DNA of 64,000 nt from positions 448,001 through 512,000 of the forward strand of contig CAWDVP010000002.1 in the NCBI GenBank assembly GCA_963805945.1, read 5' to 3'. Shown one piece after another: positions 1 to 64,000 of the stretch (the stretch's first letter is position 1; every line of letters begins with the position of its first letter). Source of the DNA: Vulcanimicrobiota bacterium (GTDB taxonomy: Bacteria; Vulcanimicrobiota; Vulcanimicrobiia; Eremiobacterales; Eremiobacteraceae). The translations under genes were made by a program, and so were the position numbers. Under the pieces are notes generated by a model, which was given only the letters and a program-made list of their open reading frames with translations, was not told where the DNA came from and searched no databases.

Positions 1-202
1 ATTCGAAGCGCAAGGGCTTTCGGCGCGTCTCGTGCTGCAGGTCCACGACGAGCTGATCGTCGCGACGCCGCCGCAGGAACTGGACGCGGTCCGCGCTACG
101 CTGGCGGACGCGATGGAACATGCCATGGAGCTGCGCGTGCCGCTCGTCGTCGACTTCAAGGCCGGTCCGACCTGGGGCGAAGCGGAAGCGGCTGTGGTCT
201 AG
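1..202 (+). CDS. polA: DNA polymerase I, C-terminal end (partial)
   Basis: Frame from nt 2 reads FEAQGLSARLVLQVHDELIV...LRVPLVVDFKAGPTWGEA (Pol A motif C, QVHDEL); TAG at 200-202. Confidence 0.95.
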   Translation, partial: FEAQGLSARLVLQVHDELIVATPPQELDAVRATLADAMEHAMELRVPLVVDFKAGPTWGEAEAAVV

Positions 203-208
203 CCTCGT

Positions 209-1019
209 ATGCCCGAACTGCCCGAAGTCGAGACCATCGCGCGCCATCTCCATCCGAAGATCGCCGGCAGGCGCATCGCGTCGATCGAAGCGCTGTGGGC
301 GCGCAGCATCGACCACCGCGGCTCGCCGGCACGCACGATCGAAGGCGACACGATCGCCGGGGTGCACCGGCTCGGCAAATTCGTCGCGCTCGAGCTCGCG
401 AGACGAGCCGCGCCCTGCACGATCCATCTGCGCATGACCGGCCGGCTCATCGTCGATGCGCCCGCGGCGCTGCCGCACACGCGCGTCGCGATCGCGTTCG
501 CGGACGGCGGCACGGCTCGACGTTCTCCGACGCGCGCAAGTTCGGACGGATGCGCATCGTCGAGGGCGACCCGCGCGCGGTCCTCGGCATCGGCGTCGAC
601 CCGTTCGATCCCGCGCTCACGCCGGCACGCTTCGGCGAGATGCTGCGCGGCTCGCGCGCGACGATCAAAGCCTGGCTGCTCGACCAGCGCAAGCTCGCCG
701 GCATCGGCAATATCTACGCCTGCGAGGCGCTCTTCTATGCGGGCATCCGGCCGACGCGCAAGGCCGGCCGGAAAACTCACATGTCGCGGAGCGTTGGCGC
801 TGTTGCGCGCGCTGCGCAAAGTAATGCGAAAAGCCATATTCATCGGGGTTCTAGCGTCGACGACTACGTCGATGCGGAAGGGAAACGAGGGCGAGTTTCA
901 GAAGAAAGTTGACTGTCTACGGGCGTGGTGGTTTGCCGTGTCGCCGCTGCGCAGCGACGGTCCGGCGGGTTGTCCTCGCGCAAAGGGGGACGTTTTTCTG
1001 CCCCGTGTGCCAGCACTGA
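209..1019 (+). CDS. mutM: Formamidopyrimidine-DNA glycosylase (split by apparent sequencing frameshifts)
   Basis: MPELPEVET start, HLRMTG, LLDQRKLAGIGNIYACEALF (H2TH) and FCPVCQH zinc finger spread over several frames. Confidence 0.92.
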
Positions 1020-1084
1020 TCAATTCGTTCCACGCAGCATCACAGACGAAATAACTCGGAAGAGGGATAGGTTAACTTTTGTTA

Positions 1085-2302
1085 ATGACAGACACGCCGG
1101 CGACCGCGGAGACCCAGATCCCAGCGGACACGCAGCCGCAAGACGAGTTCGCGCTCGAACAGCAACTCTACGAAGCGAGCCTGCGCACGCTCGACGAAGG
1201 ACAGGTCCTCACCGGCGTCATCGTCGCGAAGACGCATGACGAGCTGCTCGTCGACATCGGCGGCAAATCGGAGGGCATCGTCACCGGGCGCGAATTATCG
1301 CCGGGCATGCGCGTCGCAGACCTCAAGGTCGGCGACACGCTCGAGGTGCTCGTATACCGCATCGACGGCGACGGCGATGGCGCGATGTACCTCTCGGAAC
1401 GGCGCGCGCGCGCGCTCAAGACATGGGAGCGCGTGCTCGAAGCGCATGAGAACAACGAGGCGATCACCGCCACCGTGACCCAAGTGGTCAAGGGCGGCGT
1501 GCTCGTCGATCTTGGGATGCGCGGCTTCGTGCCCGCCTCGCAGATACGGCGCCATCCGGTCGGCAATCTCGAAGAGATGGTCGGCAAGGTGCTGCGCCTC
1601 AAGGTCATCGACCTCGACCACAAACGGCGGCGCGTCGTGCTCAGCCAGCGCGTCGTGCTCGAAGAAGAGCTCAACCAGAAGAAGCAAGAGCTGCTCTCCA
1701 CGCTCGAACCCGGCCAGATCCGCGAAGGCACGGTCGTGCGGCTCGCGGACTTCGGCGCGTTCGTGGATCTGGGCGGCGTCGACGGTCTGATCCACAACAG
1801 CGAGCTGTCGTGGTCGCGCATCAAACATCCCAGCGAAGCGGTGCAGATCGGCGATAAAGTGCAAGTCGAGATCATGAAGTTCGACTCGGAAGCACGCAAG
1901 GTCAGCCTGTCGCTCAAGCACTCGCTCGCGGATCCGTGGAAGACCGTGCCCGATCAGCTGCAAGAAGACCAGATCGTGCCGGCCACGCTCATCAAGGCGA
2001 CCGCCAACTATCTGTTGGTGGAAGTGCTGCCCGGCGTCACCGGCATGGTGCCGAAGTCGGAGTTCGATGCCGCCAATCCGCCCGCGATGGGCGAGCAGGT
2101 CAACGTCAAGCTGCTCTCCATCAACGTCGGCTCGCGGCGCATCAACGCGAGCGTCCTCAAGGCGTTGCCCGAGGGCGAAGCCGCGCGTGTGAGCGCGATG
2201 GCCGAGGCTGCGGCTGCGGCTGCGGCGAGCGCGGACGGCGTGCCTGAAGCCGCGACGACGGACGAAGCCTCAGCTGAAACGACGGCAGACGTACCGACAT
2301 AG
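1085..2302 (+). CDS. rpsA: Ribosomal protein S1-like protein (3-4 S1 domains)
   Basis: Repeated S1 motifs: LVDIGGKSEG, VKGGVLVDLGMRGFVPASQI, FGAFVDLGGVDGLIHNSELSW. Confidence 0.85.
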   Translation: MTDTPATAETQIPADTQPQDEFALEQQLYEASLRTLDEGQVLTGVIVAKTHDELLVDIGGKSEGIVTGRELSPGMRVADLKVGDTLEVLVYRIDGDGDGAMYLSERRARALKTWERVLEAHENNEAITATVTQVVKGGVLVDLGMRGFVPASQIRRHPVGNLEEMVGKVLRLKVIDLDHKRRRVVLSQRVVLEEELNQKKQELLSTLEPGQIREGTVVRLADFGAFVDLGGVDGLIHNSELSWSRIKHPSEAVQIGDKVQVEIMKFDSEARKVSLSLKHSLADPWKTVPDQLQEDQIVPATLIKATANYLLVEVLPGVTGMVPKSEFDAANPPAMGEQVNVKLLSINVGSRRINASVLKALPEGEAARVSAMAEAAAAAAASADGVPEAATTDEASAETTADVPT

Positions 2303-2326
2303 GTCGCGAGCTCGCGAACAATGTCA

Positions 2327-2354
2327 ATGTAGGGGCCGATCTTCAGATCGGCCC
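2327..2354 (+). repeat. REP element family A (ATGTAG + 10-2-10 palindrome)
   Basis: atgtag gggccgatct tc agatcggccc; relatives at 16556, 34484, 42875. Confidence 0.85.
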
Positions 2355-2371
2355 GTTCTCATGACGGCTCC

Positions 2372-2959
2372 ATGGTGATCGGCCTCACCGGCGGCATCGG
2401 TTCGGGCAAGTCGACGGTGGCCACGCTGTTCGAGGCGCGCGGCGCGCGCGTCATCGACACAGACGAGGTCGCGCGCGAGGTCGCCATGCCTGGCAGCGCG
2501 GTGCTCGCCGCGATCCACTACGAATTCGGCGAAAGCGTCATCGCTCCGGACGGCAGCCTCAAGCGCGCCGAGCTCGCGCGCATCGTCTTCTCCGATCCGC
2601 GCCGGCGCGAGCGGCTCAACGAACTGACGCATCCGGCCATCGTCGAGCGCACGCTCGAGATGATCGCGCATCAGCCCGCCGACGCGAAGGTCGTCGTCGT
2701 GGTGCCCTTGCTGTTCGAATCGGGCTTCGACAAACGCTGCGACGTCACGATCGCTATCGTGGCGGACCCGGCGTCGCGCCGGACGAGAGTGGCCACGCGC
2801 GACAAGGTGTCGGAAGAGCACGTCGCGGCGCGCATGAACGCGCAGCTGCCTGACGAGGAATACGAACGCAAAGCGGATCACGTCATCCGCAACGACGGCA
2901 GCCTCGCGGATCTTGAGAACTCGGTCGACGCCGTATGGCGCAAGCTGGGATCGAGCTAG
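2372..2959 (+). CDS. coaE: Dephospho-CoA kinase
   Basis: VIGLTGGIGSGKSTVA P-loop; LNELTHPAI; VPLLFESG. Confidence 0.96.
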   Translation: MVIGLTGGIGSGKSTVATLFEARGARVIDTDEVAREVAMPGSAVLAAIHYEFGESVIAPDGSLKRAELARIVFSDPRRRERLNELTHPAIVERTLEMIAHQPADAKVVVVVPLLFESGFDKRCDVTIAIVADPASRRTRVATRDKVSEEHVAARMNAQLPDEEYERKADHVIRNDGSLADLENSVDAVWRKLGSS

Positions 2960-2970
2960 CAGCGTTCGAC

Positions 2971-2996
2971 ATGGAGCGGTCGAGTGCACTCGACCG
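2971..2996 (+). repeat. REP element family B (ATGGAG + 20-bp palindrome)
   Basis: atggag cggtcgagtgcactcgaccg; relatives at 14363 and 23320-23419. Confidence 0.8.
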
Positions 2997-3014
2997 AATC
3001 AACGGAGGCGCGCG

Positions 3015-3347
3015 TCACGCGCGGACCAAGACCCGCCCCCGCTTCTTCGGATCGCGAGCTCTGCGAATCGTGATCTCAACGTCCTGACCCAACGCGTTGA
3101 GCACGCGCAGCAGGCGTTCGATCGAGAACTCTCGCGTATCCCCGCGCATCAAGCGAGATACTTGGGGCTGTGTCAGCCGAACGGATCGCGCGGCCTCTTG
3201 CTGGCTCGCCTGCTTGCGCGCCAGCAGTTCCGCGATGGCGTCCACGATCTGCGCCTTCGCTAGAGCCTCCTCGGGCAGATCGAGGCCGATATCAGCGAAC
3301 ACATTGCCGCTCCCACGCGTCACGCCCTTACGGCCGGTCTTCGCCAT
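3015..3347 (-). CDS. XRE/HigA-type HTH antitoxin
   Basis: GSGNVFADIGL...QPQVSRLMRG...FSIERLLRVLNALGQDVEITI; directly downstream of a RelE-like gene. Confidence 0.88.
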   Translation of the reverse strand: MAKTGRKGVTRGSGNVFADIGLDLPEEALAKAQIVDAIAELLARKQASQQEAARSVRLTQPQVSRLMRGDTREFSIERLLRVLNALGQDVEITIRRARDPKKRGRVLVRA

Positions 3348-3726
3348 GTCGCTTCTCCACACGCTCTTGTGCTGTTCTAAGGCGCCGTCTGATCAGATCC
3401 AACTCGCGTTTCGGCGTGCCGGCGCCTGTCAACGCCTTCTTCTGGAAGGCGTGTAGCACGTACACGATCTCGTGTGTGGTCGTGCAGGCCGCGCGGTACG
3501 TCCTGCGGCCCGAATCGTCATCCACCGAGATCTCAAGCACTGCGCGCAGATCGCCCTTCATCGGCTTGCAATCCACGTGGCTCTTGCCGCGCTGGATCTG
3601 GCGCAGCGCGTAACCCGTCACGAGCCTGACTTCCGTCGGAAACGAAGAGAGATCATCTCTTGATGAACCGACGAATTCTAACGGGCGGTCAGGTTTCGCT
3701 GCAGAGGGCGCACCTCTCGATATCAA
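3328..3726 (-). CDS. RelE/ParE-superfamily (Gp49/HigB-like) toxin
   Basis: LEFVGSSRDDLSSFP...GYALRQIQRG...YVLHAFQKK...TPKRELDLIRRRL. Confidence 0.88.
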   Translation of the reverse strand: MISRGAPSAAKPDRPLEFVGSSRDDLSSFPTEVRLVTGYALRQIQRGKSHVDCKPMKGDLRAVLEISVDDDSGRRTYRAACTTTHEIVYVLHAFQKKALTGAGTPKRELDLIRRRLRTAQERVEKRHGEDRP

Positions 3727-3730
3727 GAGT

Positions 3731-3759
3731 GTTATACCATATCCGGCCTAAACATGCAA
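3731..3759 (-). promoter_or_regulatory. Sigma70-type promoter of the TA operon
   Basis: Minus strand TTGCAT-17 nt-TATAAC with extended TG, immediately before the toxin start. Confidence 0.55.
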
Positions 3760-3839
3760 GGGCGTGCCCCGAGCGCGTGCAGCACCATCGCGACTCTTGA
3801 TTCACGGAAATGGGCGAGGGCGTCTAGTGGACGAAGCGG

Positions 3840-4580
3840 CTATTCGCCGAGGAGCTGGCTCACCGTCACGAACGTGTAACCCTGCGCGCGCAGCTGCGCG
3901 ATGATCTCCGGCAACGCCATGATGGTGTTGTACTGCCCGCTGTGCAGCAGCACGATGCCGCCCGGACGTGCCTGCTCCACCACCCGGTCGATGGTCACGT
4001 CGACCGGCAACATCGAGTTGTCCTTCGGCGAGTCGTCGGGCGCGTCGCTCCATAAGATGGTGCGGTAGCCGAGGCGCCGCGCGATGTCGACGACGCGCGT
4101 GTCGTAGCGGCCGTGCGGCGGCCGGAACAAGGTCGGGCGCGCGCCGGTGTACGTCTCGAGCAGCGTGCCGCAGCTGGTGATCTGCTCCTCGATCTCCGCG
4201 TCGGTCAGCCCTGTCAGCGAGTAATGATTGAAGGTATGGTTGGCGATCTCGCTGCCGGTCGCGACGATGCGTTCGACGAGCTGGGGATACTCTTGCATCG
4301 TCCGGCCGACGAGGAAGAACGTGGCGGGCGCGCCCGCGGTCTCCAACTGGTGCACCAGCAACGGCGTATAGAAAGGATACGGGCCGTCGTCGAAGGTGAG
4401 CGCGATCTCCTTGCGCTGCATCGGCACCGACCACACCCGGCCGTCGGCGAGGGCGCCGGTGTGCCGGCCCTCTTGCATCGCGGATGCGAGCTCGGGCCCG
4501 ACATCGGTGGACTGCGCGATCGCGGGCAGTGCCGGGGCGAGCATGAGGCACGCCGCGAGCGCGAGCCACATGCGCCTCAT
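3840..4580 (-). CDS. Secreted polysaccharide deacetylase (NodB/CE4)
   Basis: Signal peptide; IALTFDDGPYP, ATFFLVG, NHTFNH, LFRPPHG, IVLLH. Confidence 0.93.
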   Translation of the reverse strand: MRRMWLALAACLMLAPALPAIAQSTDVGPELASAMQEGRHTGALADGRVWSVPMQRKEIALTFDDGPYPFYTPLLVHQLETAGAPATFFLVGRTMQEYPQLVERIVATGSEIANHTFNHYSLTGLTDAEIEEQITSCGTLLETYTGARPTLFRPPHGRYDTRVVDIARRLGYRTILWSDAPDDSPKDNSMLPVDVTIDRVVEQARPGGIVLLHSGQYNTIMALPEIIAQLRAQGYTFVTVSQLLGE

Positions 4581-5281
4581 CTCGGCACCTGCGGCGAGAT
4601 CCAGACGCGGCCGAACGCCGACAGGAACGCTTCATCTGCAAGGCCGCGGTCGCGCACCGCGAGATACGTCGTCCGATCGGCCGACACGGAGAACACCGTG
4701 CTCTCGGTGCTGACGGCGGTCACCTTGTCCGCGGGGATGGTCGCCCATACATCGACCGTCTGCAGATCGGGGAAGCGCTCGAACGCGGTGCGCACGAGGG
4801 TGGCGGCCTCCTGCTCCATCTCTTCTTCATCGATGTCGCGCATGGTGTGCGGCACGCGCGCGGAAAACCGGATGCCGGCGGCCTCGTACGAGCCCGCATC
4901 GGAGACGAAGACCTTGAGGATGTTGTGCTTCGGCAGCACGGGATACGCCGCGTGGAACAGTTCGTCTTCGCGCAGCGGCTCGTAGCCCTCGATCCACGGG
5001 CGCTCGGCGAACGGGGTGGTGCCCGGCGCGATCTCACGATCGGTCATCGGCTCTGAGACCTCGCCGCGGCCGGTCGACTCAGACGCCGAGAGCGCTTGCC
5101 CGACGGTGCCCGGCGGGAGTTCGCCGCCCGGCTGCGAGGCCGCGGATGCAGCATGGACGACCGCGCCGCTCACCACGTGCGGGCTATGCGTCGTCGCCCT
5201 AGCAGCGCCGCAGACGCACAACACGACGGCGGCGCCCAGCGCGCCGGCCAACGGGATTTTCACGAACTCACAACGCCGCAT
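4577..5281 (-). CDS. Exported hypothetical protein
   Basis: 234-aa ORF with N-terminal hydrophobic segment; 4-nt overlap with the deacetylase. Confidence 0.65.
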   Translation of the reverse strand: MRRCEFVKIPLAGALGAAVVLCVCGAARATTHSPHVVSGAVVHAASAASQPGGELPPGTVGQALSASESTGRGEVSEPMTDREIAPGTTPFAERPWIEGYEPLREDELFHAAYPVLPKHNILKVFVSDAGSYEAAGIRFSARVPHTMRDIDEEEMEQEAATLVRTAFERFPDLQTVDVWATIPADKVTAVSTESTVFSVSADRTTYLAVRDRGLADEAFLSAFGRVWISPQVPR

Positions 5282-5510
5282 ATAGTCGATCGGTTCCAGT
5301 GCTCACGTCACGCCAAGCGCCGCGGCGGTCAATACTGACCCGGCGGCAGAGGGTTTCCTTCACGAAAATAGGCCAGGGGCCCTCGGGACCCGCACCGTTT
5401 TGGCGCCAGGGCGCGTTTCTCTGACAAGCAGACAGCCGCCCGGAAGTCGGTGCGCCCGGGCGTCGCAAGGTCTGCACCCTCACCGAACACGAGGATGGCA
5501 CAGCAAACGC

Positions 5511-5834
5511 ATGCATGAAGACGACCAGGCACCGACTCCCGCAGCCGAGGTGACCGAATCGATCACCGTGGCGATGACCGTCCGCGAGGCCGGCAAGCGC
5601 GGCGGCGATGCGGTCCGCAAGAAGTACGGCCCTTCGTTCTACGAAGAGATCGGCCGCAAGGGCGGCCGGCGCACCAAGGAGCGCCACGGCGTCGGCTTCT
5701 ACGGCAGCATCGGCCAAAAAGGCGGCAACGCGGTCAAGGACAAGTACGGCTCAGGCTTCTACGAAGAGATCGGCCATAAGGGCGGCCAGAAGGTCAAGCA
5801 GCTCATCGAAGAGGCGAAGCGCGCGGCCTCCTAA
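5511..5834 (+). CDS. KGG-repeat general stress protein (GsiB/Em-like hydrophilin)
   Basis: MTVREAGKRGG and repeats FYEEIGRKGG / FYGSIGQKGG / FYEEIGHKGG; start uncertain. Confidence 0.88.
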   Translation: MHEDDQAPTPAAEVTESITVAMTVREAGKRGGDAVRKKYGPSFYEEIGRKGGRRTKERHGVGFYGSIGQKGGNAVKDKYGSGFYEEIGHKGGQKVKQLIEEAKRAAS

Positions 5835-5889
5835 AAGCGGCGGCGGCGGGGGAAACCTCGCCGCCGAACTTCTTCTAGCGGGGTGAGCC

Positions 5890-6978
5890 TTGGCATCGTC
5901 TCTCGATTCGATCAACCGGGCGGTCGCCGATCCCGGCGATATGATGGGCGCGATCCTCGCTCTGCCCGAGCAATGCGTCCGCGCCAAGCTCATCGCGAGC
6001 AGCGCCGATCTAGGCCTACTGCAGAACAGATCGTTTCCTAACGTCGTCATCGCCGGGCTCGGCGGCTCTGCAATCGGCGCCGACCTGCTGCGCTCCATCT
6101 ACGAACCTTTCTTGCGCGTGCCGGTCGTCGTCTCGCGCGACTACCACCTGCCCGGCTTCGTCGACGCGGACACGCTCGTCATCGCCGCCAGCTACTCCGG
6201 CAACACCGAAGAGACGCTCGCATCGTACGCCGCGGCGCGCAAAGCGAACGCGTCGGTGCTCGCCATCACGACCGGGGGCGAACTGCTCACGCAGGTGCAC
6301 CGAGACGGCCAGACCGCGATCGAGATCCCCGGCGGCCTGCAGCCGCGCGCGGCGATCGGCTCGTCGCTCGTGCCGCTCATCGTGAGCATGACCCGGCTCG
6401 GGCTGATGCCCGGGCGCCTCGCCGACGAGATCGACGAGATGATCGCGACCCTCATCCGCGTGCGCGATGAGAACGCGCCGGACGTCGCGAGTCCGCGCAA
6501 TAGTGCCAAACGATTGGCAGAGCAGTGGCTCGGCAAGATCCCCGTCATCTACGGCTCGCAGGGCGAGCGCGGCGTCGTCGCCTATCGGTGGAAGTGCCAG
6601 ATCAACGAGAACGCCAAAGCGTTCGCGGTCGCCAACGTGCTGCCGGAGCTCGACCACAACGAATCGGTCGGCTGGAGCGGCGGCGAGCGCCAAGGGCGGG
6701 CAGAGCAGCCGCTGAGCGTCGTCTTCTTGCGCGACGATCGCGAGCCGACCGCCATCAGAAGGCGCGCCGAACTCACCAAGCAGATCGTCGAGAAGCGGGC
6801 TGCGTCGGTCGCCGAAGCGTGGGCGTCAGGCGAGAGCGTGCTCGCGCGCGCCATGTCGCTCGCCTACCTCGGTGATTTCGCCTCGTGCTACTTGGCGTAT
6901 GCCTACGGCGAAGATCCGACGCCGGTCAAGGTGATCGATTGGTTGAAGTCGGAGCTGGCCCGCCCGCCCCGACCCTAG
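5890..6978 (+). CDS. Bifunctional phosphoglucose/phosphomannose isomerase
   Basis: GLGGSAIGAD, SYSGNTEET, GLQPRAA, RWKCQINENAK, PELDHNE, DPTPVKVIDWLK. Confidence 0.93.
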   Translation: MASSLDSINRAVADPGDMMGAILALPEQCVRAKLIASSADLGLLQNRSFPNVVIAGLGGSAIGADLLRSIYEPFLRVPVVVSRDYHLPGFVDADTLVIAASYSGNTEETLASYAAARKANASVLAITTGGELLTQVHRDGQTAIEIPGGLQPRAAIGSSLVPLIVSMTRLGLMPGRLADEIDEMIATLIRVRDENAPDVASPRNSAKRLAEQWLGKIPVIYGSQGERGVVAYRWKCQINENAKAFAVANVLPELDHNESVGWSGGERQGRAEQPLSVVFLRDDREPTAIRRRAELTKQIVEKRAASVAEAWASGESVLARAMSLAYLGDFASCYLAYAYGEDPTPVKVIDWLKSELARPPRP

Positions 6979-7342
6979 CAGATTCTAATGGAAGCAAAAT
7001 TGTTCGGACAATCAAGATTGTTTCGCTGGGGACCAGCCCTACTTCTACCCGCCGTGATTCTGTGGACCTTGGTAGCGTATTACTTTCCAGGTGGCCAAGC
7101 GTGGGCGGGCTACGTAGTGTGGCCAACGGCCCCGGCTATCGCGATCGCTTGGCACATCACTCTTTTGTTTCGAGACAAAGACAAGGCTTTTGCAGTGGCT
7201 ATTCGCGGGCGTGAACATCGGCGCGGTGACGTACGCCTCGTTCATGGCATCAATGTTACTGTTCCACGAGAGTCTTTAGATCTCGCGATTAGGGCGATAG
7301 TTTGGTTGAACTGGGGGCTGGCCCGCCCGCCCCGACCTTAGC
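6926..7342. repeat. 54-bp imperfect direct repeat (6926-6979 / 7289-7342) flanking an inserted gene
   Basis: tcaaggtgatcgattggttgaagtcggagctggcccgcccgccccgaccctagc vs ttagggcgatagtttggttgaactgggggctggcccgcccgccccgaccttagc; 45/54 identical by hand alignment. Confidence 0.9.
6988..7279 (+). CDS. Small, more AT-rich membrane protein (about 3 TM; one apparent frameshift near 7200)
   Basis: MEAKLFGQSRLFRWGPALLLPAVILWTLVAYYF...; continues in another frame as FAGVNIGAVTYASFMASMLLFHESL*. Confidence 0.6.
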
Positions 7343-7894
7343 GATCGATTTGCCGGTCGTGATCATGCCCGTGGCGAGGTTCGCCGAGAGATGGTCCGTG
7401 CGTATCGCGACGCCGTGGTAGCTCAGATCGGTGGGACCTGGGCAGGTGAGCGTCTGCGCCGCGGTGTTCCAGACCAGCGCGTCCGTGACGAAATGCTGCT
7501 TGTCGGGTAGCCCGAGCGACCACACGCGCACGCCTTTGCTCGCGTTGTAGTTCAGACTGCGCGAGTCCACGATGATCTCGCCTGCCGCGATCTTGTACGT
7601 CGGCTTGCCGCGCAGGTAGTAGGTGGCCGCCGCGTCGTGATACGTCGAGACCGAGCCGTCGATGCTGAACTCGGACTTCGCGGCAGAAAAGCGCCAACTC
7701 GTCTTGCCATCGTGCAAACCCTGGCCGGAGATGCCGGTCACCTCGATCTTCGCGTTGGTGGTGGCGGGCACGAGGTCGGCCGTCATGAGCCCGCTGATCA
7801 GGAGATAGATCAACAGCCCGCAGAACGCGATGCCGGCGACGGCGACCCACGTCTCCCAGCGGCGCAGCAGGCCGCGCCGCACCAACACCATCAT
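7289..7894 (-). CDS. lptC: LptC-like LPS export periplasmic protein
   Basis: One N-terminal TM then beta-jellyroll-like sequence (SWRFSAAKSEF, HFVTDALVWN, GVAIRTDHLSANL); lpt gene context. Confidence 0.65.
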   Translation of the reverse strand: MMVLVRRGLLRRWETWVAVAGIAFCGLLIYLLISGLMTADLVPATTNAKIEVTGISGQGLHDGKTSWRFSAAKSEFSIDGSVSTYHDAAATYYLRGKPTYKIAAGEIIVDSRSLNYNASKGVRVWSLGLPDKQHFVTDALVWNTAAQTLTCPGPTDLSYHGVAIRTDHLSANLATGMITTGKSIAKVGAGGPAPSSTKLSP

Positions 7895-9417
7895 AGCCGC
7901 TGCGCCAAGACGCGCCGCCGCGCCGAGACGCGCCGAACCGGCGCCAGCGCCGCCGCGAGCAAGATCAGCAGCGCCAGCCCCTCCAGCCAGGTCGCGCCGA
8001 AGCGCACATACGGCGTGTCGATCGGCGGCCCGATGTGCGCGATGAGGATGTCCGAGACGTCGAGCGGCAGCTGGCCGACGATCCTCCCCTTCGGGTCGAT
8101 GACCTGCGAGATGCCCGTGTCCGCGCCGCGCACCACCCAACGCCCGGTCTGCACCGCGTCGATGGCCGCGAGGTCGGCATGGATGACCGGTCCGGAGGTC
8201 GCGCCGAACCACGCGTCGTCGGTGATGATGAGCAACGCCGTCGCGCCGAGCACCGCGCCGGCGCGCGCGTATGACGCATATGCCGACTCGAAGCAGATGA
8301 GCGGACTGAAGCGATGGCCGTCCACGTCGAGCAGCGTCGCGCCGGGGCCATGGCGGAACGCCGATGCCGCGTCGAAGCCGTGGATGCGCCGGAAGAAGTC
8401 GTCGAACGGCAAGAACTCGGCGAACGGCACGAGGATGTGCTTGCGATACACGCCCTGCAGCGACCCGTCGGGATCGAGCGTCAGCGCGACGTTGTAGAGC
8501 ACGCCGCGCTGCGGCGACTCGACCGCGCCGGCGACGAGCCACACCTTTTGCGCGCGCACCAGACCGCGCAGCTCGTTGAGCAGCGCCGGTTTCTGCAGCG
8601 GATAATCGGTGATCGCGGTCTCAGGCCAGATGACGATGTCCGCGCCGCGCGCCGCGGCGCGCTTCGTCAGATTCGTGTAGATCGCGATGGTGTGCGCGAA
8701 GATGGCGGGTGACCACTTGGTGCGCTGCGAGATGTCGCCTTGCACGATCGCGACCGTCGCGTTCGGCGCTGGGAGCGGGATGCTCGTGCGCGCGGCGTCG
8801 CCGAGCGCGATCAGCACGATGAGGCAGCCGAGCGTCGCGGCGCCGATCGCGCGGGTCGCGCCGTCGCCGAACAGGATGCCCGCCACCGCGCCGTTGCTCA
8901 ACGCGATGATCGCCGTGAGCCCGTACATGCCCGCATACGCGGCCATCGGAAGCAGCCACGCGGCATGCGCCGCGACCGCGCCGAGATGCGCGAACGGCAT
9001 GCTCACCGCGCCGTTGGTGCGCAGCGATTCCATGATGAGCCAGGCGGCGGGCGCCGCGAAGATCATCGGCAGGCGGAACGAACCGCGCGCTATGAGCGAG
9101 GTCGCCACCGCGGCGACGGCGACGAAGGAGCTCTCGCCTAGCGACAGCAGACCGAGCGCGAGGAAGCGCAAGTTGCCGATCTCATCGCCGATCGAGTAGA
9201 CCATCCACGCGTCGAGCATCGCGAACAGGATGGTGCCGGAGATGAGACTCCAGCCAAGCGCCGCCTTCCAGGACGACACGGACCATAGCCAGAACAGAGG
9301 CGCCAGCGCGACGAACGCCAGCGGCGTGTACTCCGTCTTCGGAAACGCCAGGGCGAGGATCATCGGGCAGGTAAACGCCACCGCCAAGCGGACAATGAAT
9401 GGACTTGACTGACTCAC
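7891..9417 (-). CDS. lnt: Apolipoprotein N-acyltransferase
   Basis: Multiple TMs; IVQGDI, VIWPETAI, YRKHILVPFAEFLP, PLICFES, RGADTGISQVIDPKG. Confidence 0.95.
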   Translation of the reverse strand: MSQSSPFIVRLAVAFTCPMILALAFPKTEYTPLAFVALAPLFWLWSVSSWKAALGWSLISGTILFAMLDAWMVYSIGDEIGNLRFLALGLLSLGESSFVAVAAVATSLIARGSFRLPMIFAAPAAWLIMESLRTNGAVSMPFAHLGAVAAHAAWLLPMAAYAGMYGLTAIIALSNGAVAGILFGDGATRAIGAATLGCLIVLIALGDAARTSIPLPAPNATVAIVQGDISQRTKWSPAIFAHTIAIYTNLTKRAAARGADIVIWPETAITDYPLQKPALLNELRGLVRAQKVWLVAGAVESPQRGVLYNVALTLDPDGSLQGVYRKHILVPFAEFLPFDDFFRRIHGFDAASAFRHGPGATLLDVDGHRFSPLICFESAYASYARAGAVLGATALLIITDDAWFGATSGPVIHADLAAIDAVQTGRWVVRGADTGISQVIDPKGRIVGQLPLDVSDILIAHIGPPIDTPYVRFGATWLEGLALLILLAAALAPVRRVSARRRVLAQRL

Positions 9418-10169
9418 GACGCTCCCCGTTCGCGCCCTGGCGCATGGCGTCCGCCCTGCTCGCGGCGGCGCTGTTGGCCTCGTGCGGGCGCGGCCCGTTG
9501 ACCCCGCCGCCCATCACCACGGGCGGCACCATCCAGCTGCAGCTGTACGTCGCCGGCAACATCGTACCGGCGCAAGGCGACTACATCATCGCCGTCAACG
9601 CCGTGACCGCGTCCGGCGGCTCTGTCAATCCCGGCGAGAACGCGGGCATGCCCACCGTCGCGGAAGCGCAATCCGGTTCGTTCACGCACTGGGATCAAGA
9701 GTTCGTGTACGGCTTCGACACCACGACCGCGCCCAACGGCTTCAACTACAACTACAAGGTCGTCGGCGGCGGCGGCGTGGCGGTGTTCGTGCCCATCATC
9801 CTCACCTCGAACCAGTTCATCTTCATCCCCAGCCTGTCGGCGGGCACCGGCAGCAACAACGCGCTCTCGATCACGCTGCCGCTCTCGTCGCTGTCCATCC
9901 GCGCCAACCCGAACGGCACGAGCCCGGCCACCGTGACGACGCCGCCGGCGGTCATGCTGCACGTCAACTACATCACGCTCGATACGAGCCATGCGCCGCA
10001 GGATCAATTGGGCTGCTGCAGCCTGCTCACGAGCGGGTTCGATCTGCAGATCGACCTGACGAAGTCGAACACCTATTTCAGCCAGCTCACGACGCCGCCG
10101 ACCAAGCAAGGCCCGTCCAACCCGAACCTGTTCATCACCGGCGGCCAGATCATCGTCACACCGCCCTGA
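9399..10169 (+). CDS. Hypothetical lipoprotein
   Basis: Lipobox ALLASC; Thr/Gly/Asn-rich beta-type sequence with host-like codon usage; start may be 9444. Confidence 0.7.
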   Translation: MDLTDSRRSPFAPWRMASALLAAALLASCGRGPLTPPPITTGGTIQLQLYVAGNIVPAQGDYIIAVNAVTASGGSVNPGENAGMPTVAEAQSGSFTHWDQEFVYGFDTTTAPNGFNYNYKVVGGGGVAVFVPIILTSNQFIFIPSLSAGTGSNNALSITLPLSSLSIRANPNGTSPATVTTPPAVMLHVNYITLDTSHAPQDQLGCCSLLTSGFDLQIDLTKSNTYFSQLTTPPTKQGPSNPNLFITGGQIIVTPP

Positions 10170-12506
10170 TCACGGGTTGCCGAAGCTCTGCGGCAGCAGC
10201 GATGAGCCCGTCAGGCCGAAGTTGATCGCCTGTGTCGGGAACGCGAGCAGGTTCACCGAGATGTCGAGCTCGTGCAGCGCCTGGCGATAGGCGAGGCGGA
10301 TCTGGTAGCAATCGTTGACGGTATGGGTGAGGAAGTAGTTCTGCCCTTCTAGACCGTGCAGCTTGAAATCGTAATTGCCGAGGAACTGCAGGTAATCGTT
10401 GCGCCCGAGCGGCGTCGACATCGTGATGTTCAAGGGACCGTAGCCGCCGCCGTGCGGGTCGTATGAATCGCCGAGCAGCACGCTCGAATAGACGGTCGGC
10501 AGCACGCTGAGCTGGTAGTTGATCGAGCCCAGGTACTTGTTCTTGAAATCGTAGTTGGTGCTGGCGGTGAAGCGATAGGCGCTGCCGTTGTACACGTTGA
10601 GCACGTCGTTGATCTGGTCGAAGCCGGAGAGCAGATCGAAAGAGCGCATCGGGGTGTAGCCGCGCACGCTCTGGTCCTGATAGGCGAGCGTGTTGTCGGC
10701 GTGCCGGCCGAAGAACTTCTGCAGCGAGAGCTGCTCGGTGATCGCGCCGCGCTCGTCGCCCGTGCCGTAGAGATCCTGGCGCACGCCGGCCTGGACGTTG
10801 AACGTCGCGCTGTCGCCGATGCGATAGATGGCGCTGCCCAGCTGACCGTTGATCTCGTGCCGCGACGTGGTGACGTTGTCGTACTGGTCGTCGTAGACGC
10901 CGTCGATGAGCGTGAACTGCACCGGCATGCGGATGTTGGTGATGTTGAACGGCCGGCTGCGGATCGTCAGCTCGGGCACGCGCTGCAGGCCGACGACAGG
11001 ATTGGTGAGGGTCTGCGACGGCCCGGTGATCGTGGTCTGCCCGTGATTGGTCGAGACGACGAGATCGGCGTCGAACGCGCGCGCCGAGTAGCGCGTGTCG
11101 TTCGAGAACAGGATCGAACGGGCGAAGGTCGAGGACTGCAGCAGCGTGCCCTCCGCGGAGACCACCTGCGCCCACTGCAGCTGGAGCGAGACGTTCTCGG
11201 AGAAGACCGGCGAGAACGAGATGTTGTGGTTGAGCAGCGCGCCGAACGAGCTGTTCGGTCCGGTCGTCGTCGCCGTGCCGCCGTAGCTGGTGGAGCTGCG
11301 CGCGCCGTTGTGCGTGACGTTGACGTTGGCGGACAGCGTCGGCGGGATGGACGTGAGCAGCGTCTGGCTGTTGTAGCTCGCGTTCGCGCTCAGCGTGACG
11401 TGATGCGCGAACGTGCGCTGGTAGGTGAGCGTCGAGGAGAACGAGTTCTTCAGCCCGGTCACCGATTGCTGATAACCGTTGCTGCGCAGATTGTAGACCG
11501 TCAGCTCGCCCGAGCCGAGGCCGTCACGCCGCGAGAAGTAGAAATCCGCGCCGAGCCCGATGCCCGCCTTCTGGAAATAATCGACGTGATAGGTGCCGTA
11601 GAAGTACGGGCTGCCGTAGAAATTGATGTAGTTCTTGATGAAGAAGCCGTAGATCGAGTTGTAGCCGATGCGCGGCGCGATGGCGGTCGGCCGCCGCGCG
11701 CCCTCCTGGTTGAGCGGCACGACCAAGATGCCGAGACCGGCCACGAGGTACTTGCCGAGATACAGCGCCGGGCTGTGCGCGATCATGCGATCGCTCGGGC
11801 GTATCTCGATCTCCTTGCCGGTGACGTGGTAGGCGACATGGTGCAGGTCGCAGGTGGTCACCCAGCCCTTCGTGAGCACCGCATGCCCGTTGTGATCGAT
11901 GACGATGCGCTCGCCCTTGTAGTAGAGGAAGCCGTGGATGCGCTCCGACTGGTAGGCGACCGATGAGGTCTGGCCCTCGACGCCGTCCATGATGATGCGG
12001 TCGTGCGCCACGTCGTACTCGAGCGCTTGCGCGGTGGCCGAATCGCCGTTTGCAGACAGATAATGCACGTGGCCGGCGGCGTGGACGATATGCGTCGCCG
12101 CGTCGTAATGCGCGCGATCGGCGGTGATGTTCGAGTCGCCCGACACGATGACGACGTGGCCGTCCGCGTCCATATCGCCGTTCGTCTTGCCGTAGACGCG
12201 GTCCGCGGTGATCTGGCCGAAGCCGGGCGGCGGGGTGGGCGAAGGCGCCGGCGTCGGTGTGCCCGGCGAGCCCGAAGGAACGGGGATCGGCGTCGGCGTC
12301 GCGCCGTGGTGCGTGGTCGTCGGATAGAGGCCTGCGTCGGCGTCGGCGGGCGCGTACGTCGCCGCCGGCGTCGCGGGGATCGGAGACGGTGTTTCTCCCT
12401 GCTGCGCGTCATGCGCCGCGGCTGGAACGCTTGCGAAGCAAAGAACGAAGACCGCCGCGAGAGGTGCGGCGGCGATGGTCGGGGCTTTCGCGTGCCGCAG
12501 CCGCAA
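10170..12506 (-). CDS. lptD: LptD-like LPS assembly outer membrane protein
   Basis: Signal peptide, OstA-like N-terminus (ITADRAHYD, WVTTCDLHHVAYHV), beta-barrel-like C-terminus; adjacent to lptF/G. Confidence 0.75.
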   Translation of the reverse strand: MRLRHAKAPTIAAAPLAAVFVLCFASVPAAAHDAQQGETPSPIPATPAATYAPADADAGLYPTTTHHGATPTPIPVPSGSPGTPTPAPSPTPPPGFGQITADRVYGKTNGDMDADGHVVIVSGDSNITADRAHYDAATHIVHAAGHVHYLSANGDSATAQALEYDVAHDRIIMDGVEGQTSSVAYQSERIHGFLYYKGERIVIDHNGHAVLTKGWVTTCDLHHVAYHVTGKEIEIRPSDRMIAHSPALYLGKYLVAGLGILVVPLNQEGARRPTAIAPRIGYNSIYGFFIKNYINFYGSPYFYGTYHVDYFQKAGIGLGADFYFSRRDGLGSGELTVYNLRSNGYQQSVTGLKNSFSSTLTYQRTFAHHVTLSANASYNSQTLLTSIPPTLSANVNVTHNGARSSTSYGGTATTTGPNSSFGALLNHNISFSPVFSENVSLQLQWAQVVSAEGTLLQSSTFARSILFSNDTRYSARAFDADLVVSTNHGQTTITGPSQTLTNPVVGLQRVPELTIRSRPFNITNIRMPVQFTLIDGVYDDQYDNVTTSRHEINGQLGSAIYRIGDSATFNVQAGVRQDLYGTGDERGAITEQLSLQKFFGRHADNTLAYQDQSVRGYTPMRSFDLLSGFDQINDVLNVYNGSAYRFTASTNYDFKNKYLGSINYQLSVLPTVYSSVLLGDSYDPHGGGYGPLNITMSTPLGRNDYLQFLGNYDFKLHGLEGQNYFLTHTVNDCYQIRLAYRQALHELDISVNLLAFPTQAINFGLTGSSLLPQSFGNP

Positions 12507-12512
12507 CCGGCG

Positions 12513-13742
12513 CTAGCGCTCTTCGAGCAGCAACAGGGCGAGACCGACGCCGCCCATTGCGATGTTCGGGAACCAGGCGGCGAACACCGGCGGCATCGCG
12601 CCGCTCTTGCCGAGCGCGTTGGTCGCCGCCATCAGCATCCAATACGCCAGCAGGATGATCACCGCGAAGATCGCCGCGATGCCGCGGCCGCGTCTGCCGA
12701 AACGGATGCCCATCGGCAGCGAGATGAGCACGCCGATGAGACACGCCGCCGGCATCGCGTACTTCTGCTGCAGCGACATCTCGAGCTGGGTCACGTCTTG
12801 GCCGCCGGTCTTGAGGTTCTGGATCTGCATCCGCAGCTCGCGGGCGTTCGTCTCGAAGGGGCTTTGCGGCGAATACAGCAGGCTGGTGTCGCCGAGCGGG
12901 AACTCCAGCCGGTCGAAATGCTTCACCTGCGTCACCGTGCCCTGATAGCCGGTGGTGGTGACGACGCCGTCGTAGAGCGCGAGCTTGCCGTTGAGCTGGC
13001 GGCCGCTGCGCGCGGTGAGCGTCTCGGGCCAGTAGCCGGCGCCGATGTTGAACACCTGCACGTTGTGCATCATGCCGGTGCCGGAGTCGACCGACTGGAT
13101 GTAGATGACGTGCTGCCCGTCGACCGTGCGGAAGAACTGGTACGGCTGGATGATCGCCTGCGTCGAATGGAAGGCGATCTGGCGGAACAGCTCCACCGAC
13201 TTCGTCTGCGCGTGCGGCGCGATCTGCTCGTTGATGCCGAACGCGACGAGCGTCATGAGCACGCCGAGGACGTAGCACGGCAGCGCGATCCGCTGCAGGC
13301 TGATGCCGCTCGTGCGCATCGCGGCGATCTCGTTGTCACCCGCGAGGCGGCCGATGCCGAGCAGCACGCCGAACAGGCATGAGAACGGCAGGATCAGGTA
13401 CATGAGCGCCGGCAGCTGGAGCACGAGATAGCGCGCGATCAGCACGACGGGCACGCCCTTGTTGATCACGTATTCGGCGGCGAGGAAGAGCATGTTGATC
13501 AGCATGAACAAGGTGAAGGCGGCGATCGCGAAGCCGAACGGCGCCGCGAGCTCGCTGAAGAGGTAGCGGTCGAGGATCGTCAGCTTGAAGAAGCTCGGGA
13601 GGCCGCGCTTGGGCTGCGGCTCCTGCTCGCCGTCTCCCGGGATCCACCGGAAGTCCTCGGGCGACTCCGCCGGAGGTTCGATCGAGGGGACACCGAGGGT
13701 GGTGGAACGGTGCAGCTGCCGGCCGAACGCGCCGAACATCAT
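12513..13742 (-). CDS. LptF/LptG family permease
   Basis: ILDRYLFSEL, GRLAGDNEIAAMRTSGISL, QKYAMPAACL, AAWFPNI. Confidence 0.93.
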   Translation of the reverse strand: MMFGAFGRQLHRSTTLGVPSIEPPAESPEDFRWIPGDGEQEPQPKRGLPSFFKLTILDRYLFSELAAPFGFAIAAFTLFMLINMLFLAAEYVINKGVPVVLIARYLVLQLPALMYLILPFSCLFGVLLGIGRLAGDNEIAAMRTSGISLQRIALPCYVLGVLMTLVAFGINEQIAPHAQTKSVELFRQIAFHSTQAIIQPYQFFRTVDGQHVIYIQSVDSGTGMMHNVQVFNIGAGYWPETLTARSGRQLNGKLALYDGVVTTTGYQGTVTQVKHFDRLEFPLGDTSLLYSPQSPFETNARELRMQIQNLKTGGQDVTQLEMSLQQKYAMPAACLIGVLISLPMGIRFGRRGRGIAAIFAVIILLAYWMLMAATNALGKSGAMPPVFAAWFPNIAMGGVGLALLLLEER

Positions 13743-13746
13743 CCGC

Positions 13747-14266
13747 CTACTTGTGCGCTACGGGCGCGTGGTACAGCGACAGCACGCTGTTGACGTACGC
13801 GGCGGTCTCGGCGTACGGCGGGATGCCCTTGTAACGCGCGACGGCTCCCGAACCGGCGTTGTACGCCGCGAGCGCGAGTGAGACGTCGCCGTGGTACTCG
13901 CGCAGCAGATCGCTCAGATGTTTGGCGCCGCCCGCCACGTTCTGCTGTGGATCCCACGGGTCGAGCACGCTGTAGGAGCGTGCGGTCGCCGGCATGAGCT
14001 GCATGAGCCCCATCGCGCCGGCGCTCGAGACGGCCGACGGATCGCCGGCGGACTCGACGCGGATGACGGCTGTGACGAGCCGCGGATCAACGTGATTGGC
14101 TTTGGATTGCGCGGCGACGATGGTGTCGAGCTGGCGCTGCGGCATCGAATGAGGACCCTCGCCAAAGGGAAGGAAGCCGCCGCCGCTGCAGCCCGCAAGG
14201 ACCGCGGCGAGGCTGACGAGCGCCGTGCGCCAGAATGCCCCTGAAGCGGCATCCGCCAAGACTCAT
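13747..14266 (-). CDS. Lytic transglycosylase (SLT) lipoprotein
   Basis: LAGC lipobox, AVIRVES, GAMGLMQLMPATA, ALAAYNAG; RBS-supported ATG at 14266 needs one frameshift, otherwise start 14259. Confidence 0.9.
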
Positions 14267-14362
14267 GAGCTCCCTTCGTCGTTCTCTGGCCCTGGTTTTC
14301 CACGTCCCGCGGCTCTCTACATCTATAGTATCGGCCGCAGTGCGGGTGCTCACGAAGGTCTC

Positions 14363-14388
14363 ATGGAGCGGTCGAATTCATTCGACCG
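14363..14388 (+). repeat. REP element family B
   Basis: atggag cggtcgaat tc attcgaccg. Confidence 0.8.
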
Positions 14389-14392
14389 ACGC

Positions 14393-14692
14393 TTACGCCT
14401 GCGTCCGCCGCCCCGCGATCGTCTTGTAGCAGTCCTGGCAATAGACCGGCTTGTCCGGCCGGGGCGCGAACGGCACTTGCGTCGCCACGCCGCACTGCGA
14501 GCAGATCGCGTCGTGCATCGTGCGCTCGCCGGAAGCGCCGGAGCGGTCGCGCTTGCGCGCTTGGCGGCAGGCCGGGCAACGGGTCGGCTCGTGCTCGAAG
14601 CCTCGTTGTGCGAAGAACTCTTGCTCGCCGACGGTGAACGCGAATTCGGCGCCGCAGTCGCGGCATGTCAGCGTGCGGTCTTGTAACGCCAC
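14393..14692 (-). CDS. Zinc-ribbon protein with CxxC-x17-CxxC domain
   Basis: QDRTLTCRDCGAEFAFTVGEQEFF...PTRCPACR and AICSQCG...PVYCQDCY. Confidence 0.9.
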   Translation of the reverse strand: MALQDRTLTCRDCGAEFAFTVGEQEFFAQRGFEHEPTRCPACRQARKRDRSGASGERTMHDAICSQCGVATQVPFAPRPDKPVYCQDCYKTIAGRRTQA

Positions 14693-14842
14693 TATACGCC
14701 TCGAATTCCACCATCTGGAAATACTAATGGCGCCCGAGACCATGGTGGAGATGGTCGCGCACGCGCCCCTACGCTAGCACAGGTCGCGACACAAAATCAA
14801 CCTTGCAGGCCATGGGGAAAGGCCGCGCGTAAGTCAACGACT

Positions 14843-16522
14843 ATGCGTCTTCACACATTCTCCCTCAGCGCGGCTGCCGCGCTCGCCCTGCTGTCTGCCG
14901 CACCGGCCCTCGCCGCCCCGCCGGCGGTCGGCTCGCTCGCGCCGGACTTCTCGCTTGCCACCACGACCGGCAAGGCGGTCAAGCTCTCCAGCCTGCGCGG
15001 CCACGTCGTCGTGGTGAATTTCTTCGCCACCTGGTGCCCGCCGTGCCGGGCGGAGACGCCCGATCTCATCAGCGCATCCGGGGCGTTCGCGCCGCGCGAC
15101 GTCACCTTCGTGGGCGTCGACGTCAAAGAATCGGCCCAGCTCGTCTCCGAGTTCGCCTCCGCCAAGGGCATCGGGTACACGCTCGTGCTCGACACTGACG
15201 GCAAAGTGAACGACGCGTACGACGTGCGCGCGATACCGACGACCTATGTGGTCGGCCGCGACGGCCGCATCCAATACCGCCAGGTCGACCAGCTGTCCAA
15301 CGCCGTGCTGGCAAGCGCGCTCAACTCCGTGCTCGCGGGCCGGACGCCGAACGAGTCCGCTCTCGCGCTCAAATTCGATGCCATCTCCGGCGACGCCACC
15401 GCTCAGGTCAACGCCCTGCTCGCCCAAGCCCGCACCGCGCAAGCCCGCCGCGACAAGGCGGCAGCGCTTGCGGCTGCAAGTCATGCCATCGACGCCGGCG
15501 TCGCCGCGAACAAGAAGCTTGACGATCTGCAGAGCGCCGACGATCAGGCGTCGATCAACTACTTCTCGAGCACGCGCGAGCGCGATACGCTCGGCGCGGT
15601 GCTCGCATCCGCCTATGGCCTGCGCGCGACGCTCGCGTCTAACCCGAAGACGCGCGACGCCGATCTCGAGCAAGCCGCGCTGCTGCTCGGCCAGAAGGCT
15701 GAGGACGAAGAGCGTTTTGCAGAAGCGATGGGCTACTTCAAGCAGGCGGCGCAGCTCGCGCCCAAGGACACCAAGGCGCTCGACGGCGAGTACCTCGCCG
15801 CGTACGAACTGCGAGATTATGCGACCGCGCTCGCCATCGCGCAGGCGGAGGCGCGCATCGCGCCCACCGACCCGGAGAGCTGGCTGACGCTGGCGTCGTC
15901 GTACAACTCGCTCAAGCAGTACCCCAGCGCGACCAGGGCGGAGCAGAACGCGCTGATCCTCGCCGGCGTCGATTACGGCTTGCATCCATCGAAGAAGCGC
16001 GACTCGTATGAAGTCGGCCGCGTGTATCTCAAGATGGGGCGCACCACCATTCTGGCCGGCGATGCGACCACCGCCGGTGCGTATCTGGCCAACGCCTCGA
16101 AGTACGCGCCGGGCACCATCGTCGCGCAGCAGGCGGACGAGCAGCTCGCCGCGCTCTCGCCGCAGCCGGTGTACGTCGCGGTATCGGGCGCCAGCGCGGT
16201 GTCGGCCCAGGCCTCGCAGCCGGCGAAGCTATGGGTGACGGTGCGCAATCCGGCCGCGCAGGAGCGGCTGGTGCATCTCTCGGCGGTCAACGTGCCCAAG
16301 AAGTGGGTCCTCTCGTTCTGCTACGATAAGGTCTGCGATCCGTACAAGAGCGACGTGACGATCGGTGCGAACGCGACCCGCCGCGTCGAGCTCCAGGTCG
16401 TGCCGCTCTCGCCGACCAAGGGCGCGTGGGGCATGACGCTGGCGCCGACCGGGGTCGATCAGATGGACGTCAACGTGGACGCAAAGACGGCGAAGACCAG
16501 CATCACGGTGCTCGCCTCGTAA
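14843..16522 (+). CDS. Exported TlpA/AhpC-TSA redoxin fused to TPR repeats and a C-terminal beta domain
   Basis: Signal peptide; VVVNFFATWCPPCRAETP, IPTTYVVGRDG; TPR-like helices; C-terminal FCYDKVCDP. Confidence 0.85.
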   Translation: MRLHTFSLSAAAALALLSAAPALAAPPAVGSLAPDFSLATTTGKAVKLSSLRGHVVVVNFFATWCPPCRAETPDLISASGAFAPRDVTFVGVDVKESAQLVSEFASAKGIGYTLVLDTDGKVNDAYDVRAIPTTYVVGRDGRIQYRQVDQLSNAVLASALNSVLAGRTPNESALALKFDAISGDATAQVNALLAQARTAQARRDKAAALAAASHAIDAGVAANKKLDDLQSADDQASINYFSSTRERDTLGAVLASAYGLRATLASNPKTRDADLEQAALLLGQKAEDEERFAEAMGYFKQAAQLAPKDTKALDGEYLAAYELRDYATALAIAQAEARIAPTDPESWLTLASSYNSLKQYPSATRAEQNALILAGVDYGLHPSKKRDSYEVGRVYLKMGRTTILAGDATTAGAYLANASKYAPGTIVAQQADEQLAALSPQPVYVAVSGASAVSAQASQPAKLWVTVRNPAAQERLVHLSAVNVPKKWVLSFCYDKVCDPYKSDVTIGANATRRVELQVVPLSPTKGAWGMTLAPTGVDQMDVNVDAKTAKTSITVLAS

Positions 16523-16555
16523 TCACTCCGCCGCCTCGTAATCACCTCGCCGCCG

Positions 16556-16628
16556 ATGTAGGGGCCGACCTTTAGGTCGGCCCTTCTTTCAAGGCCCTCA
16601 GGTGCGACCTGAAGGTCGCACCCTACAT
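16556..16628. repeat. REPIN: two inverted family A REPs
   Basis: atgtag gggccgacct tt aggtcggccc - 17 nt - ggtgcgacct ga aggtcgcacc ctacat. Confidence 0.88.
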
Positions 16629-16667
16629 TAAGGCGTTGGTCCCAGCCCTCAAACAGGTGTGTCCCAC

Positions 16668-16730
16668 TAGACAAACTACCGATAAGTGGAGTATAGTGGG
16701 GCAAAGTGGCTCACTGTGGGGCTTGGTGCC
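16668..16730 (+). promoter_or_regulatory. dcw promoter with MraZ-binding GTGG repeats
   Basis: GTGG at 16686, 16696, 16706, 16716 (plus GTGC at 16726), exact 10-bp period upstream of mraZ; TAGACA-18 nt-TATAGT overlaps. Confidence 0.85.
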
Positions 16731-16736
16731 TCTATT

Positions 16737-17176
16737 ATGAGTTCTCTCCCGAAATTCACGGGACAATTCGAACATTCCCTCGACGAGAAAGGTCGGCTGA
16801 CCATTCCCGCCCGCTTCCGCGCGCGTCTCGGCGACCACTTCGTCCTGACCATCGCTCCGCCCGAGCCCTGCCTTGCGATGTACCCGGACTCGGCCTGGTC
16901 CGAGTTCTGCGCCAAGCTCGAAGCCGCCCCGCGCAAGGATGCGCAGTACCGCAGCTTCGTGCGCCATCTCTTCGCGCACACCGAAGAGGTCACGCTGGAC
17001 GCAGGGACGGTTGCTCATCCCGCCCGCGCTGCGCGAGTCACGCACATCTGGAACGCGACGCGGTGCTCGTCGGCGCGCTCACGCGGATCGAACTATGGTC
17101 GTCGGCGGCCTGGCTCAAGGCGAGCGCCGCGCCGGACCACATGGCCGACCTGATGACCGAACTTGGACTCTACTAG
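16737..17176 (+). CDS. mraZ: Division/cell wall cluster repressor MraZ (apparent frameshifts)
   Basis: FTGQFEHSLDEKGRLTIPARFR; EVTLD-QGRLLIP; VLVGALTRIELW. Confidence 0.93.
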
Positions 17177-18123
17177 CCATGCGCCGGTCATGCTCGCGGA
17201 GATCATCGACGCGCTCGCTCCTGCAGCAGTGCAAAGACGGTTTCTGCAGCTGGGCAAAGTGCGGCTCCGCTCTTCGTCGACGCACGTTCGGCGCAGGCGG
17301 ACACACGCCGCGATCCTCGACTGCATCCCCCGCAGCCGCGTCATCGCGATCGACGCGGACCCGGAAGCCTATGCTCGGGCGCGTGCGCTGCGCGATGCCT
17401 ATCCCGGTCGCCTCACGCCCGTGCACGCCAATTTCTCCAGACTCGCCGATGCGCTGGAGAGCTCGCCATGCGCGACGTAGACGGCATCATGTACGACCTC
17501 GGCATGTCGTCGCTGCAGCTGGCCGACGCCGCTCGCGGCTTCGCCTTTTCCGGCACGGGCGAGCTCGACATGCGCCTCGACCCGACTTCGGACGCGGCGA
17601 GCGCCGCGCAGCTGCTCGCCACCGCGCGCGAGGGGGAGACGCGGACATCATCTGCGAATTCGGCGACGAGCGCCACGCGCGGCGCATCGCGCGTCAGATC
17701 GTCAAACGGCGCGAGCGCTCGCCGCTGCGGACCACCTCGGATCTCGTCGCGGCGGTGCTCTCGCGCCCAACGGCAAGCCGCGCGCAAGCGCCGCTCGGCG
17801 ATCCATCCGGCGACGCGCACCTTCCTGGCGCTGCGCATGGCGGTCAATTCGCGATCTCGCGCAGCCTCGAGCACAGCCTCGCAGACGCGGTGCGCTGCGT
17901 CCGGCCCGGCGGCCGCATCGTCGGTCATCAGTTTCCATTCCGGCGAGGATCGCGTCGTGAAGCATCAGTTCGCCGCATGGCGGCGCGCCGGCGAAGCCGA
18001 GGTGCTGACCCGCAAGCCCGTCTCGCCGACGCAGACCGAGGTCGCGGCCAACCTGCGCGCCCGCAGCGCCAAGCTGCGCGGTGGCGGAGCGCATCGCAGC
18101 GCCGCTGCAGGGGAGCGAACTGA
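17163..18123 (+). CDS. rsmH: 16S rRNA m4C1402 methyltransferase (apparent frameshifts)
   Basis: HAPVMLAE, TFGAGGHT, YDLGMSSLQL, LDMRLDP, IHPATRTFLALRMAVN, ISFHSGEDRVVK, RARSAKLR. Confidence 0.93.
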
Positions 18124-18124
18124 C

Positions 18125-18584
18125 ATGGCCGCCGCGCGGCATCCAAATAAGATAGAAACGACAGGTCGCCTCCGCCGGTGCCGGCGGGAGCCGCGCGCCG
18201 CGGCGCACCGGCCGCGTGGTGCGCCGCACCAACGCGCAGACCGCCCGGCTCATCGCATCGATCCGGCGCCGTCATCATGGTGCTGGCGTATGTCGGCCTG
18301 ATCGCCGGGCTCGCGCAGCAGACCTATCGCCTCGACGCCGACCAGACGCAGCAAGCATCGCTCATCCTCACCAACAACGCCCTGCATCAGCCATCGCGGC
18401 GCTGCAGTCGGTGGCGCGGCTCGAAGCCGCGGCCAAGGCGCTGCACATGACCGAGCGCGCACATCGCCGTCATCGTCTTGCCGGCGACAAGCGCCAAGCC
18501 GACGACCACGGCGCTCGGCGCCAGGCTCGCGAGGTGAAACGCTTGTTGTTCGCGCCGTTGCGCGCGCAGCGGCGACGGCCGTGA
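18125..18584 (+). CDS. ftsL: FtsL-like cell division protein (apparent frameshifts)
   Basis: Between rsmH and ftsI; TM (VIMVLAYVGLIAGL) then coiled coil ...IAALQSVARLEAAAKALHM. Confidence 0.6.
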
Positions 18585-20395
18585 AAGACAAAGAGCGCAG
18601 CCGGCTGCGCGTCCGCGCCTTCCCATCTTCTGGGCGTTCGTCTTCGTGAGCGGCTTGCTCGGCCGCCCGGCTCTACATCGTCCAGATGCGCGACGGCAAG
18701 CCTCGCCGCGCTCGCCGTCGAGCAGCAGCAAGCGACCTTTCCGATGAGCGGCCGGCGCGGCACATCGTCGACCGCTTCGGCATGGTCTTCGCGAGCACGT
18801 CGCCTCCGTGCAGGTGTTCGCGCAGCCGCCCGACGTGCGCCGACGCTCACGCCGGACGCGCTTGCGCTCGCGCCGCTGCTCGGCCGGCCGGCGCCGCTGC
18901 TGGAACGTCGAGCTGAGCGAGAAGACCACCTTCGTGTTCCTCGATCGCAAGCGTCCGCAGGCGATCGCCAAGGCCATCGATCGCCTGAAGCCTCACCGGC
19001 GTCGGCACGCGCGAAGAGCCGACTGGGCTGCGCGTGCGACCGCAGTGCCGCATCGGATCGACAGTCATGGGATTCACGGGCATCGACAATCAAGGGCTCG
19101 CCGGCATCGAGTATCAGTTCAACGATGTGCTCGGCGGGACGGCCGGGGACGCGTCACGAGGAGACGGACGCGGCCGGCGACCGATGCCGTTCGGCCGCGA
19201 GTCGTGCGGGCGGCCGCACGCCGGCACGACCGTCGTGCTGACCATCGACCGCACGCTGCAGTACGCGGCCGAAGAGATACTGAGCGCAAGACGGTGCGCG
19301 CTACCACGCGCGCGACGGCGCGAGCCGATCGTCATGCGCGCTAGCACGGGCGAGATATTGGCGCTCGCCAATTACCCCGAACTTCGATCCGAGCCGATTC
19401 GCCGCGTCGCCGGCGGACGCGTGGAAGAACCGCGCGATCACCGATCCGTACGAGCCCGGCTCCACGTTCAAGCTCATCACCGCCACCGCGGCGCTCGACT
19501 CGGGCAAAGTCACGCTCGTCGACACGTTCGCCGCGCAAGTCAACGAGATCGACGTCGGCGGCGCGTCATCCACAACGCCGATGACGGCCTCATGGCGTCG
19601 GGCCACGAGCGCGAGACGCTCGACTGACATCATCACCTATCTCGCACAACGTCGGCGCGGCGCAAGTCGCGCTGCGCGTCGGGCAAGCAGACGATGTGCG
19701 ACTACATCAATCGCTTCGGTCTCGACGAGCCGACGCGGCGTCGACCTGCCGGGCGAGAGCGCCGGCATCGTCGGAACTCGCCGGACGAATGGTGGGGGTC
19801 GCGCTCGGCCACGATCGGCGTTCGGCCAAGGCGTCTCGGTGACCGCGCTCGCGATGGCGCGCGCGTACGCCGACGATCGCCAACGGCGGCACGCTCATGC
19901 GGCCGCTCATCGTCCGCGAGCTGCGCGACGCCGGACGGCACATCATCAGACAATATCCGACCCGCAAGCCGGTGCGCCGCGTCATGTCGCCGCAGACCGC
20001 GGCGGCATTGCTCACCATCCTGCGCGACGTCGTCAAAGCGCGGCACGGGCACGAACGCGTCGCCATCCCGGGCTATGCGATCGCCGGCAAGACAGGCACG
20101 GCGCAGATGGTGATCGGCGGCGGCTACGGCCGGGCGCGTACACGCGTCGTTCATCGGCATCGTGCCCGCCGACAAGCCGCAATACGTCATCCTGGTGAAC
20201 GATCGAGCGGCCGCAGCGGCGCCTACTACGGAGGCATCGTCGCCGCGCCGGCCTTCCGCGAGCTGGCCCGGCGCGTGCTGTGGCGCGAGGGCGTCCTGCC
20301 GCAGCACAGCGCGCCGGCGGTCGAAGTCGTCGGGGGCGACCGACGGCACCTGCTCCGGCTCGCGGGACGACGCGGGAGCCGAGACGAAGCGATGA
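18581..20395 (+). CDS. ftsI: Class B penicillin-binding protein (many apparent frameshifts)
   Basis: Fragments [76 protein letters not shown]. Confidence 0.92.
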
Positions 20396-20408
20396 GAAAA
20401 CGGCTGTG

Positions 20409-21912
<1,504 letters not shown>

Positions 21913-21916
<4 letters not shown>

Positions 21917-23377
21917 GCCGCCTGACGCTCGGACACTTCCTCAGCGCGTCGGGCGGCGGCTGGTGCGCGACGACGCCGCGACGGCGACGCCGACTTCTCG
22001 CCGAGCACGGACTCGCGCAGCCTGCGACGCCGGCGATGCGTTCGTCGCGCTGCGCGGGCCGAACTTCGACGGGCATGACTTCGTCCGCGCCGCGCTCCCG
22101 CGGGCGCCGGCGCGCTCGTGGTCGAGAAGCTCGACATGGTGCCGGCCGGTTGCGCCGTGCCGGTCGTCGTCGTCGCAGATACGAAGGAAGCGTATCTGGC
22201 GGGGCCGCAGCCGCGCGACGCCTCGCGACCCGCACGCACGTGGTCGCGGTCACCGGCAGCAACGGCAAGACGACGACGAAGGCGATGGCGGCTGCAGCTC
22301 ATCGGCAAGTTCCGCCGCGTCGTGGTCGGCACGCCGCAGAACGAGAACAACGAGCTCGGCGTGGCCAAGCTGTGCTACGCGTCTGGGCGACGATTCCGTC
22401 GAGGTCGCGATCGTCGAGTTCGGCGCGCGTCACCCGGGCGAGATCGAGGAGCTGGTCGCGATCGCCGCACCGGATGTCGGCATGCTTGACAACATCGGCG
22501 AGGCGCATCTCGAGTACTTCACCGACCGCCGAGCTCGCGCGCACGAAGTTCGCGCTGTTCGAGCAGGGCGCGCGCGCCGTCTGCAACGCCGCCGACGAAT
22601 GGACGCGCATGCTCGCGGCGAGGCCGGCATCGACGCGCGCGCGCTGTGGGCCGGCTGTGCGGCGATGCGGACGTCCCCGGGCTCGTGATCGAAGCGGGTG
22701 AGCCGAACGGCGGCACGGGTCGCGCGATCTCGCTCGGCGCCTCGCATGCGTTTGCCGCCTGGCATCTGCTGGGCGAACACCATCTGCGCGACGCGCTGCT
22801 CGCCGCCGGCGCGGCGCTGCAATGCGGGCTGAATTCGATGAGGCCATTGACGGTTTCGGCGACCTGCATCTGCCGCCAGGGCGCTTCGAATCGCATGCGG
22901 CGCCGGGCGGCGCCACGATCGTCTACGACGCGTACAACGCGAGCCCCACATCCATGCGCCATTCCTTGCTGCGCACTTCGCCGCGATTCCCGCGCGCCGC
23001 CGCATCGCGGTGCTCGGGCAGCATGGCAGAGCTCGGCGAAGGCGCGGCAGCCGCGCACAAAGCGACCGGTGCGGAGCGGCGCAGGCCGGAATCGACGAGC
23101 TGTACTGCGGCGGCGAGCGTGCACAGGCGCTGGCGGCCGGCGCGATCGCGCGCGGGCATGTCCGCGCACGCGGTCCTCACCTATCTGACGAATGAGGAGA
23201 TCGCCGCAACGCTGCGCGCGCGCTTGCGCGAAGGCGACGCGTGCTGCTCAAAGGCTCGCGCGTGCAGCGATGGAGGAGATCCTGGAGGCGTGCTCATCGA
23301 GTGGCCTATGGAGCGGCCTATGGAGCGGTCGACTTCAGTCGACCGTCCGAATGGTGACGCCGCAGACGGTCGAATAG
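21913..23377 (+). CDS. murF: UDP-MurNAc-pentapeptide synthetase (apparent frameshifts; 3' end uncertain)
   Basis: FVALRGPNFDGHDF, VAVTGSNGKTTTK, ENNELGV, NIGEAHLEYF, YDAYNASPTSM, MAELGE, LLKGSR. Confidence 0.92.
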
Positions 23378-23419
23378 ATTCGACCGCTGCATCTCATCGA
23401 ATACATTCGACCGCTACAT
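23303..23419. repeat. Cluster of three family B REPs (one forward, two inverted) with an upstream 12-bp tandem duplication
   Basis: gcctatggagcg twice; atggag cggtcgact tc agtcgaccg (23320-23345); cggtcgaat ag attcgaccg ctgcat (23367-23392); tcgaatacattcgaccgctacat (to 23419). Confidence 0.85.
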
Positions 23420-23427
23420 CGTTCACG

Positions 23428-24128
23428 GTGCGGGCGCCGGAACTGCCGGCGCGCATCCCGCGTTCCCATCCGCACCGCTCGTGATCGTTCCGGAGAAGAT
23501 CTTGCCGCGGTGGTCGCCGCTGCGTGCGCGGCATCAGCCCGCCGGACGACGTCGTATGCGTCTCGGAGACGGTCGGTGGCGATCGCGCAAGGCCGCTCGA
23601 TCCCCGCAGAGTCGATCCGGCCGAGCGGCTCGCCGACATGCTCGCAGAGCGTGCCGGGTCGTATGCCACGATGAATCAGCCCGAGTCCATGCAGCTCGTG
23701 CATCGAGAACGTCGGCGACGCTCAAGGTGCTGGCGGCTGCAGCCGCCGGCGCTGGCCGGTCGCCTCGTCGGCCGGCGCGGCGATTTCTATCGCGTCCTCG
23801 GACCGGCCGTGGCGGAGATCGACGGCTATACCGGCACGATGCCGCCGTACGAGCGCCACATCGTCCTCGGCCCGCGCGAGACCGGACACGGCCGCCGCAG
23901 CACGATCGCGCAGGCATGCGGCGCGCACGCCGCGGTGGTGGACGCGAACGATCTCAGGAAGGTCGAAGGTGCTCGGCGCAAGCGCAGCGGGTCGGACGCG
24001 CGATGCCGTGCGGCGAGTGCCTGCGCCACAATCCGCCGGCAACAGCGACCAGCAGACGCCGGTGGTCGTGCTTTTGAAATACCGCCCGGCCGGCGGCGCG
24101 CCCGCGCAGTCGCCGTTGTCGCGCATGA
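23428..24128 (+). CDS. Coenzyme F420-0:gamma-glutamyl ligase (CofE)-like protein within the mur operon (apparent frameshifts)
   Basis: Fragments DDVVCVSETV-VAIAQGR, MNQPESMQLV, GRRGDFYRVLGPAVAEIDGYTGTMPPY, AVVDANDL, NP-AGNSDQQTP resemble the F420_ligase family by recall; boundaries approximate. Confidence 0.75.
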
Positions 24129-25100
24129 TGTCTGGATGCGCAGATCATCCTCGGGTTCGCCATCGGCGGCGTCGTCGCCGCGGTGGTGGTCCCCGCCACC
24201 ATCGGCTGGCAGCGCCGCCGCGATGCTCGGCCAGCATGATCTACGAAGACGGGCCGTCAGTCGCATGGCGTGAAACAGGGCACGCCGACGATGGGCGGCA
24301 TCGCGTTCGTCGGCGGCGGCGGCGATCGGTTCGCGCTGGGCGGCGCCTCTCGCGCAGTCGAGCACGATTGCCTCATGCTGATGCTCGTCGTGTGCGCGGG
24401 CGCGATCGGCTTCGCCGACGACTATCTCAAACTGTCCTGCGCCGCCCCCTCGGGCTGCGCGCGCGCTGGAAGTTCTTGCTGCTCTTCGTGCTCGCCGCGG
24501 GCTTCGTGGCGTACGAGGCCCAGGCGGACCCGCACCATTTCACGTCGCTGTGGTTCACCGGCTGGGTGACGCTGGCGCCGTGGCTGTGGGCGCTCCTCGC
24601 CGTCTCGCGATCGTCGGGCGCCGCCAACGCGGTGAACCTCACCGACGGGCTCGACGGGCTCGCCGCCGGCACGGCGATCCCCGCCGCTGCTGCTGCTCGG
24701 CTTCATGGCGCCGAGCACGCTCGCGGTGGCGGTCGTCGGAGCCGCGACGGGCTTCCTCTACTTCAACACGCATCCGGCGCGCATCTTCATGGGCGACACC
24801 GGCTCGCTCGCGCTCGGCGCACTGCTCGGCGGGCTGGCGATCCAGATGGACTGGCTGCTGCTGCTCGCCGGTGCTCGGCATCGTCTTCGTGGCGGAGGCG
24901 CTCTCGGTGATGGCGCAAGTGCTCGAGCTTCAAGCTCACGGGCAAGCGCATCTTCCGCATGACGCCGCTCCATCACCACTTCGAGATGCTCGGTTGGCCC
25001 GAGACAACGCGTCACGCTCGTCTTCATCCTTGCGTCCGCCGCCGCGAGTTTCATCACGTTCTTCGGCTTGCTGCTCGCGCTCACGCGAGGCCATCACTGA
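24125..25100 (+). CDS. mraY: Phospho-N-acetylmuramoyl-pentapeptide transferase (apparent frameshifts)
   Basis: [68 protein letters not shown]. Confidence 0.95.
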
Positions 25101-25103
25101 CAG

Positions 25104-26513
25104 ATGCCGAACGACGCTGCAGTGATGTTCCACGACGGCGACCGGGCGCTGGTGATCGGCGTCGGCCGCAGCGGCATGGCCACGGCGGCTGTGCTGCGCT
25201 ACCGCGGTCTTTCCGTCACCGCGTACGACGACAAAGCGCCGGATCGAGCTCACGTGCGCAGCGCGCCGACCTCGCGCGCATCAGAGTGGAACTCGTCGGC
25301 CCCGAAGCCCTGCGCCGCGCTTCCGAGGGCGCGAGCACGCCATCCTCTCGCCGGGCGTGCCGCTTCAACAGTCCGGCGGTGCTCGAGGTCCAGCGTGCCG
25401 GCGTCCAGGTGATCTCCGAGATCGAAGCCGCCTATCGCATCGCGCAAGGCGCCGATCATCGCCATCACCGGCAGCAAGGGCAAATCGACGACCACCGCGC
25501 TCATCGGCCATCTGCTGCGCGCGGCCGGCATTCCGAGCGCGCGTCGGCGGCAACATCGGCAATCCGCTCATCCTCGAGACAGCCGCCGCTGCGGCCGACG
25601 AGTGGGTCGTCGCCGAGGTCTCGAGCTTCCAGCTCGAAGGCATCTCCACGTTCCGCCCGCGCATGAGCGCGCTGCTCAACCTCACCCCGGATCACCTCGA
25701 TCGCTACCCTTCATGGAAGAGTACCGCGAAGCCAAGTATCGCATCTTCGCCAATCAGAGGCGCGGGCGACGTGTTCATCGGCAACGCTGCGGACGAGCAT
25801 TCGCGGCGCCCTGCGCACGGGCGCCGGCCGGCACGGTCCCATGCCGGCGTTCTGGTTCGCCGCCGACGAACGGACCGCTGCTCGCGATGTCGCTGCCGAC
25901 GGGAACATCGTATGGCGCGCGACTAGGACGTGGCCGCCATCCCGCTCCTCGACGTCGCGGATCTGCGCATCCGCGGCGCGCATAACATCGCCAACGCCAT
26001 GGCCGCATCGCTTGCCGAGCTTGCTGGCGGGCGCGCAGCATCGAGGCGGTGCGCGAAGGGCCTGCGCTGCTTTGAGCCATGCCGCATCGTCTGCAGCTCG
26101 TCGCGGAGCACGCGCGGCACCTGGATCGACGACAGCAAAGCTCCAAATCCGGATGCGGTCGTCAAAGGCGCCTGCAGTCGTTCGACACCCCGATCATCCT
26201 CATCGCCGGCGGCACGCAGCAAGAAGACCGATTTCGCCGAGATGGCCGGCCGCGTCGCAGCGCGCGAAGCTGGTCGTGCTCATCGGCGAGAGCGCGCGCG
26301 AGATCGCGGCGCTCATCCAAGCGCCGAGCGTCGTTCGCGCAGAACATGGAGGAGGCGGTCGGACCGCGGCCGCAGAGCGCGCCGAGCCGGCGACGTCGTC
26401 CTGCTCTCGCCCGGCTGCGCTTCGTTCGACATGTTCGAGAGCGCCGAACAGCGCGGCGAGCGTTCGCCGAGCCGCGGTCGCGCAGCGCGTCAACGCCGGA
26501 GCGAGCCGCATGA
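25104..26513 (+). CDS. murD: UDP-MurNAc-L-Ala:D-Glu ligase (apparent frameshifts)
   Basis: [66 protein letters not shown]. Confidence 0.93.
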
Positions 26514-27738
26514 TGCAGCGCCGCGCGCCGGACGCGATCTTGCTCGTCATCACCGGCCTGCTCACCGCGGTCGGCGCGATCATGGTGTTCTCCGCCTCGT
26601 CGGTCGTCGGCATCACGCAGTACCACGACGCGGCGCATTTCTTCAAGCGCGAACTGCTGTGGATCGGGGTGGGCGCGCGCCGCCTGCTGGCTCGGCATGA
26701 AGCTCGACTACGGCGGAGCTGCGCCGCGCCGCGCCCTGGTTGTTCGGCGTCGCGGTCGTGCTGCTCGTCGGCGTGCTCTTCCCGCACATCGGCACCATGG
26801 AGGGCGGCGCGCGGCGCTGGTATGCGTTCGGCTCGTTCTCGTTCGAGCCGTCGGAGTTCGCCAAGCTGCGCCATCGTGCTGTTGCATCGCGCAAGCCTGG
26901 TCGCGCGATCGCGAAGATGGCGCGCGCGTTTCGCGCGATCGGTTTTCCCGCGCTCTTCTGGGTCGGCGTGTGCTTCATGCTCGTGCATGCGCCAGCCGGA
27001 CTTCGGCACGGCGACGCTCTTCTTGATGACCGCGTTCGTGATGCTGTTCGTCGGCGGTGCGCGGATCACGCATCTCTTCATCGACGCTCGCCGTCGCCGT
27101 GCCCGCGCTGCTCGCGTTCGTCTTTTCGAGCCAGTACCGGCGCGAACGCTTCACCGCGTTTTTCACCCGTGGCAGGATCCGCAAGGACGCGGCTACCACA
27201 TCCTCCAGTCGCTCTATGCGCTTGGATCGGGCGGCCTGTTCGGCGTCGGCCTGGGGCAGAGCCGCCAGAAGTTCGGCTATCTGCCCGAGCAGTACACCGA
27301 CTTCATCTTCTCGGTCATCGGCGAGGAGCTCGGGCTCATCGGCGCGGTCGCCGTGCTGGCCCTGTTCCTGCTGCTCGCGTATCGCGGGTTGCGCATCGCG
27401 ATGAAGGCCGAGGATCGCTTCGGCTTCTTCCTGGCGGTCGGCATCACCGCGCGATCGCGCTCCAGGCGTTCATCAATATCGGCGTCGTCACGTCGACGTG
27501 GCCGGTGACGGGCGTGCCGCTGCCGTTCATCAGCTACGGGGGCACGTCGCTGGTCATGAGCTTGTTCGGTGTCGGCCTGCTGGCCAGCATCTCGCGCGGT
27601 CGATCGCGGGCGGCGCTTGCCGCGGACGAACGGACGAGGGATCCACGCAGTGCGCATCCTGCTCACCGGCGGCGGCACGGGCGGTCATCTGTACCCCGCG
27701 CTGTCACTAGCACAGGCGCTCTCCGGCGCGCCCGCTGA
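26510..27738 (+). CDS. ftsW: SEDS peptidoglycan polymerase FtsW (apparent frameshifts; 3' end approximate)
   Basis: IMVFSAS, GARRW, EPSEFAK, QPDFGT, GYHILQSLYALGSGG, YLPEQYTDFIF, TGVPLPFISYGGTS. Confidence 0.94.
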
Positions 27739-28845
27739 CCCTGGGGTCTGCGACCCGAACGACGAGCCGCGATTGGGTTTTCCCAACGACGCACATCAGC
27801 TGATGTTCGTGGGGACGCGCGGCGGCATGGAAAAGGCCATCGTCGAGCGAGCGCATCTCGCCGCTGCGTACGTGCGCAGCCGGCCGTTGTCGCGGACCTC
27901 GTTCGCCGCCGCCGCGAGCGGGCTTGCCGCCAACGTCGTCGGCACGGCGAGGCGATGCCCATCGTCCGGAAGTTCAAGCCCGAAGTCGATCATCGCCACC
28001 GGCGGCTACGCGAGCGTGCCCGTGGTGATGGCCGCGGCCGCGCTGCGCGCGTCGGGCGCGCTGCGCGCCAAGATCGTGCTCATCGAACCCAACGTCGAGC
28101 CGGGCCTCGCCAATCGCCTCATGGCCGCGCCGCCGACGAGGTGTGGGGAGCCTATCCGAAGAGACGGCCGCGTTCTTTCGGCCGCAAGTTCGTCGCCACG
28201 GGCATCCCGGTGCGGCCGGAGATCTACGCGCCGGCCCGACCCAGGTCGAAGCGCGGCGCAGCCTCGGGCTGGATCCCGGAAGCTCACCACCGTCATCGTG
28301 TTCGGCGGCAGCCAGGGCGCGCGCCAGATCAACGTCGCGGTGAGCGGCATGGTGGCGCGGCGCCGCCTGCCCGCGGCCTGGCAGGTCTTGCACATCACAG
28401 GTGAGCGCGATTACAGTGGATGGCGACCGAGCGCAAGGTCGAGGCGAACGCCAACCGCTACCAGCTGGTGCAGTACCAGGACAAAATGGAGCTAGCCTAC
28501 GCGGCGGCAGATGTGGCCGTCTGCCGAGCCGGCGCCTCGACCCTGGCCGAGCTGGCCGTGGTCGGCCTGCCCTCTATCCTCATGCCCTACCCGCACGCCG
28601 CCGACGACCACCAGCGCAAGAACGCCGACGTCTTCGTGCGCCACAACGCGGCGGTGCTCGTCGAGGACGCCAAGCTCGACGCCGACTCGCTCTACTGGGC
28701 GCTCACCGGGGTGCTCGAGGCCGACAAACTGGCGGCGATGCGCTTCGGCGCGGTGTCGCTGTCGCATCCGCGCGCGTTGCAGACGATGATCGAGCGGATC
28801 ATCAAAGGGCAGATCGGTGTGACCCACGTGACAAAGCATGCGTAG
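27650..28845 (+). CDS. murG: Lipid I GlcNAc transferase (apparent frameshifts)
   Basis: MRILLTGGGTGGHLYP, ATGGYASVP, EPNVEPGLANR, FGGSQGA, CRAGASTLAEL, DHQRKNA. Confidence 0.95.
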
Positions 28846-28894
28846 TGCCACCGAAGGGGGCGGATGCTGGGACACCTAAACAAGTCCACCTGAA

Positions 28895-30314
28895 ATGATT
28901 TCGTACAAACACGTCCATTTCGTCGGTATCGGCGGCGTCGGCATGAGCGCCATAGCGCGCGTGCTGCTCGCCATGGGCATCGCGCGTGTCCGGCTCCGAC
29001 CTCAAGACCACCAACACGCTCGAGAAGCTGCGTCTGCTCGGCGCGCGCGTCCATCTCGGCCACGGCTCGGGCAACATCAAGGGCGCCGACGCGGTGGTCA
29101 TCTCCTCCGCCATCCCGCTCGACAACCCCGAGGTCGTCGCCGCGCAGCGCGCGCACGTGCCGGTGCTGCAGCGCGCCGAGATGCTCGCGCAGATCATGGC
29201 CGACAAGCGTTCGGTGGCGGTGTCGGGCACGCACGGCAAGACCACCACGACCTCGATGATCTCGCTCGTGCTCGACGCGGGCGGCTTCGAGTCGACCGTG
29301 CTCATCGGCGGCGAGGTGAACGATCTCGGCGCCAACGCGCGGCTCGGCAGCGGCGACGTCGTCGTCGCGGAAGCCGACGAGAGCGACGCGTCGTTCCTGC
29401 GGCTCACGCCCACCTATGCTGTCGTCACCAATATCGAGAACGATCATCTCGGCTACTATCGCGATCTCGAACATCTCATCGAGACGTTCTCGCTTTTCAT
29501 CAACCGCGTGCCGCCGCATGGCTGCATCATCGCGTCGGCCGACTGCAAAGCGGTCGGCGAGCTCATCCGGCGCTTCCACGAATCCCCCAAACTGCTCGGC
29601 GATCCCGCCGTCATCACCGCCGGCTTCGCGTCTGCGGCGACGGTGCGCGCCGACGACGTCCGCCTGGCCGATTTCGGCTCGCGCTTCGCGGCGTATTACC
29701 GCGATGAGCCGCTCGGCGACCTGGCCCTACGCGTGCCGGGGCGCATCAACGTGCACAACGCGCTGTGCGCGCTCGCCGTCGGGCTGCAGTTCGGCGTGCC
29801 GTTCGAGAAGATCGCGCACGCGCTCGGCCGCTTCCGCGGCGTCGCGCGGCGCTTCCAGATACTGTACGACGGCGACGCGCTCAAGATCGTCGACGACTAC
29901 GCGCACCACCCGACCGCGGTCGAAGAGACGATCGCGGCGGCGCGGGCGTATTGGCCCGGGCACATCGTCGTCGCGTTCCAGCCGCATCGCTACAGCCGCA
30001 CCGCATACCTGTTCCGCGACTTCGCGCACGCGCTGCTCGGCGCCGACGAGATCATCGTCACCGACATCTACGCGGCAGGCGAAGTGCCGCTGCCGGGCGT
30101 GCGCGCCGAATCGATCGTCGAGTGCGTCCGCGATCTCAACGCCGCGAAGAAGGTGACGTACCTGCCCAAGCCCGCGGACGTGCTCGCGTACCTGCAGCGG
30201 ACCGTCGGCTCGGGCGATCTCGCGCTCACCCTCGGCGCCGGCGACATCGGCGGCGTCGCGCACGAGCTGGCGGCGTCGCTTTCGGCCGCGGACGCCGGCG
30301 TCGGTTCAGTGTGA
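28895..30314 (+). CDS. murC: UDP-MurNAc:L-Ala ligase (one apparent frameshift near 28985)
   Basis: HVHFVGIGGVGMSAIA, GTHGKTTTTSM, EADESDASF, DDYAHHPT, FQPHRYSRT. Confidence 0.96.
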
Positions 30315-30324
30315 GGCGCGCGCG

Positions 30325-31245
30325 TTGAGCAGCTTGACCCCGCACGCCGGCTTCGAATTGAACGACGCGCAGCGCGACCTGCTCAAGGCGACGCTCGGCA
30401 AGAGCATCGAATTCGACGTGCCGCTGGCGCCCAAGACGTCGATGCGAGTCGGCGGACCGGCGGCGGCGTATGCCGAGGTCGGCGCCATCGTCAACCTGGC
30501 GGCCGGCTTGAGCTTGTGCGAACTCGAGAAGATCCCATGGACGATCATCGGCTTCGGCAGCAACCTGCTGGTGAGCGACGCGGGCTTTCCCGGCTTGGTC
30601 GTGCGGCTCGTCGGCGATTTCACCAAAGTGACGATCAACGGCTCGATGGTGCGGGCCGGCGGCGCGACGCCGATGGTCTCGCTGTGCCGCGAGGCCGCGC
30701 TCGCGGGTCTTGCCGGCACGGAGGCGCTGGTCGGAATCCCCGGCACGGTCGGCGGCGCGGTGCGCATGAACGCCGGCACGGACGTCGAGTTCGGCGACAT
30801 CATCAAACGCGTCGAAGTGCTCGTCGCGGGCGAGCCGATGCAGGGCTTCACGCTGCCGGAGTTCGCATACCGCCGCTCCTCGCTCGACCGGCGGGCGGTC
30901 GTCACCGCTGCCGAGCTCGAGCTGCACCCTGGCGACACCTCCGAGCTGCAGGCGGAACTGAAGCGCCGCATCGCGCACCGCAACAAGACGCAGCCGCTGG
31001 ACCTGCCCAACTCGGGCAGCATCTTCCGCAATCCAGAAGGTGACTATGCCGCCCGGCTCATCGAGAGCGCCGACTGCAAGGGCCTGACGATCGGCGGCGC
31101 GCAGGTCTCGGAAAAGCACGCCAACTTCATCGTCAACCGAGGCGGCGCCACGTGCGCGGACGTGCTGGCCTTGATCGAGCAAGTACGGGAGGCTGTCAAG
31201 CAGCGCCACGGCGTCGAGTTGGAGCTCGAGGTCCACGTCCTCTAA
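30325..31245 (+). CDS. murB: UDP-N-acetylenolpyruvoylglucosamine reductase
   Basis: GFGSNLLV, GIPGTVGGAVRMNAG, QPLDLPNSGSIFRNP, VSEKHANFIVN. Confidence 0.96.
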   Translation: MSSLTPHAGFELNDAQRDLLKATLGKSIEFDVPLAPKTSMRVGGPAAAYAEVGAIVNLAAGLSLCELEKIPWTIIGFGSNLLVSDAGFPGLVVRLVGDFTKVTINGSMVRAGGATPMVSLCREAALAGLAGTEALVGIPGTVGGAVRMNAGTDVEFGDIIKRVEVLVAGEPMQGFTLPEFAYRRSSLDRRAVVTAAELELHPGDTSELQAELKRRIAHRNKTQPLDLPNSGSIFRNPEGDYAARLIESADCKGLTIGGAQVSEKHANFIVNRGGATCADVLALIEQVREAVKQRHGVELELEVHVL

Positions 31246-31266
31246 CGCCCCCTGTCCCGCAAGAGG

Positions 31267-32103
31267 ATGACGTTTCGTCGAGTCGGAAACGGACGGGCGT
31301 CGGGGTGCGATTACCGCATGCCCATCATGAGGAGGCTCTTCAACATGAGAAGCTGGTCCAAGCTTTTCTTAGTGGCGATTTTCGTCGTGGCATTGCGCGC
31401 TCCGGCCGGCGCAGTCACCTTCACGGCGACCATCAGCGCCGTGCCCACCACGTATAACGGCTCGTGCCCGGGCGCCATCAAGTTCACGGGCGGCGTGAGC
31501 GCGTTCAACTGGGCTGCTGGCGAGAAGAAAGAGATCCAGTATCAATGGATCCGCAGCGATAGTTCGAAGTCGACCATCAAGACGCTCGACTTCAGCGACG
31601 GCTCGAAATCCAAATCGGTCTCGACGACCTGGACGTTGGGCGGCCCCGGCACGCAGTACAAAGGCTACGAGACGCTCGCCGTGGTGTATCCGCGCTCGGG
31701 CATCTCGAACCAGGCGCATTTCACGCTGAACTGCACCGGCACCGCGGTCACGGTCGTGGTGATCCAGATGGCGACGCCGCCACCGGTCACCCTCAGCGCG
31801 ATGCTGCAGGCCCATCCGGTCTCGGCGCCCGGCCCGTGCCCGTTCCCGTTCCAGTTCTTCGGCAGCATCACGGCCGGTGCGTTTCCGGCGGGAGTGACGC
31901 CGGAAGTCGACTATCAGTTCGTGCGCAGCAGCGGCGAGAAGTCCGACGTGCACACGCTGACGTTCGACGCGGCCGGCGGGACCAAGAAGATCAGCGACGT
32001 ATGGAACAAACTGCTGGGCGGCAACGGCTGGGAAGAGGTGAAGATCCTTTCCCCGCATGATGCGACGTCCAACCAAGCTGCCGTACAGCTCAAGTGCAAC
32101 TAG
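31267..32103 (+). CDS. Secreted protein with two tandem Ig-like beta domains
   Basis: Signal peptide (likely start near MRSWSKLF); internal repeat GSCPGAIKF...YQWIRSD...SNQAHFTLNC vs GPCPFPFQF...YQFVRSS...SNQAAVQLKC. Confidence 0.75.
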   Translation: MTFRRVGNGRASGCDYRMPIMRRLFNMRSWSKLFLVAIFVVALRAPAGAVTFTATISAVPTTYNGSCPGAIKFTGGVSAFNWAAGEKKEIQYQWIRSDSSKSTIKTLDFSDGSKSKSVSTTWTLGGPGTQYKGYETLAVVYPRSGISNQAHFTLNCTGTAVTVVVIQMATPPPVTLSAMLQAHPVSAPGPCPFPFQFFGSITAGAFPAGVTPEVDYQFVRSSGEKSDVHTLTFDAAGGTKKISDVWNKLLGGNGWEEVKILSPHDATSNQAAVQLKCN

Positions 32104-32130
32104 ACTAAGAGAAAGCATACCAGTCACCGA

Positions 32131-32169
32131 AGATGGCGGAGCGATCGTGCGGCGATCGCGCCGCCATCT
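32131..32169. other. Strong intergenic hairpin upstream of ddl
   Basis: agatggcgg a gcgatcg tgcgg cgatcgc g ccgccatct; minus strand begins ATGCAG like the REPs. Confidence 0.55.
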
Positions 32170-32188
32170 GCATGTTCGGGAGGGCTCG

Positions 32189-33118
32189 TTGAGCAAGCCG
32201 AAGATCGCCGTTCTCATGGGCGGCGGCTCCGCGGAACGCGAGATCAGTCTGCTCACGGGCGCCGGCGTCGTCGGCGCGCTGAGCGGGCTCGGCTATCCCC
32301 ACGTGACGCTCGACTTCGACGCACGCCTCGTCGACGCGCTGCGCGAGCACGCGCCGGACGCCGTCTTCAACGCGCTCCACGGCGGTCAGGGCGAGAACGG
32401 CACGCTGCAGGCGATCCTCGAGTGGCTGCGCGTGCCGTATCAAGGCTCGGGTCCGCGCGCGTGCGCGGTCGCGATGGACAAATGGATCTCCAAAGCCCTC
32501 GCGCGCTTACACGGCATCCCCGTGCCGAACGGCGTGAAGCTCGACGTCGCAGCGGGCGAGGCGCGCGAGATCCCGAATCCACCCGGCCTGCCGTGCGTGG
32601 TGAAGCCGGCAGCCGAAGGGTCGGCCGTCGGCGTGAGCGTGGTCCATCTGCCGGAGCTGTGGTCCGAAGCGGTGCGCGCGGCGAGCGCCTTCGGCGCGCC
32701 GATCCTCGTCGAGGAGTACGTCGAAGGGCGCGAGTTCACGGCGGCGATCCTCGGCGACGAGCCGCTGCCGGTGGTCGAGATCGTGCCGCATGACGACTTT
32801 TACACCTACCATGCGAAGTACACGCCCGGCGCGAGCACGCATACCGTGCCCGCCGAGCTGCCGGAGCATCTCTCGCAGCGCATGCAAGAGCTCGCGCTGC
32901 GCTTCCACCGCGCGCTCGGCTGCCGGGACTACTCGCGGGTCGACATCTTGATGTCCGTGACCAATTCGCTGTACGTGCTCGAGTGCAACACGCTGCCCGG
33001 CCTCACGGCGACGAGTCTTTTCCCCGAGGCGGCGGCGGCGGCGGGCATCGGCTACGAGGCGCTGGTGGACACGCTCGTGCATGCGGCGCTCGCGCGCGCC
33101 GGCGCGGCCGCATCATGA
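32189..33118 (+). CDS. ddl: D-alanine--D-alanine ligase
   Basis: KIAVLMGGGSAEREISL, FNALHGGQGENG, VKPAAEGSAVG, YVLECNTLPGLT; TTG start after GGGAGGG. Confidence 0.96.
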   Translation: MSKPKIAVLMGGGSAEREISLLTGAGVVGALSGLGYPHVTLDFDARLVDALREHAPDAVFNALHGGQGENGTLQAILEWLRVPYQGSGPRACAVAMDKWISKALARLHGIPVPNGVKLDVAAGEAREIPNPPGLPCVVKPAAEGSAVGVSVVHLPELWSEAVRAASAFGAPILVEEYVEGREFTAAILGDEPLPVVEIVPHDDFYTYHAKYTPGASTHTVPAELPEHLSQRMQELALRFHRALGCRDYSRVDILMSVTNSLYVLECNTLPGLTATSLFPEAAAAAGIGYEALVDTLVHAALARAGAAAS

Positions 33119-33138
33119 CGCCGCGCGAAGAGATCTAG

Positions 33139-33774
33139 ATGAATCTCGCAAGTCTACCGCGCTTTACTATTTCCAAGGTCTTACGATTGAGACCGGATCA
33201 GGATGGCTACGTTGATTTCGAGGTCTCGGGCACGGTGTCCGATGTCCGTGCACTTGAGGTCGGCTCTCGATATTGGTTGTACGTGTCTGGCGGTGACTAT
33301 TCTCCAATCGTCGATGTTCTAAGCCTGGACCAGAAGGAATCAACCGCCACCCTTGACGGCTTAGCGTTCCCCGGTAGTCCGAAGATCCTGATCGGAGATT
33401 CATATCCGATCATAACAGCATACTGGAACGCGAACATCTACGCGGCCATCCTGGACGATAGGCGTATCTGGACCAAGACCCCGGTCACACCGACGGGGTC
33501 TTTCGAGACTATGGTCCCTGGCTACGTCGCGCGCAGCACACCTTCGCGGCCCGGGTTGACGCGTTACTACCCTACCGCAGAGGCACCAGTCGACAAAACG
33601 GCGCGGGTCGTGGATGGCGGTTGGGACCACGAGCACTGCGGTATATGCAATGAGCATATCGGTGCAGACGATCCTGCTGGATTCGTCGATCCAGATGGAT
33701 TATGGCTGTGCGACAAATGCTTCGGCGCGTTCGCCGAACCTCACGACCTTCGATTCATCAGGAAATACCCATGA
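33139..33774 (+). CDS. More AT-rich hypothetical protein with C-terminal WDHEHCxxC...WLCxxC putative zinc site
   Basis: 211-aa ORF with atypical codon usage; GGWDHEHCGIC...WLCDKCF. Confidence 0.7.
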   Translation: MNLASLPRFTISKVLRLRPDQDGYVDFEVSGTVSDVRALEVGSRYWLYVSGGDYSPIVDVLSLDQKESTATLDGLAFPGSPKILIGDSYPIITAYWNANIYAAILDDRRIWTKTPVTPTGSFETMVPGYVARSTPSRPGLTRYYPTAEAPVDKTARVVDGGWDHEHCGICNEHIGADDPAGFVDPDGLWLCDKCFGAFAEPHDLRFIRKYP

Positions 33775-34466
33775 TCATGAGCAACCTGCCGCTGCGCGTC
33801 GTGCTGTTCGACCTTGACGGCACGCTGATAGATTCGACCGAGCTCATCATCTCGTCATTCGACCACACCTACCGCGTCATGGGCCGCGTCATGTCGGCTG
33901 ATCAGATCGCGGCCGACCTCGGCCTGCCGTTGCGCGACACCCTGCAGCGCTATTTCCAGGGTGCCGATCTCGAACGGGCGATGCAGGTCTACATCGCCCA
34001 CAACCTCGCGCGCCACGATGACAGCGTGCGCCAGATGGCGGGCGTGGCCACCCTCGTCCACCGGCTGGCCGCGGGCGGGCTGCGCCTCGGGGTGGTCACC
34101 TCGAAGATGAGGGACACGGCCGTGCGGGGGCTCACCTTATGTCACCTTGACCGGCCTTTCGAAGTAGTAGTCGCCAAGGAAGATACGCGACGCCACAAGC
34201 CGGACTGCGAGCCGCTGCTGTACGCCCTCGCCGCGTTCCAAGCCGATGCCGCGCAGTGCGCGTACGTGGGCGACACGCCGCTGGATATCGAGGCGGCGCG
34301 CGGTGCGGGGGTCCGCAGCGTCGGCGCGCTGTGGCGGCCCGTCGAGCCAAGCGCCTTCGGCGAATGGGTGCCCGACGCGTACGCACGGACGCCGGACGAA
34401 GCGGCCGATATCTTAGAGGGTTGGCGCGATGGCCGGCAGGACGCGTCCGCCGAAGAGGCGATGTAG
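33771..34466 (+). CDS. HAD-family hydrolase (PpaX-like)
   Basis: VLFDLDGTLIDS, GVVTSK, HKPDCEPL, YVGDTPLDI. Confidence 0.9.
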   Translation: MIMSNLPLRVVLFDLDGTLIDSTELIISSFDHTYRVMGRVMSADQIAADLGLPLRDTLQRYFQGADLERAMQVYIAHNLARHDDSVRQMAGVATLVHRLAAGGLRLGVVTSKMRDTAVRGLTLCHLDRPFEVVVAKEDTRRHKPDCEPLLYALAAFQADAAQCAYVGDTPLDIEAARGAGVRSVGALWRPVEPSAFGEWVPDAYARTPDEAADILEGWRDGRQDASAEEAM

Positions 34467-34511
34467 AGGCCGAACGGGCGATAATGTAGGGGCCGAACTT
34501 TAGTTCGGCCC
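34461..34511 (+). repeat. Family A REP (34484-34511) preceded by a partial copy containing the HAD stop codon
   Basis: atgtagaggccgaac...atgtag gggccgaact tt agttcggccc. Confidence 0.8.
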
Positions 34512-34526
34512 AAAGGAAGAACCGCG

Positions 34527-35270
34527 ATGTCGATGTTCGATTTCATCTCATTCCTCATCAACGGCGGTCCGACGCGCACGATCACCGCGTGGACCAGCGA
34601 CGACATCTCGCCCGAGGCGTTCGCGGCCGCGCAGGCCGGCGCCGGTGCAGCGGACGCGGTCGCATCCGCGCCCGCGGCGAAGCCGATGTGGCAGCAGGCC
34701 AAAGATCAAGTGGCCGCGCTCAGGCAAGTGGATCCGGATTTTTCGGAGACGGCGTTTCTCGAACAAGCGGCGCAGACGTTTCAAACCGCGCTCGCGGCCG
34801 AGGGCGATATGAACCCGGCCGAGGCCGGCGACGCCGCGACGCAGGCATTTCGCGACAACCTCGCGCAGCGCATCGCGGCGTGGCAGAGCGCCGGGCTCGT
34901 CCGCCACGTCACCGACGTGAGGATCGACCCGCCGATGATCTTCAAGGCGGCGGTCGACGGCACGCAGCAGCAGATCATGGTGCGCTTCACCGGCTCGGCG
35001 GTGCGCTACGCCGCTGCGGCGGTGGGCGGCAGTCCGACGGACGCCGGCCACGTGCCCGAGTCGTTCTCGCTATTCGCGTCGTTCGTGCGCCCGGCGGGCA
35101 CGACGACGCCGAAATCGGTCGACGCCGGCGGGCCATCGTACTGTCCGGGCTGCGGCGCGCCGATGGAGCCGGGCGCGGGAGTCTGCCCGTATTGCAGGAC
35201 GCCGCTCACCGCGACGAGCGCAGCATGGCAGCTCGACCAGATCGGGGCCTCGCCCTACACCATGCAATAA
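34527..35270 (+). CDS. Tim44-like domain protein with C-terminal zinc ribbon
   Basis: LRQVDPDFSETAFLEQA, IMVRFTG, CPGCGAP...CPYCRT...WQLDQI. Confidence 0.8.
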   Translation: MSMFDFISFLINGGPTRTITAWTSDDISPEAFAAAQAGAGAADAVASAPAAKPMWQQAKDQVAALRQVDPDFSETAFLEQAAQTFQTALAAEGDMNPAEAGDAATQAFRDNLAQRIAAWQSAGLVRHVTDVRIDPPMIFKAAVDGTQQQIMVRFTGSAVRYAAAAVGGSPTDAGHVPESFSLFASFVRPAGTTTPKSVDAGGPSYCPGCGAPMEPGAGVCPYCRTPLTATSAAWQLDQIGASPYTMQ

Positions 35271-35297
35271 TGCCCGAGCTTTCGCTCGGGCACTACA
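35271..35297 (-). repeat. REP element family C
   Basis: Minus strand tgtag tgcccgagc gaaa gctcgggca; degenerate relative at 39530-39554. Confidence 0.65.
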
Positions 35298-35317
35298 GCC
35301 TGGCTTCGTAAGGGAAG

Positions 35318-35755
35318 TTACATCTTGTCGTCGGGGCCGGGATCGCCGCCCTCGCCGACGGTCTTGAGGCGGCCGAGGTAGTACGTCCACCCTTTGCGGT
35401 GATCGGAAGCCCACTCGGCGTCGACAAATCCGGTGTGCGTCAGATGCACGATCGTGCCCGAACCGTCTGTGCGCAGATCGTAGCGGACGATCGTGCGCGA
35501 GCCGATAGGCGTCTTCTTGTAGTCCCAGGTGTACGCGACGACGCGCGGCGGATCAAACTCGACGACCTCGCCGAAACAGACGAACTCGCCCTTTTCAAAG
35601 CCGAACGCGCCGCCGACCTTCGGCTCGAACACGGTCACGGGAAACCAGCGTTTCATCTGCGCGGGCTCGGTGAGCAGCGCGAAGACCGCCTCCTGCGGGG
35701 CTTCGATCCGGATCGTCTGTTCGACGAGTAGCTGCTCTTTGGTGTCCTTGATCAT
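35318..35755 (-). CDS. SRPBCC/AHSA1 domain protein
   Basis: IRIEAPQEAVFALLT, GTIVHLTHTGF, HRKGWTYYLGRL. Confidence 0.9.
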   Translation of the reverse strand: MIKDTKEQLLVEQTIRIEAPQEAVFALLTEPAQMKRWFPVTVFEPKVGGAFGFEKGEFVCFGEVVEFDPPRVVAYTWDYKKTPIGSRTIVRYDLRTDGSGTIVHLTHTGFVDAEWASDHRKGWTYYLGRLKTVGEGGDPGPDDKM

Positions 35756-36084
35756 GCTTTTCTCCTTCGGCTGCGGTTGCGATGGTCGCTCTCGGCGACC
35801 GCTTTGAGGTTGGCGAGCGCCGCCGACCAGAAGGTATCCAGGTACGCGCGCAGCCGCTCGATGCCGTCGGCGTCGAGCTGGTAAAGACGTCTCGTACCAT
35901 TTCGCCTGTCCGTCACAAGGCCCGCTTCCTTGAGGATCTTGAGGTGTTGCGATACCGCCGGCCGGCTCACCGGCAGGCGTGCCGCGAGCTCCCCGACCGG
36001 CCGCGCCCCTCGCTTGAGCGTATCGAGGATCGCGCGCCGCGTCGGGTCGCCAAGTGCGTCGAGGACTCTATCGTAAGTCTGCAC
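35752..36084 (-). CDS. ArsR/SmtB family regulator
   Basis: ALGDPTRRAIL, VSRPAVSQHLKILKEAGLV, GTRRLY. Confidence 0.93.
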   Translation of the reverse strand: MQTYDRVLDALGDPTRRAILDTLKRGARPVGELAARLPVSRPAVSQHLKILKEAGLVTDRRNGTRRLYQLDADGIERLRAYLDTFWSAALANLKAVAESDHRNRSRRRKA

Positions 36085-36121
36085 TAACCGTAAGGTACCA
36101 CTAACCGATAGGATCTGTCAA
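36072..36121 (-). promoter_or_regulatory. Probable leaderless promoter with tandem ArsR operator
   Basis: Minus strand TTGACA-18 nt-(TG)TACCTT-7 nt-GTG start; two 17-bp-period copies of cggttagtg-N4-cttac. Confidence 0.6.
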
Positions 36122-36182
36122 GCGGCGGCCTGGAGCAGCCCTCGAAGAGGGCGCCGCGGATGCCGGGTATCGGACGGTGAAG

Positions 36183-36623
36183 CTACATGCCCATGGAGTC
36201 TGGGCCGGGATCGCCGCCTTCGCCAGCGGTCTTGAGGCGCCCGAGGTAGTGCGTCCAACCCTTGCGGTGATTGGCCGCCTGCTCGGCGTTGGGGAACCCC
36301 GTGTGGGTCAAATGCACGAGCGTGCCGGTGCCGTCTTCGGTCAGTTCGTACGTGAGGACCGTGCGGGCGCCGATGGGGGCGTTCTCCCAATCCCAGGTAT
36401 ACGCGATGAGGCGCGGCTGATCGATCTCGACGATCTCACCGACGCAGATCCAATCGCCCTTGACAAGGCGGAACGTGCCGCCGAGCTTCGGCTCGAACTG
36501 GGTGGCAGGCTGCCATCGCTTCATCTGCTCAAGATCGGTCAGCAATGCGAACACTGATTCTTGCGGCGCCGCGATATGGATCGTCTGGTCGACCAGAAAT
36601 TGTTCCTTGGTGTCTGTGATCAT
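36183..36623 (-). CDS. SRPBCC/AHSA1 domain protein, paralog of 35318-35755
   Basis: MITDTKEQFLVDQTIHIAAPQ...HRKGWTHYLGRLKTAGEGGDPGPD. Confidence 0.9.
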   Translation of the reverse strand: MITDTKEQFLVDQTIHIAAPQESVFALLTDLEQMKRWQPATQFEPKLGGTFRLVKGDWICVGEIVEIDQPRLIAYTWDWENAPIGARTVLTYELTEDGTGTLVHLTHTGFPNAEQAANHRKGWTHYLGRLKTAGEGGDPGPDSMGM

Positions 36624-36677
36624 GGTGTTCTCCTATGCATAGAGTCTACCCAAGTCGCGCTCGAAGCAACCCTATCC

Positions 36678-37901
36678 CTAGGTGGCCGGCGCCTCCGCGT
36701 CGCTCGGGCCGATGAGGCCTAACATCCGGAAGACCGGCTCGAGCAGCGCGCCCTGCACGACGATGGTGAAGAGCACCACCGAGAAGACCATCGAGATGAG
36801 CAGCGAGCGGCCGGGGTAGTCGTCCGGCAGGCTCAGGACGAGCGCCATCGAGAGCGCGCCGCGGATGCCCGCGAGCGTGATGGCGCTCTGCCATGCGGAA
36901 GAGATGGGCCGGCCGAGCAGTTTCGAGACCGGCGCGAGGCCGCGCACGATGAGCGGACGGCTTATGAGCACCGCGGCGAGCCCGAAAATGGCATCGGGCC
37001 ACTCGGCGATGATCTGACCCATGTGGATCGACGTCCCCACGAGCAAGAACAGCACGGTATTGGCGAGGAACGCGATGATCGTCCAGAAGTTGCCGACCTC
37101 AGCCCGCTCCGCCGCCGGCATCCGGCCGAGCGTGCGCGAGCCCGCGACGATCATCGCGGCCGTGATCACCGCGATGATGCCGGAGACGCGCAGGTCATCG
37201 GCGACGAGATACGCGCCATACGCCACCGCGACGGTCACCACGGCGACGATCATCACCTCATCCGCGATGAACCGGATCACGAATCGTGCTGCGTAGCCGG
37301 CGAGGACGCCGACCACCACGCCGCCGGCCGTCATGAAGAAGAACTGCCACAAAGTGTCGCGCAGGTCGATCGCGCCCGGAACGTCGGACAGCGCGACCAT
37401 GAGCGCGCTGAAGGCGACGACGGCCGTGCCGTCGTTGAAGAGGCTTTCGCCTTCCACGATCGCGAGCAGGTTCGGGTCGACACGCATCGCGCGGAACAAC
37501 GAGAGCACCGCCACTGGATCGGTCGCAGCCACGATCGCGCCGAAGATTACCGCCGTGCGCGGCGGCAGATGCGCGCCGTACACCAAGACGACGTACGAGA
37601 ACGCGATGGTCAGCAGCACGCCCAGGGTCGCGAGCAGCGTGATCGGCACGAAGTTGCGCCGCATGTCGCGGACGTCCGCGTTGAGCCCGCCGTCGAACAG
37701 CAGCGGCGGCAGGAAGAAGAACAGCACGAGCCCCGGCGTCAGCTCCAGCAGACGCTGATGCGGCACGAAGCTGATCACCAGGCCGGAGATCACGAGTCCG
37801 ACGGTGTACGGGATGCGCAGGCGCGCCGTGACCACCGAGATCACCACGAAGATCGAAAGCATGAGGGCGACGGTGCTCGCGCCGACCGGCAGATGGGTCA
37901 T
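36678..37901 (-). CDS. CPA1 family Na+/H+ antiporter
   Basis: FLPPLLFDGG, ATDPVAVL, EGESLFNDG, GIRGALSMAL; many TMs. Confidence 0.93.
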   Translation of the reverse strand: MTHLPVGASTVALMLSIFVVISVVTARLRIPYTVGLVISGLVISFVPHQRLLELTPGLVLFFFLPPLLFDGGLNADVRDMRRNFVPITLLATLGVLLTIAFSYVVLVYGAHLPPRTAVIFGAIVAATDPVAVLSLFRAMRVDPNLLAIVEGESLFNDGTAVVAFSALMVALSDVPGAIDLRDTLWQFFFMTAGGVVVGVLAGYAARFVIRFIADEVMIVAVVTVAVAYGAYLVADDLRVSGIIAVITAAMIVAGSRTLGRMPAAERAEVGNFWTIIAFLANTVLFLLVGTSIHMGQIIAEWPDAIFGLAAVLISRPLIVRGLAPVSKLLGRPISSAWQSAITLAGIRGALSMALVLSLPDDYPGRSLLISMVFSVVLFTIVVQGALLEPVFRMLGLIGPSDAEAPAT

Positions 37902-39028
37902 GGGTAGCGGCGCTCGAGATTTTCGGGCAGTGCCGCGAGGATCTCGTAGTTGATGCTGCCCGCGGCGCGCGCCGCCGCCTCGATCTCGATCTCGACGCGC
38001 TCGCCCTGTGCCGGCGCCGGCGCGATATCGGTCACGTCGATCATGCAGGCGTTCATGCAGATGCGTCCGGCGATCGGAGCGCGGCCCGTGGGAAGGCGGA
38101 CGTGCATCCCGCCCGAGGCGGCGGCGCGCGGCAGTCCGTCGGCATAACCGAGCGGCAGGACCGCGATGCGGCTGTCGCGCGCGGCGACGAACGCGCGTCC
38201 GTAGCCGACGCTGTCGCCGGCCGCGACGTCACGCAGCTGCACGATCGGAGCGAACCAGCGCAGCGTCGGCCGCAAGGCGAACGACGCGTCGTCGCCCGCC
38301 AGCACCGCTTCCACTTGCGGCGAGGGCCATCGGCCGTAGAGCGCGATGCCGCAGCGCACCATGTCGAGCCGGGTCTCCGGCCACATCATGGCCGCCGCCG
38401 ACGCGGCGATGTGGAGCAGCGGTTCGTCTGCGGTGCCCGAGCGAAGCTCGGGAACTCGGCTCGCCTCGCGCAGCTCTTCCACTTGCCTCAAGGTGAACGG
38501 CTTGTCGAGGTCCTCGGCATTTGCGAGGTGCGAATAAATCCCGGCGATCGCGACGCCGCGCTCGCGACAGCGCGCGAGCACCGCGGCCGCGTCCTTCGGC
38601 GCGATGCCGAAGCGCCGGATGCCCGTGTCGATCTTCACATGCGCGCTGATCGTGTGGCGCGCGAACGCGTCGACGTCGTCGGCGTCGAGCAGCGCCAGCT
38701 CAAGGCGCGCGCGAGCCGCTTCAACCAGGTCGCCTTCTGCCACAGGGCCGACGACGAGGATCGGCAGCGTGATCCCCGCGGCGCGCAGCGCCAAGCCCTC
38801 GCGCGCCGAGAACACCGCCAGGCGCAATCCGGCGATGCCCGCGCCCGCCAGCGCCTGGCCCACCCGGATCAGCCCATGTCCATAAGCATTGGATTTGATG
38901 ACCGCACAGAGGGACGCCGGCCGGGCCCTGGCAGCCAGCGCGCGGGCGTTGGCGCTGATGGCCGGGAGGTCGATCTCGAGCCAGGACGCGGCCTCAACCA
39001 CGCTTGGGACCGCCCTGGCAGGAACCAC
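37898..39028 (-). CDS. alr: Alanine racemase
   Basis: AVIKSNAYGHG, HVKIDTGIRRFG, MVRCGIALYG, LGYADG, GRICMN, INYE. Confidence 0.95.
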   Translation of the reverse strand: MVPARAVPSVVEAASWLEIDLPAISANARALAARARPASLCAVIKSNAYGHGLIRVGQALAGAGIAGLRLAVFSAREGLALRAAGITLPILVVGPVAEGDLVEAARARLELALLDADDVDAFARHTISAHVKIDTGIRRFGIAPKDAAAVLARCRERGVAIAGIYSHLANAEDLDKPFTLRQVEELREASRVPELRSGTADEPLLHIAASAAAMMWPETRLDMVRCGIALYGRWPSPQVEAVLAGDDASFALRPTLRWFAPIVQLRDVAAGDSVGYGRAFVAARDSRIAVLPLGYADGLPRAAASGGMHVRLPTGRAPIAGRICMNACMIDVTDIAPAPAQGERVEIEIEAAARAAGSINYEILAALPENLERRYP

Positions 39029-39088
39029 TTGTCAAAGCCGGAACCTCCCGGTATACTTGGGTTAGCACTCAAGTGCTAAGACTGCTAA
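39029..39088 (+). promoter_or_regulatory. groESL sigma70 promoter and CIRCE (HrcA operator)
   Basis: TTGTCA-17 nt-TATACT (39029-39057); TTAGCACTC-N9-GACTGCTAA (39062-39088); degenerate second site 39175-39201. Confidence 0.9.
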
Positions 39089-39216
39089 ACCGTGAATAAA
39101 GCCCCATTTCGGGGCACATCCTAGCACCAGAGTTTCACGCCGGCGTGCGCCCGCCCCGCTTTTTGGGCGCGTGCTTGGCGTTCAATCCCCCGCAATGCCA
39201 ATAGGAGGTTGCATCC

Positions 39217-39528
39217 GTGCCCGCTACCGCGTCAAAAGTCGATATCAAACCGCTTGCCGATCGGGTCGTCATCGAGTCCGTCGAGCAGGCGCAACAGAGC
39301 GCCGGCGGCGTCATCCTGCCCGACACCGCCAAAGAAAAACCGCAAGAGGGCATCATCATCGCCGTCGGACCGGGCCGTCGCACCGATAAGGGCGAGGTCA
39401 TCCCCATGGATCTCAAGGTCAACGACCGCGTCATCTATTCGAAGTACTCGGGTTCCGAGATCAAGCTCGACGGCGTCGAGTACCTCATCGTGAGCGAGAA
39501 GGACGTTCTCGCGATCGTCAAGCGCTAA
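39217..39528 (+). CDS. groES: Co-chaperonin GroES
   Basis: IKPLADRVVI, GVILPDTAKEKPQEG, SKYSGSEIK. Confidence 0.97.
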   Translation: MPATASKVDIKPLADRVVIESVEQAQQSAGGVILPDTAKEKPQEGIIIAVGPGRRTDKGEVIPMDLKVNDRVIYSKYSGSEIKLDGVEYLIVSEKDVLAIVKR

Positions 39529-39566
39529 GGAAGTGCCCGAGCACCGCTCGGGAAGGAGAAACGTAA

Positions 39567-41222
<1,656 letters not shown>

Positions 41223-41244
41223 TCGCTCACGCGATCAGTCAACC

Positions 41245-41281
41245 AAAAGGCCCGGCGTGTGAACGCCGGGCCTCTTCTTTA
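41245..41281. terminator. Intrinsic terminator after groEL (possibly bidirectional)
   Basis: aaa aggcccggcgt gtga acgccgggcct cttcttt. Confidence 0.8.
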
Positions 41282-41301
41282 TGGTGCGGTTGAAGGCGCC
41301 G

Positions 41302-41718
41302 CTACTTGAACGTATACGTGAAGTTCTTGTAGTCGCCCGTGTCGACTTCCCTGAACTTCTTGTAGATGAACGGACAGCGGTTCTGCGAGTCATACAGCGT
41401 GAACGGATCGGTGGGATTGACGCAGTTGCTGTACGAGCCGGACCAGGTGTCGCTGCCGTCGTTGCTCTCCGCGTAGACGTACACATAGCGCACGTCCAGA
41501 TCGCCGCCGAGCGCCACTTTGCACTGCCCCGGCGTCAGCCGCCACCATCCTTCGGAGATGAAGTAGCCCTGCTGCGCGTTGTGGTGCGCGACTGCGGTGT
41601 TGATGGTCTCATTCGAATCATTGCAGACGGTGAACGACGCGCGAGCGGGGGCGGGCGAGAGCAACGCCGCCGCTAGAGCTACCGCAGCGCACAAGAAGAG
41701 CGCGGACTTTCCAGACAT
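41302..41718 (-). CDS. Secreted DUF1036-like protein
   Basis: Signal peptide; FTVCND...SEGWWRLTPGQC...YVYVYA...FREVDTG. Confidence 0.8.
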   Translation of the reverse strand: MSGKSALFLCAAVALAAALLSPAPARASFTVCNDSNETINTAVAHHNAQQGYFISEGWWRLTPGQCKVALGGDLDVRYVYVYAESNDGSDTWSGSYSNCVNPTDPFTLYDSQNRCPFIYKKFREVDTGDYKNFTYTFK

Positions 41719-41783
41719 GCCTTCCTCCAATCACGGGTTCCGCCCGTATGACTTGCCGTCAGGGCAGGCTGTTCCATCACTAT

Positions 41784-41811
41784 GTATCGGCCGGTCGGCC
41801 GACTCGCCTTA
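41784..41811 (-). promoter_or_regulatory. Sigma28 (FliA/SigD)-like promoter
   Basis: Minus strand TAAG-N16-GCCGATAC upstream of the DUF1036-like gene. Confidence 0.5.
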
Positions 41812-41898
41812 CCGCTGGGCGCGGCTTCGCCGCCGAAAGTGCTAGTCCCGCGCGGCGGCGAAAGCCAGCGCCCACGAAACGCCCAAAGGAGCGCTTGT

Positions 41899-42866
41899 AT
41901 GAAAGCCGTCGTCGTCAAGGAGTTCGGGGGCCCGGAGCGGCTCGAGTACGTCGACCTCCCGACCCCGGCGCCCGGGCAGGGCCAGGCGCTGGTGCGGATC
42001 ACCGCGAGCGGTGTCAACTTCATCGACGTCTACCACCGCATGGGCAAGTATCCGGGGGCGCTGCCCTTCGTGCTCGGCAACGAGGCGGCCGGTGTGGTCG
42101 AGGCGCTCGGTCCCGGCGCGACCGGCGTCGCGGTCGGCGAGCGCGTCGCGTACTGCAGCGAGCGCGGCAGCTATGCCGAATATGCCGTCGTGCCGGCGCA
42201 TCGGCTCGTCCCCATCCCGTCTTCGGTCGACGATCGCACCGCCGCCGCGGTGCTGCTGCAGGGCATGACCGCCCACTATCTCTGCAACACGACGTTTCCG
42301 ATCAAGGCCGGCGACACCGCGCTCGTGCACGCGGGAGCGGGCGGCGTCGGGCTGCTGCTGACCCAGATGATCGCGCACAAGGGCGCGCACGTCATCACGA
42401 CCGTGTCGACGCAGGAAAAGGCGGCGCTCTCGCGCGGTGCGGGCGCGAAGCGACGTGATCCTCTATACCGATGTCGATTTCGAGACCGAGGTGAAGCGCC
42501 TCACCGGCGGCGCTGGCGTGCCCGTGGTGTACGACTCGGTGGGCAAGACGACGTTTGAGAAAGGGCTGAACTGCCTGCAACGGCGCGGCATGATGGTGAG
42601 TTACGGGCAATCGAGCGGCAACGCGCCGGCGATCGAGCCGCTGCGCCTGGTCGGCGGCTCGCTGTTCCTCACGCGTCCGACGCTCGGCGGATTACGTCGC
42701 GAGCGACGCCGAACTGCGCGAGCGCTCCTCAGCCGTCTTCGGCATGATCGCGAACAGCGCGCTCAAAGTGCGGATCGGGCACGAGTACAAGCTCGCGGAT
42801 GCGGCGCAAGCGCAGCGCGACCTCGAAGCGCGCAAGACGACCGGCAAGGTGATCCTCATCCCGTGA
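41899..42866 (+). CDS. qor: NADPH:quinone oxidoreductase (two apparent frameshifts)
   Basis: [54 protein letters not shown]. Confidence 0.9.
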
Positions 42867-42874
42867 TCAGCGTT

Positions 42875-42946
42875 ATGTAGGGGACGACCTTTAGGTCGTC
42901 CCTCGTCGTCCAATACCGAGGCCGATCTAAAGATCGGCCCCTACAT
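42875..42946. repeat. REPIN: two inverted family A REPs
   Basis: atgtag gggacgacct tt aggtcgtccc - 16 nt - aggccgatct aa agatcggccc ctacat. Confidence 0.88.
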
Positions 42947-42958
42947 TCGACCGATGGG

Positions 42959-44596
42959 TCAGATCGACCACGCCCAAGTGTTCCAAAACGGCGTCACCGC
43001 GTGCGCCGGCAGGTAGTTCTTGAAGTCCGTGTTGATGACGTCGAGCCGCCGCACGTACCAGACGACGATGAACGGCAGCTGGTCTTGCATCTCTTCTTGG
43101 ACGATCGCGTAGTCGGCTTTGCGCTTCGCCTGATCGTAGTTGACGAGCGCGTCGGCCTCCGCATTGTCGAGCCGCCGGCTGCAGAAATGGTAGATGTTCC
43201 AGCCGTTCGGCGGCGCCATGCCGCACCGGATCAAGATGGAATCGTCGGGATCGATGCCGTTGGCCCACTCCTCGTAGGAGACGTCGAACTTGCCGGTCTG
43301 CTCGATGCCGTCGTTCGCCAGCGTCGCGTAGAGCTGGTTCGAGGGGAAGTTCTTGATCTCGATGGCGATGCCGAGCTGGTGCCACTGCTCCTGGATGACC
43401 TGTTGCGCGCCGGTCACCGTGGACGAACCGGTGAAGCCGACCATGGTGAGCGCGAGCGGCTGTCCGTTCTTGCTGCGCATGCCGTCCGGCCCGGCGTGCC
43501 AGCCGGCCGCGTCGAGCAGGGCCGCCGCGCGTTGTGGATCGTACGGATAGGTCTTCGCGCGCGCGTCGTACGCCCATAAGAAGCTCGGCTGATCGGTGTC
43601 GCCGACGGTGTTGACGCCGTGGCTGACCTTGTCCACCAGCTCCTGCCGGTTCGTCGCGTACGCGAGCGCCTGACGGACGCGCACGTCGTCGAGCGGCGGG
43701 TGCGACGCGTTGATGCCGATGTCGGCGAACTGCGTGAACTCCGTGAGCACGATCCGCGTGCCGGGCAGGCCCTTGAGGCTGGGCATCTGCGCTTCGGTCG
43801 CACGGTAGTAGAAATCGATCTCGTGGCTCTTCAGCTGCGTGAGGATGGTGTTGTCGTTGCCGATGATCTTCCACTCGATGCGCTGCAGCTTGGGCGGGCC
43901 GCGCCAGTACAGCGGGTTGGCGACGAACGTGACGTGCGAGCCGCGTTCGTACTCGACGACGCGGAACGGCCCCGTGCCGACCGGCAGGCGGTTGTAGGCG
44001 ACGTGGCTGATGTTCGGGTATTGCGCGAGCAGGTGCTTCGGCAGGATCGCGACCGTGTTGTTCGCCATGGTGAAGAACGAATTGACGAACGGCGAGAAAC
44101 GCTTCTTCAAGTGGATGACGACGGTGGCGTCGTCGCGCTTGTCGATGCGGTCGATGACGTCGTAGCCGACCCGGCTCACCACCGGGTTGTCCAGATTGAG
44201 CATCTGACGCCAGGTGTAGATGACGTCGTCGGCGCCAAACGGCGCGCCGTCCTGCCACTTCACTCCGCGCCGGAGGTGATAGACGATGGTGAGCCCGTCT
44301 TTGCTCACGCCGCCGTTGGCAAGGGTCGGTACCGAGGCGGCCAGTTCCGGCACGAGTTCGTTCTTGTCGTTCCAATTGAAGAGATAGCCGGCCCAGAACA
44401 TCGCGAGATCCTTGTCGATGACCTCGGTGCCGAGCAGCGTGTTGAGGTTATCCGGCTCCTGGCGGCTGGCGACGCGCAGCACGCCCGGGTGGGTCCACGG
44501 GTTGCCCTGGCCCGCCGTGGGAGCTTGCGTCGAGATCTTGGTGCAGCCGGCGAGCAGCACTGCCGCAGCGATGGCTCCCAACCGGCGTGCGCTCAA
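42959..44596 (-). CDS. Family 5 (peptide) ABC substrate-binding lipoprotein
   Basis: LLAGC lipobox; YHLRRGVKWQDGAPF, PVGTGPF, DVRVRQALAYA. Confidence 0.92.
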   Translation of the reverse strand: MSARRLGAIAAAVLLAGCTKISTQAPTAGQGNPWTHPGVLRVASRQEPDNLNTLLGTEVIDKDLAMFWAGYLFNWNDKNELVPELAASVPTLANGGVSKDGLTIVYHLRRGVKWQDGAPFGADDVIYTWRQMLNLDNPVVSRVGYDVIDRIDKRDDATVVIHLKKRFSPFVNSFFTMANNTVAILPKHLLAQYPNISHVAYNRLPVGTGPFRVVEYERGSHVTFVANPLYWRGPPKLQRIEWKIIGNDNTILTQLKSHEIDFYYRATEAQMPSLKGLPGTRIVLTEFTQFADIGINASHPPLDDVRVRQALAYATNRQELVDKVSHGVNTVGDTDQPSFLWAYDARAKTYPYDPQRAAALLDAAGWHAGPDGMRSKNGQPLALTMVGFTGSSTVTGAQQVIQEQWHQLGIAIEIKNFPSNQLYATLANDGIEQTGKFDVSYEEWANGIDPDDSILIRCGMAPPNGWNIYHFCSRRLDNAEADALVNYDQAKRKADYAIVQEEMQDQLPFIVVWYVRRLDVINTDFKNYLPAHAVTPFWNTWAWSI

Positions 44597-45400
44597 TGGT
44601 GGTCCTTCCGCACCGCGTCAGGCCGCGCGCGCATCTCATCGATGAGCTCCACGATGCCGGTGGCCGCGGCGGCCATGAGCTTCTCGCCCTTGGCGGCGGT
44701 CGCTTTGGTGGGATCGCCCATGACGCTGGACTTCGATAGCGCGCTCCAATGCTCCATCATGACAAGCGGTCCGTCGCCGCCGACCAGGTCGGTCCAATAG
44801 TTCTTGGTGGGCTTGTGCGACAGCTCGCGCACCGCCTTGGACATGTCCACCAGGTCCGGCCGCAACGCGAGATAGATGGACGTCTCGAACTCGCAGGCGT
44901 GGTTCATGCCGCCGATCTTGTCCGACTCGCGCAGCGCTTCCGCCGCCGCGTGCACGCCCGGCGCGTTCCAGTAGTTGACCGCCGCTGCGAGCGCGCTCGT
45001 CTCCACCACCGTTAGCCGTGCCATGACGTCGACGAACGGCGTGTTGCTGCCGTGGCCGTTGACGATGAGGATGCGCTTGAAGCCGTGGTGCGCCAAGCTC
45101 TTGCACACGTCGACCCCATAGCGGATGAAGGTCTCGGCGCCGATGGTGATCGGCCCAGGGAAATCCATGTGGTGCGGGCGTGTAGCCGTGGTTGATCGCC
45201 GGCACGAGCACCGCGCGGTCGGCCGCCAGGGCGACCGCCCGTTCGCAGACCGCGGTGCAGAGCAGCAGATCGGTGTCGATCGGCAGATGCAGGCCGTGAT
45301 CCTCGAGCACCGCGACGGGGACGACCGCGACCTTGCGGGCGGCGGCTGCCTCTTTGATCTGCGGCCACGTCAAAGCGCCGTAGTGATACTCAATCGCCAT
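44593..45400 (-). CDS. Creatininase-family amidohydrolase (one apparent frameshift near 45175)
   Basis: LTWPQI, PVAVLEDHGLHLPIDTD, HHMDFPG, VNGHGSN, HACEFETS, VMGDPTKATAAKG. Confidence 0.9.
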
Positions 45401-45461
45401 AGCGCCGCGCTTCTCCGCACGACGGCCCAAAAACTTCCCATATGACGGGACGGAATTACGC

Positions 45462-45533
45462 TTGACAGCCTGTTATCGGCGAGTTATACTCCTATCGTAC
45501 TAGTGAACTAGTATAACAGTTAATAAGAAAGGA
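45462..45533 (+). promoter_or_regulatory. Consensus sigma70 promoter, GntR(YtrA)-type operator and RBS
   Basis: TTGACA-17 nt-TATACT (45462-45490); inverted repeat TACTAGT-GA-ACTAGTA (45498-45513); AAAGGA (45528-45533). Confidence 0.85.
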
Positions 45534-45540
45534 ACCAGTC

Positions 45541-45663
45541 ATGCTAAGCAACCGCACCAACAACGACGGAGCCCAGACCATCGAGGACCTCAACCACCCG
45601 TTCGTCCGCCTGCCCATCGCAGGTACCGTCACCGTGTTCCAGGGCTGGGGCCCGAGGATCTAA
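45541..45663 (+). CDS. 40-aa peptide, first gene of the ytr-like operon (absent from ORF track)
   Basis: MLSNRTNNDGAQTIEDLNHPFVRLPIAGTVTVFQGWGPRI*; strong RBS, host-like codons, fills the gap from promoter to GntR. Confidence 0.85.
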   Translation: MLSNRTNNDGAQTIEDLNHPFVRLPIAGTVTVFQGWGPRI

Positions 45664-45668
45664 CCCAA

Positions 45669-46088
45669 ATGCCAGCCATCTTCACGGTCGACCCGCGCAG
45701 CGGAGTGCCGATCTACCTCCAGATCGTGGAGCAGGTCAAGCGCTCTGTTGCGCTCGGTGTCGTGTCACCGAGCGAGCAGCTGCCCACCGTCAAGCAGCTC
45801 GCGGCCGACCTCGTCGTCAATCCGAACACCGTCGCGCGGGCCTATCGAGAGCTCGAGCGCGATGGCGTCATCGAGACCATGGCCGGCCGGGGCTCATTCA
45901 TCGCCGGCACCGACACCGTCGCAGGCGCGAAGCGCGCCGTCGCTGACGTCGCCGATCAAGCAATCGTCCAAGCGGTCCGCGAGGGCAAATCGATGGGCCT
46001 GAATCGGCACGAATTGGAAGTTTTGTTCGAGCGTGCGCTCGATCGCTGGTACCCCACCGATGCGTCAGAGGAGACAACTGCATCATGA
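45669..46088 (+). CDS. GntR regulator, YtrA subfamily
   Basis: PIYLQIVEQVK, LPTVKQLAADLVVNPNTVARAYRELE, GRGSF; short C-terminal domain. Confidence 0.93.
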   Translation: MPAIFTVDPRSGVPIYLQIVEQVKRSVALGVVSPSEQLPTVKQLAADLVVNPNTVARAYRELERDGVIETMAGRGSFIAGTDTVAGAKRAVADVADQAIVQAVREGKSMGLNRHELEVLFERALDRWYPTDASEETTAS

Positions 46089-47011
46089 CCACGCAACAAC
46101 CCACGATCATCGCGGTCCGCGGCCTGAGCAAGCGCTTCGGCACGACGCTGGCGGTCGACGACCTGTCGTTCGAAGTCGGCAAAGGTTCGATCTTCGGCCT
46201 GCTCGGCACCAACGGCGCCGGCAAGACGACGACCTTCAAGTGCCTGCTGGGGCTCGCGTTCCCGAGCAGCGGCGACGTGCGCTTCGACGGCGAAGCGCTG
46301 CGGCCGGAGCTGTTCGAGCGCATCGCCTACGTGCCGGAGCGCAACGCGCTCTACGGCTGGATGACCGGTAGCGACCACCTTGAGCTGACCAAGCGGTCGT
46401 TTCACCGGTACGACCCGGCGCGAGCGCAAGCGCTGCTGGACCTCTTCGCCTTCGACGTCAAGAAGAAGGTGAAGCAGATGTCCAAGGGCCAGCAGAGCGC
46501 GCTCGCGCTGACGATGGCCTTCGCCATCCGTCCCGACATCCTCGTGCTCGACGAGCCGTCGAGCGGGCTCGATCCGGTGCACCAGCGCCACGTGCTCGAT
46601 CTCATGATCGACGCGGCAGCTGGCGGCTCCACGATCCTGTTCAGCTCGCACCAGATCGGCCAGGTCGAACGCGCGGCGGACCATGTCGCCATCATGCACA
46701 AGGGCCGGGTCCTGCTGGCGGGCGACGTCGAGGAGTTGCGCGCCGGCGAGAAAGTCGTCGAAGCGACCTTCGACGGCGATGCGCCGCTGATCAGCGCGCT
46801 CGAGTCCGATCCGCACGTGCGCCGCGTGATGCGCCAAGGCCGCGTGCTGCGCGCCTACATCCGCGACGGCGGCAACGGCGTGGCCAACCTCATCGGCCAG
46901 GCCAAACCGGCGAGCCTACGCGTGCTCAACCAGAATCTCGAGGATATCTTCCTCGCGGCGGTCGGCGACGATTCGGCGTCGGCGATGGCGTCGCTGAGCC
47001 GGGAGAACTAG
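46085..47011 (+). CDS. ABC transporter ATP-binding protein
   Basis: GTNGAGKTT, MSKGQQ, LVLDEPSSGLD, SSH. Confidence 0.95.
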   Translation: MTTQQPTIIAVRGLSKRFGTTLAVDDLSFEVGKGSIFGLLGTNGAGKTTTFKCLLGLAFPSSGDVRFDGEALRPELFERIAYVPERNALYGWMTGSDHLELTKRSFHRYDPARAQALLDLFAFDVKKKVKQMSKGQQSALALTMAFAIRPDILVLDEPSSGLDPVHQRHVLDLMIDAAAGGSTILFSSHQIGQVERAADHVAIMHKGRVLLAGDVEELRAGEKVVEATFDGDAPLISALESDPHVRRVMRQGRVLRAYIRDGGNGVANLIGQAKPASLRVLNQNLEDIFLAAVGDDSASAMASLSREN

Positions 47012-47013
47012 GC

Positions 47014-47769
47014 ATGTACTACAAGGAGTACTTGCGCGTCCGCAATGCCGGGTTGTGGTATTGCGGAACCGTACTCGTCATCGCGCTCGTGATCGCCGTG
47101 CTCATGACCGTGCCGGGCCTGGACGGCGCGAGCGCGTCGCCCGACCGATCGCCGTGGGCCTTGTATTTCGCGGTCGCTTCCTTCGGAGGGGCGATCATGG
47201 CGACGGTCCTATGCTCCGCGCTGTCGAAGGAAAACGACGGCCACCTCGAACAGGCCTGGACCAAACCGGTGTCGCGCGCCACGTACGCCTCGGTGACCAT
47301 GGCGGTCGACGCGGCCGGCATCATCGTCTGCCAACTCGTGACGTTCGCGCTCATACTTTCCCATATGATCGTCGTCCATCACGCCACGCTGCCGTGGGCA
47401 CCGGACACGGCGTTGCAGCTTCTCCGGTTCACGATCTTCCCGCTCGCGTGGTACGCTCTGCTCGTCGCGTTCAGCGCGAACCTGCGCGGCCAAGCCGGCG
47501 TCGTGCAAGGCTTGAGCTGGGTGGTCGCGTTCGGACTCATCGCGCTGCTCGCGGCGCCGCTGCCGGCAGCGCTGCGTTTCGTGGTCCAGGCGATCGACTA
47601 CCTGAATCCCATCATCTACACCTCATACACCGATGGCAGCGCGCACGTGAGCAACGGCATGGAGCTCGGTGCGTCGTTCGGCGCGGCCGGGAGCGCCGCG
47701 GCGCTCACGGCGATCGCCGTCGCCAGCTGGTTCGCCACCGTGGCGCAATGGCGCCGGCTGCAGGCCTAG
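47014..47769 (+). CDS. ABC permease paralog 1
   Basis: About 6 TMs; MYYKEYLRVRN...ENDGHLEQAWTKPVSR...WRRLQA. Confidence 0.85.
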   Translation: MYYKEYLRVRNAGLWYCGTVLVIALVIAVLMTVPGLDGASASPDRSPWALYFAVASFGGAIMATVLCSALSKENDGHLEQAWTKPVSRATYASVTMAVDAAGIIVCQLVTFALILSHMIVVHHATLPWAPDTALQLLRFTIFPLAWYALLVAFSANLRGQAGVVQGLSWVVAFGLIALLAAPLPAALRFVVQAIDYLNPIIYTSYTDGSAHVSNGMELGASFGAAGSAAALTAIAVASWFATVAQWRRLQA

Positions 47770-47780
47770 GAGAAAGCGAT

Positions 47781-48551
47781 ATGTACTATAAGGAGTTCTT
47801 GCGCGTCCGCAATGCCGTGCTGTGGTATTGCGGGACCATGCTCGTCATGGCGCTCTTCATCACGACGCTCGCCGTGCTGACCCCAGGCAACATCCAGGTC
47901 GACGCGCCGAACGCGACGATCGAGCATCTGCCGTGGGCGCTGCTCTTCGCGGTCGCGTCCTTCGGCGGCGCGATCGTGGCGACGATCCTGTGCTCCGCGC
48001 TGTCCAAGGAGAACGACGGGCATCTCGAGGTCGCCTGGACCAAGCCGGTGTCGCGCACGACATACGCCTCGGTGACCATGGCGGTCGACGCGGCCGGCAT
48101 CTTCCTCTGCCACCTCTGGACGTTCGCGCTCATCGTCATCCCGATACTGCTCTTGGCGCACCACACCGTGCTGGTCACCACCCCGGACACCGCGCTGCAG
48201 CTGTTCCGCTTCACGATCTTCCCGCTCGCGTGGTACGGCCTGCTCGTCGCGCTCAGCGCGAACCTGCGCGGTCAAGCCGGCATCGTGCAGGGCTTGAGCT
48301 GGGTCGTCGCGCTCGGGCTCATCGGAGGGCTCGCCGCGCCGCTGCCGGCGCTGCTGCACGGCCTGCTCCGCACGATCGACTATCTGAACCCCATCATCTA
48401 CGCCAGCTACAGCATCGGCAGCGGGAATTCGACGACCGGCATCGAGCTCGGTACGTCGTACGGCGTGGCCATGAGCGCAGCGGCGCTCACCGCGATCGCC
48501 GCCGGCGGCTGGTTCGCCGCCGTCGCGCAGTGGCGCCGGCTGCAGGCATAG
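47781..48551 (+). CDS. ABC permease paralog 2
   Basis: RBS AGGAG; MYYKEFLRVRN...ENDGHLEVAWTKPVSR...WRRLQA. Confidence 0.85.
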   Translation: MYYKEFLRVRNAVLWYCGTMLVMALFITTLAVLTPGNIQVDAPNATIEHLPWALLFAVASFGGAIVATILCSALSKENDGHLEVAWTKPVSRTTYASVTMAVDAAGIFLCHLWTFALIVIPILLLAHHTVLVTTPDTALQLFRFTIFPLAWYGLLVALSANLRGQAGIVQGLSWVVALGLIGGLAAPLPALLHGLLRTIDYLNPIIYASYSIGSGNSTTGIELGTSYGVAMSAAALTAIAAGGWFAAVAQWRRLQA

Positions 48552-48561
48552 GAGACACGAC

Positions 48562-49326
48562 ATGTATTATCCGGAAGTGCTCCGCGTGCGCAACGGGCTG
48601 CTCACCGCGCTCGTCGCATTGACCGCAGTCGTGGTGGCATTCGCGCTGTTCATCCCTCCCTGCCGATCGTGCCATGTCTCAGTTTCCGCCGAGGTGGGCA
48701 CGATCGCGGTGATCGGCTGGGCCGCGGCGCTGCTTGCGGCAGTTTTCGCCTCCATCTACGCGGCGAGCCTCGCGACCGTCAGCGATGGGCATCTCGAGAT
48801 CGCGTGGACCCAGCCGGTCAACCGGACCGCCCAGGCCATCGGCATCCTGCTCATCGACATAGCCGGCATCCTCGCGGTCTTCGTGCTGGCGTATGGGGCC
48901 GGCTATCTCATCGGCTCGGTGTTCGAAGGGCGCTGGGTGCAGCTCACCTTCGACGGCGCATCGCTGCTCAAGACCGCGCGCTTCCTCGCCTTCCCGCTCG
49001 CGGTGTTCGGCCTCACGCAAAGCTTGACGTCGGGCATCAAAGGCAGCTGGTACGGTGCCGTCGTCGGTCCGGCGTGGCCCGTCATGATGGGGCTGTTCGG
49101 CCTGACGATGCTGCCGCTCGCCGCGCCGTGGCACGCGATCGTGCGCGTCCTCAACCTCCCTAACCCCATCAGTTATTTCCCGTACTGGGAGTTCGACGAG
49201 GGGATCAGGGGATTCCACACCTACGATTTCGGCTATGGCGTGCCGCTCGACGTCCTCGCACTGAGCTTGATCGCGCTCGTCGGCGTGATCATCGCGACGC
49301 TGCGTTGGCCCCGGCTGGAGGCTTAA
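48562..49326 (+). CDS. ABC permease paralog 3 (more diverged)
   Basis: MYYPEVLRVRN...SDGHLEIAWTQPVNR...WPRLEA. Confidence 0.85.
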   Translation: MYYPEVLRVRNGLLTALVALTAVVVAFALFIPPCRSCHVSVSAEVGTIAVIGWAAALLAAVFASIYAASLATVSDGHLEIAWTQPVNRTAQAIGILLIDIAGILAVFVLAYGAGYLIGSVFEGRWVQLTFDGASLLKTARFLAFPLAVFGLTQSLTSGIKGSWYGAVVGPAWPVMMGLFGLTMLPLAAPWHAIVRVLNLPNPISYFPYWEFDEGIRGFHTYDFGYGVPLDVLALSLIALVGVIIATLRWPRLEA

Positions 49327-49497
49327 TCAAAATGCAATATGCGGCCACGAAATTCGTGATGAAGCTCGGCCCGGTGCTGTTGCGCTTCGATTTCGCGCTC
49401 GAGGACAGCCCCGAGCAATAGCGGTCCCGCGCCGTTTGACGGGAAAAAGCCCGCGCGATAGGTAACAATCCCTACCCTTCACCTTCGCGTCGATATC

Positions 49498-51570
49498 GTG
49501 GGAAGCGCTCCTGTAGTGAACTACCTCAACCGGGACATCTCGTGGCTCGATTTCGATGCGCGCGTGCTCGCGCTTGCCGAGAACGAAGCCATGCCGCTGC
49601 TCGAACGCGTGCGCTTCCTGGCGATCTTCGCCCGCAATCTCGATGAGTTCTTCCAGGTCCGCATCGGCGGTCTGCAAGAGCAGCTAAGCGTGGGCGCCGG
49701 AGCGGTCAGCTCCGAGGGCCTGTCGGTGCCCGAACAGCTGCAGATCATCAAACCCCGCGTCGAAGAGCTCGCCGCGCGCAGCGTGCGCATCTTCGCCGAC
49801 ACGCTCAGACCCGCGCTGGCGACGGCTGGTATCCGCTTCGCCGACTGGGGCGACCTCGACGAGGCCGACCGCGCGCACCTCGGCAAGATGTTCTACGAGC
49901 ACGTCTTCCCCGTCCTCACGCCGCTCGCGGTGGATCCGGGCCACCCGTTCCCGTACATCTCGAACCTCTCGCTCAACCTCGCGGTGGTCGTCGGCGACCC
50001 GGCGGCCGCCGAACCGCGTATCGCGCGCGTGAAAGTGCCGCCGCTGCTGCCGCGCTTCGTGCGCCTGCCCGACGGCGAGCGCTTCGTGCCCGTCGAGCAG
50101 ATCATCGCCGCGCATCTCGATTCGCTTTTCCCCGGCATGCAGATCTTGGAGACGCACGCCTTCCGCGTGACCCGCAACGCCGACTTCGCGCTCAAGGAAG
50201 ACGAAGCAGAAGACCTGCTCGAGGCGGTCGAGTCGGTGCTGCGCATGCGCCGCCGCTCGCCCGACGCGGTACGGCTGGAGATCGAGCGCGCGATGTCCGA
50301 CGACGTGCGCGAACTGCTCGCGCGCGAGCTCGAGCTCGACGAAGGCGACATCTACGCGGTGGACGGGCCGCTCGACCTCGGCGGGCTGTGGGCGATCGCC
50401 GACCTCGAGAAGCCGGCGCTCAAGTACGAGCCGTGGCTGCCGCTCACGCCGGCGCAGCTCACCGCGCCCGTCGACCAGCAGCTGCATCTCTTCCGCGCGT
50501 TGCGCCAGGGCGACATCCTCGTGCATCATCCGTACGACTCGTTCCTCACTTCGGTCGAGGCGTTCGTCGATCAGGCGGCGCGCGATCCGCGCGTCATGGC
50601 GATCAAGCAGACGCTCTACCGCACCGGCGTGGACAGCCCCATCATCAAATCGCTCATCCGCGCCGCCGAGGCGGGTAAGCAGGTCGTCGCGCTGGTCGAG
50701 GTCACCGCGCGTTTCGACGAGGCGACCAACATCAATTTCGCGCGCGCGCTGGAAGAAGCGGGCGTGCACGTGGTGTACGGCATCGTGGGCCTGAAGACGC
50801 ACGCCAAGATCACGCTCGTCGTGCGTATGGAAGACTCGGGCATCAAGCGCTACAGCCACGTCGGCACCGGCAACTACAACCCGACCACCGCGCGGCTGTA
50901 CGAGGACATCGGCATCCTCTCCACCGATCAGGACCTCGGCGCTGACCTCACCGAGCTGTTCAACTATCTCACCGGCTACAGCAAGCAGAGCCGCTACAAG
51001 AAATTGCTCGTGGCGCCAGGCACGCTGCGCACCGCGCTCATCGAGCTCATCAAGCGCGAAGCCGAAGCGCCGGACGGACGCATCATCATGAAGATGAACA
51101 ACCTCGTCGATCCGACCATCATCCAGGCGCTGTACAACGCCTCGCAGGCGGGCACGCAGATCGATCTCATCGTGCGCGGCATCTGCTGCCTCGCACCCGG
51201 CGTGCCGGAGGTGTCCGAAAACATCCGCGTGCGCTCCATCGTCGGCCGCTATCTCGAGCATTCGCGCATCATGCGCTTCGGCAGCGACGCGCGCGGGCCG
51301 GAGTATTTCATCGGTTCGGCCGACGTCATGCAGCGCAATCTCGACCGGCGCGTCGAAGCGGTCATCCCGGTCACCGACCCGGCGCTCAAAGCGCGTCTGC
51401 AGGAGATCCTCGACGTCAATCTCACCGACGACGCGCTGGCCTGGGAGCTCGAGGCCGACGGCAGCTGGCGCAAAGTGCCGAACGTGCACAACTATAACAC
51501 CCATCGCCGCCTGCAAGAGCTGGCCACCGCCCGCTTCCAGGCAAACGCGACCATCGACGTCAGTGCTTGA
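49498..51570 (+). CDS. ppk1: Polyphosphate kinase 1
   Basis: YLNRDISWLDFDARVL, NLDEFFQVR, HPFPYIS, HHPYDSF, LKTHAK, GRYLEHSR. Confidence 0.97.
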   Translation: MGSAPVVNYLNRDISWLDFDARVLALAENEAMPLLERVRFLAIFARNLDEFFQVRIGGLQEQLSVGAGAVSSEGLSVPEQLQIIKPRVEELAARSVRIFADTLRPALATAGIRFADWGDLDEADRAHLGKMFYEHVFPVLTPLAVDPGHPFPYISNLSLNLAVVVGDPAAAEPRIARVKVPPLLPRFVRLPDGERFVPVEQIIAAHLDSLFPGMQILETHAFRVTRNADFALKEDEAEDLLEAVESVLRMRRRSPDAVRLEIERAMSDDVRELLARELELDEGDIYAVDGPLDLGGLWAIADLEKPALKYEPWLPLTPAQLTAPVDQQLHLFRALRQGDILVHHPYDSFLTSVEAFVDQAARDPRVMAIKQTLYRTGVDSPIIKSLIRAAEAGKQVVALVEVTARFDEATNINFARALEEAGVHVVYGIVGLKTHAKITLVVRMEDSGIKRYSHVGTGNYNPTTARLYEDIGILSTDQDLGADLTELFNYLTGYSKQSRYKKLLVAPGTLRTALIELIKREAEAPDGRIIMKMNNLVDPTIIQALYNASQAGTQIDLIVRGICCLAPGVPEVSENIRVRSIVGRYLEHSRIMRFGSDARGPEYFIGSADVMQRNLDRRVEAVIPVTDPALKARLQEILDVNLTDDALAWELEADGSWRKVPNVHNYNTHRRLQELATARFQANATIDVSA

Positions 51571-53047
51571 GCGCGAGCTCAAGCTCGGGGCGCCCCCTAG
51601 CTTCGTCTTCCCCGACCTCGCGAACGTCAGCGACGACGTCGCAGCGGTCGACGTCACCACGGAAAAACTGCGCACGACGTATTTCGACACGCGCGACCTG
51701 CGGCTCATACGCTGGGGCTGCAGCCTGCGCCATCGCGTGGGGCAAGGCTGGACGGTGAAACTCCCCGGGCGGGCGGAGTCGGGCAACGGCCTGCTCGTGC
51801 GCGGCGAGCACGAATTCACCGGCGATCCCGACGCGCCACCTGCCGCGGCGCTCGATCTGCTCACCGCCTACCTGCGGCGCGCGCCGGTGCGGCCGGTGGT
51901 GCAGCTGCGCACGACACGCCACATGGCGGCGCTGAGCTCCGCGCAAGGCGAGCGGCTCGCCGAAGCGGTCGAAGACGACGTCGCGGTGCTCGACGGGCGG
52001 CGCACCGCCGCGCGCTTCCGCGAGATCGAGATCGAGCTCAAAGCGGCCGCACCCGAGGACTTGCTCGACGCGGTGCTCGGCCGGCTGCGTGCCGCGGGGG
52101 CCGGCGCGGCGGACCCGACGCCCAAAGTGGTGCGTGCGCTCGGCGCCCGTGCGCAACGACCCCCGGAGATCGAGGTCGAAGAGCTCGCGCCCGACGCGAC
52201 CGCCGGCGCGGTTCTGCGGCGCGCGCTGTCGCTGGCGGTGACGCGGCTGCTGCGCCATGACGCGGGCGTGCGGCTGGGCACGGATCCCGAGGACGTGCAT
52301 CAAGCGCGTGTCGCGGTGCGCCGGCTGCGGTCGTACCTGCGGACCTTCCTGCCGTTGATGGAGATCGAATGGGCGACCGGCCTGCGGCAGGAGCTGGGCT
52401 GGCTCGCCGACGAGTTAGGCGGCGTGCGAGACGCCGACGTGCTCATGGACCGCCTGCGCAAACAGACCGCTGCGCTCACGGGCCGCGACCGCGCCGCCGG
52501 CGCCAAGATCCTCGCACTGCTCGCTGCGCAACGCGAGCGCGCGATGGAGCGCCTGCGCCTCGCCGTCCACTCCGATCGCTATCTCGAACTGCTCAAGCGG
52601 CTCGTCGATGCCGCGCGCGCGCCGCGCTTGGCGCCGATCTCCGCCGAATCGGCGATGCTGACACTGCCACCGCTGGTCGCGAGCCTGTGGCGCAACGTGC
52701 GCAGCATGGTCGACGATTTCGGCGCGGACCCGAGCGACGAGCAACTGCACAAGATACGCATCCGCGCGAAACGCTGCCGGTACGCCGCCGAGGCGGTGGC
52801 CCCGATCGCCGGCAAGCGCGCGCGCAGCTTCGCGGGCGCCGCCGCCGACGTGCAAGACGTGCTCGGCGAGCAGCATGACGCGGTCGTCGCCGCCGCCTGG
52901 CTGCGCGACCACGCGGCGACCGGGCCGCTCACCTTCGTCGCCGGACAGCTCACCGCGCTGGAACACGCGGCGGCGGTCCGTGCGCGCGCCCGCTGGCCGG
53001 AGGCCTGGCGCGCCTTCGATCGCAAGAGGCTGCGCGCATGGCTGTGA
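51563..53047 (+). CDS. CYTH + CHAD domain protein
   Basis: ERELKL...YFDT...FREIEIEL; EDVHQARVAVRRLRS, LHKIRIRAKRCRY, QDVLGEQHD. Confidence 0.92.
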   Translation: MLERELKLGAPPSFVFPDLANVSDDVAAVDVTTEKLRTTYFDTRDLRLIRWGCSLRHRVGQGWTVKLPGRAESGNGLLVRGEHEFTGDPDAPPAAALDLLTAYLRRAPVRPVVQLRTTRHMAALSSAQGERLAEAVEDDVAVLDGRRTAARFREIEIELKAAAPEDLLDAVLGRLRAAGAGAADPTPKVVRALGARAQRPPEIEVEELAPDATAGAVLRRALSLAVTRLLRHDAGVRLGTDPEDVHQARVAVRRLRSYLRTFLPLMEIEWATGLRQELGWLADELGGVRDADVLMDRLRKQTAALTGRDRAAGAKILALLAAQRERAMERLRLAVHSDRYLELLKRLVDAARAPRLAPISAESAMLTLPPLVASLWRNVRSMVDDFGADPSDEQLHKIRIRAKRCRYAAEAVAPIAGKRARSFAGAAADVQDVLGEQHDAVVAAAWLRDHAATGPLTFVAGQLTALEHAAAVRARARWPEAWRAFDRKRLRAWL

Positions 53048-53964
53048 ACGGCGTCGTCCGCGCGGCCGGCGGCGTGCTCGTCCGATCGAAACCCGACGGC
53101 GCGCCGGAGATCGCCGTCGTGCATCGCCCTGCGTACGACGACTGGACCTTTCCCAAGGGCAAGCTCCAGGTCGGCGAGCGCGAAGAGCACACGGCCATCC
53201 GCGAGGTCGAAGAAGAGACCGGCATGCACTGCCGGCTCGAGCGCGCGCTCGGCACCACGAAGTACAAAGATCACCGCGGCCGGCCGAAGGTGGTCCACTA
53301 CTGGGTCATGCGCCCGCTCGACGGCCACTTCAAGCCGTCGCGCGAGGTCGACGAGTTGCGCTGGGTCACGCTGCGCCAGGCGTCGCTGCTGCTGTCGTAC
53401 AATCATGACCGCGCGCTGCTGCGCGGTCTTTCGAATGAGGTCGACGCCGCGACCGCGGGCGCCAAAGAGCGCCAGGGCCGCGCGTCGCTGAGAAATCAGA
53501 TGAGCTCCACCATCTATCTGGTGCGCCACGCCAAGGCGCTCAACCGCGGCGAATGGACCGAGGCCGACGAACTGCGCCCGCTCACGAAGGCGGGCCGCAA
53601 GCAAGCGGAAGAGCTCGTCCATCGCCTCTCCGGCTTTTCGTTCGCGCGCGTCATCACCAGTCCGCACGTGCGCTGCCGCGCGACGGTCGAACCGCTTGCC
53701 AAGCAGCGCAAGATGATGCTTGAGACCGCGGACGAGCTCGCGGAGAACACCGACGCCGACGACGTCCTCGCGTTCATCCAGACGCTCGGCTCGAAGCCGG
53801 CGGTGCTGTGCAGCCATGGCGACGTGATCGCGGATCTCATGACCAATCTCGTCAACGACGGTCTCGCCACCGACGGCGAGCTGCGTTGGGAGAAGGGCTC
53901 GACCTGGGTGCTCGAATCGGACGGCGAGACGTTCCTGTACGGGCGTTACATCTCGCCGCCGTGA
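53038..53964 (+). CDS. NUDIX hydrolase fused to histidine phosphatase (MutT1-like)
   Basis: HRPAYDDWTFPKGK, AIREVEEETG; LVRHAKA, RPLTKAG, CSHGDVI. Confidence 0.9.
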   Translation: MAVNGVVRAAGGVLVRSKPDGAPEIAVVHRPAYDDWTFPKGKLQVGEREEHTAIREVEEETGMHCRLERALGTTKYKDHRGRPKVVHYWVMRPLDGHFKPSREVDELRWVTLRQASLLLSYNHDRALLRGLSNEVDAATAGAKERQGRASLRNQMSSTIYLVRHAKALNRGEWTEADELRPLTKAGRKQAEELVHRLSGFSFARVITSPHVRCRATVEPLAKQRKMMLETADELAENTDADDVLAFIQTLGSKPAVLCSHGDVIADLMTNLVNDGLATDGELRWEKGSTWVLESDGETFLYGRYISPP

Positions 53965-54461
53965 TGGCGGCACCGGTCCAGCCGATCGTCCGCGATGCCC
54001 GCGACACCGACGCAGCCGGTTTGATAGCGCTGCTCGGCGGCATCTTCGAAGAATATCCGGGCTGCGTGCTCGACGTCGACGGCGAGATGCCGCAACTGCG
54101 CGCGATCGCCACCTCGTTCGCCGAACTCGGCGGCCGCTTCTGGGTCGCCGAAGCGGGCGGGGCTGTCGTAGGCTGCATCGGCCTCGCGCCGTGTGAAGAC
54201 GGCGACGGCATCGAGCTCAAGCATCTCTATGTCGCGCGCGCGGCGCGGCGCACGGGGCTCGGCACCAAGTTCGTGCGTCTTGTCGAAGCCGAAGCGATCG
54301 CGCGCGGCGCGTCGCTCATCGAGCTGTGGACCGACACCCGCTTCGCGGATGCGCACCGGCTGTATGCGGCGCTTGGTTACGAACGGCTGCCGGAGACGCG
54401 CGAGCTGCACGACTTGAGCAACAGCGTCGAATACCACTTCATCAAACGCCTCGCGCGATGA
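53964..54461 (+). CDS. GNAT N-acetyltransferase
   Basis: ELKHLYVARAARRTGLG, LWTDTRFADAHRLYAALGY. Confidence 0.88.
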   Translation: MAAPVQPIVRDARDTDAAGLIALLGGIFEEYPGCVLDVDGEMPQLRAIATSFAELGGRFWVAEAGGAVVGCIGLAPCEDGDGIELKHLYVARAARRTGLGTKFVRLVEAEAIARGASLIELWTDTRFADAHRLYAALGYERLPETRELHDLSNSVEYHFIKRLAR

Positions 54462-54463
54462 CG

Positions 54464-55036
54464 TCAGGTCGCGGTGGGGCCGCGCACGTGCGTGTAGAGA
54501 CGCCGCGCCGTCCAGATCAGCGTGATGACGAGCAGCAGCGAGAGGACCGCCGCGAGAATCGGATAGGCGAACGCCACGATTAGGCCGGCGAATGCGATCA
54601 GGTCTTCCAGCACGCTGAGCGCGGGATTCGCAGCTCCGAGCGTCGTCGCGGTGGAGGTTGCGCGCGCCGCCGCCGACGTGCCGTGCACGACGAGCGCGTT
54701 GAGCGCGCCCGCCGCCATCAAGCCGTAGAGCGCGCCTGAGTTGCTCGTGTCGATCGTGCCGCCGACCAAGATGGCCGCGGCCACCGGACGCACTGCGAAT
54801 GCGATGGTGTGCAGCGCGTTGTCGAGCCAGGGCACCTTGTCGGCGACGAGTTCGATGAGCGCGAAGATGCCGAGCACGACGACGGTGCCGCTCGCCCCCA
54901 GCCAGAGGAAGCCCGCACTTGGGTGGATCCAATGATAGTGCGCGGCGACGGAGGCCGCGAACAACGTGAGGAAGCCGCGCAGCCCCGCGGTCGTCGTCAG
55001 CGCGTAGGCAAGCGCGTATTGGGTGCCAGCGTCCAT
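54464..55036 (-). CDS. DUF4126-like membrane protein
   Basis: AGLRGFLTL, ELVADKVPWLDN, NPALSVLED. Confidence 0.82.
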   Translation of the reverse strand: MDAGTQYALAYALTTTAGLRGFLTLFAASVAAHYHWIHPSAGFLWLGASGTVVVLGIFALIELVADKVPWLDNALHTIAFAVRPVAAAILVGGTIDTSNSGALYGLMAAGALNALVVHGTSAAARATSTATTLGAANPALSVLEDLIAFAGLIVAFAYPILAAVLSLLLVITLIWTARRLYTHVRGPTAT

Positions 55037-55070
55037 CGAAACGGCATACCTCGTCGGTGCCGCGCGGGTT

Positions 55071-57197
55071 TCAGCGGGAGTATGGAGGCAACGAGGTTGA
55101 CTGTGTGACGCGCTCGCCGTGGTATCCTATGGAGATCACCTGGACGAAGACGGTGCCACGGTAGGTCTTAGGGACGTACATCACGGCGCTCTGACGCGTG
55201 CCCGCCACGTCGGCCTGGCTGAGGATCTCGCCCTTGTCGCCCGAGAGCTGGACGGTCGCCGACGACTGCCCGTTGGCGCCCCAGCGCACGCCCACCGCGC
55301 GGCCGCCGCCGCCGTAGTGCGCGTCGACGCCTTGTATGGCGACGATGATGTTCGGATTAGCGGGGCGCGGCCGCCGCACGACTTGCGGCTTCGGCTTCGC
55401 GGTGGGCTTCGGCGCGAGCGCAACTTGCGGTTTCGGCGTCGCCGGACGCTGCGTCGGCGGCGGTGCGGGCGCGACGGTCGGGGCGACCGCCTGATGCGCC
55501 GCCAGCGAAGCGGCGCGCAGCGCGGCGGACGGCGCGATGCTCGGGCGGACGGGCGATGCGCTGACCGCGACCGCGGACGGCGATGCGTTCGCCTTCGCCG
55601 GTCCGGTCGCTTTCGTATGCGGCGTGGGGACAACGCTCTCTATGGTGACGGGCGGGGGCACGGTGACGCTGGGCGCCGCGCTCGGCACGGCCACGGGGGT
55701 GGGCGCGGTCGGGCGCAATAAGAAGAAGGCGGCGAGCGCCAGCGCGATGAGCGCGGTGCCGCTGATGACCAGCGTCGGCAATTGGTTCTCTTCGGACCGG
55801 TCGGGCGGTTCCGGCGCTTGCGCGGTGCGCCGTGCCGCCGCCGCATGTTCGCGCCCGGATTCGACGGCGCGGGCGAGCGACGGCGGCGGACCCACGACCG
55901 ACGCTTCGAGCGCCGATGGCGCGAAGGGCGTATCCTCCGGTTCGGCTTGGGTCGTCGTCGTCTCGGTGCCCTGACCGGCGGCGCCCGCGTTCAAGTTCGC
56001 TCGCGAGTATGCGGCCGGCACGGAACTCGGCGGCACAGCGGGCGACGGCATCGGGCGAGGCGGTGGTGGTGCGGGGCGAGGCGGCGGCGGCGCGGGCGGC
56101 GGCTCCGGCGGCGTGACGGCGCGCGGCTGCTCGGTCGTCGGCGGTTGCGAGACCTTCGCGTAGATCGATGGTGCTTGCGGCGGCCCGACCTCGGGTCCGC
56201 GCCAGCCGGGCGGCGGCGATACCGGTTTGCCGACGAGCAGCGACATCAGCGATTGCTCGTCGTCGATGCCTGTGTCTGCGTGCGTGGCGGGAACGTAAGG
56301 CGCCGGCGGCGCGGAAGGCACAGCCGGTTGCTCGATCGAGGGAGCGGGCGGTGCCGTTCTCGGCTGTTCCGGCGGCCCAGGCGCAGTCGAGTCTTGGCGC
56401 ACGTCTTGCGCGGGTTGTGCTTGCGCCGGCCGGGGCAATTGATCGGCGTACTGCTCAGCGTCGGGTGCGGACACCGACGGCGGAGGCGGCGGCGCGGGTT
56501 CGGGTTTCTTGACGAGCGCGGCGAGTTTGCTCTCGATCGTCTCCCACATCAGTTTGCCGGTGCGCTTGCCTTGCGACACCGCGATGCCGACCTCGATCGC
56601 GCGCGGATGATCCGCGCCGTCGCCGTCGCGCGCGGAGCGTTTCCACAGGATCGCGATAGGCACGGTGACCGTCTGGCCCGGCTCGATGTTGACCGGCGCC
56701 ACGTCGACGAATTCAAGCGCGGGATGCGGCGTGAACTGCAACACGAACGGACCGGGCGAAGCGCTGAGGCTCTTGATCGAGCACGAGACGACGAAGCCGC
56801 GCACGTCGTCGCCATCCATGATCGGCTCTTTCCACACGAGTGCGATGGTGCAATCGGTGCCGCCGGCGGAGATGAGGCCGCGCTCGAGCGACGCGAGCAC
56901 GATGCCGTCCGCATCGCGCACGGAGAGCAGCGCGACTTGCTCGCGCGGCACTTGCGTGTCCGGTTTGAAGGTCAGTCCGACGGTCTTGCGGTCGCGCGGG
57001 CGCAGCGTGAACGTAGAAGGCTCGAAGGTGCCACCTTCAGCCGGATCGTCGAGCGCCATCGTGCAGTCGACGGTTTCGTCGCCGGACTTGTTGATGACGA
57101 GGACTTCGTAGCGCGACGCCTGTCCGGGGGTTAAGTACCACCTAACGGAACGGTCGGCGCACTCGATTATCAGGTTGGACATCCATTGCTCCCGCAT
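55071..57197 (-). CDS. Membrane-anchored hypothetical protein with Pro-rich linkers
   Basis: 708-aa ORF: two beta-rich N-terminal domains, Pro-rich linker, one TM, small C-terminal beta domain. Confidence 0.7.
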   Translation of the reverse strand: MREQWMSNLIIECADRSVRWYLTPGQASRYEVLVINKSGDETVDCTMALDDPAEGGTFEPSTFTLRPRDRKTVGLTFKPDTQVPREQVALLSVRDADGIVLASLERGLISAGGTDCTIALVWKEPIMDGDDVRGFVVSCSIKSLSASPGPFVLQFTPHPALEFVDVAPVNIEPGQTVTVPIAILWKRSARDGDGADHPRAIEVGIAVSQGKRTGKLMWETIESKLAALVKKPEPAPPPPPSVSAPDAEQYADQLPRPAQAQPAQDVRQDSTAPGPPEQPRTAPPAPSIEQPAVPSAPPAPYVPATHADTGIDDEQSLMSLLVGKPVSPPPGWRGPEVGPPQAPSIYAKVSQPPTTEQPRAVTPPEPPPAPPPPRPAPPPPRPMPSPAVPPSSVPAAYSRANLNAGAAGQGTETTTTQAEPEDTPFAPSALEASVVGPPPSLARAVESGREHAAAARRTAQAPEPPDRSEENQLPTLVISGTALIALALAAFFLLRPTAPTPVAVPSAAPSVTVPPPVTIESVVPTPHTKATGPAKANASPSAVAVSASPVRPSIAPSAALRAASLAAHQAVAPTVAPAPPPTQRPATPKPQVALAPKPTAKPKPQVVRRPRPANPNIIVAIQGVDAHYGGGGRAVGVRWGANGQSSATVQLSGDKGEILSQADVAGTRQSAVMYVPKTYRGTVFVQVISIGYHGERVTQSTSLPPYSR

Positions 57198-57286
57198 CTA
57201 TTGTATCGGAAATTCACGGTGCGGGTAGGAGGCCCGGAAATGCCGAATGGGGCGTATCCCCACCCCTTTAGGAGCGCCATCACAGC

Positions 57287-57731
57287 ATGTATCCGGACGA
57301 TTTCATCCACGAATTCGACCGTTTGTTCGCGGAGATGAGCCTGCCGCTGGGCCGCCACGCCCGGCGCGGCTCCTTCAACCCCAACGCCGACGTCTACCTC
57401 ACGGACCGGGGGCGAACGGTCATGGTCCGGGTCGAGCTGGCGGGGGTGCAACCGGCCAACATCAAGCTCGTGGTCGAGGGCGCGAGCCTCTATCCTCGCC
57501 GGCGTCCGCGAACCCGACATCCGGCGCGCAGAGTCCGTGCTGCAAAAAGAGATCGAGTACGGCTGCTTCCTCAAGCAGCATCCAGCTGCCGTCCATGGTG
57601 GCGGTCGAGCACGCCAAGGCCGAATATCACCTCGGCATGCTCACCGTCAAGCTGCCCGTCTCGAACTCGCGGCCAGCGTCGACGGGGTCGATCGCACGGA
57701 GATCCGCATGGTCGTGCGAGGACGAGGCTAG
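57287..57731 (+). CDS. Hsp20/alpha-crystallin protein (apparent frameshifts)
   Basis: FNPNADVY, VRVELAGV, EIEYGCF, AEYHLGMLTVKLP. Confidence 0.85.
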
Positions 57732-57735
57732 CGCG

Positions 57736-60150
<2,415 letters not shown>

Positions 60151-60280
60151 TCAAGCGCAATTCGTCAACCCTAACAAACAGGCGTACTCGAGGGTAGCGC
60201 CTCTTGATCGGCCAACGGCTCGACATCGCTCGCGGTGCTCGAGGGCAGCGTCCTTCGCAGTCTTGAAAGCGAGACACGCC

Positions 60281-63200
60281 ATGACACGGTCCGTGAGACT
60301 CGCATTGACGACGGCGTCTTGTTTGCTCATGCTCACGGCAGTCGTCGCAGCCCCTCGCCCTGCTGCGGGGCAGACGATGTGGGTTGGCGCCTTAAGCGCA
60401 TGCGCGCAGCTGAACCAGTATGGGGTCCTCGATTTCTTTCTCGTCGATTGCGCGGGTGCGCATGGGCCGCTGGGCGTCGGTGTCGCCGGATTCGCTAACC
60501 CGGTGGAGAACCACCAAATAGGCTCATATTGGAAAAACGTGCAAGCACCCGGCTTCAGCTGCCTTGAGAGCGGCGGCTACTTTACTTGCCAATTGACCCA
60601 AACTACTTATCCGCAGATCTTCGCTGGCGTGGTGACGGCGACATATTGTCCGGACCCACAGTGCGTGCCCGCAATTCCCGTGATGAGCGATCACTACGTG
60701 ATCATCGAGTATATAGGCGCAAAGGCGGCGCCGCAAATCGCTGTCGCCTCTCCTGAGTGTCGGCCGTGCACGAGAAATCTCGGTAACCCAGCGGACATCA
60801 TCACCGGCGAGCTTTGGTACCACTATTTCGACTTCAAACTGTCGGGCCCGTTCGGCCTCGAGTTCTCACACTTCTACGACAACCAGTCCTCATTCAATGG
60901 CGATCTCGGCTTCGGCTGGCGGCACACCTATGACGCGAATCTCGACACCAGCCAGCAAGCCTCCACGGGCCAGGTCATATACTACAACAATGAGGACATG
61001 CCCACATATTTCGTGGTCGCCAAAGGAAACAGCGCCAACGACAATTACGGAGGTGGAACGCTCGCGCTGAACTCGGCGGGTAGTCTGTATACCATGACGA
61101 CCTGGCAAGGCATGGTGTATACTTTCGATTCTTCCGGCAGGTTGCTTACGTTGGCCGATCGGGTGGGCAACACACAGACCATCAGCCGCGACTCCGGACA
61201 CGCCTACCGCATCTCCTCGGTCTCCGATTCGCTGGGGCGCACGCTTTCCTTCGGCTATGATGCCAGCAATCGCATCACTTCGGTCACGAGCAGCCCTGCT
61301 GGAATCTCGCTGGCTATGGTATACGACACGGGGACGAACTGCGGGACCGGCAACCTGTGCTCGGTCGCCGAGTCGGATGGCAAGACGTGGTCGTATCAAT
61401 ACGACTACACCAATCCCACCTACCCGCACAACCTGCTCGAGGTGCTCGACCCTAATGGCAACGCCAACGAAGTCAACACGTACACGGGGAACAAGCTCGC
61501 CACGCAGTACACAGGCAACTCGTCGGCGTCGCCGCAGCCGAACTATCTGAGCTTCAACTACCTGGATAGTACCGACACCCTGGTATCCGACTCTGAAGGC
61601 AATAGCACATCCTACACTTTTGACGCCAATCTCAAGGTCATCACCAGCATCCAAGGCGGGCTGTGCCGCTGTGGCGGCGACAAGAATCGCAGCTATACCT
61701 ACGATACCTACCTTCGCGTCACATCGATTAAGGACGGCGACGGAAACACGCACAAGGTGACGCTCGTGTACGGACGCGACGTGACGCGCACCAATGCCGA
61801 TGGATCGAAAACGGTCATCAGAGCGCTGCCCGGTCCCACGCAGATCGTCGAACCGCTCTCTTCCGGGGTGAACCGGACGACGAACATCACCTACTACCCG
61901 GTCGGCGATAGCCGCCAAGACCTGCCGAATATCATCACGCTGCCGTCTGCGGATACGCCGGGCAATCTGCTCACCATCACCGATACCTACTCTGCGCAGG
62001 GCCTGCTGCTGTCCGAAGCGTCAAAGGGCTACATCGGCGGCGTGAGCACCACCTATACCACGAGCTTCCAGTATGACTCGAAGGGTCGCCTCCAGCAGGT
62101 CACCGGCCCCCGAACCGATTTGCTGCAGAAGACCGTGCTCGCGTACTACCCCGACACTGATACGGATCTTGCGCGGCGCGGCCAGCTGCACACCATCACC
62201 GATGCGCTCAGCCACATCACGACCTTTGCCAGCGCCGCCTCGCCGAACAACACGTACAATATTTACGGCGGGCCGCTGAGCGTGACGGATCCGAATAGCG
62301 TCCAGTTGACGCTTGCCTATGACCCGCGCGGAAGAACCAACACGCGAACCATCGCCGGCGTGAGCGGTGATCCGACGCCGCTCACGACGACATACGCGTA
62401 CGATGGCGCTGGACGTAGGACGAGTGTCACGTTTCCACTAGGCAACGGCCTGGGTTTTGGCTACGACTCCTCGGACAGGCTGACGTCGGTGACGCGGCTT
62501 GCCTCAAACGGTTACCAAGAAGAGCAGGTGGTGTACGGGTACTATCCGTCGAGCATGCTCAACACCGAACAAGCACAGGTATGCGGCACGCCTGCCGCCA
62601 CGTGCTCGTCGTGGAGCACGACGCAACAAGAGACGTTCAAGCACGACGGTTATTACCGGCCGAGCGAAGTGGACCATCCGACACCTGCGAATTCGAAGAT
62701 AGCCTATGCCTACGATAACGCCGGCAACCTCACGACCATCAAAGACGAGAACCATTCTTCCGCGAACATGACCTATGCCTACGATTACGCGAACCGGCCG
62801 ATTTCGCTCACCCAGACGCTGACCGGCGCACCCGGCAACCAGATCGTGACACAGTACGGCTACGATGTCCAAGACAATGTGAATTCGGTGACCGACCCCA
62901 ACGGGAACACCACGACCTATAACAACGACGATTTCGCTCGAGTACGCACCGAGAACTCGCCGGTGAGCGGATTGTCGACCTATGCCTATGACCCAGCCGA
63001 CAACCTCACCAGCTTCACTGATGCCAATGCCGCGACGACAACGAGCACTTTCGATGCGCTCGATCGCATCTTGTCGGCCACCTCGGTTCGCTCAGGGTAC
63101 TCGAACGACGTCGTGAGCTGGACTTATGACGATGCGACGAGCGGACATTTCGGCATCGGGCGTGTGGCGACAATGACCGATCCAACAGGATCGATGAGCT

Positions 63201-64000
63201 ACACATACGAGCGGCGCGGTCTGCTCAAGACAGAGGCGCGGACGGTGCTAGGCAATCTCTACAACCTGGCGTACGGCTACGACTACAACGGCAACCGCAA
63301 CAGCCTCACCTACCCGGACACCAGCGTCGTCGCGTATACCTTTGATTGGGCGGATCGACCGATCTCAGCGACGAGCGGCGCAAACCACTTCGTGACCTCG
63401 GCCAACTACGAGCCCTTCGGGCCGCTCACGCAGTTGGTCTTCGGAAACGGATCGAAGCAGACGTTCTCGTTTGACCAGCGTTACCGCCCGACCGAAGACA
63501 AACTGGTCAACGGCGCGACCACGATCGCCGATTACTCGTATGCGGAAGACTCCGTCGGCAACATCACTCAAATCCACGACAGCACGAACGCCGCGTACAA
63601 TCGAGATTTCGCCTATGACGACCTCAACCGCCTGACCACCGCTAACTCCGGCTCGAGTTTATGGGGGACGCTGTCGGGCAACGGATATACGTATGACCTC
63701 ATGGGGAACCTGAAGACGATCCAGCTCGGCTCGGGCCGCACGGCGAGTTTCGCCTACAGCGGCACGACCCCCAGGCTGACGTCCGTGACCGAGAACGGCA
63801 CGCCGCGTTCGGTGGGTTATGACTCGACGGGCAACGAGACCACGGTCGGATCGGCAACGTATGCATACACGCCGCGCAACGTTCTCTCATCGGGGGATGG
63901 CCTTTCGTATGTGACCGACGGCTGGGGCCGGCGGGAAGTATCCACGACTTCTACCGGCAGCAGGTACTCGTTCTACGGTCCGGACATGACGCTGCTGTCC
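60281..64000 (+). CDS. RHS/YD-repeat protein with signal peptide and DUF6531-like domain (3' partial; absent from ORF track)
   Basis: MTRSVRLALTTASCLLMLTAVVAAPRPAAG; Cys-rich region; LGNPADIITG...LGFGWRHTYD; many YD repeats; same frame still coding at window end. Confidence 0.92.
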   Translation, partial: MTRSVRLALTTASCLLMLTAVVAAPRPAAGQTMWVGALSACAQLNQYGVLDFFLVDCAGAHGPLGVGVAGFANPVENHQIGSYWKNVQAPGFSCLESGGYFTCQLTQTTYPQIFAGVVTATYCPDPQCVPAIPVMSDHYVIIEYIGAKAAPQIAVASPECRPCTRNLGNPADIITGELWYHYFDFKLSGPFGLEFSHFYDNQSSFNGDLGFGWRHTYDANLDTSQQASTGQVIYYNNEDMPTYFVVAKGNSANDNYGGGTLALNSAGSLYTMTTWQGMVYTFDSSGRLLTLADRVGNTQTISRDSGHAYRISSVSDSLGRTLSFGYDASNRITSVTSSPAGISLAMVYDTGTNCGTGNLCSVAESDGKTWSYQYDYTNPTYPHNLLEVLDPNGNANEVNTYTGNKLATQYTGNSSASPQPNYLSFNYLDSTDTLVSDSEGNSTSYTFDANLKVITSIQGGLCRCGGDKNRSYTYDTYLRVTSIKDGDGNTHKVTLVYGRDVTRTNADGSKTVIRALPGPTQIVEPLSSGVNRTTNITYYPVGDSRQDLPNIITLPSADTPGNLLTITDTYSAQGLLLSEASKGYIGGVSTTYTTSFQYDSKGRLQQVTGPRTDLLQKTVLAYYPDTDTDLARRGQLHTITDALSHITTFASAASPNNTYNIYGGPLSVTDPNSVQLTLAYDPRGRTNTRTIAGVSGDPTPLTTTYAYDGAGRRTSVTFPLGNGLGFGYDSSDRLTSVTRLASNGYQEEQVVYGYYPSSMLNTEQAQVCGTPAATCSSWSTTQQETFKHDGYYRPSEVDHPTPANSKIAYAYDNAGNLTTIKDENHSSANMTYAYDYANRPISLTQTLTGAPGNQIVTQYGYDVQDNVNSVTDPNGNTTTYNNDDFARVRTENSPVSGLSTYAYDPADNLTSFTDANAATTTSTFDALDRILSATSVRSGYSNDVVSWTYDDATSGHFGIGRVATMTDPTGSMSYTYERRGLLKTEARTVLGNLYNLAYGYDYNGNRNSLTYPDTSVVAYTFDWADRPISATSGANHFVTSANYEPFGPLTQLVFGNGSKQTFSFDQRYRPTEDKLVNGATTIADYSYAEDSVGNITQIHDSTNAAYNRDFAYDDLNRLTTANSGSSLWGTLSGNGYTYDLMGNLKTIQLGSGRTASFAYSGTTPRLTSVTENGTPRSVGYDSTGNETTVGSATYAYTPRNVLSSGDGLSYVTDGWGRREVSTTSTGSRYSFYGPDMTLLS

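What the first reader, a model, noticed from the sequence alone, without database searches (positions are those of the whole stretch)
23428..24128. CofE/F420-glutamyl-ligase-like gene wedged between murF and mraY: candidate peptidoglycan stem-peptide modifier
Seen: a gene with F420_ligase-like motifs (SETV-VAIAQGR, DFYRVLG...IDGYTGTMPPY, VVDANDL, GNSDQQTP) sits in the normally adjacent murF-mraY junction, apparently overlapping the mraY start, and no F420 synthesis genes are in the window. Known: CofE enzymes make NTP-dependent amide bonds on carboxylates. Negativicutes amide-link cadaverine or putrescine, and cyanelles N-acetylputrescine, to the D-Glu alpha-carboxyl, and in Selenomonas this supports SLH-porin outer-membrane tethering. 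Inference: this enzyme may be an extra step of the Mur pathway that adds an amine or amino acid to the pentapeptide or lipid intermediate. I cannot confirm whether the Negativicute transferase belongs to this family.
Basis: partly seen in the sequence, partly recalled or inferred. Interest (0 to 1): 0.78.

Follow-up and report, generated by a model that had tools for sequence, protein, structure and literature searches.

The report
CofE-like ligase inside cell-wall operon
A gene shaped like the enzyme that adds glutamates to cofactor F420 sits between two cell-wall precursor genes in a bacterium that cannot make F420, and its relatives in other bacteria, cyanobacteria and plants keep company with cell-wall enzymes, so it is probably an undescribed cell-wall precursor-modifying ligase.

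Summary
Window 23413-24118 (+) encodes a CofE-fold domain between murF and mraY. It is split over three frames because the assembly is dense in indels from 16 to 29 kb.

Intact orthologs lie at the same junction in all 30 Eremiobacterota relatives searched. They are fused in frame to MurF in all 6 same-genus genomes. They pass PF01996 but fall far below the CofE equivalog cut-off. The fold matches CofE at Z 14.1.

No CofD was found (0 of 31 genomes) and canonical FolC is present (29 of 31). An F420 role or a FolC-replacement role is therefore unlikely.

- The subfamily is fused elsewhere to Amidase_3, AsnB-type amidotransferase, PgdA-type deacetylase and MraY.
- It occurs in 119 of 121 Negativicutes genomes, in sampled loci downstream of a glutamate-racemase-family gene and a membrane-anchored partner.
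- That partner is fused to it in cyanobacteria and plants.
- Every named eukaryotic homolog is from a lineage reported or recalled to keep plastid peptidoglycan.

Best reading: an NTP-dependent ligase that modifies a carboxylate of a peptidoglycan precursor. The substrate is unproven.

The scan had already noted this gene in three other genomes.

The parts
21995..23290 (+). murF (UDP-MurNAc-tripeptide:D-Ala-D-Ala ligase), frameshifted by assembly indels. The end coordinate is approximate.
   Evidence: tblastn of the G005 and G006 MurF-CofE-like fusion proteins covers window 21995-23279 in frames 1-3. The intact orthologs pass TIGR01143 at 299.5 and 325 bits against a cut-off of 288.6.
23313..23424 (.). 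112-bp hairpin-rich repeat element. It lies where same-genus relatives have the Ala/Glu/Ser-rich MurF-to-CofE-like linker. It is open in one reading frame that runs on into the domain.
   Evidence: There are 13 further partial copies in the window's own genome G000, and copies in same-genus genomes G001, G002, G005 and G006. One partial copy lies in the window at 14363-14388.
23413..24118 (+). CofE-fold, F420_ligase-like domain of about 236 aa, read in pieces from three frames. Approximate piece boundaries: 23413-23460, 23450-23520, 23521-23575, 23573-23630, 23624-23705, 23705-23745, 23745-23967, 23969-24118.
   Evidence: Frame-by-frame alignment to the intact G006 domain. G000 hit with alignment A1 (26 Eremiobacterota domain sequences) at E 1e-51. 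Orthologs hit PF01996 at 41.7-58.7 bits against a cut-off of 25. The model matches CofE at Z 14.1.
24107..25003 (+). mraY (phospho-MurNAc-pentapeptide transferase), frameshifted. The start is approximate and abuts or overlaps the end of the CofE-like domain.
   Evidence: tblastn of G005 MraY covers 24144-25003 in three frames. PF00953 and TIGR00445 hit an ORF piece. In G006 the CofE-like stop and the mraY start overlap as TGATG.

Best explanation
The region encodes a CofE-fold enzyme that has nothing to do with cofactor F420. It most likely works as CofE does: it activates a carboxylate with a nucleoside triphosphate and joins it to an amine. Its substrate is most likely a peptidoglycan precursor at the hand-over from MurF (UDP-MurNAc-pentapeptide) to MraY (lipid I), or on lipid I/II. 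The most likely target is the free alpha-carboxyl of the D-iso-glutamate of the stem peptide.

In this genus the enzyme is physically fused to MurF. In other Eremiobacteria it is a separate gene, translationally coupled to murF and mraY in the loci examined. In Negativicutes, cyanobacteria and plants it is held at the membrane by a single-pass beta-sandwich partner.

Shown: fold, family, conserved position, fusions, distribution, and absence of the F420 pathway.
Inferred: ligase chemistry, peptidoglycan substrate, and target carboxylate.
For: 1. Position. The gene lies at the murF-mraY junction in 30 of 30 relatives. It is in frame with MurF in 6 of 6 same-genus loci and a separate frame in 21 of 21 other loci fetched. 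Start and stop codons overlap as ATGA and TGATG. In the search for longer proteins, 26 of 63 hits are MurF fusions and 2 are MraY fusions.

2. Fold and family. PF01996 passes its cut-off in 30 of 31 genomes, with one copy each. The only Foldseek hits at E<=0.001 are the 5 CofE chains. VIA-align gives Z 14.1, rmsd 3.5 and 185 aligned residues, with the next hit at Z 4.1.

3. Enzyme-like conservation. T24, D49, E55, Q62, D139, D178, N180, D181, N206 and T215 are 94-100% conserved in 278 sequences from four groups.

4. Not F420 and not FolC2. CofD passes its cut-off in 0 of 31 genomes. FolC passes in 29 of 31.

5. Fusions. Of 28 representatives scanned, 5 carry Amidase_3, 6 carry an AsnB-type amidotransferase, 1 carries Polysacc_deac_1 and 1 carries MurF. 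One search adds 21 AsnB-type fusions among its 63 hits.

6. Negativicutes. 119 of 121 genomes have one copy. A no-Pfam membrane-protein gene lies directly upstream in 5 of 5 loci, and an Asp/Glu-racemase-family gene upstream in 4 of 5. [quoted passage not shown]

7. Eukaryotes. Named homologs come only from liverworts, mosses, a lycophyte, ferns, a conifer, streptophyte algae, Micromonas pusilla CCMP1545 and Tetraselmis striata. Papers report a full peptidoglycan toolkit for bryophytes, lycophytes, streptophyte algae, a gymnosperm (Thuja), M. pusilla and T. striata, and peptidoglycan in ferns (passages read; the abstract shown).
Against: - No biochemical datum exists for any member of the subfamily.
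- The metal and nucleotide ligands of CofE could not be checked residue by residue. In the one sequence alignment obtained, the Lys of CofE's 'SKAEGR' motif aligns with an invariant Ile.
- In 6 of 6 loci from other classes of the same phylum the ~400-aa form has no cell-wall neighbours among the 33 ORFs scanned.
- Other fusions do not point to peptidoglycan: adenylate kinase, GNAT, M20 peptidase and TPR.
- The membrane partner was not found in 31 Eremiobacteria genomes (positive control 3 of 3).
- The family also occurs in Acidimicrobiia and Oscillospiraceae, which I recall to be single-membrane lineages. It is therefore not tied to an outer membrane.
Confidence: 0.55

Rival explanations
1. 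A specific form of the main reading. The family is the enzyme that amide-links polyamines to the alpha-carboxyl of D-Glu on lipid-linked precursors: cadaverine or putrescine in Negativicutes, and N-acetylputrescine in cyanelles. Eremiobacterota would carry a similar modification that nobody has yet seen.
For: - The family is near-universal in Negativicutes: 119 of 121 genomes. The best 80 loci include S. ruminantium, S. sputigena, Megasphaera and Veillonellaceae.
- An Asp/Glu-racemase-family gene lies upstream in 4 of 5 loci, and a membrane anchor directly upstream in 5 of 5.
- Papers state that the polyamine sits on the D-Glu alpha-carboxylate in Negativicutes (PMC10628300, passages). They also state that in Cyanophora the step is membrane-bound and works better on lipid II (PMC3266927, passage).
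- Neither OmpM paper read names a gene for the step. The phrase 'diamine transferase' occurs in no paper of the library.
- In Sporomusa and Anaerospora a PF00850 deacetylase-family gene lies just downstream.
Against: - Relatives in this class have a CsaB-family pyruvyl transferase in 30 of 31 genomes and SLH in only 20 of 31. A polyamine-dependent tether is therefore not needed there.
- Polyamine-bearing peptidoglycan is, to my recollection, not reported for cyanobacteria.
- The family also occurs in Acidimicrobiia and Oscillospiraceae, which I recall to be single-membrane lineages.
- Presence in Cyanophora was not tested.
- Near-universal presence in a class is true of many genes.
Confidence: 0.28
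2. It modifies a different carboxylate or serves peptidoglycan turnover. Possibilities are adding an amino acid or ammonia to meso-DAP or to the terminal D-Ala, or re-ligating a group to the MurNAc lactyl carboxylate after amidase action.
For: - There are fusions to N-acetylmuramoyl-L-alanine amidase domains that, on reading the printed N-termini, show no signal peptide.
- There are fusions to AsnB-type amidotransferases.
- CofE's own first substrate is a lactyl carboxylate (F420-0; PMC1971073 passage).
Against: The racemase-family adjacency in Negativicutes and the MurF/MraY coupling point to synthesis rather than recycling. Nothing singles out DAP or D-Ala.
Confidence: 0.17
3. It is a non-catalytic or regulatory module that couples MurF to MraY. 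On this reading it is a scaffold, or a sensor of a nucleotide or metabolite.
For: It is fused to MurF or MraY. The Lys of the CofE 'SKAEGR' motif is replaced by Ile. The region of CofE beyond residue 225 has no counterpart in the model.
Against: About twenty polar and glycine positions are 94-100% conserved from bacteria to plants. Such conservation is typical of an active site. The family also works in lineages where it is not next to murF or mraY.
Confidence: 0.1
4. It glutamylates a cofactor. It would be either a FolC2-type folylpolyglutamate synthase, like Chlamydia CT611, or a true F420 CofE.
For: Public records call it coenzyme F420-0:L-glutamate ligase. A COG1478 member complements an E. 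coli folC mutant (PMC1971073, passage).
Against: - CofD passes its cut-off in 0 of 31 genomes.
- It scores 36-41 bits on TIGR01916 against a cut-off of 180.65.
- Canonical FolC passes in 29 of 31 genomes, including this one.
- No folate genes were seen at the locus.
Confidence: 0.05

Closest known systems
[quoted passage not shown]
   Same: - Same fold over the whole domain: Z 14.1, 185 residues aligned, 27% identity.
- The PF01996 hit passes its cut-off.
- The N-terminal 'GDD...GR' region aligns by sequence.
- The presumed chemistry is the same: carboxylate activation by NTP followed by amide formation.
   Different: - It falls far below the equivalog cut-off.
- The Pfam match covers only profile positions 2 to about 80-145 of 218.
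- There is no counterpart to CofE residues 226-249. That stretch holds R234, which stacks on the F420 ring (PMC10861534, section 8).
- The organism has no CofD.
- The genomic partners are cell-wall genes.
Chlamydia trachomatis CT611 (FolC2), a COG1478 member that replaces FolC
   Same: It is a precedent for a CofE-family protein used for a non-F420 substrate in an organism that lacks the cof genes (PMC1971073, passage).
   Different: In Chlamydia canonical folC is missing and the gene clusters with folate genes. Here FolC is present and the gene lies in the dcw cluster. Whether CT611 belongs to this subfamily was not tested.
MurT/GatD lipid II amidation complex
   Same: It works like the proposed function: an ATP-dependent modification of the D-Glu alpha-carboxyl of the stem peptide at the lipid II stage (PMC3266927, passage).
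   Different: MurT has a Mur-ligase fold, not a CofE fold. No homology is claimed and none was tested here.
The membrane-bound activity that adds cadaverine, putrescine or N-acetylputrescine to D-Glu in Negativicutes and cyanelles (biochemically described; I found no gene named for it)
   Same: The taxa match, since Negativicutes almost universally carry the family. So do the membrane association through a partner and the need for an activated carboxylate.
   Different: There is no experimental link. The name 'lipid intermediate:diamine transferase' and its properties are recalled, not read. The original papers were not held.

Membership tests
Pfam PF01996 F420_ligase superfamily | Score above the gathering threshold of 25 bits | tested here: met
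   Orthologs score 41.7-58.7 bits in 30 of 30 relatives and 49 and 51.6 bits in the two same-genus fusion proteins. The window's own broken pieces give no hit.
Pfam PF01996 F420_ligase superfamily | CofE fold over the whole domain | tested here: met
   The AlphaFold model has pLDDT 81.7. Foldseek gives E 3.4e-9 and TM 0.55-0.58 to 2PHN. VIA-align gives Z 14.1 with the next hit at 4.1. The model is of the G006 ortholog, not of the window's broken copy.
CofE equivalog (TIGR01916 / NF009809), the true F420-0:L-glutamate ligase | Score above the curated equivalog cut-off (180.65 and 274 bits) | tested here: not met
   36.5-40.7 bits on TIGR01916 and 37.8-38.5 bits on NF009809. Only about the first 80 residues match.
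CofE equivalog (TIGR01916 / NF009809), the true F420-0:L-glutamate ligase | The rest of the F420 pathway (CofD/FbiA) is in the genome | tested here: not met
   TIGR01819 passes its cut-off in 0 of 31 genomes. The best sub-threshold hit is 27.4 bits against 257.45. CofC, CofG and CofH were not searched.
CofE equivalog (TIGR01916 / NF009809), the true F420-0:L-glutamate ligase | The C-terminal segment that contacts the deazaflavin ring (R234 of Af-CofE) | tested here: inconclusive
   The structural alignment ends at chain residue 225 of 249, where the model itself ends. No residue-level alignment was available.
CofE equivalog (TIGR01916 / NF009809), the true F420-0:L-glutamate ligase | The two Mn2+ ligands and the GTP-binding residues | not testable with these tools
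   The ligand residues are not listed in the texts I could read, and the model coordinates cannot be inspected. Family-wide invariant Asp, Asn and Thr residues exist, but their equivalence to CofE ligands is inferred.
FolC2-type COG1478 folylpolyglutamate synthase | Canonical folC is missing and the gene clusters with folate genes | tested here: not met
   TIGR01499 passes its cut-off in 29 of 31 genomes, including G000 at 343.9 bits. The neighbours are murF and mraY.
MurF (fusion partner in this genus) | TIGR01143 above its cut-off and the three Mur-ligase domains | tested here: met
   299.5 and 325 bits against 288.6. PF08245 and PF02875 pass their cut-offs in both fusion proteins; PF01225 passes in G005 (30.5 bits against 21) but falls just below in G006 (19.8 bits). 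In the window itself murF is frameshifted.
Peptidoglycan D-Glu polyamine-adding enzyme (no sequence family defined) | Present in the taxa that have the modification | tested here: met
   119 of 121 genomes of the class of S. sputigena have a copy. S. ruminantium and Veillonellaceae are among the best 80 loci. This is necessary but not sufficient.
Peptidoglycan D-Glu polyamine-adding enzyme (no sequence family defined) | Catalyses NTP-dependent addition of a diamine to a lipid-linked precursor | not testable with these tools
   This needs an enzyme assay or a mutant.

The most novel reading that the evidence does not exclude
This CofE-fold family, together with its single-pass beta-sandwich membrane partner, is the enzyme that amide-links polyamines to the D-glutamate of lipid-linked peptidoglycan precursors. 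I found no gene assigned to that step. The modification is known in Negativicutes and in glaucophyte cyanelles. On this reading a related stem-peptide modification, so far unseen, is made in Eremiobacterota, cyanobacteria and the peptidoglycan-bearing plastids of mosses, ferns, conifers and some green algae.
Probability: 0.28. Interest if true: 0.9.

Novelty: new variant of a known kind. Interest (0 to 1): 0.78.

Why it matters
If the reading is right, the peptidoglycan precursor pathway has an extra enzymatic step that is missing from textbooks. The step would be carried out by a fold known so far only from cofactor F420 and folate glutamylation.

It would give a candidate gene for the polyamine modification that tethers the outer membrane in diderm Firmicutes. 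The papers I read name no gene for that step.

It would add a new marker, and possibly a new chemical feature, for the peptidoglycan layer of plant and algal plastids.

It would correct a widespread database label. These proteins are called 'coenzyme F420-0:L-glutamate ligase' in organisms that cannot make F420.

It would also bear on the origin of CofE, which a review calls unclear (PMC8498797, passage).

Tried and rejected
- Raw ORF pieces of the window gave no hit against Pfam or NCBIfam, and PF01996 found nothing in the window's own genome. This is explained by the frameshifts.
A single Sporomusa protein was used instead. That scan therefore reaches only Negativicutes-like relatives and says nothing about other phyla.
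- The membrane partner (alignment A4, 10 Negativicutes upstream proteins) was not found in 31 Eremiobacteria genomes. The positive control was 3 of 3 Negativicutes genomes.
- The partner's fold is a generic TM helix plus Ig-like beta-sandwich. The best hits were adaptin-ear domains; the TMEM106B luminal domain and Arabidopsis At1g01470 ranked lower, which I recall as LEA_2-like. TM-scores were only 0.2-0.4, which gives no functional lead.
- A residue-level check of the CofE metal and GTP ligands failed. The main text and the supplements held do not list them.
- Literature searches that found nothing: CofE + peptidoglycan + MurF; F420 + glutamyl ligase + peptidoglycan + chloroplast; and polyamine + peptidoglycan + Veillonella + D-glutamate + ligase, which returned one unrelated review. 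The phrase 'diamine transferase' had 0 occurrences.
- The original Kamio, Kojima and Pfanzagl papers are not held.
- The FolC2 and true-CofE readings are rejected.
- A natural-pseudogene reading of the frameshifts is rejected. The same block breaks murE, murF and mraY, and no second full-length copy of this murF-CofE-like-mraY stretch was found in the genome. The FolC profile, which cross-hits MurE/MurF in most relatives, gave only the FolC match in G000.

Full report
**What is in the window.** The window is 66.6% G+C. It lies in a 2.3-Mb, 8-contig genome rated 82% complete. Names that sources give to homologs place it in Candidatus Eremiobacterota. The raw ORF pieces hit no Pfam or NCBIfam family, and PF01996 finds nothing in the window's own genome. 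Upstream, 21995-23279 matches MurF. Downstream, 24144-25003 matches MraY. Both are also split over three frames. A GC3-based count gives 5-10 frame switches per 2 kb bin across bins 16000-28000 (7-10 in six of the seven bins) and 6-9 in bins 56000-58000, against 0-4 elsewhere. The block breaks essential genes, and no second full-length copy of this stretch is seen in the genome. I therefore read the frameshifts as assembly indels, not decay.

**Relatives supply the intact gene.** A DNA search of 30 relatives found the homologous stretch in all of them: 31 of 31 genomes counting G000, the window's own genome. I fetched 27 of these loci. The three unpublished genomes G010, G013 and G016 were left out. 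Each locus has one ORF with the domain.
- In the 6 same-genus loci the domain shares a stop-to-stop frame with MurF. Five are complete and one is cut by a contig end.
- The resulting proteins are about 700-720 aa: MurF, then an Ala/Glu/Ser-rich linker, then the domain.
- In the 21 loci from other genera the domain is a separate ORF of about 235-242 aa in another frame.
- The start codon overlaps the murF stop as ATGA in same-family genome G011. The stop overlaps the mraY start as TGATG in G006.
- In the window a 112-bp repeat element (23313-23424) lies where relatives have the linker. One frame stays open across it into the domain. Given the indel density, I cannot say whether this genome keeps the fusion.

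**Family and fold.**
- The two same-genus fusion proteins hit PF01996 at 49 and 51.6 bits against a cut-off of 25, on profile positions 2-131/133 of 218.
- They reach only 36-41 bits on the CofE equivalog TIGR01916, whose cut-off is 180.65.
- PF01996 passes its cut-off exactly once in each of 30 relatives, always at this locus.
- A profile of 26 domain sequences (alignment A1) finds only A. fulgidus CofE among solved structures, at E 5.6e-6 over the first 73 residues.
- An AlphaFold model of the G006 domain has pLDDT 81.7.
- In Foldseek the model matches only CofE chains at E<=0.001: 5 of 5, with TM 0.52-0.58.
- VIA-align gives Z 14.1, rmsd 3.5 and 185 aligned residues at 27% identity. The next fold scores Z 4.1.
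- That alignment stops at CofE residue 225 of 249. The missing tail holds R234, which stacks on the F420 ring (PMC10861534, section 8 read).

**Not F420, not FolC2.**
- CofD (TIGR01819) passes its cut-off in 0 of 31 genomes.
- A COG1478 member replaces FolC in Chlamydia (PMC1971073, passages).
- Here canonical FolC passes its cut-off in 29 of 31 genomes, including G000.
- These tallies include the three unpublished genomes. Without them CofD is 0 of 28.

**The wider subfamily.** An exhaustive profile search found 1077 cluster representatives at E<=1e-3 and 203 at E<=1e-30. Pfam scans of 28 of the best 150 hits, chosen mostly for their length, gave:

| Extra domain | Number of 28 |
|---|---|
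| Amidase_3 | 5 |
| AsnB-type glutamine amidotransferase | 6 |
| Polysaccharide deacetylase | 1 |
| MurF | 1 |
| M20 peptidase | 1 |
| Adenylate kinase | 1 |
| GNAT | 1 |
| TPR | 3 |
| No extra family | 9 |

A search restricted to longer proteins returned 63 hits:

| Type | Number of 63 |
|---|---|
| MurF fusions | 26 |
| MraY fusions | 2 |
| AsnB-type fusions (some named Acidimicrobiales) | 21 |
| TPR forms | 9 |
| Other | 5 |

Across the phylum, 149 of 151 genomes have the domain, including 120 of 120 high-quality genomes. In the other classes it is a ~400-450-aa protein. Six such loci show no cell-wall neighbours among 33 ORFs scanned.

**Negativicutes.**
- Stand-alone members are named from Sporomusa, Limnochordia, Natranaerofaba and Oscillospiraceae.
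- A scan of one genome per species with the Sporomusa protein gave 404 related stretches. The best 80, at 63-87% identity, include Selenomonas ruminantium, S. sputigena, Megasphaera, Mitsuokella, Anaerovibrio, Pelosinus and Veillonellaceae.
- In the class of S. sputigena, 119 of 121 evenly drawn genomes have a match, single in all but two.
- In 5 loci annotated, the gene directly upstream encodes a ~180-190-aa protein with no Pfam family (5 of 5).
- Further upstream lie a thioesterase gene (5 of 5) and an Asp/Glu-racemase-family gene (4 of 5). I read the racemase gene as murI; that name is my inference.
- Downstream come rph and the Ham1-family gene, which I read as rdgB.
- The no-Pfam protein has an N-terminal helix and a beta-sandwich.
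- It is homologous to the N-terminal ~180 residues of the ~400-aa form: 9 of 13 N-termini at E<1e-3, six of them at E<=6e-12. The two parts are thus split in Negativicutes and fused elsewhere.
- Basic residues follow the helix, which by the positive-inside rule puts the bulk in the cytoplasm. This is my inference from the sequences printed.

**Cyanobacteria and plants.** The ~400-aa form is named from many cyanobacteria. Named eukaryotic homologs are:
- Liverworts: Marchantia, Riccia, Calypogeia
- Mosses: Ceratodon, Sphagnum
- Lycophyte: Diphasiastrum
- Ferns: Adiantum, Ceratopteris
- Conifer: Cryptomeria
- Streptophyte algae: Closterium, Klebsormidium, and records labelled Mesen1, Chlat1 and Mesvir1
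- Green algae: Micromonas pusilla CCMP1545 and Tetraselmis striata

No angiosperm is among the best 120 of 3181 hits, although the conifer protein ranks well above the cyanobacterial ones. Papers report a full peptidoglycan toolkit in streptophyte algae, bryophytes, lycophytes, the gymnosperm Thuja, M. pusilla and T. striata, and an incomplete one in most angiosperms (PMC4815162, passages; 10.1101/2023.05.02.539068, passages). A paper abstract extends plastid peptidoglycan to ferns (PMC9434261, abstract shown). The search was word-seeded and capped, so absence from angiosperms is 'not found', not proven.

**Mechanism.** Ten polar residues are 94-100% conserved in 278 sequences from Eremiobacteria, Negativicutes, cyanobacteria/plants and other representatives: T24, D49, E55, Q62, D139, D178, N180, D181, N206 and T215, in A1 numbering. 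This fits an active enzyme. CofE activates a carboxylate with GTP and two Mn2+ ions and joins it to the amine of glutamate (PMC10861534 and PMC8498797, passages). I infer the same chemistry on a peptidoglycan precursor. The most likely target is the D-Glu alpha-carboxyl, for three reasons:
- the racemase-family adjacency in Negativicutes;
- the MurF/MraY coupling in Eremiobacteria;
- that carboxyl is known to carry polyamines in Negativicutes and N-acetylputrescine in cyanelles, added at a membrane-bound stage (PMC10628300 and PMC3266927, passages).

No paper I could search names a gene for that step.

Counter-evidence for the polyamine version:
- SLH is found in only 20 of 31 relatives, and a CsaB-family gene in 30 of 31.
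- The membrane partner is not found in this class (positive control).
- The family also occurs in Acidimicrobiia and Oscillospiraceae, which I recall to be single-membrane lineages.

**Earlier notes of this scan.** Three earlier findings on other genomes describe the same gene: e1-4268590, e1-2972423 and e1-1221135. They reached the same reading, a non-F420 and possibly cell-wall role. None mentions Negativicutes or cadaverine. The fusions, the Negativicutes split pair and the plastid-peptidoglycan distribution do not appear in the texts those look-ups returned.

Noticed in passing
window 16000-29000 and 56000-60000: There are two blocks with dense reading-frame switches: 5-10 per 2 kb bin across bins 16000-28000 (7-10 in six of the seven) and 6-9 in bins 56000-58000, against 0-4 elsewhere. 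The first block breaks murE, murF and mraY, among other genes. This looks like locally unpolished assembly and may depress the 82% completeness estimate.
   Followed up: partly
window 23313-23424: This is a 112-bp element made of short hairpins, lying between murF and the CofE-like domain. There are 13 further partial copies in the window's own genome, and copies in same-genus genomes G001, G002, G005 and G006. One reading frame stays open through it.
   Followed up: partly
L031:5419-5988, L110:5434-5979 and 8 other Negativicutes loci: A conserved ~180-190-aa protein with no Pfam family (TM helix plus beta-sandwich) is encoded directly upstream of the CofE-like gene. [quoted passage not shown]
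   Followed up: yes
L031:8518-11521 and L071:6723-9690: In Sporomusa and Anaerospora, a hydantoinase/oxoprolinase-family gene and a PF00850 (histone-deacetylase-family) gene sit between the CofE-like gene and rph. I recall that PF00850 includes acetylpolyamine amidohydrolases.
   Followed up: no
proteins P0161, P0371-P0399, P0343, P0145: Plant and algal homologs have N-terminal extensions ahead of the conserved region. They are labelled 'F420-0:gamma-glutamyl ligase' or 'hypothetical' in public records. None of the papers read on plastid peptidoglycan mentions them.
   Followed up: partly
protein P0225 (821 aa): The architecture is TPR, then the CofE-like domain, then a hydrophobic segment, then a PgdA-type polysaccharide deacetylase. 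This would place the CofE-like domain inside the cell and the deacetylase outside.
   Followed up: no
L062, L075, L108: Contigs labelled Patescibacteria, Lachnospiraceae and Anaerotignum carry a copy 64-67% identical to the Sporomusa protein. They may be mis-binned Negativicutes contigs.
   Followed up: no
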